64,000 bases of DNA from Minutocellus sp. GHC0000111 (lineage: Eukaryota): assembly GCA_977018835.1 (NCBI GenBank), contig OZ361259.1:4030001-4094000 (forward strand). Reading direction: 5' to 3'. This document shows positions 1-64,000 of the stretch, piece after piece. How positions within the stretch are numbered: the stretch's first letter is position 1; every line of letters begins with the position of its first letter. Position numbers and translations under genes: made by a program. The notes under the pieces were generated by a model. That model had not been told where the DNA came from. It was given only the letters and a program-made list of their open reading frames with translations, and searched no databases.

Positions 1-98
1 ATTTGACCGTTGGTCTTTGTAGCAACGATCACCTAACTCGCCTACTAGTGACATTCATTGCTGATTTATAGAATAATGTATATTGTTTGAGCAGCTCT

Positions 99-1274
99 CT
101 ACGCCAACTGACCCGAGGAACGCTGCAATTTCGGGTCTTTCTTGAACAATCGCTGATGGGGCTTCGGAAATTTGCTCCGCAATTCTTCCATAAGAACATT
201 CTGCCTTCGAAATTTAGCCTCCAAATACTCCTGGCACGATGTTTCCTCCAATGAGCGAAATTCCGTCATGGCTCTTCGTACATCCCCCTTCTGATATTGC
301 GTTGTATTGCCATAGCCCGTATCGAACGACTGCTGGGCCTGGGCCTTCTTCTTTCGTCCATTGAGCAATTCAGGACTCGGGGGACACTCGGAAAAGGGTT
401 GAGGATTATGGGAGTCTCGATATCGAGCATGAAGGACTCGATCTCCACACAGCAAAGTATTTTCGTCGAAGACGCTTTCCTCAATCAAAGTAGGCATGGA
501 CATGGAACGTATGTGCGACAATGATTGGCTACGTGGGTGCCTTTGGCTTGGAATCGCAACGCCAGATAAGCTATTGCCGCTGTTATACTGCTGCAACGAC
601 TGGCTACGGACGTGCATATTCATATGCTGCATCGAATTACTTCTTGGATATCTTTGTCCTTCTGGCAACACAACGTATCGTTCGCCATTTTCCTTTTCTT
701 CATCGTTTTGACAATCCTCAATAATTTCCTTTACATCCAGTGATTCATCCATATCCATAACATCTAGTATTGGCGCTTCGTCACAAGGAAATGGCGCTGC
801 CGCCGCTGCTGCCTGCGGTGGAACCCTCGTATCGGCATGCTGCTCAAACTCATCCTCAAGTTGTCTTCTTGCTTCCTCCTCCTTGGACGCCCCCTCCTCT
901 TCCTCCACGTCTGGCTCTGAACCACCACGACGAAAAACAAAAGAGCGAGACAAAGCAAAGAGGTTAGGGATGCAGCCAATAAGGCGTCCAAAGAAGTGAA
1001 TTGTTGAGTTGAGCGCCAAGGCGAGGCGACGACGAGCCGCCTCCACATGAAAGTGGCGCTGTTGTTCTAACCTTTTCCGCTTGCGATCTGGAGTCAGATA
1101 GACTACCGAGTCAGTAAACGAGCGATCGCGAGCGGAGCAGGTATTGGCGGCAGTAGCAGTATTGACTACGCCTGTATTGTCTGTAAGGCACGTATCGAAA
1201 CTTGCGTCCAGCATCAAGATGTCTGTATCGTCCGCCATGGGATCGACTTCACGATGTAGAAGTGGATCAAACAT
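99..1274 (-). CDS. Hypothetical protein, largely disordered
   Basis: 391-aa ATG ORF with acidic tracts and repeated RSxS motifs; no family recognised. Confidence 0.6.
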   Translation of the reverse strand: MFDPLLHREVDPMADDTDILMLDASFDTCLTDNTGVVNTATAANTCSARDRSFTDSVVYLTPDRKRKRLEQQRHFHVEAARRRLALALNSTIHFFGRLIGCIPNLFALSRSFVFRRGGSEPDVEEEEGASKEEEARRQLEDEFEQHADTRVPPQAAAAAAPFPCDEAPILDVMDMDESLDVKEIIEDCQNDEEKENGERYVVLPEGQRYPRSNSMQHMNMHVRSQSLQQYNSGNSLSGVAIPSQRHPRSQSLSHIRSMSMPTLIEESVFDENTLLCGDRVLHARYRDSHNPQPFSECPPSPELLNGRKKKAQAQQSFDTGYGNTTQYQKGDVRRAMTEFRSLEETSCQEYLEAKFRRQNVLMEELRSKFPKPHQRLFKKDPKLQRSSGQLA

Positions 1275-1672
1275 TGGGGCTACTTTACCGGCTAGCTAGA
1301 GCTACTGCTTTTGGGATAGGCTGATGCGGCCAAGCGCATTATGGTCTTGTCTTCAGATGCGGCCGCTGGCATGGTCACGCGTGTGGTGATGGTGGTGAGC
1401 CGAGTTGGGTTCGTTGACACCTCGCGGTCTTCGCATCCAGCCGCGGCCCCGCGCTTACTAGCTAGGCCTAGTACGCTTCGGCGCTTTGCGATTGCGCGGT
1501 TGATGTTGCCATCATCATTACGTCATCGAAACTCTCTTCCGCACCGTCAAAATAAAATAATACCGGTAAATGAAGTCAAGCAAGCGCAGAAGCTAAAAAG
1601 CTACCGCATATGGAGACGCCCGTACAGGCATGATTATGAAGGTCTAAGTTACCGCTAAGCTCCAAGAGGCTC

Positions 1673-3154
1673 CTATTCAGATTCATCCTCTTCTATCCTG
1701 TTCTCATTTGCCTCTCCATTTCCTTCCCTTCCCTCCTCTTCCCCCTCCTCATCAGCGTCGTCATCTTCATCGTCATTGTTGTTGCCGCCGTCACCGCTGT
1801 TCACTGTAAAATTCCGAGGAGCATTGCACAAAGGAAAGATCTGCTGGCTCTCGGAATGCAGCATGTCCAAGAAACATCGTTTGCCCTGCAACCACTGTTC
1901 CACCTCGTCAAAGTTGGATATGCTCAGCCGCAAATCTTCGCTCGTGACCTTGGCCGTCTTGACGTGGCTGGACCAATCAAACGACGACAACGGCCAACCC
2001 GAGTAGGCACCCAAAGCATCAAACGTCTTGACCAAGTCCTGCTGCATGGCCTCATACGACAATATCTGCACCGGAGCACCGATGGTCATGGCCGTCTCGA
2101 TCAAATCCCACGCCTGTAAGAACGACGCCTCGTCCGTTCCGTTCCATATCCGCGCCGGCCCCATGACCACGGTGCTGTTCATGATGCATCCCGGGTCGTC
2201 CTTCATCTCGGGCTTGTAGCTGCTGCCCTTCCGACATCGCTTGGGGAGGGCATGAACGAGCGACTTGCGTTCCAACCCCAGCAACCGCTTGATGACGTTG
2301 GTCCTTACGAACACCACGATCGATGCACCGGTATCCCTCACAAGCTGGGGCCAGTCCACCCCCTCGGCATGCTTGGTGGGGCTGATGCTGAATCCGCAGT
2401 ACCCACCCTCGCTCCGGCACTTCTTCCCGCCCGTCAAGAAGTTGCGCATCCGCTGTGTGGCCTTGTCGGGACCGTGGAAGGGGGCAAAGACCGAATGATG
2501 AGCTTCGTGACGAAAGTCGACGTCGGGATGGTTGCCCAGCAACGTGTCGAACCACGTGCTGCCACTGCCGCCGCGTTTGAATACAATGATGCCCCGTCCC
2601 AGGCCCTTCTTGCCCTTCCATCCCTGATTGGCCTGGTGGACGGCCGTCCGATAGTCCTCCCATTCCCTTGGCGTCGCGGAGGCAATTTGTCCGTTGCGCA
2701 ATGCATCGACCGATTGACCTGGACATAATACCCGGTTCTCACGAAACAATTCCAACGTGTTGGTCACGTGCTGATAATACTCTGGTGTGTGTGATTGGAC
2801 GCTATTTCGCAGGGACGATGCCCGCCGGCAGGGCTCGGGCAACGGAACGCGCGTCATTGCCGCGTGCAACTTGACGCCGAGGAACACGGCGGCCGACCCA
2901 GCCGCGGCCATCTTGGCGACGGACCAGCCGCTGGATGACCGCCGGCGCTTCTTGGACAGCCGGTCCAGTGCCCGAAACGGTGATGCGGAGGCGGATGCAA
3001 CGGCAGAGGTACCGGTGAGGGGTTTGGACAGGTCGGCCTCAAAGTCGTTTTTGTCGAGCATCCCGTTACCAGCAGGGCTGCTGCTGGCGCCGGTATCGAG
3101 GGAGGACGGGGAGCCCAAGCTCCCGGCGTCGCAGCGCCGTCGGAATTCCTTCAT
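1673..3154 (-). CDS. Type II membrane sulfotransferase-like protein (Stf0/P-loop sulfotransferase fold)
   Basis: 5'-PSB-like KRGGSGSTWFDTLLGNHP, 3'-PB-like VFVRTNVIKRLL, and LSYEAM motif; short N-terminal hydrophobic anchor and acidic tail. Start codon uncertain. Confidence 0.65.
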   Translation of the reverse strand: MKEFRRRCDAGSLGSPSSLDTGASSSPAGNGMLDKNDFEADLSKPLTGTSAVASASASPFRALDRLSKKRRRSSSGWSVAKMAAAGSAAVFLGVKLHAAMTRVPLPEPCRRASSLRNSVQSHTPEYYQHVTNTLELFRENRVLCPGQSVDALRNGQIASATPREWEDYRTAVHQANQGWKGKKGLGRGIIVFKRGGSGSTWFDTLLGNHPDVDFRHEAHHSVFAPFHGPDKATQRMRNFLTGGKKCRSEGGYCGFSISPTKHAEGVDWPQLVRDTGASIVVFVRTNVIKRLLGLERKSLVHALPKRCRKGSSYKPEMKDDPGCIMNSTVVMGPARIWNGTDEASFLQAWDLIETAMTIGAPVQILSYEAMQQDLVKTFDALGAYSGWPLSSFDWSSHVKTAKVTSEDLRLSISNFDEVEQWLQGKRCFLDMLHSESQQIFPLCNAPRNFTVNSGDGGNNNDDEDDDADEEGEEEGREGNGEANENRIEEDESE

Positions 3155-3400
3155 CGCATACACGTATATACAATGGTAGAGGGTCTCTGTTTGTGTTTGG
3201 CTACCGCCAGTAGCTGGCAAGGCACCAAGTAAGTTCTCAAGGATACGAAGGTTGTGCGCAAGAGGATGCGATGATGTGTGCCGTTTACTTTGTCGAGTCG
3301 AGTCGAATGAGTCATGACAAGATCCGCCTGCGAGAAAGCAAAGTCAAAATTGCAAAATGAGCAAAGTAGGCATCGACTTTGCAGAAGACCCTCGTTGAAG

Positions 3401-4739
3401 ATGAAGAGACCCCTCAGCCCCAGCGTTCTCACGGCGGCGAAAGGTGCCCTCACCGTCGGCAGCGCTAGCAACGGCACCACGTCGGCGACATCACCCGCTG
3501 CTGCCTCTCGATCGGCTCAAGTTTCGACCGGCAGCGCAAAGGCAACCAACGAGAATGATAGTCTCGACGATCCCACCTCGACCAAGCTGCACGCCAAACT
3601 GCGCCATCGGACCAGGTCCGTCATAGCCATGCTCCTCTGCGTCGTCTGCATCACCGTGCCGTTTATTGCTTGGCAGCTGACCATCGGCCAAGGTCCGCCA
3701 CAGCCAACGTTTCGATTCCATCAGTGCAACGGCACCGAAGTTAGCAATGACGCCGCCGTCATCTGCTGCAACGGCTTGTCCGAAATCTGCGACCTACCAG
3801 TCAACGAAGTGCTGTTCGCCACGGCCCACAACGCCCACTCCAGCCGAGAAGACTTCTTCCTACGGCCCAACCATCGGTACGGCATCGATCACGCCATGGA
3901 ATACGGCTACCGTGCCTTCCTGCTGGATGTTTGCTCCTGTCCCCCCATCGGTTTGGTATTTTGCCACGGCGCCTGCGCCGTTGGGACGGTATCGACCGAC
4001 AAGGTCCTGGGGAGCATCCGTCGATTCCTCCTCGACAACCCCAACGAGGTCATTCTGTTGGAATTTCAGATGCACAGTGCCGACGTGGACTGGCTGTTTG
4101 CTCTGCAGGACATCATTGTTGAGGAGAGGTTGGGAGATATGGTCCACGTCCACCGGGGTAGCTTCGTTGATGATTGGGCGACCATGCGAGAGCTGATCGA
4201 GACCAACGAGAGATTGATTCTGTTTCAGCACAATGGTGAGGTGATTTCTCATTACTTTTATTCCATACCGCATAGCTCGTTCGTTTCATATCTCATATCA
4301 TCTCGTTCTATACATTGCTACAGGCCCATACTGCTGGCCTCCGCCAGTGTGCCCTGAGATGCTTCATACCTTCCATTGGTACGCAGTCGAGACCTCATAT
4401 TCTGTGAAGGGCACGAACACTCTATTGAACCACAACCAATCTTGTGAGATCGTTGCCGGATGGAACGAAACCAAAAAAATCCTCCTCGTGAACCACTTTG
4501 CTGGCTCTGCCCTTGGTCTTCCAAAGTTGCAGAATGCCAAACGCCTGAACCATCGGGATGTCTTGGAAGAACGAATTGCAACCTGCACGGAATACCTCGG
4601 CATGAAGCCAAATCTCGTCGCGATAGACTTTTGGTCAATCGGCGACCTTCCTGCTGTCGTTCAAGAGCAGAATCGTATGAGGGCGTTGGAAAAATTATCC
4701 CAGGGAAATGGTGATGACGATCGATACACGGATGTGTGA
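3401..4739 (+). CDS. PI-PLC X-domain-like phosphodiesterase, membrane anchored (2 exons: 3401-4235, 4324-4739)
   Basis: Motifs FATAHNAHS, GYRAFLLDV, FCHG, FLLDNPNEVILL, LLVNHF and PNLVAIDFWSIGD. GT..AG intron 4236-4323 joins the two ORFs in frame. Confidence 0.8.
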
Positions 4740-4879
4740 TAATGTCAATGCTCTTTGGGGATAGGGCCAGCTGGAGTCACTTGTGATGGAGTTCTATTCG
4801 GGATAGATCAGATGAGATGTAACAAAAGCGATTATTCACCTCCGCACTTCTAGTTGCCTGTCTATATGTATGGCACAAG

Positions 4880-6489
4880 CTAGCTTGGCCTCCCGATGTG
4901 GCCATTCAAGACGTTCCCCGATACTATCTTTTCGTTTTGACTGCTTTCGACACGAGATGCCAGATGCTTGCCATACCCTTGTCGAATCAGCATTGGTCGT
5001 ATCAATCGTATGAGCCGCGTTGTGTTGACAACAATGCTGTAGTTATCCCTGTAGAGCCCATCGTCGTTTCCACCATCCGGCATCAGGTCAGAAGGCGATT
5101 TTATCTGGTAGTACAGCTTTGTTAGATGGGGGAACGTAGACCAAAATACCGCCTCCATGCTGCAACTTTCGCCTGGACTGTTGCATTCAAATAGTCCTGA
5201 GTCATTTTCATTGGCCAGATAATCCATCAATACCAGTGCACCTCCTTCAGGCAGAAAAGGGCCATTCATACTGACACCACCCGCTGGAGTAATGAGTATA
5301 GAAGTTCTTCCCAGCAATTCTAGCTGCTCCTCCCAGTTCTTCATTTTGTGCCATTCCTGCACATGTAATTCTACACAAGGCAGCAACTTTCTGAGGTCCT
5401 CTAACACTCTGTCGACGTTGGCAATTGCTCGATGTAATTGACCCTTCTTGGACCATACGCTGTGGCTCTTCTTGGTTATTACAATAATTGGTTTCTCCGG
5501 AAGTTTTGGTTGCACACCCTTTGCAACCAGTATCCGATTCCGAAATTCTTGATACAATCGTTCATGCCCCCACATATGCGCCTTATAACTGGCGACGAAA
5601 GCCCTCGTTATCTTCGCAGGTAAAACGTTTTCCACAATGGTGGGACGCGAAGCAAGTCGACCGAAAGTGGGTGATAGTTCGTGATGATATCTCGTCCAAA
5701 ATCATTCCAAATTGTAATAAAGTTGGAATACTCGTCCATCGAAGAGCCATGAGGCAAAATTATCGTCACTTCGGATGGGTCACTGCCCTTGCCGAAACGC
5801 TCGAGATTGCTATATATTGAAAACAGCACCTCCCATAGGTCATGCCCGATGTTATACACTTTATTGTTTGGCTTGTGGATGACAAAAGTGGCATTGAGTA
5901 TGAGCGCATCTTGAGGAATTGGAGCCCGGCTGAGGTGAGGGCTCACCTGGCTCGACACTTCCTTACTGTGCTCAATCATCTTAATGAATTGTGGAGGGAA
6001 GGCATCAACATGGCCCATTTTCGATTCAAACAATTTGGGAAGTGCGACTTCCTCTGGCTCGTGAAATACCCAATTGTTCTGTTGTGAGTTGTAGCAAACA
6101 TTCTGAAAGAGGCAATTTCGCACTGTCGAACCTTCTTGCAGATGGTTAATATCTCCGATACACTCCATCGAGCTGAAACGAGTATTTGAATGACTGGCCA
6201 GATGCCCCTGCAGAATTGGAGGCGGGAGGTTGACTCTTGTTTCAAGTGCATCACTGAGGTCGTACTTTATTGGATTTTCTATGAGGTCCGAGCCACGAAA
6301 GGTGAAAGCGGCAGATTTGCTTTTTGACTGATTTGTAGCAACCAATGAAGGTAGAGCATGGCGTAGCGCCTTCAAGCTGTCGCCAGAAGTAGGCCCGAAG
6401 AAAAGCAAAAAGTCAGAGAATTGAGTGCTGATGACGCCAATTATTATTCCCACCGCTAATGCCAGGAACTGACCAGCCTTTGTGCCCAT
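4880..6489 (-). CDS. Glycosyltransferase family 61-like protein, frameshifted near 5620
   Basis: N-terminal TM anchor; RNCLFQNVCY, NIGHDLWE, RAIANVD, EQLELLGRTSILITPAGGVSM. Split over two overlapping frames with no obvious intron. Confidence 0.65.
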
Positions 6490-6860
6490 GGTGCCCCACA
6501 AAGGCGGCGTAAGGAAATAGCCGGCCGCGAACAGATTGCGCGCCCACCAAGCAAGGGATGGTCAGTCCCAAGGGATGGCGAAAGCAAGGATGGTCAGTCC
6601 ACTTGCGCCCGCGGGGCTTAAATCTTCACGATACGTACATTTCGTTAGTACCGTGTTAGTACCGTAGGTGCAGAAAGCTCCTCTCACCAAAAGCGACGTG
6701 TACCACGATCGGACTGTGCGTCAGTGCATCGCATGAAGGAAAAGCTGATCCAAAGTCAAGAAGGCGTTCGTGCATGCATTGCGAGGCAGCGGTGCCTGAT
6801 TTGATTCACTCGAGATAACTCACTCATTGCTCGGACATCTCAACTCACTCGCTGTAAAAC

Positions 6861-8162
6861 ATGCCTGGAGCATTTCTCGGCCCATCGGTCGTCGGTGATA
6901 ACAGGGTTACACCCGAGATTCGTTTCACCCTCCCCTCGTCATTGCCAGATGTTGCTTTGCCAAGATTCGTCAGCAATGTGTACATCAAATCGTTGGGAGG
7001 GCGCACAATAGGACTGTTCCTCCCTCGGGTGGAGTTTTGGAATCACATTACGCAAGCTCTGCTTTTGACCATGGCGTTCGGGGTCATTCTTTCCTTCATT
7101 GTATTCCACCACGTGATAAAGAATCGACGAACCAAACCCAGCACATCTCGAGCCGTTGGATGTGTCACATTTTTGGCAAACATCCTCTTCCCTTACGCAG
7201 TCGTCGCCGTGTTGGATGTACGAAATCTGGTCGTCAAGTTCACCCTCTGTGCCAGCCCGGCATTGTTCATGTTCCGCACGAGCGAAGCAATCTTTGGCTT
7301 CTCTCCTCTGGGAGTGGAAAGATCGCTCTTCTCGTACATTTGCCACTACGCCGTGCCATTCGAATTGGAGTTGAACCCAAAGACGGGGAGGCCATTGGAA
7401 ACCACACGGGAGGAGATGTCGACCAACCTTTCGCTGCTTATTGGAAGCTTTACGAGGGTATGCATATTGATGGCATTGTTCTCTCCCAGTGATTTCGAGC
7501 CGTTGGAGGGCAGACCAGGCGAGATGGAGGGCGACGAAGGAAAGATATCGCCGATGCAGTATCTCAGGTTGGGACACCTGGGAAATTGTTTCTTGGCGGC
7601 GTATATGTTCCAGCTTCTCCTGGGGTTGTTCGGGTTTGCAATGTCGGCGATGGTACAATTCGGATTTGGCCTCAAGACGAATGTTTCCATGCGCAACCCA
7701 ATGCTGGAAGCTACGTCCCCAAGTGATTTCTGGGGTAAGCGTTGGAATACACTGGTCCATGGGGTTTTGAAACGAGGCGTGTATAAGCCCGTTCGAAGGC
7801 ATAGCTCTGCCTCAATGGCATCGTTAGCTGCATTCGTGGCGTCGGCATTGTTTCACGAGTGGATTGTAAGTGTAATGGCATTCAGGAGGGAATGTCCCAG
7901 TGACGAGCCGGATTGTTATCAACCTGAGCTTGGATCCAATGCCGCCTTCTTTTTGTGGAATGCTGGTATCATTGCAGTGGAAAATCTATTGAGGCGCAAT
8001 GTATTGGTGGAAAAGGTTGGAAGCATGATGCCTCGGATTGGCGTTACAATCATTATAATTATGACGAGCCTTCCGCTGGCCCATCTCTTCGCAGATCCAT
8101 ACATACGAGCGGGCTTCTTTTCGCATTACAAGCAGGGATTTCCGCTGATTGCATTCGTTTGA
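6861..8162 (+). CDS. MBOAT family (wax synthase-like) membrane-bound O-acyltransferase
   Basis: NPMLEATSPSDFWGKRWN and AFVASALFHE (catalytic His) motifs; multiple TM segments. Confidence 0.85.
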   Translation: MPGAFLGPSVVGDNRVTPEIRFTLPSSLPDVALPRFVSNVYIKSLGGRTIGLFLPRVEFWNHITQALLLTMAFGVILSFIVFHHVIKNRRTKPSTSRAVGCVTFLANILFPYAVVAVLDVRNLVVKFTLCASPALFMFRTSEAIFGFSPLGVERSLFSYICHYAVPFELELNPKTGRPLETTREEMSTNLSLLIGSFTRVCILMALFSPSDFEPLEGRPGEMEGDEGKISPMQYLRLGHLGNCFLAAYMFQLLLGLFGFAMSAMVQFGFGLKTNVSMRNPMLEATSPSDFWGKRWNTLVHGVLKRGVYKPVRRHSSASMASLAAFVASALFHEWIVSVMAFRRECPSDEPDCYQPELGSNAAFFLWNAGIIAVENLLRRNVLVEKVGSMMPRIGVTIIIIMTSLPLAHLFADPYIRAGFFSHYKQGFPLIAFV

Positions 8163-8467
8163 GCTGCTTTGTTGAAGTGGAGATGCTACCAGAACTAAAT
8201 AACAATTTTGTAGGGAGGGACTTTTACATTGGAATATTTACTCGCATCTTTCCTGTTGTACGGTAGAAGGTCGCAAACTCACTTCAGGCATGGACCGGCG
8301 CGCGCGCAGAGCAGCAGCTGCTGCGGAGCGGCGAGAGGCGAGGCGAGGCGAGAATGAAGTAACCCGGATTTCCTACCACAGAAGCTCTATGCGCCACAGA
8401 AAAAAGGCGCCAACACACAATCCTCCCACCTGGCTCTCCAACCGAGAGCTTTTCACCATCCGCAATA

Positions 8468-9370
8468 ATGATTGATTTCTCGTGCCTGCTGACCACGGTC
8501 CTCTTCTGGACGTCCAATCTGCTTTACATGCTGGTCAAGTCTTCTCATCGTTCAACTAGACATTCGTTCAACTACTCGACTTGGAAGGAGCTAGATCCCG
8601 AAGACATACAACAAGAGTGGCAGAGACGCGGAGAGGAACGTGGGATTACCAGCACGGCCCGCCTCCTCGGTGCCCTGGCCTGGTTCTCTCTACTGATCCC
8701 CATCCTCAATGTTGTGTGGATCTTGTCCGTCGGTGGGAAGCGACGAGTCGGTCTCCACGTATTGATTTCTGCTTTTGCTATTGGCGGCTCCATCTCGGAG
8801 CTTCTCGCCAGGCTCATGATGGTTGGTGTCGAGAACATAGGAGTTTGGCTATCCAGGGATTGGAACCTTGATAATTGGGCCAACGAGGGCGATGGGCTTG
8901 GCTGGCGCACGCTGGAGGTCTCTTATATGCTATCAAGAGGAGTTGTCCTCTGGGTAGACGCGTTTGAATGGCTTGCCTTGGCGGGTATTTATATTCTCAT
9001 CTTTGTAAGCCTTCGAGCCGACAGGGACAGCAGCAGCACAACATTCAGCATGAAATGGGCGTATCTTGGTTTGATCCTTGGAGGACTTTCGATTGTCGCA
9101 TTTCTTGCTGACACTCTACGGTTCTTGTCGTGGCGCTTAATGTCGACTATTGAAATGTTTGTGGCGGTTCTCAATACCATGATACTTTTCCCCGTTTGGC
9201 TACTTTGGCTTGGACGGATGCTGCCGAGGCTGCGAACAAAATATGAGGAAGATTCGAATAGCACAGAGCGGGAGGCCCTGACCGTCGGGTCGGGTAATGA
9301 TAAGCCCAATGCGGACGAATCTTTTGTGATTGAAGACGATCCCGAGAGCGATAATGGAATCATTACCTGA
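8468..9370 (+). CDS. Hypothetical multi-pass membrane protein
   Basis: 300-aa ATG ORF with about 6 hydrophobic segments and an acidic C-terminal tail. Confidence 0.7.
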   Translation: MIDFSCLLTTVLFWTSNLLYMLVKSSHRSTRHSFNYSTWKELDPEDIQQEWQRRGEERGITSTARLLGALAWFSLLIPILNVVWILSVGGKRRVGLHVLISAFAIGGSISELLARLMMVGVENIGVWLSRDWNLDNWANEGDGLGWRTLEVSYMLSRGVVLWVDAFEWLALAGIYILIFVSLRADRDSSSTTFSMKWAYLGLILGGLSIVAFLADTLRFLSWRLMSTIEMFVAVLNTMILFPVWLLWLGRMLPRLRTKYEEDSNSTEREALTVGSGNDKPNADESFVIEDDPESDNGIIT

Positions 9371-9555
9371 TTTGATTTCCCTTGCAACTTGCATTATTAG
9401 AAATTCCTCATTCGGGAAAATGGCACATGCATGGATACGTAATTCATAAGTAGATCTAGGAAGAGCATATCTCCTTTTATTTTATAATTGTAAATGAACG
9501 AAGAGGACCGGACAAAAACGACACCTGAAGCGCCTTAGGCATGTATCTTACAACC

Positions 9556-10248
9556 CTATGATGATCGTTCGATCAAGGCAACCCCAACCTCTTCGTCAGC
9601 CTCATTTTCGGGCGCTTGTTCACTTTGCAGTTCCACAGATATGTCACCTTTGGGAGGCCACCGACCGTCTTGAATCAGCGAAGACAGCATGGTATTCGAC
9701 CCGGTGGCGGTAACAACAGCAATGCACGAACCCTGATTCACGTGGCTTCCATAAAATATTTGCGTAGGAGTTGCCGTTTCATCCTTGCGAATCTTCGACG
9801 TTCGGGGCTTGGCTTCGCCGGTGATATCCTTGCAATCAACCACCAACTCAATGGCACTCCCCGAGGGACTCGCCTCGCCATCAATGTCCACTGGGTCCAG
9901 CCCCAGACTCAGCACGGTACAATCGGCAGGGACCACATCTACATCCTCCAACCGAACGATGTCGCCACGCACGAGCGAGGGTGCATCGTAGCGTACCCAC
10001 CGACCATTTCTCAACACCTCGGCATCCTCAGGCTCAATTTGCTTGAATAACTTCATGGAGGGGATGTGCTTGATGCATGGCAGTAGGATGCACGCCCAGG
10101 TTGGGCAGTTGATTGGTTTCTTGACCATGTTGAGCCCACCATGTCGGACGTCTCTTCGGCGCTCCGTTGCCTCGGCAGGCGTCAAGCCCTTCGCATAGTT
10201 GGCACCATACGAAGCCAGGGCTTCTTTCTGTACCTTTGACAGTGGCAT
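9556..10248 (-). CDS. Stand-alone P-type ATPase N-terminal/actuator domain protein
   Basis: GLTPAEATERR..GLN (Cation_ATPase_N-like), LVRGDIVRL..DVVPADC, DITGEAKP, GSHVNQG..AVVTATG. No DKTGT phosphorylation motif and no TM bundle. Confidence 0.75.
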   Translation of the reverse strand: MPLSKVQKEALASYGANYAKGLTPAEATERRRDVRHGGLNMVKKPINCPTWACILLPCIKHIPSMKLFKQIEPEDAEVLRNGRWVRYDAPSLVRGDIVRLEDVDVVPADCTVLSLGLDPVDIDGEASPSGSAIELVVDCKDITGEAKPRTSKIRKDETATPTQIFYGSHVNQGSCIAVVTATGSNTMLSSLIQDGRWPPKGDISVELQSEQAPENEADEEVGVALIERSS

Positions 10249-10453
10249 GCTGATTATTGCTTTGCTGTGACTGCGCAAGCAAAGATGCCAAACTACTACT
10301 ACGTAACACCCAACGGCACCAAGTCTGAGCGCCCCAGGGTCCCTTCTGGTTGGACTTCTGATGGGAGTACGCGAGCTTCCGGTGCCGGCGGCAAGCGAGG
10401 TGGGCGGTGCTTCGTTGGTGCCTTCTTCGTTGGTGCCGTCGTGCCCGTAGGTG

Positions 10454-12053
10454 TTGTGACCAATCTACCCGGAAAAAAAATCTGCCCTGATTTTTCGCCC
10501 CATCTGCCCTGATTTTTCCCCCGGTTCCAAATCTGCGCAGATTTGCCCCCCATCTGCCGGGAGCATTTCCGTGCAGATTGTGCTCGTAACCAATCTACTC
10601 GTACCCGGAAACCCCATCTACCCTGGTTTCTGCCCTCGCCTCGATAAAATATACAAATCATGTCGCCGATCTGTAACAGGCAGCGGCGAAGGCGGCTGCA
10701 GCAGCAGCTAGTACTCCAGCACCCGATCCGGCCCGGGTGTGGAGTGGGCCATGGCCACGCTGAGGGAGGATGAAAAGGCGAGTTACGTCAAGATGGAATT
10801 CGGAATTCGCATGGAGGACATGGAGAGGCAAGAGCGGTGGGACCGAGGAGAGTGCAGTGACCATGATAGCGACGAGGACATTCTCAGGGCCAAAACAAGG
10901 AAGAGAGACTGCACAAGCCCGGTGCGCCGACGATTGCCGAATTGGCAGCAGCAGTGCGTCTGTGGCCAGACCCGTCTGCTGCAGCGAAGAATTACGGTGA
11001 GGATGCACAAGCAAGCTACGGAAAAAGAAGAAGCTCAAAGATCATCGGAACCAGAATGGGGATCCGCAAACTGACACGATCCCCATGCATGCATGCATCC
11101 CACCAAACCGGATTCCAATGTTGCCGGTGGGGCGGGGTGGGCGGTTTTTCGATCAAACTCCCAAAAGAAGGGGGGAGAACCTTTCTGAAGCGCCGAGCAT
11201 CCAAGCCATGTTTGGTACGTAGTACATGTAGGAAATGAATCAGGAAACGAATGCTCAAATGTGCTCATACACAGATATATGTACAATTCATTCAATGTTT
11301 TAAAAAGTACATGTAGTATCAAGATTATATATTACAAATCAGCAAAGAATGCCGCTAGTATATTTCATAAAATTATGTTGTTATCAGATGTTGCTTCTTG
11401 CTGCAGTCGCAGCATGTCAAAGTCGGCCCTTGGCAAATCTGGATATTCTCGCTTCATGCAGTCGCAGTATATCTGGCGCTGATTGCAGCATGTCCACATC
11501 GAATAGAAACAATGCCTCTTGATTTTGTTTTGGAATTTGTATGCAGTTGTGGGTCAATATTCTCTCTCCAGCTTTCTGCAAATCAGAAAGAATTGCGTTC
11601 CATCCTTGCGGCGGTCTAAACAAGTCTTGGACCGTCTGCATCAGCACTGATTTGATACGCTCGTTATTTTTTCATATGTTTCATCTGCCAGAATCAGTCG
11701 AGCATCGTAATCTTCGGCAAGCTCGGTGGCAGCCTGGAATTCATTGTCGAGAAACCATCGCAATATCGATACTTTCGGTTGGATTCGTTGTGTCGTCGAC
11801 CATCTCTCTTCGCATGATTTGATGACAACAGAGCCACAGCAACAATGCCTATTGCGATGGGAGCACAAACAGGTGAAGGCCGCGAGATGCGAGCGTCAAT
11901 GGAGGCGATACCGTCGAGATGCACGCCCGCGCAATCTACCCTGATCGTCGGGGCAGATTGTAACCTGATTCTGAAAATCAGGGCAGATTTACGCGCAATC
12001 TGCCGGTGGTCCCGTTTTCCGGGTAGATTGCGCACGGGGCAGATTGGTCACAA
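10454..12053. mobile_element. Non-autonomous TIR DNA transposon (1600 bp) with subterminal repeat arrays
   Basis: Perfect 13-bp TIR TTGTGACCAATCT at 10454-10466 and AGATTGGTCACAA at 12041-12053. About 15 copies of an (A/C)ATCT(A/G)C motif within ~170 bp of the ends. Only decayed ORFs inside. Confidence 0.85.
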
Positions 12054-12276
12054 GGTAGTGCCACACGTCATTCGGAAAATACCCAACCTCTCACGCCATC
12101 ATCGCCATCGCGACATCGCCGTCGCCTCATGTTGCATCGATTGATGCAAACGGTATCAGCATACGTCATCGCTGCCGGTTTCCTTTGCCCGTCTACATGT
12201 ACGCGTAGCTAGCTGCTTGGCTCTTTTGGGCATCGTTTGGTGTCGAGTTCCCGCCCGCCCCTAGCTCAAACACAAG

Positions 12277-13155
12277 ATGCCCAGCAGCAGCGGCGCATCA
12301 TCGTCGGCCTCCTCATTCTCACCAACGAATGAGGTGGCGGCCATCCTCTCGGCTCTTCTCGGCGGTGGTCGATACGGCGTCAAAATACGCTTCCCCCATG
12401 CCTTGGTGATGACATCGCTGTTTCGGCGAGACTTGACTGCCAACGAAAAGATACGGACTATACTCAAGTTAACGCGAGAGCATGCAATAAATCTGGCCAC
12501 CTTTGCCGCACTGTACAAGACCATGCTGGCCATTCTCAAGGGGACGAGTGGATATTTACAGCAGAACTATTGCGGCGAAGGCAACGAAGGCGGTGCTGAT
12601 CGAGGTGGGGCATTGCAAGCCCTTGGGAGGATTCTTGTGATGACTTTGGTTGGGAACAATTCATCACCGAACGTTGGGGCTCAGACAATGCCACGTGGCG
12701 CAAGCAGCAATCCGGGGCTTCCAGAAAATCCTCGTCATGCATTGATTGCTGGTGCGATTGGCGGGTATGCTATCTGGGGAAGATATAGCAGTGTCAACTA
12801 CCAAATTGTCCTGTATCTCACAAGTCGAATCATCGTCGGTGCTCTGACGCTAGCAAGAGAGCGAGGGATACCTCCATTTGGAGCAAAGGTGCTGAATTTC
12901 GATCGGTCCTACAGATTGGCAGCCGCCGCCGTTTGGGGTGTCGTGATGCTACTGTTTGAAGAACATCCTCACGTGCTGCATCCAAGTCTCAAGCGAAGTA
13001 TGGATGAGATTTATCGCTTCCTACCAGCATGGTTGAGTGGTGATGACAGTACCGCCAGATTGACATCTGCATCGACGGAGGTTCGGCCACCATTTGTTTC
13101 GGGTCACGCCCGACCGCCACCATCCAGACTTGAAACTAAGAATTGGCCGTATTAA
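12277..13155 (+). CDS. PXMP4: Peroxisomal membrane protein 4 (Tim17/PMP24 family)
   Basis: YGVKIRFPHALVM, TREHAINLATFAALYK, AGAIGGYAIWG..SSVNYQIVLYL, WGVVMLLFE..L..SMDEIY. Confidence 0.9.
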   Translation: MPSSSGASSSASSFSPTNEVAAILSALLGGGRYGVKIRFPHALVMTSLFRRDLTANEKIRTILKLTREHAINLATFAALYKTMLAILKGTSGYLQQNYCGEGNEGGADRGGALQALGRILVMTLVGNNSSPNVGAQTMPRGASSNPGLPENPRHALIAGAIGGYAIWGRYSSVNYQIVLYLTSRIIVGALTLARERGIPPFGAKVLNFDRSYRLAAAAVWGVVMLLFEEHPHVLHPSLKRSMDEIYRFLPAWLSGDDSTARLTSASTEVRPPFVSGHARPPPSRLETKNWPY

Positions 13156-13263
13156 CATAAATTAAAATGGTCGGATCATGGAAAATGATGATATATTTCT
13201 TGGTTCTATTCTATTTTTATCATGTGCAAATAGTTTGTTTAGCTAGCTCGCTTGTATCAGGTA

Positions 13264-14793
13264 CTACGTAGTACGCGTGTTCAGATATGCGAAAATGAAC
13301 ATAAATGCCATGAACGCCAACTTGATTGGCGATTTCAAGACGGACACAACCCCGCAAAGTAGATAATAGACCGAGTAAAAGATGATTTTCCCAATGAGAA
13401 CGGGTGTTGATTGGCGCTTTGTTGACACCTTCTTGGTCCTTTCGCCATGTCGGCGGATGGCCTCCTCTGTTACCATACCGAGAAGTATTTCGTCCTGCGT
13501 CAAGGAAGATGATGTCAAAGCTTTCTGTTGTTCGGTTGCTGTCTCGCCGTCCACTTTGTCGTTATCTGCGTCCTCCTCCTCTGATTCCAAGGCGAATATT
13601 CCTTGGTGGAGCATATCTTCGTGGCAAACAACGCCTCGACCCCAGGAGCGACTCTCCAACGCACGCTTTCTTCTCTGCTCGTTCGATGCATGTTGACCTC
13701 CGATTTCATTTGCGCTTGTTAGCATGTGAAGTCGAAGAGCATCAATCAGGGACAATATTGTCCATCTCTGCAAGTTGTATGTTTCAATGATTTCAGGAAG
13801 TATTATAGTAAGATAAAATCGTTACATAAAATAGTAGAAGTGAGAGCAAAATTCGCATTTCTCCACCACGCGGCATAGCGTCATGTCAGTTCATACTACA
13901 TCCTGTCACTTCATACTACGCACCGGCGTCCACGACTCCGGATGATATGAGCTAGCACTCAAACAGATATCATGGCCGGGAATAAAACGGCCCGAGGGCG
14001 TCAACATTTGCACGTGTGGTGGGGATAGCGGATAGTCTCGGGGGAGTATTATTCGTCCATGATACACACCCTTTTCGTACACCGAATTCGGTGCACCTTG
14101 CACTGAAAAGTGCCAGTGAAGGAGATTTTTCCCCATGGGACCCATCCGAACGTAGTTGTAACGCTTTGGATCGACGCCATTGGCTTCTGATTTGCTCTTC
14201 ATTTTGCGTGCGACTGTTTCCCCCTTACCCCAGTCATACGCCACTCCCAGCTCTACCGCATCTTTCCATTCTCTTTTGATGCGCCGAAGGCAAGCGCTTT
14301 CTCTTCCACCAGTAGCTGGTCGCTTCTTGCTTTTTGCTTCTTTCTTGGCAGTGTTTTTGGCCTTTGCCTTGCTTGCTTTCGGAGGCTCCGTCGGCAGCGG
14401 CGTAGCGGTTGAGTTTGAGAGTGGAGCCGTTGAGGCTTCGTCGGTGCCAGTTGGGCCATCGGACGCTTTGGTATCTGGAGGGGTCTCCAACGTCTCCACT
14501 CGTTTCCGCTTGACCCTCTTCTTGATTTTTCGACGTTTCTTCTCACTTGAAATAGTTGCATCTTGATCAGTCAATACTGCGTCTGATGCCGGCGGCTCGG
14601 AGGCCCCACCATTTACTCCTAAAAGTGCTCGGCACGGGCGAGCTCTGAACACGTTACGAGTGGAGGGTGCGGTATTTGCTGCTGCTGCTTGCGTCAGTAC
14701 CGCCGCCGCTAGAAGCAGAGCACCCCAAGAAGATAAAAGAGGACACATACCTTGGGCAGATACTAGTAGCCGTCTCTGCGTGCTCCACGGCAT
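13264..14793 (-). CDS. Ubc6/UBE2J-type ubiquitin-conjugating enzyme with N-terminal signal peptide and C-terminal TM (exons 14793-13924, 13767-13264)
   Basis: WHFSVQG..SVYEKGVYHGRIILPRDYPLSPP..MLTPSGRF..ICLSASSYHPESW (catalytic Cys). GT..AG intron 13923-13768 gives WTP|RWTILSL. C-terminal hydrophobic tail. Confidence 0.85.
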
Positions 14794-14852
14794 CGGCAGG
14801 TAGGTGGCTTCACGCTCCAGTCACGCCACAAAAAAAATGAGCGGTCGGCCGC

Positions 14853-15731
14853 TCATTCGGCGAAGTGAGAGCACGGCGATGTTTCTACCATATATATATA
14901 TATATATATATATATATTGCGCCAAAACGGATTAATGAGCATAAACAATCGATCTTCAGCCACCTTTCCGTATTCGCGAATATCTTTGGTATATTTGTCG
15001 TCCGTGTTGGACAGGACCAATGCCTGAACATCATCTTCGGGACCAGTCGCCGATTCTGCCTTGACTATAGCACTCCCGTCAAAGTCCCACACATCCTCGG
15101 CCGTGACATTGGGTTTGTACACGGTCCGCAAATCGGTCGTATTGCTCGTCGGTGCACGGACGGTGGATAGCAAGCTCTTGGTGAGAGGTCCAGCCGCTTC
15201 TCTGTACATCTGCTGGGCACCTCCCGGCCACTGAATATCCTCACTGAGCACCTTGTCCTCGGGCAGCAGTGCAAATCGAACGATTTGGCGGGTGATGCCA
15301 TCTCGGAAGGCATCTTCCACCGACCTGGCGGCCTGCTGCACCTGATCCTCGGCCGTCAGTGGTACGCTCAAAAATTTGCCATCGTCCATCCGTCTCGGTG
15401 ACGATGCTCGCTTGCTATCGGCGATGGCCCGGTCTTGCTCCATCTTCTCCAGCCGTTCCTTCTGTTCGGTCTTCTTCTCCTTGGCCTCTCGTTCGACATC
15501 ATCAACTGACTTGTTTTCCAGTGATGCAATCTCCTCCCTCATTTTGCGAACCTTTTCGAGTAGGGCCGCTGCCTCATCCTCGGCCTGGGAGTAGAGGGCA
15601 GGATTGCTTGGTCGAATGGCACGAGTAGTATGCGGCACGAACGCCTGGGCCGATGAAAGCGAGGGTGCTATGGCCGACAATGCGACGAGAGATACGATTG
15701 TGGTCTTCATTGTGGTGATTGTGGTCTTCAT
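14853..15731 (-). pseudogene. Plastid-targeted DUF1995-like protein, apparently 3'-truncated at a (TA)n tract
   Basis: Signal peptide plus AQAFVP; AFRDGITRQIVRF..WPGGAQQMYREAA. The ORF runs from INPFWRN into the (AT)n repeat (IYIYIY) and stops shortly after. Confidence 0.55.
14890..14917. repeat. (AT)14 microsatellite
   Basis: Seen directly in sequence. Confidence 0.95.
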
Positions 15732-16099
15732 TGTGGTGCTGGTCTTATGCAAATGAGAGTGGCAAAGTGAGTGGGTCAACCGTCGAGTCAGATGGTCATG
15801 GTGGAGATCGATGAGTAAGAAAATCTGCGTCATCTTTGGACGTACGTAAAAAGAGTGAGAAGTATGTACCTAATTTTATGTGTACGTACGTCACAAAAGA
15901 CATATGCCCTCGAAGGTTTCCAATGTTTCTGATGTATCATGTTGACGATATCCAGAAACCGACCACACATCGGCCCATTCGATTTATTTCGTTCTATTCT
16001 CGGCAGCCAAGTGTTGTATTGTATTGACTTATTGCCCGCCATCGCATCGGCTGCCTGCTCTATCCCTTGGTACAGCCCCACCGCCTCCATCGCCTCGCT

Positions 16100-18068
16100 A
16101 TGACGAATCCACCTTCCGTGTGCGTAATCGGCGCCGGGCCCGGCGGGATGTTCTTCCTTCACGCGCTAGCAACCCGCCGAAGAAAGCTCGAGGAAGAGCT
16201 GGCCGCCAATGCGAACTTGGATGGAAACGAACGTGCAGCTGCTGCCGTCGCCGAATGCGAGGCCAGGCTCGCCGCCCTTCCGGTTGTAGACTGCTTCGAA
16301 AAGTCCAGTTCGCCCGGTGGTGTGTGGAGATCGGCTTCTGCCCCGCCGATGGCCGATTACTTGCTGCGGAATAGTGTTCATGACGACCAGAGCGAGACCG
16401 ACGAGACTGACGAGCCAGCCTCACCGGACACCAGCTTGTGCAGCGACGAAGAGAACCAAAACAGAATCAACAAAAAAGGGCAAGGCCAAGGTCAAGCCCA
16501 CATCATCAGCTACTCCGTGTTCCACGGCGGCCACTGATGACAACAGCCCCTCGACGCAAATGTACGAAGCCCTGTGGATCAACGGGAACAAGGAGGTGCA
16601 AGAGTTCGTCGACTACACCTTTGATGATCACTATAAGAGGCCGATGCCGGTGTATCTGCCCCGTGCACAAGTGCTGGATTATGTACTGAGCCGCGTAACG
16701 AGAAAGGCCAACATTTTTGACGACGTTCATTTCAACACCGCCGTTGTTTCTGTAGATTACTGCAACGACCGAAAGGTGTTTGATGTTCAAACACGAAATG
16801 AAATTACGGGAGAGATATCCAGCAAGACGTACGACAAGTGCATCTGGTCCGGTGGACTTAATGCTACAGCGAGGATGCCCCGAGATATTACCGCCATGCT
16901 GACTCATGAGAATTTCCAAGGTCGAGTCATCCACTCCACGGAAATGAAGGACTTTGAGGCAACCGTTCGTGGGAAGAAGGTACTATTCATCGGCGATAGC
17001 TACTCGGCGGAAGATTTGGCCCTGCAAAGTCTCAAGCTTGGTGCCGAACAGATTTACATCACCTCTCGTGGGGGTTATGGCACAGCGAGTTATGTGGCGG
17101 CGTGGCCTGGCGATCGCGTGAAGGTGCTTTGGTACATGCTCCCCACCGGCGTCACAGCCGATGGTAGGGGGATAATTCTATCCAAGGTTGAATGGGACGA
17201 TGCTACGCAGCGTTATGATCCCAAGGAAGGAAGCGAAACGATCGAGCTGGAAGACATTTCGACTGTGGTCTGTTGTACCGGCTACAGCCCCAATATGGAT
17301 TGCCTTTCCGACGATCTCAAGGCCCCGTGGACAAAGGAGTCCAAACGAACATGGTCTGTACCAGAGGGTTGGAAGATGAAGTCAAATGCAATGTCAGGCG
17401 AGATTGATGACGTAATACCATCAGATGAACTTACCGGGGGAGAATACTACGTGAAACCAGGTCTCTACCGACATGCCCTCATTGAGAACCCCAACATGAT
17501 GTTTCTTTACGAGGCGACGTCGTATCCCTTGCTGGAGATTGATGTTGCTGCTTGGTTGTGTCTCGCCTACGTTTGCGGTGACGTTGAATTGCCATCTACT
17601 GACGAAATGTTGGAGCGCAATAAGCAGCAAAGCCTAGACGAGATGAGCATTTGTTATTTGAGATATTACAAGGATAAGAACTACTATGCCGCGCTGAACA
17701 GTTTGCCAAAAGATCATTGGTGGAGCAAATATACCAGCGCAGCATACCAAAATTACAGCAAAGAATGCACCCGTTACCAGATCAAAATCTTGGCACGGGA
17801 CATGCAGTCTGGGGGGTACCCTGCCGGGTTTGGTAGCTATGAGAAATTGTCAGAACGAGGAGAACTCATGGTAGAAATGACCGAGGAAGATTCCCAAGGT
17901 CGATACAGACTCAAATCTGGCGAACCTGATAGCTCTTGGCGAACATTCCGCGACTGCGACCCCACCCCATTTAAATCAATTTTTACTGGGACTGGCTCGG
18001 TGTCTCTCAAGGGAAAGTGGATGGATCTGGATAAAGACGGTGAAGTTTCCACAGAGACATCGGGATAA
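16100..18068 (+). CDS. Flavin-containing monooxygenase (FMO), +1 frameshift in A6 run at 16472-16477
   Basis: VCVIGAGPGG FAD motif, FEK..PGGVW, MYEALWING, FQGRVIHS (FMO motif variant), IGDSYSAEDLA, CTGY. Confidence 0.88.
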
Positions 18069-18212
18069 AGGAGACCGTTGGCTGAAATTTTTGTAAGACG
18101 TGCTACCGAGCTACGCAGCTACGGTGCTATAAATGTTTAACATTTTGTTTATCATAACATAGCTTATGCTCATATTCTATGGCGTATGTGTAGCGTTAGA
18201 GGGGCTGCCACT

Positions 18213-20250
18213 TCATCTTTCTGTGCCACAGACCTCGCACACTGGCGCATGTGGCTTGTCATTCTCAAAGGTACATGCCTTACATGCCCAGACATTGTTC
18301 TCGTTGGCTTTGATTGGGGCTGCTGCCATTGAGGCTGCCTTCACTTCTACGGGAGGCGTCTCATCTCCGTCGCAGTCCAAGAGCGATATTACATTAGATT
18401 TTGCCCGATTCTTTGTTACCTTGGCTGCGCTTTTAGGGTTGCTCTTGGCGAAAATTGTGATCGACTTTTGGCCTCCGCTTGATTCTGATTTCTGCTTCTT
18501 GGCTGAGGAAGGCTGTGATTTACCCGATCTAAAGTCTCTTGGGCCTTTTCTACTGCCATGCTTCTCGAAAACTTGCGTCGCTGTCCGCTTACTATCTTCC
18601 TGTTTGCGAACGGCCGCCACCTTGTCTTTGGCGATTTTTGCAGTTTGCTTCTCCTCAACAATAGGTTTCGGGTAGTAAACTAAATCTTGCTCATTCTCAT
18701 CTCTTTTGGAAGTAATCCGAGCCTTTATTTGCCTTTGAAGCTGCAAGGGCATCCGCCATGGCTCGTGGATGTGCTCGTTGGGCACATTCGCAAGCTCAGG
18801 TACATACTTTCGAATAAAGGCTCCCGTGGGGTCTTGATCTCGGCTTTGCTTTGTAACGTTATAAACTCGCATGGCATTTATTCCGGTGGTACCTGACTGC
18901 ATTTGGAGCTGTGGAAAGTGTATACCAGGCTCGAAGTCGAGGAAAAGTCGAGCAAGAGCAGCGTCGAAGCGCCTCCAATCAAGCCACAAATTGTAAGCAG
19001 CAAATGAGACTACCATGGCTCGCATCCTAAAGTTGACCCAGCCGTGCTTTATCAGACATCGCATGCACGCATCAACGAATGGATACCCTGTTCTTCCCTC
19101 GACCCACGCTTCAAAATATTCTTGGTTCCAGTCACCTTCTTGCTTCCGTAGGTGGTTGTAGGCTGGATGCATTGACCGCTTCTCAACCAAGGGCTCATCC
19201 TCCAGTTTCTGGCAAAAGTGCGACCTCCAATGCATTCTGGCGAGAGCGAGATATTTGGTGAAGTAGTTCAAAAAATAGATGAGCATAATTGGGAAACAAG
19301 CCGAAAATCGAGGAATCCTCTTCTTCACAACAAATTTCTCACCTAGACAAAAACGCTCCCAACGAACGGCCCCAGTCGCCGCTCAAAGGAGCACCGGCAG
19401 CCCTCTGCGCCTTGATTTCCGCCTGCCGTTGCTTGGTCGCCTGAACAACGCGACGCACCGATATCTGCCCCCAGGCAAGGTACGGTGATAATCTGCTACA
19501 TGAGCTCCAGCTTGTATTGGGTGATGATATGCCCTTTTGATATTTCTGTGCACGTCGACTGAGGAAGGAGTCCAATATTGCCAAGGCTTCATTCTCTCCT
19601 CCAGTTTGCCGTTCCTCTCGATCGGCCCTGTGTTCCTCAGGTATCTCTGAAATATCTTCAGGACTCATAACGCCACAAGAATTGGGTAGGTTTAGGTCTG
19701 CACCTGTTACCAACCGCGGGCGTATTTGAGCCGGATCCGGCGTCGGATACTGGGCCCTCAGGTGGAATGCATCGAGCTTCGCTGAAAAGTCGTCCCTATC
19801 CTTGAGCCGACGCGTCACGCCCGATTGGTTGAGTTCGGTGCATTGGACGCCGTTCTCCTTGCACCATTGCCTCACCCGACGGTCTCGTTGGTACGAGGCA
19901 AAGTGGCCTGTCTCCTCGTGCGCCAGCAACCTGCCGATGGGACGGATGCGATGCAGCGCAGTCAGTGTCTCGACCGCATTGGCATAACATGCGGTAATCG
20001 CATGTAAGTCTGCGCTGCCCATCTCTTTCCGACCCGATAACTTGTTATCTAGCTCTTTTAAACCCTCGTTGTAGAAGCGTATGTGCGAACCATGGACAGT
20101 CTGCTGCTGCAACTGGTCGGGCTCATACAGGTAGAGCACGACGAAGGGGTTGGTCGATTGAGATACCAGTGAAAGAGGGCCATGATCGTGCAGCCGCGCA
20201 TCTCTCTTTAGCCAAACGACATCGATCGGTTTGCTATCATCGACGCTCAT
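18213..20250 (-). CDS. Cryptochrome/photolyase family protein with C-terminal RanBP2-type zinc finger (exons 20250-19343, 19236-18213)
   Basis: VVWLKRDARLHDH, CSRLSPYLAWG, GRTGYPFVDACMR, NFRMRAM, FLDFEPGIH..QMQSG, DPTGAFIRKYVPEL. 106-nt GT..AG intron. C-terminal WACKACTFEN..VCEVC. Confidence 0.92.
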
Positions 20251-20523
20251 TGTAGCGTTAATCGGTAGGAGGGGAATTCGTGCTCGATGGGGGCTGAGCG
20301 AGCGAGGCGAGGCGAGCGAGGGCGCAAGGGCCGGGCGAATGAAGATGAAAGGTGATGAGCTGGCATGGCATGGCGCGACCCGGTGCGGTGGGGTTCGCAC
20401 CTTCAAGGGTTCGCATCCTGCAATCTGGCATCATCACATATCACATCACCTTCTCACGCCCCCTCTCCGCCGCACCGGCGACAAGGCTCATAAAAACAAC
20501 CTATTCATGAGCAAACTACAGTC

Positions 20524-21066
20524 ATGGGACAAAGTTTCAATTCACCCGACATATCAAGTGCCATATCTGACGTGCATCGCGCGCAGCGACATTTCGATGG
20601 TGTGGCGATGAGATTGATGCGCGGGGAAGATGCGCACCATCAGGGAGGAAGCGGCTCTTTCGATGTCAACATCGATTATGGTGCCACGTCTGAAACGGCC
20701 GCATCGACGAGTTCGTCAATTTACTCCGAAGACACACACAATGACAACGAATTTGAATCATGCCTCGTCGGGGAGGTGCTGAGTGTCGCATTGGACCAAG
20801 ACATGTTTGACGAGGATGCCATCCTCCCGCAGGAATACTGCGCCGCTGCAGCTGTAGAGCCGTCTAGGACAACCAAGACGAAGATTCCCGCCCTCTTGAC
20901 TTTATGGACGATGGCGTGCATTGCTTCAGGCGGCTTCCTTGGGGCGATGGCATCACCTTTGCTTCGAACCCGATGGGTCACAGCAACAATTCCGGTATGG
21001 GCTATCGGAGTAATGCCTCTCGTTGGTAGAGTGGTAAACCGTTTCCATCGCAGTAAAGCACCGTAG
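20524..21066 (+). CDS. Hypothetical protein with C-terminal hydrophobic segments
   Basis: 180-aa ATG ORF; no family recognised. Confidence 0.5.
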   Translation: MGQSFNSPDISSAISDVHRAQRHFDGVAMRLMRGEDAHHQGGSGSFDVNIDYGATSETAASTSSSIYSEDTHNDNEFESCLVGEVLSVALDQDMFDEDAILPQEYCAAAAVEPSRTTKTKIPALLTLWTMACIASGGFLGAMASPLLRTRWVTATIPVWAIGVMPLVGRVVNRFHRSKAP

Positions 21067-21530
21067 AGTAGAGCATCACGAACTAAATGTAGAATATGGT
21101 AGCAGTGTTGTGGGATAATTCTCGCCTTTTAGATTAGTGGGAACTTTGCATACTTCTCGGCTTTTTGAAGAGTTGGACCATTCGTGCGCCCCACAAAACG
21201 AGCACAAACGTGGTCCATCCATTCTACCATCATGACACAAAGCTCAAATATAAATAAATCCAAAGGAGCCAAAATCAGTGCATCCCCCCAAGTAAATAGA
21301 TCCCATAGTGCATCTTGCACAGATCCCGGGCACTCATTCTCTCAAAATTAGCGCCTTCACCAACACCATCGACCTCATCTCTGCGTTGAAAACAATCACC
21401 GACAATGCAATTCTCGATGCGTCCAACGACGAAGGTTTCCGCTTGGTGAAAATGAAGCAATGTATCCGATAGAATCCCGCCCGAGTCAGTGTGCAGTCGT
21501 GCTCTGTCAATCGCCCGGCCTTCTCTCTAG

Positions 21531-22258
21531 CTAGCGGGATCCGCCACGGAGCTGAAGGACCATGTGGATGGTGGCGCCGGCGGCAATATTGTAGGAGTCG
21601 AGGGTTTTGTCGTCGGCACTGAGAGAGAAGAGTGGAGAGATACACCGTGAGACGGAATTGAATACACACGCATGCAGACAGATGGCCATGTATGTATGAT
21701 TGTGCCGGCACAAACACAATGAGAGCATGCAAAACAAATAACTCACAGCTGCTTGCCCGAGTAGATGAGGCGGATCTGCTCGACCTGGATACCCTCCTTC
21801 TCTTGGAGTGCCTGCTTGACGGCCAGGACCTGGTTCTCGGGCTCAAAGTTGAAGGCCTGCTTGCGGCCGGTGAGGGTCTTGATGAAAATCTGCGGGATAA
21901 ATGAGTGCGTGCCGATACCGAGGCGTTAGGTGGTGGATCGGGGAGATAGATGAAAATTTGTTATTATGTGTGGCGGTTATTGGATGCAAAATTAAAAGAT
22001 GAAGCCTTCCCGGACCACACCGTTCAAAATAGCACGCACATGCGCAGAGTCGATGCGATGAGGAGACCACCGACCGCACATACATGATCACAACATTAAT
22101 AGGGAGCGCCGATGTCGGAGGCACGAGCAAGACGGATCAGCCAGTTGAGCCTCTCATTATTTTTCTCGTTGGAATACCCCGCACCTACCGGTACCACCAC
22201 AAGAACTGACATCCCCAGGGCCTCCGAACATCGCGCGACACATACAACTCACCTGCAT
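21531..22258 (-). CDS. NEDD8: NEDD8/Rub1 ubiquitin-like protein (exons 22258-22253, 21889-21747, 21618-21531)
   Basis: Spliced product MQIFIKTLTGRKQAFNFEPENQVLAVKQALQEKEGIQVEQIRLIYSGKQLADDKTLDSYNIAAGATIHMVLQLRGGSR. RLIYSGKQ and a non-Arg residue 72 indicate NEDD8; splice sites are canonical. Confidence 0.85.
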
Positions 22259-22302
22259 GGTTCTAAATTTGGGTACGCAAAGGGACACGCCGTTCTGGAA
22301 TA

Positions 22303-25083
22303 ATGACGGGGGGCGAAAGAGGTGAGTTGGATCGAGTGAGTCATTTTCCGGCCTGCAGATCGCAGTCATTTCGGCTCATGCTCAAGATGGTGCCTCGGCC
22401 GGAGACTCCCGAGCCAGGCGACGGCGGTGGCGACGGCGTGCCATCCCTCGATCCGTCGGCGTCCGATATCCTCGTCCAACCCGCAACGAATCCCATCGGC
22501 GGTGCGGCAACTCCGACACGACGCAATCGACGACCTCGCGATGCCGGCACAACCAGTGCCACCACCCACACCGCCGATCCAGCCTCGCAATCAGCTCATC
22601 TGCAAACCACCGGTGCGTTCCCGACGGAGCAAGATTTGGAGTCCAAATATGGCCCGTCGTCGGCTTCGTCGTTGAGGAGGCACGTGCTATCACCGGCGGG
22701 TGGTGGGAGGGTCGTCCGTCGGCCGGTAGTGGAGCGCACCCTGAAGAGGCTTTGCACTCTGGCGCTTCCACCATTGGACGGTTCGGAGAACATGTCGAGC
22801 GAGGCCGTAGCTGCAAGAGGAACCGTGGATACGTCACATGCTGGTAATTTGGCGGGAGAAGAAGCAATGAGAACCAGCAGCCGACAGCGAACGACATCGG
22901 GCATGAGTGCGGGCGATGCAGCTGCCATCGCGTCCGCGGCGGCGTCGCTGACACCTGCCGATGAGTCCGACGGTCGATCCATATCGTCTCGAATGTCTCA
23001 CGCCACTGGAACAACGGCACCGGTGACCAATACTGCGAGTAGCGTTGCAAATACCACTGCCGTGACGTCGTCGGCTCATGACCACGGTCAACAACTGGAA
23101 GCGTCGTTCCCGCCGGCCCGGCCCAACTTTGCACCGGGGTGCCAACCTATCATTGTGTTTGGTCGATATGTCGTGGCGGCTACCGACGATGGACGTGTTT
23201 GTCTGTTTGCCGTAAAATCGTTTGAAGAGAATGTGGACATAACCGCTCAAAGTAGTGAAAACAATAATGAGGACGAAGGCGGGGATTGGGATGCAATGGA
23301 GCGAATGAAGGAACGGATCAATCGCATCGAAGATGAACGGAGCGCCGTTTTACCAGTGGGCACAGTGGGTCCATTCCGAATCGGCGGCGGGCTCATGTCC
23401 AATGACAGAGATGCAAGCGCAGGTGCTGCTGATGAGTTCGACTTACCAGGCGGCATTGTCGCTCTTGCTGCCACTCCTGCGCATGTGCCCCTGCCGACGT
23501 ATCGCAGACGAAAGAAGCGAAGAAGGCCTGGAGATGCCGAAGATGAGGGCGATGAGGATCCTCCTCCGCCACCTCCCAAGGCAGGACTTTCGTTCTTGGG
23601 GCACATTGTTGCCTTGACATCGGAAGGCGACGTCCATGTTCTTCAAGTGTATGAAAGTGACAATGATCCCAGGTATATTTCTCGACCATTTGTGGAAGTT
23701 CTCGCCTCCTTCTCAACCATGACGTTTTGTGCTACGTGCATTTGTATCCGAAAGGCTCAAGGGCAGCCAGAGAATGACGGCACATCTGTCCCCGCCATGC
23801 GGATATGTGTGGGCCATGACAACGGAATTATTGGAGAGTGGGAAGTTGTGATAACTTGCGACGCACCCTTTGTGAGTGCCGCTGGCGGTATCCGGCGGCC
23901 AACACTGGCTGCTGCTGAAACAAAAGAAGAGCCGGAGGCACCGGTTGATGCCGTATCGGCGGCAGCCGGGGCTCTTGACAAAATTGCCATGGCAAATCAT
24001 CATTCAAAAAGACGCGAGAGCGAGCAGGGTGGGGCCGAAGAAGGTGAATGGCAAGAGTCTAATGATGCTACTGCTGATGATGTGGAGGGTAAAGAGGTTC
24101 AAGATACTCGAGAGCAATCGCAGCCGCCAGAACCCAAAGAACAGTCGCAGCCTCCTCCACTCAAGTACTCAATTCCACGACCTCGCCTTATGTGGGCAGG
24201 GCAGCTCGATGCGCCGATCCGAAGTCTGTCCACGCTTGGCGGTGACGCTACGACCAGTGAGGATGCTGATCTCGTCCAGTTTCAGCAGACACATGTCGCT
24301 ATTGGCCTTGCTCAGAGAGCAAAATCGCCTCATGGGAATCCTATACCATCGCCTTCCACCTCGCTACCTCCATCTTTGGCTATAGAGGTAGTAAATTCTC
24401 TTCAGGCAGAAGTTGCATGGCAACAAGTCCGCTCAAACGAAGCCGACATGAGTCATCGGAGCAAGGGGCTTGACCCAGTGCCGCTTTTTGACGTGTGCAC
24501 TTGGCCTGGAGTCGGAATGGAAATACGTGACGGGTCAATGATCCCCGATCTTCAGAGTGGAAGTGGTTCTGATTACATGACATCGAGGATTGACGACGAT
24601 ATGGTCCGCGGTGCATGTTTGGGGCTTGAGAGTAGCTCGGGATTTGCCGTCGCGGTGTCTGATGAAACAGTGGCCGTGTCCGATGTAATCAAACAAGTCA
24701 ATGGAATGCCTTCCTGGGGTATTGCGAGTAACCAAAACCAACTATTCCTTCCAGGGCCATCTATTGGAATGGGGTGCTTCAATCATAACGCGGAAGTGCC
24801 GACCATAGCTTACTGCCTTCAAGGAGGTTTGGTCTTTGCCGTACCAGCAGCCGGCTCGGACTCATCAAGCACCGGTGGCTTTCCTCAAGTTGTTTTGTAC
24901 CAGTATCCATTTGATCTCGAGGGAGAGGACGATGATATCGTTCGGTTCGCGCATGGATTTGTGGCTGGAGATGTGATTGTTTCGGAGATCGGAGGGGGGA
25001 AATTGCAAGAAGGATTGTCGCCAGTTGTTGGGTTTTCATGGGCTGGAGGGGTTATGGATATTTTTGGATGTGGTTGCATGTGA
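22303..25083 (+). CDS. Large hypothetical protein, possible degenerate beta-propeller with long disordered inserts
   Basis: 926-aa ORF with beta-rich blocks (VVAATDDGRVCLF, IVALTSEGDVHV, ICVGHDNGIIGEW). True start may be 22378 or 22388. Confidence 0.65.
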   Translation: MTGGERGELDRVSHFPACRSQSFRLMLKMVPRPETPEPGDGGGDGVPSLDPSASDILVQPATNPIGGAATPTRRNRRPRDAGTTSATTHTADPASQSAHLQTTGAFPTEQDLESKYGPSSASSLRRHVLSPAGGGRVVRRPVVERTLKRLCTLALPPLDGSENMSSEAVAARGTVDTSHAGNLAGEEAMRTSSRQRTTSGMSAGDAAAIASAAASLTPADESDGRSISSRMSHATGTTAPVTNTASSVANTTAVTSSAHDHGQQLEASFPPARPNFAPGCQPIIVFGRYVVAATDDGRVCLFAVKSFEENVDITAQSSENNNEDEGGDWDAMERMKERINRIEDERSAVLPVGTVGPFRIGGGLMSNDRDASAGAADEFDLPGGIVALAATPAHVPLPTYRRRKKRRRPGDAEDEGDEDPPPPPPKAGLSFLGHIVALTSEGDVHVLQVYESDNDPRYISRPFVEVLASFSTMTFCATCICIRKAQGQPENDGTSVPAMRICVGHDNGIIGEWEVVITCDAPFVSAAGGIRRPTLAAAETKEEPEAPVDAVSAAAGALDKIAMANHHSKRRESEQGGAEEGEWQESNDATADDVEGKEVQDTREQSQPPEPKEQSQPPPLKYSIPRPRLMWAGQLDAPIRSLSTLGGDATTSEDADLVQFQQTHVAIGLAQRAKSPHGNPIPSPSTSLPPSLAIEVVNSLQAEVAWQQVRSNEADMSHRSKGLDPVPLFDVCTWPGVGMEIRDGSMIPDLQSGSGSDYMTSRIDDDMVRGACLGLESSSGFAVAVSDETVAVSDVIKQVNGMPSWGIASNQNQLFLPGPSIGMGCFNHNAEVPTIAYCLQGGLVFAVPAAGSDSSSTGGFPQVVLYQYPFDLEGEDDDIVRFAHGFVAGDVIVSEIGGGKLQEGLSPVVGFSWAGGVMDIFGCGCM

Positions 25084-25125
25084 ATACAAGAGTTCGAAGG
25101 TAAAAATAAATGGGATTAAGAGGGT

Positions 25126-26208
25126 TTATATCGCCACTACTCTTTTGTTGCCACCCTCGCCGATTGCTGGCATTTCATCTCTGTTGTAGTGAACCGCTTC
25201 ATCTTCGATACGACCTCCTCCAACTAAAGACCATTTAAAACCAATCGATTCAAGTTTATTGATTTCGTCCTGCGAGATGGGTGATCTTCTGTTCGCTCCT
25301 CTGTAGCGTTTGCGCTGTGCTAGAACCCACCGGCCAAGGGCCTGGTTCTCTTTCCATCTTTTCGGCACGTCGCAATGGCCATGTTCATTTTTGAAGAGTA
25401 TAAGTTCCCTGTATCGATCTTCCCAGCTTGGAAACCTGGGAGGAGCCACCCACTGAAATCCAAGAGCTTCCAGTTTCGCGACGTTGTCGGGAGAAAGTTT
25501 TGTCCCGTACCTCCTGTTGCCCTTGTAACGCTGTCGCTGTCTTGCTACCCAACTGGCAAGAAATTTATCCTTCCAGCGAGCTGGCACATTGCAATGTCCA
25601 AACTTACGTTTGAATTCCACTAGGTCGTTGTAACGAACTTGCCAGGCCTCTTCAGGAGACATTGACCTTTTCGGAGCGGGCTGTACTTTGTTCTTCGCCT
25701 TCGCCACGTTTGACTTCAGGCGGCGAGAGGAAGTCCTTCTCGGAATTTCAATATTTATAATAAGCGCGGTGCCTGAGTTTGCTTCATTTGGAAGTGGCGG
25801 CGACACCGATCTCCCATCACTACTTGGAACTACAGTTTCGCTATCAAAATCCGAAAGACTTGAGGTGTCGAGTACCTTCACTGGAGGTGGATGTTCCACG
25901 GTACCGCTCTTGGACTTCGCAATCTCTTGATACAGATTTTCAATCTTCCTTAGGTCTTCTTCGATGAGTGCAAGGGAGCATTCTCCATCAAGACTACGCA
26001 CCTCCGAAGATCTCCTCTCGTTCTCGTGCATGATTTTATTTGCGCGGTTCTTTGCCTTGTTAAGAATGATAAGAAGCCGTTCTTTGTTAAGCTCCTTCTG
26101 TCGCTCTCCCATCTCGTCAACAAATTTACTCATTTCTTTCTGGACCTCACAGGTGCGCGCTTCAAAGTCCTCCTGGCTGAGATTGGCGTGTGGACACACA
26201 GATGACAT
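25126..26208 (-). CDS. Helicase-associated (HA) domain protein, two HA repeats
   Basis: WQVRYNDLVEFKRKFGHCNVP..LASWVARQR..LEALGFQW and WEDRYRELILFKNEHGHCDVP..LGRWVLAQR..LESIGFKW. Confidence 0.9.
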   Translation of the reverse strand: MSSVCPHANLSQEDFEARTCEVQKEMSKFVDEMGERQKELNKERLLIILNKAKNRANKIMHENERRSSEVRSLDGECSLALIEEDLRKIENLYQEIAKSKSGTVEHPPPVKVLDTSSLSDFDSETVVPSSDGRSVSPPLPNEANSGTALIINIEIPRRTSSRRLKSNVAKAKNKVQPAPKRSMSPEEAWQVRYNDLVEFKRKFGHCNVPARWKDKFLASWVARQRQRYKGNRRYGTKLSPDNVAKLEALGFQWVAPPRFPSWEDRYRELILFKNEHGHCDVPKRWKENQALGRWVLAQRKRYRGANRRSPISQDEINKLESIGFKWSLVGGGRIEDEAVHYNRDEMPAIGEGGNKRVVAI

Positions 26209-26541
26209 GATTGTATAATTAGATGGTTTAGAATTCGAGCTTTTCTGGTGCTAAATGCTGCTGGTATGTTCAGGGAGATACGAATAAAATGCGACAATTG
26301 GATTGAAGTGAAGTCGATTTTTGGTGTTAGCGAGGATTGTACCTACTTAGATACTAGTAAGCTAGTCAATGTCTGCACGGAATATTCTTCAGAGAGAACG
26401 TGAAACCTTCCACGCTTGACAATCCAATTATACTGATACCACGCTAAGCACAATTTGGATTGTTTGGTTCATCTAATTTACTAGAGGATTTCAATTGAGG
26501 ACTTGTCTTTGCACACATTTTCCTTCGCACCTCTCAACACC

Positions 26542-28057
26542 CTAACTGGCACTCACAATACCGTTGCTAATTTCAACATTGAAGTCATCGAACCATGCGG
26601 CGCCGGCCTGAACATCACCATAGTAAACAGCCCTCACATGAATCGCCTCGACATCCTTGGCCAGGGGAATGGTATTCTCGGCATACTCCCACCCATCGGT
26701 CCGTCCACCGGCAAACTCGGCCTCCTGACCGAGCAGCCAGCTACCGTCAAAGTACTTGACGTCAACGTAGACGCTCATGACGGCCGGACCGCCATGGATG
26801 GAGCTGGCACCGTCGCTCTTGGCATAACCGGAAAACTTCATCTGCGAACCAGCGTCGGCGTTGGACGGATAAATCCACAGGCTGGCACCACCCGACATCA
26901 CCTTGATGCTCTGCCCGCCAGAGTGGTAGGTGGTGGTATCCACGGTATATCCGCCCATGTAGGGCTTCCACCCGGCCGAGCGCAGATTTCCCTCAAATCC
27001 GGGGTTGGCCAACGCACCCTTGGTATTGTCAACGTTGACGAAGATGTCGTCGAAATACACCACCCCATGGTCGGTGGGGTCATTGCGGTACAGGACCGAC
27101 AGGTCGATGGACTCGACCATCTTGCCATTGGGGACGTCGAAGGCGTGCGTTTCCATCACCCATCCGGTGGTGGTACCGCCGTGGAACTGGGCCGCCTCGC
27201 CAAAGAGCGTGGTGCCGTCCGTGAAGGTGACGTCGGCCAGGATGGCGTAGTCGTTGAACAGCCCGGTGCCGGTGGAGATGGCCTTGGAGTATCCGCCGAA
27301 GGTGATGGTGGAACCGGAATGGCCGGCGCCGGGGGGCAACGTGACGGTCTGCCGGGCCCCGCCGTCGGTCACCTGGATGGACTGCGTGCCGGTGCGGGCG
27401 TTGGCGTTGGAGAGGGTGTATCCGCCGGATGACGAGGAGGCACCGTCGGCACTCGAGAGTGGAGATACGGAGGACCAGTCCTGTTGGTTAATGGTAGTAG
27501 AGGTGTGATGTCAAAGGAATGACGGAAGAGGAAAACAGAGTATAGGGTCAGAAAAGATGTGTAAATCTATAGTAGAGTAGTTCGTAGCGTTTCCTTTGTC
27601 AACCTCGGACGCAGAGACCATTCATTCATTGGCACGGAATTCGCGTGACTTGTCTGCAAAGGGTCATTTATCCCTTCGCCTGATTGATATTTCAGTCCAG
27701 CCAAGAAGGACGAGGTATCAAGCCACTTACCGAAGATACCGCCGATCCCTCGAACGAACCATTGGCAACGACAGCGGCCGTGAGGCGGCGGCGGCGCTGG
27801 GTCTGCTCCTTCCGGGCCTTGGTGGCGGCGTTCCGAGAGGCGGAGGCCTTGGCCTCGGCGGTCATTCTGCTCCCAAGATTGTTGGCCTGACTTGAGCTGG
27901 GGATGCCGCGATTGCGGTTGCGGCCCATGGGTCCCATCCGACGGCCGTTGCGAATGATCACCTCGGAGGGAGAGGCAGCGGATGCGACGTGGTTGGTGGT
28001 GGTCAGGGGAAGGAGGCCCACCGCGAGGAGGAGGGGGGAAACGAACCGCAACATCAT
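26542..28057 (-). CDS. Secreted protein with two tandem galactose-binding-like/CBM domains (exons 28057-27731, 27480-26542)
   Basis: Signal peptide MMLRFVSPLLLAVGLLP. Two repeats begin NGSFEG and NPGFEG and end YFDDIFV and WFDDFNV. Intron splices in frame. Confidence 0.75.
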
Positions 28058-28376
28058 CTTGGCGCTTTGATTTTGGTTTTTGTGTGAGAAATGGGTTGGA
28101 ATGATTACTGCCGCATCCGGGTTCTTTGGTCGTAAAATGTCTGTTCGTCGCCGTAAATCTCCGAATCTTCGCCACAGGAGAACCTGCACTTGAAGCGTCA
28201 ACCGCTCGATCGACGCGACCGCAAACGCAAATGCATCGGCACGAGATGTGCCATTATTAGTGCCACCCTCCAACCACCAAGATACGACAACGCCCCAGCC
28301 AAAATTGATGTTCCGGGGAGCCTCAGCAACGTCCAAGCTCTCTCCCCTCCGCACCCTCCTCCACCAGGCCGACACC

Positions 28377-29936
28377 ATGAGGCAAAGAGCGGCGGCGATC
28401 GGCGGCAGCCGCCGATCACGATCGATCATGACCAACGTCCTCGGCGGCGGTAGCAACAATGTCACCACCACTGCCTCCTCACTCGCATTGTTCATGGCCG
28501 TGGGATGCTTCGTCAATCTATTCGCCGTGGCGCTAGCCTCGGACAGCGGCAGTGCCAACCAACAGCAAGACTCGTCGGCCGATTCATCATCGTCGTCGTC
28601 TTCCACAACTCACGACACACCGTACGCCGCCCTCCAGTCCAACCACAAGACGTACGAGGGAGTTTACTCGGCCACCCCACCGATTGCCGGCATTGGGGAA
28701 TGCCCGACGTATGGCTGTCCCGTCCTGCCCAGGGACATTGTCTTTGATGCCCATGCCAAGGAAGCTCTCGAGAGCATCCGGGCCTTGTACACGGCTACCT
28801 CCTCCTCTTCTTCAGCGGATGCTGCTAGCACAGACGATTCATCATCGTCATCCGTGGACACTGCTGCATCAGAGCAAGCATTATCAACCCTTGGTTCGGC
28901 GGGCGGTGACGATCATGCCACCCTCACCCTCATTGGGTACAAGGGTGGACGAATGGATGACCAAGTTAATCAAGACCGGGCCTTTCTCATCTCGCCCTAC
29001 ATGGGCAAGAGCAGTCGGCGCATCGTCGGTGTATTTGATGGGCATGGACGGGGTGGGGAGTACGTGAGTGACTTTACGGTGACCAACCTCCCGGAGCATT
29101 TGGCCACCAAGCTGAGTGGAGATGATGTTGATAACAAAGATGAAAACAAAGCTACGGAGGAAGAAAAGGTGAAGAAGGTGCTGTTTGATGCGTTCGTGGA
29201 GATGGATCGGTCGGCACGGGCCACGCCGGATCATGTCACGGGTGGATGCACGGCGACGGTCGTGTTGCAGCTCGACGACAAGGCGTATATTGCCAATGCT
29301 GGAGATTCCCGATCGTTCATTGCCACCTATAGCAAATCCACCAAGGAGACCAAGGTGGTGTATGTGAGCCGCGAGGACAAGCCTCACCTTCCCGAAGAGC
29401 GACAGCGCGTCGAAAAAATGGGCGGACGGGTACGATTGCCTCCCCAACCGGGTGGAACGAGCCGAGTTATGTATCGGGATGCCATGACCGGAGGAGAATA
29501 CGGTCTTGCGATGAGCCGAAGTATCGGCGATTGGGCGGCCGGTGAGGTTGGTGTTATTCCCGATCCCTTGGTAGATGTGGTGGATTTGAACGAGCTGATA
29601 AATGGTGGTGGCAATGACGACGAAGGTAGCAGCAGCGAGCAAACCTGCACGGTGTCCGAGGATGGCGAGCAAAAATGTTTGGCAACTCCAGCCCAAGTTG
29701 TGGAGGGAGACATTCAAGTATTTGCCGTTTCGGCCACCGACGGTCTACTGGATTATGTTGGAATCGATGACATTGCCAAACACGTTGCTCTCGGACTTTA
29801 TGACGAAGAAGAAGGACCCCATCTGCTCTCCGCCTGCGAGGCATTGATATCAGCGGCTGCCGGTGGGTGGCATCGGCACCGTCAGGGCAGATATCGGGAT
29901 GACATTGCCATTAGTGTCAGCAAATTGACTTGGTGA
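28377..29936 (+). CDS. PP2C/PPM protein phosphatase with N-terminal hydrophobic segment
   Basis: NQDRA, GVFDGHG, GCTATV, IANAGDSR, EDKP..ERQRVEKMGG, LAMSRSIGD, ATDGLLD, DDIAI. Confidence 0.92.
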   Translation: MRQRAAAIGGSRRSRSIMTNVLGGGSNNVTTTASSLALFMAVGCFVNLFAVALASDSGSANQQQDSSADSSSSSSSTTHDTPYAALQSNHKTYEGVYSATPPIAGIGECPTYGCPVLPRDIVFDAHAKEALESIRALYTATSSSSSADAASTDDSSSSSVDTAASEQALSTLGSAGGDDHATLTLIGYKGGRMDDQVNQDRAFLISPYMGKSSRRIVGVFDGHGRGGEYVSDFTVTNLPEHLATKLSGDDVDNKDENKATEEEKVKKVLFDAFVEMDRSARATPDHVTGGCTATVVLQLDDKAYIANAGDSRSFIATYSKSTKETKVVYVSREDKPHLPEERQRVEKMGGRVRLPPQPGGTSRVMYRDAMTGGEYGLAMSRSIGDWAAGEVGVIPDPLVDVVDLNELINGGGNDDEGSSSEQTCTVSEDGEQKCLATPAQVVEGDIQVFAVSATDGLLDYVGIDDIAKHVALGLYDEEEGPHLLSACEALISAAAGGWHRHRQGRYRDDIAISVSKLTW

Positions 29937-30169
29937 TAACGCAATTAGATCGCCGATATTAAACCTACTTAACTATTGTCTAGCTAGTCTAGCTAGAGTA
30001 GGGAATTCTATGCGCGCTTACCATGGAATACCAAAACCTCTTCTCTCGGTTCTCCGAAAGTTCCCCAGATACGGAATGAATGGCACCGTCACAATTTTGC
30101 GATATCGGTAGAATTCTAGACTGAGTTGAGTGGTCCAGGGTGTATCCCTGCCGTCATCATGCACAGCTA

Positions 30170-31461
30170 CTACTTTTCCCCAACCCAGCCGCACAGATCA
30201 TTGACGTAGTGCTCGATCGAATCCCCAACAGTCAAATCATTCACAGATTTTACAAGCCTCGGATCGTGATGACTAATGTAATGTCGAATCGTGTCGTTCT
30301 TGCTATTCATTCGGTGTTGTAATAATTTCGCCGCCATTTCGGGACGAGGCAATTCCTCGTCGCTCAAGGGATCGCCTTGCGATTGGATTCTTTTTTCTCC
30401 GCTCGCAATACAGTTTCATTGCCGTCCTCGATGCTCCACCCGGTTCTAAATTGTCGGAAATAAAATCTGCTTAAGGAATGTATCCTGTCCACGTAACATC
30501 TTTGGACAAGAAGCCCAATGAAAATGTCTTCATGCTTTAGGTATCGCATATAACCAACGTTTGAATGAGATGAAATGCACTCGATGACTGACCTCGATAA
30601 GAGAAAGCCACACCCTTGACAAAAGGGTGGGAATTTTCTTTCGGGATACTCCTCCAAGCTGGTATAGTATTTGTTGTCTTTATTTCTCATCGGCGGGGCC
30701 ACCTCAAGACCACACTTTCCCATGTAATCAGGATTTGCTCCTATCTGATTTAGGTGCTTCAGATGCATTTCAAGTCTGTCCAAGGCAACATACGAGTCAT
30801 CGTCCGTCTTCATTGCGTGGGAAAAGTCAATATCGAATTCCCTTACCATCCGATTCACTATTGCAAAGAAAGTTGCCGTCTTGAAGGGAATTTTGTGGAA
30901 ATCTTCTTCAACGTCAACCCAAATCATGTCTCCGTACTCGTGGAATTCTGTTGCGATATTATCCCAATTCCCGCCAACAATGAAAAACACCCCTTGGTTT
31001 CCCTTGGCCCACGTTGTCCGTATGGTTTCTCTTCGTTGCACGTTGCTGGACGAGGACAAAACGCCAACAAAAAGTTTTGATGCCCTTTGCTCTTCAAATC
31101 TTTTGGGTTCCACTTTAAATTTCAGGGTTTGGCATGACACAACGAGCTCGTCCCTCGCTACAGGCGGTGGTGCCTGTGATGATGAGCAATTTGCAAAGGC
31201 GCCCGTTGATCCATCGGAAATGATGGTTACGGTTTCCGAAGCCAATACAATGGGTATGGTTCTATTGACTTGACATCTCGGATTGATATCACCTGTAGAA
31301 TCAGATATGAAATCAACATCGAGAGTCTGTATGGCATCGGTAAAGTCAAAAGGAATGTGGGCATCCTCTGCTCGTCGGGCAGCCAAAATGAGATTCAACA
31401 AGAAAACCACCGGTACCAGGAAAAGCAAAGCTTGGAGCAGTTTAGCATCTGATATTTTCAT
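30170..31461 (-). CDS. Glycosyltransferase family 31 (beta-1,3-galactosyltransferase-like), frameshift in T6 run at 30391-30396
   Basis: TM anchor; RRETIRTTW, MKTDDDSYV (DxD), FPPFCQGCGFLLS, EDIFIG. Confidence 0.88.
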
Positions 31462-31706
31462 CGCACATGAGTGTGGTTGCAGGCTACAGCTCTTCGTGGT
31501 AATGGTGGCAGCTCCATGGGCTTTCTCGCCCCACCACCCACCACCGACCACGCCACCCATGAAACTCTGTGTCATCGATTTTCGAATTCGCCGCCCCCCG
31601 CCAAAAAGACAAGCAATGGCTCGCTCTGCGTCAGACCGCATGACTGCATGAACTTGGAGTATCCGCATCGATACTGCTTCCACAACCCTCAGTCTTCTTC
31701 TTCCAT

Positions 31707-32667
31707 ATGTCTCCAGCCATGTCGAGCATCTACCTCCGCCAGCCTCTCTCCCGATCCCTCCTCAGCGCTGGACTTGGCCGGCTGCCATCTGCTGCGTCTG
31801 CCTCATCAAGCACGTCGGTGGCTCATCGAACTCGTCTCCTTCTTTCAACCTTGTCCGATTCCAACGAATTTCACAACCCAAATCAGCACAAGCAGCAGCA
31901 CCATCGGCGGGGCTGCACGTACGACACCTGTGCCCTGCCGAGGCGTCGCGACGGTGCAGCGGCAGATGGCTGGGACGTTACAGCTGCAAACGATTTGTCT
32001 GCAAACCACCTACCCCTCGACGGCTACTTTTCGAAGTCCACCTCCACGACCCACGAGGTGGAGACGGAGAGTCCCATCATTTTGGTAGTCGGCGGTCCTG
32101 CCAGCGGCAAAACCCTGCTGTGCGATCGACTGGCCAAGGACTGCGGCGTCGATCACATCTGTGCTGCCGACCTCATCCAAGAGGAGATGGAGAGCGGATC
32201 GTCCTTGGGGGTCGAAATTGTCAATCTGCAGCAACGCGGAGAGGAGATTCCCAGCGCCGTCATACTGGCCCTCATCAGGAAGCGAATTCGAACCAGCGGG
32301 GATGGCAACGGCAGGGCGCTGCTCACGGGCTTCCCCCGCAACGAGGAGGATGCCGAGGCATTCTGCCAGCTGCTGGGGAAACCCGAGCTTGCCATCTCCC
32401 TGGACTGCGACGACACGCTGCTGATGGAGCGAGAATTGTCGCGTACGGACCCCAAGCAAGGCGTCCGGTGATGTCGACGGTGCACTACAGAAGCTCCGGC
32501 GGTTCCGCAAGGAGCATAAGGCCACCATCAACCTGCTTCGGGAGCACCACGTGCCGTGTGTCAATTTGGACGGGAGTGGATCAGAGGACAATATTTGGAA
32601 ACAACTTTTGGCAATTGGACGGCTGATGCGAGGACCTGCCGCTGCCTCTTCGCCGGGTGGCAGCTAG
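31707..32667 (+). CDS. Adenylate/UMP-CMP kinase family protein with mitochondrial-type presequence, frameshift near 32452
   Basis: GGPASGK P-loop, HICAADLI, LLTGFPRN. C-terminus (KLRRFRKEH..VNLDGSGSEDNIW) lies in the shifted frame. Confidence 0.85.
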
Positions 32668-33896
32668 ATGAGAGGTGATATGTACTAGTATTGCATTTCT
32701 TGGTTAGAAAAGAGAGGGGCGCCCTTTTAGAGTAGAGTAGAATATCAGAGTAGAGTAGAGCATTTGTACAGAAACAAGTATTGGCAAAAGTAGCCAAACT
32801 TCGTACACTTGACGCACGTGCTATCAACCAAAACGGACCCCGATAATCAGCGACAGCAGGCCAATTCTCCACCAATTCAAAACCATATCGCTGCTTCAGC
32901 TTGGCATGGGCGTCAAGCTTTCCATCAACACCGTTGGGACCAAGATCGACCACATCAATATCCTTCTCCTGTACAGCACGATCCACAAGATCATGCGCTG
33001 CCCGAAACCAGCCATAATTCCTCGCAGCTTCGTCCGTCATATAGCACCACTGGCCTCGCAGGACGCTTCCCTTTCTCACTTCATGTGCAATGATTGCAAT
33101 AGGGCCTGCGGGATCTAATCGATATTCATAGATGGTGCCCGCCATCTTGGTACTGATTACGTATCGTTCAACCGCCTCGCAGATTGCCCCAAAGAATACC
33201 GAGGGATCAACAAGTTCATCATCACCATTTTCATCCAGCTTTCCCTTCAAATTTAATCGCAATTCATGCTCCATAATGCAACGAAAGACCGCCAACGACG
33301 AATGAGGAGCTGGTTCATCTCCAGTTATTGGCTTGGCAACAACTGTATAATTTATCTCTACTGCTCGTAGTGATTGACGGCAGGTTCTCTTCAATGACTT
33401 TTGCCAAGCCAACACATGGTCAATATCACGCACATTTAGGAGGGAATGTGGGTACTTTTCATCATATTGTTTCGTCCACTGCCCAGCGCCCAGAGGGCCG
33501 AGCGAATTGAGTTGCCGGTCCTCCAACGAGAGTATGGGACCAACGGGCTGCTCTTCGTCGTCCGGAAGAATCGCGAGAGCATCTTGGATCTTGGAGCAGT
33601 TGGACCTTTTGAGGAGATGGACGACCAAATACAGTCGACAAACCTACATCCAAGTCATCATATCGCTCATCTCCAACGATTGCTCGATTTATCCATGCAA
33701 ACAAATTCTTGATTTGATCCGATTCCTCAGGGATATCTTTGTTGACACCAACTTGCTCCTCGCCATCAACTGGTTGGGCAGCTTGGGCCAGACCAATGGG
33801 AAGATGATGACGAGGCCAGTGAGCACGTAGAGCTGCCTTCTGTCCCGCAAACGATGCTATTAGTGGGCAGATCGAGGCAAGCAGAAGAAGTTGCAT
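32561..33896 (-). pseudogene. Signal-peptide (likely plastid) protein, possibly GNAT-like C-terminal half, disrupted by a 7-bp duplication
   Basis: MQLLLLASICPLIASFAG. Removing one ATCTTGG copy at 33581-33594 joins the two ORFs (..VQLLQDALAILP..). 3' end uncertain. Confidence 0.6.
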
Positions 33897-33956
33897 CGCT
33901 TTGAATCGCGATACGAACACATCTTGTGCCTTTTGCAATCATCCTCATTTTTGGTG

Positions 33957-33988
<32 letters not shown>
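33957..33988. repeat. (CAAT)8 microsatellite between divergent genes
   Basis: Seen directly in sequence. Confidence 0.95.
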
Positions 33989-33990
<2 letters not shown>

Positions 33991-34150
33991 TTCGATACCA
34001 ATCTCCTGTGTTTTGGGTCGGTACCAGCTGTTCGCGATCGGTACCGACCAAATGCCATGCCACTCCGGTCACACTCGACTTCATCACCGTGCTCAGGGTG
34101 GTATTACCCCCTCCGTTGTTACTCGCGCAACTGACACCACTCCACAAACC

Positions 34151-35467
34151 ATGACGGCCCAGAGCAGCAGCGATGAGCACGTGTACGACGTCGTCATAGT
34201 GGGCGGAGCGATTGCCGGTTTGGCATGTGCCGTCGGCCTCCTCCAACGGGGCGTCACCAACGTGCTGGTTCTCGACAAGGCCTCCAAGATGCAACCCGTC
34301 GGTGCATCGATTGCGCTGTTTTCGAATGGGATCAAGGCGTTGGAATACCTGTCGCCGGATGTGGCCGATAAAGTCAAGGGTTCGTGCATTCCAATTGAGA
34401 CCATGATACTGCAGGATCTGGAGGGAAATGTGCTGCACGAGAAAAGGCCTCCAACGAAGAAAGGTGTGCAATATTTGGTTTGGTACTTGCTTCAAAAGTA
34501 TCTAGCCGAGGATTTGCCGGAGGGCATTATAAAAATGGGGACTGCACTGGAATCATTTGAGGTCGGCAGTGATGGTATCGTTACTCTATCCACCGCATCA
34601 CGCCAAGCAGAATCGGAAAGCACATCTACTACAAATACAACAATCCGAACGAGGGTATTGGTCGGTGCCGACGGCATTTACTCCAGAATTCGTCAACATT
34701 TGTTTGGTCCAACGCCAAGGCATTATCATGAAAAGCTGGCATATCGCGCTGCAGTTTCAACGGACTTGTTTGATGCGAAATATGTTCCTCCGAGGGGAAC
34801 CAACGTCTGTGTTCAGGGCACTGTTCCTGGATCGCTCTTTTCCTACCGCGAAACTTCCCAGAATATTTTGACAGTTACTTCAATGGCCAAGTTTGAAGGG
34901 GGGGAGAATTCGAATGACGGTCTTAGGATCGATTCGATATACAAATTATCTGCACAAGAAAAGAAGGATCTGATGTGCCAAGCCTTTGCTGACTATCCCG
35001 AAGCGATTCAAGGTATCTTGCAAGCCATTCCACCAGAAGCTGTGCATGTTGACGCAATTCGAGATGTGGATGTGGTTCAAGAGGCTGCGAGAGGTCCTGT
35101 GATATTGATTGGAGATGCTGCTCATGCAATGTCTCCCTCACTAGGGCAAGGGGCGAACCAATCCTTGGAGGATGCGGCTGTGTTGGTACATGGTCTGTCC
35201 AAGCTCTTTTCTCCGAAGAGGGGAACCGGCGATGGTGATGGTGATGCAGATGAAGCAACGATTTCCAAGGAAGCAATCAATAGCACCCTAAAACAAGTAT
35301 GGGACCAACGATTCGAGAGAGTGAGCATGGTCCATGCCGCCTCCCGAGCACGATCAGAGGACAACAACAAGTCTTTCAAGGACGCTCCGGTGGACATGAA
35401 GTCGGCACAGTTGATGGAGATATTGGCAAAGATTGACGAGTGGGATGCGCCAGTGGATTGTTTGTGA
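34151..35467 (+). CDS. FAD-dependent monooxygenase (FAD_binding_3, aromatic hydroxylase-like)
   Basis: VVIVGGAIAGL, LVGADGIYSRIR, LIGDAAHAMSPSLGQGANQSLEDA. Confidence 0.92.
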   Translation: MTAQSSSDEHVYDVVIVGGAIAGLACAVGLLQRGVTNVLVLDKASKMQPVGASIALFSNGIKALEYLSPDVADKVKGSCIPIETMILQDLEGNVLHEKRPPTKKGVQYLVWYLLQKYLAEDLPEGIIKMGTALESFEVGSDGIVTLSTASRQAESESTSTTNTTIRTRVLVGADGIYSRIRQHLFGPTPRHYHEKLAYRAAVSTDLFDAKYVPPRGTNVCVQGTVPGSLFSYRETSQNILTVTSMAKFEGGENSNDGLRIDSIYKLSAQEKKDLMCQAFADYPEAIQGILQAIPPEAVHVDAIRDVDVVQEAARGPVILIGDAAHAMSPSLGQGANQSLEDAAVLVHGLSKLFSPKRGTGDGDGDADEATISKEAINSTLKQVWDQRFERVSMVHAASRARSEDNNKSFKDAPVDMKSAQLMEILAKIDEWDAPVDCL

Positions 35468-35659
35468 GAGAATACGATCGTAGTTCATGTTTTGATAATT
35501 TATAGAGTAGACTTTGGGGAGATAGAGCTGCTGCTCCAGATCTACAACTTCGCCGAATCTCGGCGAAGTTTAGAAGTTCGACAGCAGCCAGCAGCAGCCG
35601 CACCTTTCGCGTTAGCGCAGCGTTTCGCTTGAGCATTCATTGAGAGCAGAACCGTAACC

Positions 35660-37489
35660 ATGGCAAGTAACGCAGGTCAACCCTCCACCGTCATCAAGAT
35701 CCCATGCTGCCTCTGTGGGACTCTCATCATACCAAATGCGGCGAATCAGTGCACGACGTGCCTCGCCTCGCAGTTCGATCTCACCTCGATACTCAACCGA
35801 GGACCGGGTGGGTCGCATACCATCAACGTCTATCAGTGCCGTCGGTGTCGGCGGTATGAGATGTCGGAAAACGGCAAGCGTTGGCAGCACCTCGAGACGG
35901 AATCGCCCGAACTCCTCAGTCTGTGTCTGAAGCGCATCCCGGCCCTGCAGCAGGGCAGCAAGAAGGGAGGAGGCGAGCAGCACATGCTGTCGTCGGGCGT
36001 CAGCTCGATTCATCTTGTAGACGCAAGTTGGGTATGGACCGAGCCCCACTCCCGTCGTCTCAAGGTTCGGCTGACTGTCCGGGCCACCACGATCGGAGGT
36101 GCCGGTGTGGCCGTCCAGCAGCGATGCATGGTCGAGCTGGTCGAGAGCTGGAAGCAATGCCAGGAGTGCAACCGAGAATTCACCAATCGCACCTGGCAGG
36201 CGGTCGTTCAGCTCCGGCAGAAGAGGGCCGACGGATCGTCGCGTCGCGGCCTTGTCCTGCTCGAAGCCGCCCTGGCCAAGAATGCCGACGTGCGCAAGCA
36301 CGTGCTGTCGGTCGACCCTTCTCGGCATGGATTCGACTTCTACTTCCTCAGCCTGATGCACGCAAGACTGTTCTCTTCCTACCTGGCCCGTATTGCGCCC
36401 ATGCGGATCAAGACGACGCAGAAGCTGGTGTCGACGGATGTCAAATCCAACACGGCCAACGTGAAGCATACGGTAGCGTGCGATGTCGTGCCGCTCTGCC
36501 GAGATGACCTTCTCATTGTTGATAAGCGCGTCTCGTCGGGCGGTGGAGGTGGTGCCGGCCATCTCGCTGGACGGCTGTGCCTGGTGGATCGCATGTCGAG
36601 CGTCATTCGGCTGGTCGATGCCTCCCCTACGAGGAATGCGCCGATGGACCGCTGCATGGTTGATATTCATCCCGAAAAGTATTGGCGAGGCGACAAGTAT
36701 TACCGGTTGCTGTTCTCGTCCACGAGACTGACTCGCTTCGTCGTGTTGGATGTGGAGCTGTGTGCCGACACCAACTATGGCGAGGATCACCCGCAGTATG
36801 CCGGGCCCAAGAGCGGCGTGGAGAAGTATGCCCTGGCCGATGTGGAAATTGTTCGCGAATCAGACTTTGGACAGACGGACGAAACCTTGAGCTGCGTCAT
36901 CCACCTTGGAAATTTGCTTCAGCCAGGCGATTCTGTCTTGGGCTATGACTTGGTATCGTCGGTCCTTCCCTCCGAGGCTGAATGGAGCCTCGAAAATAGC
37001 TGCCAGAATGGCTTTGTTATGCCCGATGTGGTCTTGGTGAAGAAAGTGAAGGGTGGTGGAGGCGGCGGTGGTGGCGATGCAGGTGATCCCATGCCAGCTG
37101 ACGAAGAAGAGGGCAAGAAGAGCAAGGCCAAGTCGTCGGGTAGCAAGAAAAGAGAACGACGCAGAAAGAGGGAGGAAAAGAAGGCCAAGCAGCAGCTTGA
37201 GGAGGTGGCACGGATGGGCTTCCTCGGAGATGGCGGTGGTGACGAAGGAGGCTCCGACGAGCTCCTCAAGAGAGATAGAGAGGCATTTGAGCGTGAGCTT
37301 GAGAATGACGAGGAACTTGCGGCCGAATTGAATGCTGTTGAGGAAGTCTTGAGAGAGGGAGGTAAGGAAATGGACCGGGTCGAGGAAAAGACCGAAAAAG
37401 AGACTGACGAGAATAGTAATGTCGATGCAGAAGGAGAAGATTTGACCGATGCTGTTGGAGATGTGGATTTGAACGAAGAGCACGAGTAA
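35660..37489 (+). CDS. NMD3: 60S ribosomal export protein NMD3
   Basis: IPCCLCG..PNAANQCTTC, CRRCRRY, ESPELLSLCLK, DASWVWTEPHSRRLKV, QCQEC..WQAVVQLRQK, HLGNLLQPGD. Confidence 0.96.
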   Translation: MASNAGQPSTVIKIPCCLCGTLIIPNAANQCTTCLASQFDLTSILNRGPGGSHTINVYQCRRCRRYEMSENGKRWQHLETESPELLSLCLKRIPALQQGSKKGGGEQHMLSSGVSSIHLVDASWVWTEPHSRRLKVRLTVRATTIGGAGVAVQQRCMVELVESWKQCQECNREFTNRTWQAVVQLRQKRADGSSRRGLVLLEAALAKNADVRKHVLSVDPSRHGFDFYFLSLMHARLFSSYLARIAPMRIKTTQKLVSTDVKSNTANVKHTVACDVVPLCRDDLLIVDKRVSSGGGGGAGHLAGRLCLVDRMSSVIRLVDASPTRNAPMDRCMVDIHPEKYWRGDKYYRLLFSSTRLTRFVVLDVELCADTNYGEDHPQYAGPKSGVEKYALADVEIVRESDFGQTDETLSCVIHLGNLLQPGDSVLGYDLVSSVLPSEAEWSLENSCQNGFVMPDVVLVKKVKGGGGGGGGDAGDPMPADEEEGKKSKAKSSGSKKRERRRKREEKKAKQQLEEVARMGFLGDGGGDEGGSDELLKRDREAFERELENDEELAAELNAVEEVLREGGKEMDRVEEKTEKETDENSNVDAEGEDLTDAVGDVDLNEEHE

Positions 37490-37571
37490 TCTACTACGTT
37501 GCTAGCTAGAACAATGTGTACTGTAGACGAGAAGCATAACAGTCCAGTCAGTAAGTCTCTCTAGATTTATT

Positions 37572-39227
37572 TTATCTTCGCTGGTGAATAAATATAGCAT
37601 CCGAACTAATAATGCGCAAGCGTCGAGCTTCTATTCGAGGATTCCCAGTTGCAACGCCAATTACATCAAATCCCTTGATTTCTTTCTCTTCTGATAATAT
37701 GTGCGAATAGGACCGAAGCCGAGCTGACGAATCAAGTGATTTGTACTCATCTTCGTATCCAGACTTGACAAACTTTACTTCATCGTGGCCGCCCGATACA
37801 GCTCGTTGCCCAAAGAGCGATACCCCCGACATTGCCGACGCCACGTCCACATAAATCGATACTTCTTGATTGTTTGAATCGTTATCCTCAATGTGACGCT
37901 GAAGTAAAGCAAGGGCCTCACCCCCAGGATAATTACGAGCAGAAACGGCCATAAACATGGAACTCCCAGCAAATGTCACAAAGACACAACCCAGCCCACA
38001 TAAGAAAAGAAATTTAGTCAAGTAGGAAGGTATTCTCGTTTTTTTGCTGCTTTCTTCCACATGCCCTTCTTCCTTCTCCTTTCGCACTGGAAATGCTGCG
38101 CTGTGTAGCCGGGCAAGTCCCAACGCTGCTGATAGATTAAGCATGGGCAGAGCAGGAAAGATGAATCTTATCTCCTTGTGTGGCAGCTTTGAATAAAGAC
38201 CAACGAAGCATATAATTGGCAGGACAAAAGGAACTACTCGCGCATCGAAATAATTGTATGTGATCGATGCATTCTTTTCTGTTCGCTTTCGCACCCAGGT
38301 CTCAATCATTTCAGGGATTCGAATCACCGACAATGGAACGAGAAGCGAGGTGAGCAGCATCGCCTTGGGCAGTGCTGGTGTTACATACCAATACCAAGGA
38401 GAGGTTCCCCATTCGCTTGATTTGTTTTCAACAGTATTGAAGAACAATACCTCTCCCTCTGGCCATAGCCATCGTCTCCACAATATAGAATCCGTCGGTA
38501 CCGTAATAACAAGACTGATAACGCCAGTAACAACGCCTGCCTGCAAAGCCTGAACAATTGTCATCTCTCGACGAATCAGCATGGTCAATCCGACTGTAAA
38601 TAGGAGTATCAGCACATCGCATCGGAAGATTGACGTGGCGGCCACCAACCACGCAGCTGCCCTTCTAGACCGTCCTGATAACCAATCGGCATACGCATGA
38701 ATTACTAAAATCAGCGCAAAAACATTGGGCAGCATGCGTGATAAGTAAAATGGCAGATGGAACTGCACGGCTGTGACGAGGAGAAGATATGCACCGACGA
38801 TTGGATTATTCTGACCAAATTTGTTATCTGCTGCAATGGCAAGGCGATACATGGCATGGATGTTGAATGCCAGCAATATGCCTCGCGATAACGCCTGAAC
38901 CAGCAAGGGGCGAGCAGCGAGATCAAATAGGGGGCATACCAGCATCGAGATGATTTGGCAAGCGTAACCCAGAATGATAGGGCCAGTGAATGTACGAGGC
39001 ACGACACCTGGGTACTGGAGATGGTCGTAGGGCAGATCAGAGCCGCTATGCCCAGACCATGCGGCAAAGAGGGCTGGTCTAATTCCGTGGTAGAACACAT
39101 CATGTGTGGCCTGGAGGTTGAACGACTCCTCTACCTTGGAATAAGGGCATGTTATCAAGCTCACCAGGGAGGTTAGGATGAGGGCGGCGAGGCCAACCCG
39201 CCGCAGGGACAGGCCGGTGGCCGTCAT
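37572..39227 (-). CDS. ALG12: Dol-P-Man alpha-1,6-mannosyltransferase ALG12 (GT22)
   Basis: PYSKVEESFNLQATHD, YDHLQYPGVVPRTF, WPEGEVLFFN..NKSSEWGTSP, LPHKEIRF, NYPGG. Confidence 0.95.
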   Translation of the reverse strand: MTATGLSLRRVGLAALILTSLVSLITCPYSKVEESFNLQATHDVFYHGIRPALFAAWSGHSGSDLPYDHLQYPGVVPRTFTGPIILGYACQIISMLVCPLFDLAARPLLVQALSRGILLAFNIHAMYRLAIAADNKFGQNNPIVGAYLLLVTAVQFHLPFYLSRMLPNVFALILVIHAYADWLSGRSRRAAAWLVAATSIFRCDVLILLFTVGLTMLIRREMTIVQALQAGVVTGVISLVITVPTDSILWRRWLWPEGEVLFFNTVENKSSEWGTSPWYWYVTPALPKAMLLTSLLVPLSVIRIPEMIETWVRKRTEKNASITYNYFDARVVPFVLPIICFVGLYSKLPHKEIRFIFPALPMLNLSAALGLARLHSAAFPVRKEKEEGHVEESSKKTRIPSYLTKFLFLCGLGCVFVTFAGSSMFMAVSARNYPGGEALALLQRHIEDNDSNNQEVSIYVDVASAMSGVSLFGQRAVSGGHDEVKFVKSGYEDEYKSLDSSARLRSYSHILSEEKEIKGFDVIGVATGNPRIEARRLRIISSDAIFIHQRR

Positions 39228-39392
39228 GTTGAAAATGAGGCAGCAGCTGAATGAGCGCGGGCAGCCCCTCCTTCTGGGTCTTCGGTAGAACGTTAAGAGC
39301 AGAGCTCGAGATACCAAACACACCGACGGCATGCAGGAACCCTTGTCATGGAGGAGTGAACATTTGAAGTGCTTGGAATTGCTAATGTTACT

Positions 39393-40706
39393 CTACACCC
39401 GATTCTCGCCTGTCACCACTTCATTGTCCATGAAGTCATCCTCTGCCTCCGCCTCGGCATCACTTAGCCGCCTTTCGGACGTCGATCGGCTGCTGGTGCC
39501 AGTCTCGGCTGAATTCACCTGCTGAGCCCCCTTGGCCTTGTTGGCAATCTCTTGCTTTGCTTCGCCGGCATTGGCCAGCAACCAGAAGAACCCAGAACCA
39601 ACCATCAATGTACCAACGCAGGCAACGCTTAGACCAATGTTGTTGGGATATGGCTTGGACCAAGGCTGAATGATGGCAATGGCCGATATGAACTGGATGC
39701 TATCCAAGAAGAAAATAAAGCCACTGATGACGTGCCGTGAAACCTTTGCCGATATAGTTGCCCCGATCGGTGCTCCAATGACGACAATGGGGATGCAAAC
39801 CGCCACAAAGTTCCACACGGTCTGTTGCTCTCCTTCGGCGTAATCACCCCCGATTCCGGTGAAACGAAAGCACATACCAAGCACGGCATTGATAGCCATT
39901 AGAATGACCGAGGTGGGCGTTGCTACCTTCTCACTGACGCGATAAAACAATGTAAGGACCGAGAAGGTGGCCATATCCAAACCAGAACCAGCGATGGAAG
40001 AGGTAAGTCCGCCAAAGAGGCCAAATCCAGATAAAACGAGGGCACGCTGTGTCTTTGCACTCAGCCTTTTTTCCGCCTCCTCTGGAATAGTTTTGGAAGC
40101 ACCGACCTCAAAATCTGCTTCTCTTTCCACACTAGCAAGTCTTCGAGCTTCCCTCTGGGCAGCATCCGACTCCTCTGAGCTGGAATAGACGCACCGATCC
40201 CAATCGCTGGCATTCAAGCGAATCAGAGCCACCGCGAATGCAATCCATAGACTGACGAACAAGATCTTGGCGTAAGCCGGGGGTAGATGCGGTGCGACGA
40301 ATTCTAATCCCAGGAGAAGACCAACGGTTCCGCCCGTAGTTCCCCAGAGCAGCGCCGGCTTGTCAATTGGAATTCCAAGGCCGAGGATGGTAATGCTGGC
40401 ACAGGTCATGCCGAAGCTTTGGATGGCAAAGGAGAAGTCGCGAGCGATGTGCGGCGGAACGCCCAATGCCAGCGTCATGACTGGAAAGGCAATGGCCCCA
40501 CCACCCTCGCTCGTGGCACCGGCCACGAGGCTGCCCAATATCATTGTCAGAGACATGTAGTAATAAAAACCATCGTACGGAGTCGGCTCAGCGAAGAGAC
40601 CGAGCCGAGTGGACGGGTCCAACAAAGCGTAGGTCCACCATCCAACCTCGACCAGCAATGACGGACCAAGACGGAGGGCCAGGGACCGTGACCCGGGAGA
40701 CAGCAT
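39393..40706 (-). CDS. Sulfite exporter TauE/SafE family membrane protein
   Basis: GSLVAGATSEGGGAIAFPVMTL..ARDFSFAIQSFGM, GGLTSSIAGSGLD, EKVATPTSVILMA, VVIGAPIG. Start uncertain; the frame is open to 40778. Confidence 0.85.
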   Translation of the reverse strand: MLSPGSRSLALRLGPSLLVEVGWWTYALLDPSTRLGLFAEPTPYDGFYYYMSLTMILGSLVAGATSEGGGAIAFPVMTLALGVPPHIARDFSFAIQSFGMTCASITILGLGIPIDKPALLWGTTGGTVGLLLGLEFVAPHLPPAYAKILFVSLWIAFAVALIRLNASDWDRCVYSSSEESDAAQREARRLASVEREADFEVGASKTIPEEAEKRLSAKTQRALVLSGFGLFGGLTSSIAGSGLDMATFSVLTLFYRVSEKVATPTSVILMAINAVLGMCFRFTGIGGDYAEGEQQTVWNFVAVCIPIVVIGAPIGATISAKVSRHVISGFIFFLDSIQFISAIAIIQPWSKPYPNNIGLSVACVGTLMVGSGFFWLLANAGEAKQEIANKAKGAQQVNSAETGTSSRSTSERRLSDAEAEAEDDFMDNEVVTGENRV

Positions 40707-41031
40707 GTTGGCTGGGCAGAATTCTACGAGTAATGCCGAGCACTGCAGTATGGGTCTCAAAGGTATTCCATGAGCCAAGTCAGCGCTAGCGCTATCGGTG
40801 CGTCATTGTTCAGAGGTAACGGTTTGTCTGGAAATTTGGGGGATGGCAATAGGTGGCCTGCTTGGGTTGGGGAGTGGCGGGCGCGGGAAATTGTGTATGT
40901 GTCAGATCGCGTCGCGGCCTGCAGGCCTTCGAACTTCGCCGCGCGCTTTTCACAGGCATGCAACAGCATCGAAATGCATTTTGCTGAGAACTGACGTTGA
41001 CATCTCATGCGCCCAAGAACCTACGTGTACG

Positions 41032-42333
41032 ATGCCACCACGGACTGATCCTAGCTCCCAGTCACCCCTTCTCGACGACGACGAGACGGCAAAGGCAAAG
41101 GCATATTCAAGTATCGCAGACCTTCATGATGATCATGCGACGTCATCAGCAGATCAACCAACCTCGACTGGGTGGACAACCTCCCAAGAGAGAATGAATC
41201 GAATAGGCAAACGATGGAAGAAGTCCGTCCTTCCATTACTGTTTGTCGCGACCCTTTGTCTACCGATCATAATATTTCAGTCAAATTACCTCTCTTTCCT
41301 TGCGCATTCATGGTTCGCACCGCTAATGGGAATTGTCGCATGTGCCATCCCCAGCGGTGGTGCTCCCGTCGCCGGTGGAGTCGTTTTCCTCCCAGTTCTA
41401 TCAATGGTGGGGCTAGAACCGCACGATGCCGATGGATTTGCCGTGACGACACAGATGTTTGGTATTGGTATCTTTGCTCCCCTTGGATGGATGGCGCGAG
41501 ATCCAACAGTGCTCATGTTCAATTTTCTCAAAGTTACGTTTCCATATGCTCTGGCTGGCCTTCTGACGGGTCTTTTACTGATTCCGCTGGGGAAGTCGGA
41601 TGAGGTTATGTGGACCTTTACGATATTTATCTCTTTTCTGGCCTGGTATACAGTTCATGGGCTAGTATCTGATAGACTGGATGTCTCGGGAGCGTCGGGT
41701 GAACCAAGCTGTTGCCCAGGAGAACATCACAACAACCATCGTACCAACGAAGTAGACAGCGACAACGACATTGAGATGCACGCTCAGAAGAGTCAAATGG
41801 AGAATATACTACCGCGGGAGATCGATAGAAAATCAATGCAGAATACCACCCCAAACACCAAAGCAGAACGGAGAAGAATAAGATTTTCAAGTAAAGAATA
41901 CGCCATCTACGCCGTGACGTGTTACTTTGGGGGAATCCTCACAGCGTGGATAGGGATCGGAGTTGAGAAGTTGACCTTTGTGCTTCTCACATATTTCCAC
42001 AATGTCGACGTGACAGCTGCAGGTGTATCGTCCATCTGCCTTACCGGTTTTCTATCGGCCGTTGCCTTCCTTTTCCATTCACTGTGCGCCCCCGCCGACG
42101 ATGGTCCAGGGCCACACTTTCAGTGTGCAATCAAGTCGGCAGCAGACCCAACTGGAAACGTATTTGGAAATATCCCCTACGAGATTGTGCTTGCTGTACT
42201 GCCAGGAATACTGATTGGCAGTGTCGTAGGTCCTGCGATCAACGCGGGTATTGGTCCAAGAAACATGATGGTGATATTTGTTTGCTTTCTACTATTTGAT
42301 ATCGGCTACAACTTGGTGGATTTGCTAGGATAA
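41032..42333 (+). CDS. Second TauE/SafE-like membrane protein
   Basis: IPSGGAPVAGGVVFLPVL..TQMFGIG, GGILTAWIGIG, PGILIGSVVGP; two-repeat multi-TM layout. Confidence 0.75.
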   Translation: MPPRTDPSSQSPLLDDDETAKAKAYSSIADLHDDHATSSADQPTSTGWTTSQERMNRIGKRWKKSVLPLLFVATLCLPIIIFQSNYLSFLAHSWFAPLMGIVACAIPSGGAPVAGGVVFLPVLSMVGLEPHDADGFAVTTQMFGIGIFAPLGWMARDPTVLMFNFLKVTFPYALAGLLTGLLLIPLGKSDEVMWTFTIFISFLAWYTVHGLVSDRLDVSGASGEPSCCPGEHHNNHRTNEVDSDNDIEMHAQKSQMENILPREIDRKSMQNTTPNTKAERRRIRFSSKEYAIYAVTCYFGGILTAWIGIGVEKLTFVLLTYFHNVDVTAAGVSSICLTGFLSAVAFLFHSLCAPADDGPGPHFQCAIKSAADPTGNVFGNIPYEIVLAVLPGILIGSVVGPAINAGIGPRNMMVIFVCFLLFDIGYNLVDLLG

Positions 42334-42372
42334 TGAATTAAAGGCGGCTTATTCAACTTGATGAAAAAAAAA

Positions 42373-43124
42373 CTAAATGCTATATGTCAAGAAAGATCGG
42401 GCCTCGGCATCAGCAGCGCAGACCTCTCCACATTCTGCAGCTGAGTGTGAGCAGCAGCTATCGCGGAGAGAACCATGGACCAATGTTGTTCTCTCGTTCG
42501 CCTCAACGCCATCAACCTGTTTTTCCTGATTCAACATGCCAGCTTCATATTCTCTTATCATTCTCTCAGCCCACTTTTGTTTGCAGTATATTGCCAGAGG
42601 TATCAAAATTGAAGCAGCGAGTGACGGTGCCCACACTCTTATCGGTCGAGGCCATATAACTGCAAAGATTGGATCGTTCGCGGCAACTCCACTGTAACTT
42701 GCAACGCAATACGGAACCACGTACCTAGGTATAACCGTAAAGCTCCTGGCCATGCCACTTCAATATATCTGCGCAAAGATCCTGCCGAGGGGTCATTTTT
42801 AGTGTTGGGACAACTAGCAGCTGCCTGCTTGAACGCATCGAAAGCATTGAAATTAAGCAATGTGCCGACAAGGAACATGATGGCCAATGCATTCAGGAAC
42901 GGAGAGAGACTTTTGATGCGTATAAGCGACAAGACAGATGCATACCAAATCGCAAAGCTATAGAGCGCCAGCTTTGGAACTGACGAATGTGCCGACAACG
43001 ATGACCGCATGAAATACCAGTAATCTGCCGACTTATCTCGGCTGATGTAGCATTCCTTGTTTGTGCATGTGGTCATCGCGCCTTCGGTGTGCTCGTGCTT
43101 ATTGTGTTCAGGGGTCGGTGGCAT
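42373..43124 (-). CDS. Small multi-TM hypothetical protein, 1-nt frameshift near 42760
   Basis: Two overlapping hydrophobic ORFs rejoin (YIE|SGMARSF) if one base is added at gaa-gt. Confidence 0.55.
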
Positions 43125-43374
43125 ACTTGTTTCAGTTTCTGCGGTTAGAATGACGTGGTGTATGTAACACGTGGGAATTCCTGACTGCTGTTGAGCTTGG
43201 GTTTAGTAAAATTAGGATATCACTGTGGCGTGTCAGGGAAATAAATATTACAAGTGTATCTCTCTCTCTTGGTATCGCTCTCTCTCTCTCTCTCTCTCTG
43301 TCTTGGCTTCCTTGGTGGTCAGAGCCAGAGAGGCGAAAAACGCGCATAGCAGCTACGTACGTAGATCGGAGGTT

Positions 43375-44502
43375 TTAGCCTTTCTCGGCTTGAGCACTTT
43401 TGCTTTTCGCAGTCCCCAAGCGCCTTTGGCCAAGTGCTTGAGTTGCATAGTATGCCGACGCCGACGCCAAGGCTGCAAGAGGAAAGATATATGCCCAGTA
43501 CACCCCCAGAACAATGGGATCCTGTAATATTGTCACACCTATTCGTGCCAATAACAGGAGCATAATAATGCAATATCCAAACACTGCTCTTGTCATCAGT
43601 TCAAACTCTCCAGTGTACAGAGCAACTCCAACCATGCCGACGCTTGGCGGCGCTAGGAAAAGAAAGAGCGCTGGCTGGGCCTTGCCTTCGGGACTTTTAT
43701 GCAATGTGCTGACATTCGAAATGACGACTATCAAATAAAACACGGAACCGGCACCGAGGCAGAACGCCGGGAAGTCGATACCCCAAGACGGACCAATGTC
43801 TGCCGCCACTCCAAATACTACCAAAAAGAACCACCCTACCGTCGAGAGGAAGAACTGAGGTTTGCCACAGCTCAACTCGGATTTGGGGTCGAACATCCAT
43901 CGTTCGTATATGGAAAGGGCAATGGCAGTCTGACTGATGGCAGTGATTGTCCACAATGCCTGCAGAGCGACTCGACTTACTGGAAACGGCGCCGACAGTG
44001 TCAGCATGATGGTAATCAAGTGCGGACCGTGGAAGAAATGAACCCTCGCCGGATGTCGCCACTCCTCCCGAATGATGTCTCGACCCAACTGACTCCGACA
44101 TTTGACGAGGAAGCACGCCGAAACGCCCAGGCCGGTCACGAGAGACAAGAGCCAAAATATTCCTTGCAGTATTATCCCCGGTTGTTGTGCTATCAGTTCC
44201 GTCGCTCTTAAGTTGGTCCATATCAAGGCATTGCCACCCAGCCCCATGGATATGCCAAACGCAGTGTTGGGTATTCGCTTTGCCAACGGTAGGAGATTCG
44301 AGTTGGAGTTGTTATTGTTGATGGCAACGGTGGCTTGCTGGAGGGGAAGAGTCACAGAAGACGTTAATGTGCTCGTTTGCCTCGGACGAGGTGGTGGGGG
44401 CGGTGGCGGTGGCAACGATTCTATCGACTCGCGGTGCGCCGCTGTGCCCATTTCGGGCTGGTCCTCTTCCGCTGCAGCATATGCATCAGGTTCGCCATTC
44501 AT
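43375..44502 (-). CDS. SLAC1/TehA/Ssu1 (TDT family) anion channel, possibly C-terminally truncated
   Basis: FGISMGLGGNALIW, EWRHPARVHFF, PQFFLSTVGWF, PALFLFLAPPSVG, YWAYIFPLAA. The final TM helix appears absent. Confidence 0.85.
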   Translation of the reverse strand: MNGEPDAYAAAEEDQPEMGTAAHRESIESLPPPPPPPPRPRQTSTLTSSVTLPLQQATVAINNNNSNSNLLPLAKRIPNTAFGISMGLGGNALIWTNLRATELIAQQPGIILQGIFWLLSLVTGLGVSACFLVKCRSQLGRDIIREEWRHPARVHFFHGPHLITIMLTLSAPFPVSRVALQALWTITAISQTAIALSIYERWMFDPKSELSCGKPQFFLSTVGWFFLVVFGVAADIGPSWGIDFPAFCLGAGSVFYLIVVISNVSTLHKSPEGKAQPALFLFLAPPSVGMVGVALYTGEFELMTRAVFGYCIIMLLLLARIGVTILQDPIVLGVYWAYIFPLAALASASAYYATQALGQRRLGTAKSKSAQAEKG

Positions 44503-44728
44503 CACGTGTAAAATCGGCTCCCGTCGCCTTGGCTTGTGTGCGAGACTATCGGCCGTGCTGGCTGGGCAAAAAATGAGACCATCTTCGCGCTCTCTCTCTA
44601 CATGTATGCATGCATCTTTTTTCTTGACTCGCTCGATCGGCATCGAACCAGGATCAGGACAACTTCTTGACGACGGAAAGACGCACTCATTCTCAGCGCA
44701 TCATTTTCTAGTTTTCATTTCTCGCAAG

Positions 44729-56475: not shown

Positions 56476-57651
56476 CCGTGCAATACGCCTGCAATACTCC
56501 ACCCAGAGTGCGGCGGTGCTGAAGTGAGTGCGGCGAGAGAGTTGAAAATGAGCCAAACTGCGGGCTACGTACGGCTCCGTACATCTACGTACGTACGGAC
56601 ACAATCTACGACGCGATGTACGTACGGACCAGACCGAATTTTGCCACCTCATCGTCATTTCTGGCCGCTCGAGTTCGGCCATCGCATCGGCCATACATAC
56701 TCTAGTATTGGTACCAGATATCAGGAGCTGAAGTGCCAGCAGCCATGTCTCGCCGCAGATCACATCTTGCCGTTGGTGCCATTCTCTTCGGCTCCCAGGT
56801 GGAGGGATTTGCCCCTCGTCTGGTCGGTAACAGCGGCGCATCTTTACGTCCCGCAGGCAGGTCGTGCTGCCCTGCTGGCCACCAAAATTCCGATGGACCC
56901 GAACCACCCAATAGGCTCTGCATTGGTGGTACTAGTAGCAGCTGTTCGAACAGATTCGATTCACGACTTTACGTCGGGAGCAGCATTGACCCTTCCGAGG
57001 ATCAGGAACAAACATTACTGAAAATAGATGGCACCGATGGCAGTAGTAGTAGTAGTAGTAGTGAAAATGCCGACCTTCCGACGGATTCCAATCCCGACCA
57101 GAACCTTCCCCTCAGCGCCTTGTGGTCCATGCTAACCGGGACGGGCGGCGGGCTGCCTCTTCAAGTTGACGACACGAATGTGCTGCTCTATGACGTTTTT
57201 CTTTTGGTGAACCTGTCGGCGTGCATATCCTTTTGGGTTGTCCACAGGATGAATTTCATGTACATCGCCGAGTCACTGAACGAAGGCGCATTGCTGTGCA
57301 TATGTTGGATACTGGCTGGCCTGGCCAACGGTGCCTTTCTGTATTCGGCGGTTGACGGGCACTGGGACCCCAGCGGCAAGGATGCCGATAAGGGTGGGCC
57401 GAAAGCTGCGGGATTGCTGGGTTTGTCGACGTTTATTGGTACATCCTCCCTCCGAATTATCATTGCAAAAAATTTGAATGGATGAACTAATGTTATGTTT
57501 TGCTGCTACGAACGTATGATTGTTACAGTTTCAGTAATCTAGTTCCGAGCCTTTCCTACTACTAGTAGTGACCTAATTTCCTGGGTCTGCTGCGTAGCTC
57601 AAGTCACGGCAGTCTTCCTCTGGTTCCTTTAGCGAGGCACCTGCAGCAGAC

Positions 57652-58830
57652 CTATGGCTGAATTGGCTGGGGCCAGCGGTACTGCGGGTGTCGAACAATG
57701 CTTTGCCAGACCTTGAGGTCATAGTAGCAGAGGTAGTCGACAAAATCTGAAAAGAGGCGAAAATGCCGACGATGGCCATTCTCATAAATGGCAATGTATG
57801 TCGGCAAACCCAAGCGTTTCACTGCTGCACCGGCCTCGGCGGCGATTCTTTTTGCACAGTCGTTCCCATATTGTTGACACTTTGCGTCTCCGTAGTATCT
57901 TCTGCGATACGGCAGCATTACATTCCAGTACTGCTCTGGCTTTCTCTCTCCTGCCGTCCCCCCAGGCGCTTCATCCCGGCGGTCTCCTCTTCCAGTAAAT
58001 GCTCCTCTTCCATTTGCTGTGCTGCGACAAGCCGAAAAGACTATGCAATTTGGTGGAATGTTCTCGTCTTCTGGGGCCATTGTTATGCTCACATCATCAA
58101 TGACTTTCCACAACCACAACGTCATGTCCCTCGCAATTTGGAACTGGGCAGCGAAACGAGACTCCATCCCTTTGAATAGCACCTTTTTCCCCTTTCGCCA
58201 ATCCTCGCCATCGTCGAGGCTGTCGAAGCCAGACATCTGGGAGTCTTCGGCATTACGGGGCCCAACAAGCCGTTGGTGATTTCTCACCCGCTCAGTGGAC
58301 ATCACTGCCAGCCTGCGGGATCGATCCTCGACAGATTTCGTGTTGTATCCCTTGCTGCTTCGGGTTATCAGCGAGCCACGGCTGCCGTAGGTTGCTACCG
58401 AGAGACGGCAAGGTTGGCCCACAATGCGATATATTTTGGCTCCTCCGGCGGGGTTCATCTCCCAAAGCCCATGAGGCATCATGGTGCTGATTGGCTTGGC
58501 GACCATCCAGCCCTGCTCAACCTCAATGAGCGAGGTGATTGTTGCGATGCATCTTTTCCCCCAGGAGTACTCTCCCACCAGTCCGTGTTTACCGGTTGCT
58601 CTCGCCTCGTACATTTTCAACGCCCCTCGGCTTACAGCAGCAACACAAGAAGGGATGGTCCCGACTGCCGATCCGTATCGCGCGAGAAACTCTCCAAAGA
58701 AACAGAATCCTCCTCCCACCTTGCGAAGGTGAGAAGCGAGAGCTGCTTTCATTGCGGTGGGGCACATGCCCGTGTGGATGTTTACTTCGTACTCTCCGTT
58801 GCAGTAGAAGGTGTAGGTCTCGGCCTGCAT
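57652..58830 (-). CDS. Element ORF2, unknown globular protein (candidate mobilisation enzyme)
   Basis: 392-aa ORF of complex composition; frame open upstream to ATG-TAA at 58959-58954; no family recognised. Confidence 0.6.
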   Translation of the reverse strand: MQAETYTFYCNGEYEVNIHTGMCPTAMKAALASHLRKVGGGFCFFGEFLARYGSAVGTIPSCVAAVSRGALKMYEARATGKHGLVGEYSWGKRCIATITSLIEVEQGWMVAKPISTMMPHGLWEMNPAGGAKIYRIVGQPCRLSVATYGSRGSLITRSSKGYNTKSVEDRSRRLAVMSTERVRNHQRLVGPRNAEDSQMSGFDSLDDGEDWRKGKKVLFKGMESRFAAQFQIARDMTLWLWKVIDDVSITMAPEDENIPPNCIVFSACRSTANGRGAFTGRGDRRDEAPGGTAGERKPEQYWNVMLPYRRRYYGDAKCQQYGNDCAKRIAAEAGAAVKRLGLPTYIAIYENGHRRHFRLFSDFVDYLCYYDLKVWQSIVRHPQYRWPQPIQP

Positions 58831-59094
58831 TAGACTCTCTCCCCGAATGTTGCCGGGCCAAAGGCCGGCAAGGTTGCACCCTCCTGGAAAGGGGGTATTG
58901 GGAGGGGCAGCGGCTGGGACTGCTGCTGCCGCGCCTCCACCTGCCGCGGGTGCTTACATAGGCCAATCGGTACAACCAAAAGGCCTATCAACAAGCTCAT
59001 TCACGATGCTCTTCTCCTAGATATTCCTCGAGCAGTCATTGCACTTGAAAGCCTTGCTCTCGATGCCAACAAGATCTACAACCAAGTGGTCTTC

Positions 59095-60735
59095 TTACTC
59101 GCTCTTCTTGGCGCACTTGTTACAAATGTATTTGCCTCCTACCACAAATTCACCTTCCTCGTAAACAGACTCATCGCAATACCCCTTTCCGCATTTTAGG
59201 CAAGTCTCGCCTTCATCTCCTCCAGGGACGATGGTCCGGCAGCAGCCACACCCGCACTTGGGGCCGGCTTTCTTCCTCATGCCGACGCCGCCACTGTTTC
59301 GCTTCTTCTTGGCCCTCTTCTTGGCACTGGGACCGCCAAAGTCTTCGCCGTCAGAGTCGTCGGATTCGAGTTTCATCTCCACATCAAGGGCCTCCTCCTC
59401 CTCCATGTCGGAACTCCACACGTCATCACCTTGCTCGGCGGTCGCCTTCCTCTTCTTGTCTCCACCGCTACCACCGCCGACGTCTCTGCCGCCACCGTCG
59501 GCCGAGTCCTTGGCCGTCTTCTTGGTCTTCTTGGCCTTGGCCGGTACGCCGCCGCCGCCGCCGGATCCCTTGACCCTCTTGGTCTTCTTGGCCGTCGTGC
59601 CGGTACCGCCGCCGTCGCCACCGCCATCGGCCGACGCCATGGGCTTCTTGGCCTTGGGCTTCTTGGCGGTACCGCCGCCACCGCCGCCGCCACTGTCGGC
59701 CGAGGCCTTGGCCTTCTTCCCCTTGGCCTTCTTCCCCTTGGCCTTCTTGGCGGTGTCAGCATCGTTGCTGCCACTGCCGCCAGCACCACCACCACCAGAG
59801 GCCCCATTGCCGAAGAGACTCACAAGGCTGCTTCCCTTGCTCTTGAGAGGCTGGACGTCGCATCGAGGAGGCCCCACCATGACGACGCCAATGCCGTCCG
59901 CGCCGCCATCAATGCCAGCAACCCCGGCCCACCCAACGTGGTTGGCAGATCCGCCGCCGACGCTCAACTTCTTTTGCTTCTGCAACGCCTCCTTCTCCTC
60001 GTCGTTGAGCGGCAGAGGGCGGATTGCCTCAAGCACAGCGCTTGCCTCAACAACAATCGATCCATTGGTCCTGTTGGAGTATGCGCTGGCGTTGCTGGAA
60101 CTTTGCTCGCCCGCTGCACGAGCAGTCATGTTGGCACCCGTACCTCTGAAATTGACCATTCCACTTTTCACCTTCTTGTCGTATCCGCTGCCGGGACCGT
60201 CGCCGTCGGACTCAAGGCACAGGATCATTCCTTCCCAGCGACCCTGCTTTAGCGCAAAAGCACGAATACGCGTGCTTTCGTCACGGTACATGCAATGAGG
60301 CAAGAGACTGCCGTGTCCCTCTCTGGCAGCCACGTCTGACAGCTCAGTGCTCCAACGGGCAGCAGCTTCCGCCGTGTAGGCAGTCGCAACAATCGCTCCC
60401 CCTCTCTTGGGGTCACGGAGAGCAAACCTGCTGGTAGCTGGAAAGGCCTCATGCCACATCCTCCTTGCCTCCTTCAAGCTGGTACCATCTGGAACCACAA
60501 TGATGGCGAGGAAGCCGCACACAATAGAATATCCTCTGTGCCTTTTAGCATCACTGAGTTTCATAGTAGCTTTGACGGACTGGCCGGTGCCTGCCTCCGG
60601 GGCCCATGCAGGATGCTTCCCCATCACTCCTTTTGGCCCTCTCAACACCTCGCCAAACCCTCCATGGTTGAGGAGGGAAAATTCCGTCCAATGTTGCACC
60701 ATGGTATTCGGTGGAGGAAAAGCAACTGTGACCAT
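59095..60735 (-). CDS. Element ORF1: unknown N-terminal domain, Lys/Gly-rich linker and C-terminal PHD-like Cys cluster
   Basis: 546 aa; KKAKG and GGGG repeats, acidic patch, NLS-like KKRAKKKR, CGCGCC..CLKC..C..CNKC. Confidence 0.65.
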   Translation of the reverse strand: MVTVAFPPPNTMVQHWTEFSLLNHGGFGEVLRGPKGVMGKHPAWAPEAGTGQSVKATMKLSDAKRHRGYSIVCGFLAIIVVPDGTSLKEARRMWHEAFPATSRFALRDPKRGGAIVATAYTAEAAARWSTELSDVAAREGHGSLLPHCMYRDESTRIRAFALKQGRWEGMILCLESDGDGPGSGYDKKVKSGMVNFRGTGANMTARAAGEQSSSNASAYSNRTNGSIVVEASAVLEAIRPLPLNDEEKEALQKQKKLSVGGGSANHVGWAGVAGIDGGADGIGVVMVGPPRCDVQPLKSKGSSLVSLFGNGASGGGGAGGSGSNDADTAKKAKGKKAKGKKAKASADSGGGGGGGTAKKPKAKKPMASADGGGDGGGTGTTAKKTKRVKGSGGGGGVPAKAKKTKKTAKDSADGGGRDVGGGSGGDKKRKATAEQGDDVWSSDMEEEEALDVEMKLESDDSDGEDFGGPSAKKRAKKKRNSGGVGMRKKAGPKCGCGCCRTIVPGGDEGETCLKCGKGYCDESVYEEGEFVVGGKYICNKCAKKSE

Positions 60736-61349
60736 TGCTGGAAATCAAAACCGATTTCAAAAAATCCAGTTTCGCTGGAAAAAAAAACAAAAAGGAGATT
60801 CATTTCTTACACCTGCAAAAGCGGCGGAGGCAGGACAAAGCCCCCGCCGCCGCTGATCTACCCCAGCGACCATCATGGTTGAGGCACAAGAGGGGAGAGA
60901 CGCATATGGCTGCGCGGGCGCGCGATGCTCTCTTGCGCCGGTGTCTCAAGGTCGGAAGACCGACGGCGCACAGACTAGCGGTAGCGGTCGCGGTTGTGCA
61001 GCATCGGCCGGTGGGTAGCGGCGGTGAGGCATTGATTCCGCTGGAAATTCTGGTGGGTCTCATTTTGATGAGTTCCTGGCGTGCCCTCCATTCGGCGTAT
61101 ACTCCAAGGTTGTGAGTTGTGGATGACATCTTTTGTACATACCGTTCATGCACATAGTACAAGTGGTGGACTCTGCAAAACAAACGCATTGCGAAGTACG
61201 TTCATTACGATAACGCTGGCTGAGATGGTTGGACTGAGCATGGCAATGTCCCAAGTAGGCTGTATAGTTAGAATAGAAGATGAGATGAAAAGTTTAGAGG
61301 CTGCGTTATGTTTTGATTTATTCGTTATTGGTACCACCTATTATGGTAT

Positions 61350-63794
61350 TTACAGTCCGTACGCCGCTAGACGAGACTCGGCCACTCCAGCAATCTTACT
61401 CGACTCCTTCTTTTTGCTGCTGGACTTGCCATCCTTGTTCTTCTTTTGGCGCCTCTTCTTCTTTGCATCGACCTTGGATTCCGAGGTTTCATCTTTGGCG
61501 TCTGCGGGGGCTGGCTTGTCCTTCTTCTTTTTATCTTTCTTTTCGGCCTTCTTCTCAGAGGCGTTCTCTTTGCCGGTGGCATCTTCCGCCTTCTCCTTCG
61601 CGGGCTCATCCACGCCAGCACCGTCTCCGCCCTTCTTCTTTTTCTTTTGACGGCGTCTCTTCTTCTTGGGCTTATCGCCTTCTCCAACCTCCTCAGTAGC
61701 AGCAGGATCTTCCGCCTGCTCGGCATCGGCCTCGGGCTCGGCCTCCAGAAGTTCCTCGTAATCATACTTGGCAATATCACGGAAGCGCTTGCGCTTCTTC
61801 GTTCCTGGAAGATATTCTTCGCCTTCGCGATAAGGTGCCATTCGCTTGAGACTAACAAATTGCTTCAACGTAGTATCCTTGGCAAATAAGATCTCCTGAG
61901 GCGTAAGACCAAAGCGATTGGCTTCGACCTTGCGATACTTGAAGCGAGTTGGCATATCGCCAATGATATCTTCGTAGTCGAGCTTGTACAGCTCATCCTC
62001 CATCTTCTCTCTCAATTTCTTTTCGATACCCGTTTCCTCCTCGAAGTCGGCAGGAGGTTCTGGGTCAAAATCCAAATCTTCGTCACCGTCATCGTCGCCA
62101 AGCTCCTCATCGCCACCTGCGTCCTCATCGTTGTATTCGTCGTACATGTCTCCAGTATCCTCGTTAATTATGTCTCCCTCTGCGCCAGTTTCGTCGCGCA
62201 TGAGGCTTTCCTTGACATCGGCATCGGTCTTCCACTCGGCATCTTCCTTATCGTAGAAATCGTCACCATATGCCTTGGACATGATGGCCTCGAACTTTTC
62301 AGGATCATAATCACCCTCCATAAGCTTCATTAGAGCAGCCTCGTCGATATCGGCATCACCCTCCTCGGCCGCACCAGCAACGTGCCAGACCTGCTTCATG
62401 CGGCCCTCCAGCTCCTCCCTTTTGGCATTTTTGAGGCGGCGAAGTCGCTCCTCCTTTGCCTTCCTCTCGGCAGCCTTCTTCTCCTTCCGAGCGAGACGCT
62501 TTTGCTTCCTCGTCTCATCCTTACGACGGAGTGTGTCAGTAGTGTGAGCACCTCCACGGGCATAGCCAACGACGCTGTAGGCGGCACCGGATTCTCCACT
62601 CTCTGCAGAGGCGGCCGCCTCCTCGAAACGGAAGTTGTACTTCGACTCGAAGGCGTCCATCTGCTCGAGCTCGTCAAGAGAGGCATCGGAATCATGACCA
62701 TCATCGTCTTTGATTTTGGAACGGTAGATACCACGCTCCTCGTCGTCATCATCATCACTATCACTTTCCTGCAGGTCCTTGTCGACCCAACGCTTATTCT
62801 TGATGAAATCGAGCAAGAATTTATCGCCATCTCCCACCTCATCACGAGGATCACTCACGGTGGCATCGCCAGTACCCAGCTTCTCGAGCTCGGATATCTC
62901 ACTCTCCACCATCCTCTGAGCACGATCGGCATCGGCCTTGGACACGGGCTTCTTCACCATCCAATTGTCTCCGTCGTCGTCGCTATCGTTGGAGTTGTCG
63001 TCATCGTCAGAATCATCCTTGGTCGACTTGAGGAAGGCGGCGCGCAATTCTCGCTGTTCATCGTCGTAAGCAAATCGAGAGGCGGGCCCATCGTCATCCT
63101 GATGACGGCGAGAGGAAGCATTGCCATCGTCGTCGCTGCCGGCGTCTTTATTGCCCTCTCCACGTTCCTCGGCGTCTATCTGCTCGAGCACCTGCTCCCT
63201 CACCACGTCCTTGTATTTCATTGGCTTATGACTCTTGCCCTTCTTTTTGCCCTCGCTGCTATCATCATCGTCGTCATCTTCCTTGAAGAATTTTGCATTC
63301 TTATCGTAAATTGACTTGTCCTTGTTCTTCAAAGCCTTGATGGTGCGGAGGATACTGAGGTCCATACCAGGTGTCATGAGCTCGCCGTCTTCGTCTTCCT
63401 CTTCGCTGCTACTATCATCCTCATCGTCGCTGTCGAGGTATTCTCCCGACTGCCGAGCGTTGAGCAACTCCTCCCGTCGCTTGCACTGATCGAATTCCCG
63501 AGCGTACTTCTTGTTCACCTTGAGGATGGACTTGGGCGCATTGGCTTGCTCTTCTTCATCAGATGAGCTGTCCTCGTCAGAGGAGTCGTCCAAGAGCTGC
63601 TGCTTCTTCTCTTGTTCCTTCTTCTCATCCTTTTTTGAAAGCGGCATGTCTTGTGCTTTTTTGCTCGTCGTCACCTTCTTCTTGGAATCGGCACGTTCGC
63701 TGCTCGAAGAGTCGCTTCTGCTTCCACTACTCGTGGTGCTAGTAGCACTGCTACTGCTACTGTCACTATCGCTGTCGCTGCTAGAGGACGACAT
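61350..63794 (-). CDS. KRI1: KRI1 ribosome biogenesis protein
   Basis: LKVNKKYA, FESKYNFRFEE, LRRKDETRK, LKNAKREE, YKLDYEDIIGDMPTRFKYRKV..FGLTPQEIL, VSLKRMAPYR. Confidence 0.95.
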   Translation of the reverse strand: MSSSSSDSDSDSSSSSATSTTSSGSRSDSSSSERADSKKKVTTSKKAQDMPLSKKDEKKEQEKKQQLLDDSSDEDSSSDEEEQANAPKSILKVNKKYAREFDQCKRREELLNARQSGEYLDSDDEDDSSSEEEDEDGELMTPGMDLSILRTIKALKNKDKSIYDKNAKFFKEDDDDDDSSEGKKKGKSHKPMKYKDVVREQVLEQIDAEERGEGNKDAGSDDDGNASSRRHQDDDGPASRFAYDDEQRELRAAFLKSTKDDSDDDDNSNDSDDDGDNWMVKKPVSKADADRAQRMVESEISELEKLGTGDATVSDPRDEVGDGDKFLLDFIKNKRWVDKDLQESDSDDDDDEERGIYRSKIKDDDGHDSDASLDELEQMDAFESKYNFRFEEAAASAESGESGAAYSVVGYARGGAHTTDTLRRKDETRKQKRLARKEKKAAERKAKEERLRRLKNAKREELEGRMKQVWHVAGAAEEGDADIDEAALMKLMEGDYDPEKFEAIMSKAYGDDFYDKEDAEWKTDADVKESLMRDETGAEGDIINEDTGDMYDEYNDEDAGGDEELGDDDGDEDLDFDPEPPADFEEETGIEKKLREKMEDELYKLDYEDIIGDMPTRFKYRKVEANRFGLTPQEILFAKDTTLKQFVSLKRMAPYREGEEYLPGTKKRKRFRDIAKYDYEELLEAEPEADAEQAEDPAATEEVGEGDKPKKKRRRQKKKKKGGDGAGVDEPAKEKAEDATGKENASEKKAEKKDKKKKDKPAPADAKDETSESKVDAKKKRRQKKNKDGKSSSKKKESSKIAGVAESRLAAYGL

Positions 63795-64000
63795 TGTTGA
63801 CTACGCCAATGGTACTCTCGATCCTTTCCGCGGCGGCGCGGAGAGCGAGAAATGAGCCCGAAATTTCATTGGCAATGGCGTGGTGACGGAAGATGGACAG
63901 ACCGTTCAGCATTTAATCGAACCTGCGCGCGCATGCGCGCAAGCCGATGAATGAAGCATTCACTGTGGTGAGAGACACTGTTGGAGAGACAATGAGCTCC

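Follow-up and report, generated by a model that had tools for sequence, protein, structure and literature searches.

Non-canonical Helitron2 elements have been described from Fusarium oxysporum, where FoHeli1 and FoHeli2 show a 5' TCAG with a hairpin and a 3' ATTTT (PMC5148889). Helentrons end in T-runs, and in HINEs known so far the repeats measure 12-15 bp and lie 38-60 nt from the end (PMC4067079). Helitrons have been described as leaving the target unmodified. Table S10 of HELIANO lists HLE2, with no HLE1 row, for two of two diatoms. In this study, we compare with these systems an insertion found in a 64,000-nt window from Minutocellus sp. GHC0000111 (contig OZ361259.1, positions 4,030,001 to 4,094,000).

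The host coding sequence starts at 56745 on the + strand, breaks off after the codon ATT GC, at position 57466, and continues some 3.5 kb further on, as the first-pass annotation had stated. The 5' part (56745-57466, + strand) belongs to a conserved diatom membrane protein with no Pfam family (nothing above the cut-off in the family scan). The 3' part (60975-61115, + strand), about 45 codons encoding LAVAVAVVQHRP...AYTPRL, has been severed from it. Judged from its sequence, the protein is likely plastid-targeted, with a signal peptide followed by EGFAP, which we take to be an ASAFAP-type motif. The two halves form one protein, because RIIIALAVAVVQHRP is unbroken in the orthologues P0006, P0008 and P0010; the empty site codes for this same stretch, and all 108 scorable orthologues (120 listed) have the empty-allele length. 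In the filled allele the host reading frame enters the insert and meets a stop after AKNLNG. Its product would be a membrane protein cut short, a defect that the intact allele would shelter.

In the empty allele, observed in public contigs, 57466 is joined to 60982 with TC in between. The run-level evidence rests on eight of 23 runs; the remaining 15, with small word shares, were not used as evidence. Contigs of five of the eight (X1, X2, X5, X6 and X14) contain the empty allele, and it was not seen in those of X8, X9 and X10. The filled left junction is spanned by an X8 contig (57333-57504); contigs of X1, X2 and X5 cross it with just 30 host letters, below the 31-letter rule, and in the same three runs the right end is crossed by contigs at 58990-61011. 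Misassembly is excluded, since contigs cross the filled left junction and the right end while others carry the empty allele. The run contigs showing the empty allele also exclude a syntenic gene pair. Removal of the insert as an intron fails because the joint in the X6 RNA has the TC that is found only in the empty allele. Read depths are consistent with a single heterozygous copy (one copy only, by depth, in X1 and X5). The insertion is genuine and polymorphic, in one of two alleles, and nothing that could have undone the earlier claim, whether unrelated host halves, a syntenic pair or a misassembly, was found.

The simplest reading is an element of 3508 bp at 57467-60974 (minus strand), together with the loss or change of one target base and, on one flank only, a tandem duplication of 6 bp of the host. 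Its limits, taken from the empty-allele joint and from an X14 relative that matches no further than 60975, are ambiguous by 1 base on the left and by 1 on the right; with the 6-bp repeat taken as part of the element, the right limit reaches as far as 60981. The tandem TAGCGG pair (60976-60987, + strand), of which the empty allele has one copy, is a one-sided duplication at the element's 5' flank that had been overlooked; the 7 nt adjoining the right end match the target. The junctions proposed earlier do not survive. The GC direct repeat, giving RIIIAVAVAVVQ, and the 1-bp A overlap, giving a product two residues longer, each agree with none of the 120 listed orthologues. As for the supposed Helitron ends, the TC at 57460 and the CTAG at 60975-60978 both belong to the host and occur in the empty allele, and they are on the wrong strand.

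The element carries two ORFs on the minus strand, as previously noted. A putative first exon (60813-60876, minus strand; ATG at 60876, 21 codons) precedes a putative 75-nt GT-AG intron (60738-60812, minus strand; 32% GC, 45% T, in-frame stops) that is phase-matched to ORF1; both are predictions, with no spliced read seen. The element ends lie close to the gene on either side, 98 nt ahead of the putative ATG and 185 nt past the stop. ORF1 (59095-60735, minus strand) comprises an N-terminal domain of no known family, Gly/Lys-rich repeats, an acidic tract and a Cys-rich C-terminal finger that resembles PHD by eye only. The linker (58954-59097, minus strand) is in frame with both ORFs, contains three stops (59097, 59019 and 58956) and looks like a decayed second Cys finger. 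An intron excising these stops would have an in-phase donor at 59153, but an X6 RNA contig (58926-59153) is unspliced. ORF2 (57652-58953, minus strand), the conserved core of an uncharacterised family, has 433 codons from stop to stop, with its first Met (58830) inside the conserved core. A frameshift at 57957, suggested by X5, was dismissed because homologues end as the window's ORF2 does. A 57-bp block (58963-59019) occurs exactly in a second locus with different flanks; its depth doubles in X1 and X2, and loose ends were seen in X2, X5 and X8. Another block (57595-57650, minus strand) is common to other loci, which diverge immediately after ORF2's stop. A 43-nt segment (57552-57594) is missing from two related loci, as judged by inspection of the loose-end consensus against the window. 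The two arms that this segment separates could close a short stem-loop in those loci (by inspection, not folded).

ORF1 is 70% identical to P0002 over 276 aa, 41% to P0003 and 35% to P0137, and in some relatives ORF2 is fused to ORF1. The family is rare, patchy and often fragmented (14 clusters in 1.84 billion). Two members come from contigs of megabase size and could be ordinary genes. In the ORF2 family, down to 24% identity, H226 is kept in 9/9 rows, E/D264 in 10/10 and D412 in 11/11; D/E286, C309, Y342 and W343 are also kept, as are three Arg (8/8 rows). No known catalytic motif is common to the alignment rows: the Rep HUH pattern occurs in one of 11 and is absent from ORF2, and a tyrosine recombinase had no Pfam match, HxxR not being common to the family. 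An RT domain was not found in the element by Pfam and motif check, and no transposase is recognisable, in line with the first-pass annotation, which saw no DDE, RT, RepHel or RuvC motifs in the two ORFs. Family scans (Pfam, PHROGs, NCBIfam, PADLOC) returned nothing above cut-off and PDB sequence searches no significant match. Fold searches returned just common helical arrangements, from models too poor to exclude folds, and no new fold is shown. P0004 had no usable match in Atlas, and no related loci were found in JGI metagenomes, IMG/VR, GTDB, phages or plasmids. A match of ORF1 to the MS2 coat was judged to be chance (the monomer gave E 0.57, and tandem dimers alone gave smaller values), SRA-like and PrimPol-like resemblances noted by eye found no support in family and PDB scans, and 45 pattern-match loci were all unrelated by tblastn.

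Our preferred explanation, held tentatively, is that of a non-autonomous Helitron2-like cargo element, copied in by an HUH transposase supplied from elsewhere, with the ORFs likely cargo. Binding of the 5' hairpin by a RepHel protein would be followed by a nick and by displacement of one strand as far as the end of the T-run, and this strand would be joined to the 5' side of a target T. Repair at the 5' joint would have left its scar in the one-sided duplication and in the base that is lost or changed. We only infer this mechanism, because neither a RepHel partner nor a second full copy with both ends was seen in the run contigs, whose loose ends give only 30 nt; within the 64-kb window, too, no second copy was found. 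The ends argue for the Helitron2-like reading. On the minus strand the element opens with TC inside a strong 44-nt hairpin (60931-60974; inner hairpin 60951-60964) that begins exactly at the base set by the empty allele. Its z is -2.86 (1/200 shuffles), and 13 of 1688 GC-matched 50-mers fold as well (top 0.8%), the first base being paired in two. The 3' terminus (57467-57475, minus strand) is AAATTTTT(T), ending in ATTTTT(T), and the T6 end reported before was confirmed. An X14 relative shares the element's last 21 nt (60955-60975), up to 60975, and the next 41 nt do not align. As had been claimed, comparison of the element ends gave no TIR, LTR or flanking TSD (best exact end-to-end matches 6-7 nt); short direct terminal repeats at both ends are likewise absent, both repeat copies being on one side. 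The likely retention of the intron and the two shared or captured blocks point the same way. All 11 of the allele differences examined within the host CDS fall at third codon positions, as does 57467. A silent T>A there is therefore plausible, and on the minus strand it would place the insertion 5' of T.

Several textbook Helitron features are lacking, however. Subterminal inverted repeats are weak: none of 12-16 bp with the 3' copy 38-60 nt from the end was found, the final 64 nt offer 7/12 at most, and the best inverted match (10/12; 57607-57618, within the 57595-57650 block, against 60954-60965 in the 5' hairpin) is 140 nt from the 3' end and is equalled by 36/300 random segments. No 3' stem-loop was found near the element end (z 0.2), including at 8-35 nt from it. 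Only related loci hint at a stem-loop, which would lie some 80 nt from the end. From the empty and filled alleles, the target is neither TT nor T-rich and has been modified. We recognised the terminal pattern post hoc, in a single copy, and ORF2 retains enzyme-like invariant residues, unusual for idle cargo. Still, the hairpin and the T-run at opposite ends suggest that the element was probably copied in by a Helitron-type rolling-circle transposase from another locus; of the first-pass annotation's single-strand or rolling-circle proposal, the link stands as the leading reading and the ends do not.

Capture during break repair is an unlikely alternative, in which end joining would have filled a double-strand break with a gene-sized piece of a mobile or duplicated cassette and dedicated transposition would play no part. 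It fits the loss of 1-2 target bases, the local tandem duplication and the single copy by depth in X1 and X5. C-NHEJ tandem duplications and TMEJ templated insertions have been described (PMC9779921). Capture leaves unexplained the hairpin at base 1, the terminal sequence kept in the X14 relative and the close framing of the gene. Retroposition in trans seems more doubtful still; here a non-LTR or Penelope-like RT would have copied the transcript into DNA at the target, with priming at the left junction. The right junction is like R2 5' junctions, for which target deletions and duplications of upstream target are described (PMC2718515), and the block after ORF2's stop is common to other loci. 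Penelope-like elements retain introns, and non-autonomous Chlamys have 3' ends common with their partners (PMC8557442). Yet no poly(A) tail, pseudo-LTR, TSD or hammerhead core was found in the element, Rfam gave no match, and internal T-runs make it doubtful that a Pol III transcript would end at T6.

An autonomous new class is similarly improbable. ORF2, with its invariant His, three acids, Cys and Tyr-Trp pair, would itself be an undescribed DNA cutting-and-joining enzyme acting on the hairpin and T-run ends, the copy here perhaps being decayed, and would found a class of diatom DNA transposons with a 5' hairpin, a 3' T-run and a one-sided duplication. Its 433 open codons, its invariant residues and the patchy, often fragmented family favour this; the lack of a known catalytic motif in the ORF2 family, the three stops between the ORFs, the first Met inside the core and the members on megabase contigs weigh against it. 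The claim of a mobile element of unassignable class is upheld as to the genuine insertion; the ORFs would be hypothetical mobilisers at most, and a new class is possible, not likeliest. A non-autonomous derivative of a Crypton-type tyrosine-recombinase element or of a Replitron is very improbable: both lack TIRs, with TSDs optional, Cryptons occur in a diatom (PMC3212892) and 7 nt at the right end match the target, but short direct repeats flank both ends there whereas both copies are one-sided here, and Replitrons were not detected in diatoms (PMC10288648).

Annotators based on TIRs, TSDs or CTRR would miss this hidden type of element. The cargo family matches nothing, although its conservation resembles that of an enzyme. 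Its role, as cargo or as the protein that mobilises the element, can be tested cleanly, and in the second case it would be a new transposase class. The locus also offers a naturally occurring heterozygous knockout of a diatom membrane protein that is conserved but unstudied, and both of its alleles are recorded.

Among known systems, DDE cut-and-paste transposons have the TIRs and flanking TSD that are absent here, and Cryptons the 4-6 bp direct repeats at both termini. R2-type non-LTR 5' junctions and non-autonomous Penelope-like elements share with this element the small target loss, one-sided duplication, retained intron and 3' block common to other loci, whereas RT, poly(A), pseudo-LTR and ribozyme are lacking. 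Canonical Helitrons (HLE1) are alike in the 5' TC on the minus strand, a hairpin near an end and gene cargo; here there is no CTRR at that strand's 3' end, the + strand CTAG is host and the target is not A|T. The Helentron-derived HINE and DINE-1 elements (PMC4067079) have in common asymmetric ends, a T-run terminus, no TSD, terminal blocks common to otherwise different loci and occasional captured genes, but the present element carries a near-whole gene cassette without the 12-15 bp subTIR pair, the 3' palindrome 8-35 nt from the end or the TT target. Compared with FoHeli1 and FoHeli2, it is without RepHel, its weak inverted repeat lies 140 nt from the end rather than at 38-51 nt, the target is not TNAT|A and the flank is modified; it shares with them the 5' TC with a terminal hairpin, the 3' ATTTT, the absence of a TSD and a similar size range.

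The gene that carries the insert runs on the + strand from 56745, is interrupted at 57466 and has its final ~45 codons at 60975-61115. It (56745-57466 plus 60975-61115) encodes a conserved diatom membrane protein without a Pfam or NCBIfam match; its 5′ half retrieved 230 relatives, of which a named one from Minutocellus polymorphus is 85% identical, suggesting that the host is probably a diatom related to it. An imperfect TACG/GTAC-rich repeat (56563-56630) lies upstream. Neighbouring features include an ordinary KRI1-like ribosome biogenesis gene (61350-63800, minus strand), Ankyrin-repeat and MYND-finger coding stretches that are likely exons of a single gene (54324-56340, minus strand), and a divergent pair of coiled-coil ORFs (50938-52764, minus; 53088-54311, plus), paralogue-like by eye.

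The first-pass annotation placed a mobile element inside this gene, and the search for an empty allele confirmed the insertion. Of 23 listed public sequencing runs, eight were compared with the window (the best-matching ones may include its own source and are not independent), and the empty-allele joint, 57466 to 60982 with TC between, was present in five: X1, X2, X5, the RNA run X6, and the metagenome X14, whose host gene deviates at 54 of ~750 letters. Depths in X1 (flanks 141-170, insert 87-91, empty joint 90) and X5 (11-13, 7-8 and 8.5) fit a single heterozygous copy, contig depth not being equal to copy number; those in X2 were uneven (joint 181, insert 222-363). The left junction of the filled allele is spanned by a contig in X8 and the right end is crossed by contigs in X1, X2, and X5; misassembly is therefore ruled out. 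The insertion is real, polymorphic, and gene-disrupting. The chief limitation is that both ends are visible in just one copy of the element.

Relative to the empty allele, the filled allele lacks TC and has gained 3515 bases, the last six being a second TAGCGG. Since an element end would match the adjoining target by 6-7 nt with a chance of ~1 in 4000 or less, it is simpler to place the element at 57467-60974, to take one T as lost or converted to A, and to explain the extra TAGCGG as a tandem duplication confined to the right flank. A silent T>A at 57467 is plausible because this is a third codon position, as are all 11 host CDS allele differences checked. In an X14 contig the right-end match reaches only 60975, by contig end or by divergence. 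The junctions proposed earlier, by a 2-bp GC repeat or a 1-bp A overlap, had to be abandoned: among 120 orthologues listed of the 230 (108 scorable across the junction) neither form occurs. RIIIALAVAVVQHRP is exact in three, and the R-to-HR anchor spacing is 11 residues in all 108.

On the ORF strand, the element starts with TC within a hairpin of 44 nt, its stem starting at base 1 (z -2.86; 13 of 1688 GC-matched 50-mers fold equally well) and ends in AAATTTTT(T). As first annotated, the element showed no TIR; nor was a direct repeat, hammerhead core, or Rfam match found. A 10/12 inverted match of the hairpin to 57607-57618 is equalled by 36 of 300 random segments.

The two minus-strand ORFs, ORF1 (59095..60735) and ORF2 (57652..58953), are probably cargo; they share a frame with three stops between them, and a putative 75-nt intron likely links an upstream ATG in frame to ORF1. 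The corresponding parts are fused in the relatives P0002 and P0003; P0137 has the ORF1-like part alone. Word-indexed searches gave three relatives and a full HMM scan gave 14 family clusters among 1.84 billion, a count that includes the window's own; many members are fragments, megabase contigs hold two, and one comes from the transcriptome of a diatom. In 11 aligned rows, H226, E/D264, D/E286, C309, Y342, W343, D412, and several Arg are kept, with no common HUH, YxDD, HxxR, PD-(D/E)xK, GIY-YIG, or Walker A motif. Searches with the ORF proteins against family collections, PDB, and Atlas, and by fold, gave either nothing or no clear match, and structure models were poor. Two studies have RNA contigs that overlap parts of the insert, a hint that it may be transcribed; 56300-56647 was empty in X6. 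A (CGC)n repeat in ORF1 (59547-59563) is one unit longer in X2, thus the insert varies between samples.

Block 57595-57650 is common to another locus in X1, X2, and X6 and to loci in X14, all of which diverge directly after the ORF2 stop and are without 57552-57594. In X1, the block is covered at close to two-allele depth. The other locus may be a related element or a host gene 3′ end, both being retained because the differences are partly silent in one frame. A second locus, at roughly one-allele depth, has exactly the same 57-bp block (58963-59019), possibly through exchange between related elements. X14 has several diverged pieces along the insert (depth 3-50 vs 367 for the host gene), the pattern expected if copies were infrequent or belonged to rarer species.

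The insert is likely a novel form of rolling-circle cargo element, its proteins belonging to an uncharacterised family; no such element or family is described in the literature searched or the available part of a diatom TE preprint (10.1101/2025.10.24.684338), although word searches miss unnamed protein families. Our tentative preference is for a non-autonomous element mobilised in trans by a RepHel (rolling-circle transposase) of the Helitron2/Helentron group (HLE2), the junction changes representing a repair scar at its 5′ joint. Break-repair capture, as outlined in PMC9779921, would account for the scar and leave the element ends unexplained; we consider it unlikely. Retroposition in trans (PMC2718515, PMC8557442) would explain scar and intron, but the insert has neither tail nor repeats, making it less probable again. 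A new autonomous class, to which the conserved ORF2 residues point, is equally doubtful. A Crypton or Replitron derivative (PMC3212892, PMC9977147, PMC10288648) is very improbable, as it requires repeats at both ends.

The rolling-circle chemistry first suggested is partly supported. Subterminal repeats and a 3′ stem-loop as in HLE2 were not found in the element, nor an unmodified TT target at the insertion site, and for this reason it is set apart from HLE2 membership. The HLE2-type RepHel is favoured because of end likeness and because HLE2 is entered for both diatoms in HELIANO (PMC11417382). FoHeli1/2, Helitron2 elements of Fusarium oxysporum, have a 5′ TCAG with hairpin and a 3′ ATTTT (PMC5148889), and Helentrons end in T-runs (PMC4067079); the element resembles the former in its 5′ TC with hairpin and ATTTT-type 3′ end, and the latter in its 3′ end.
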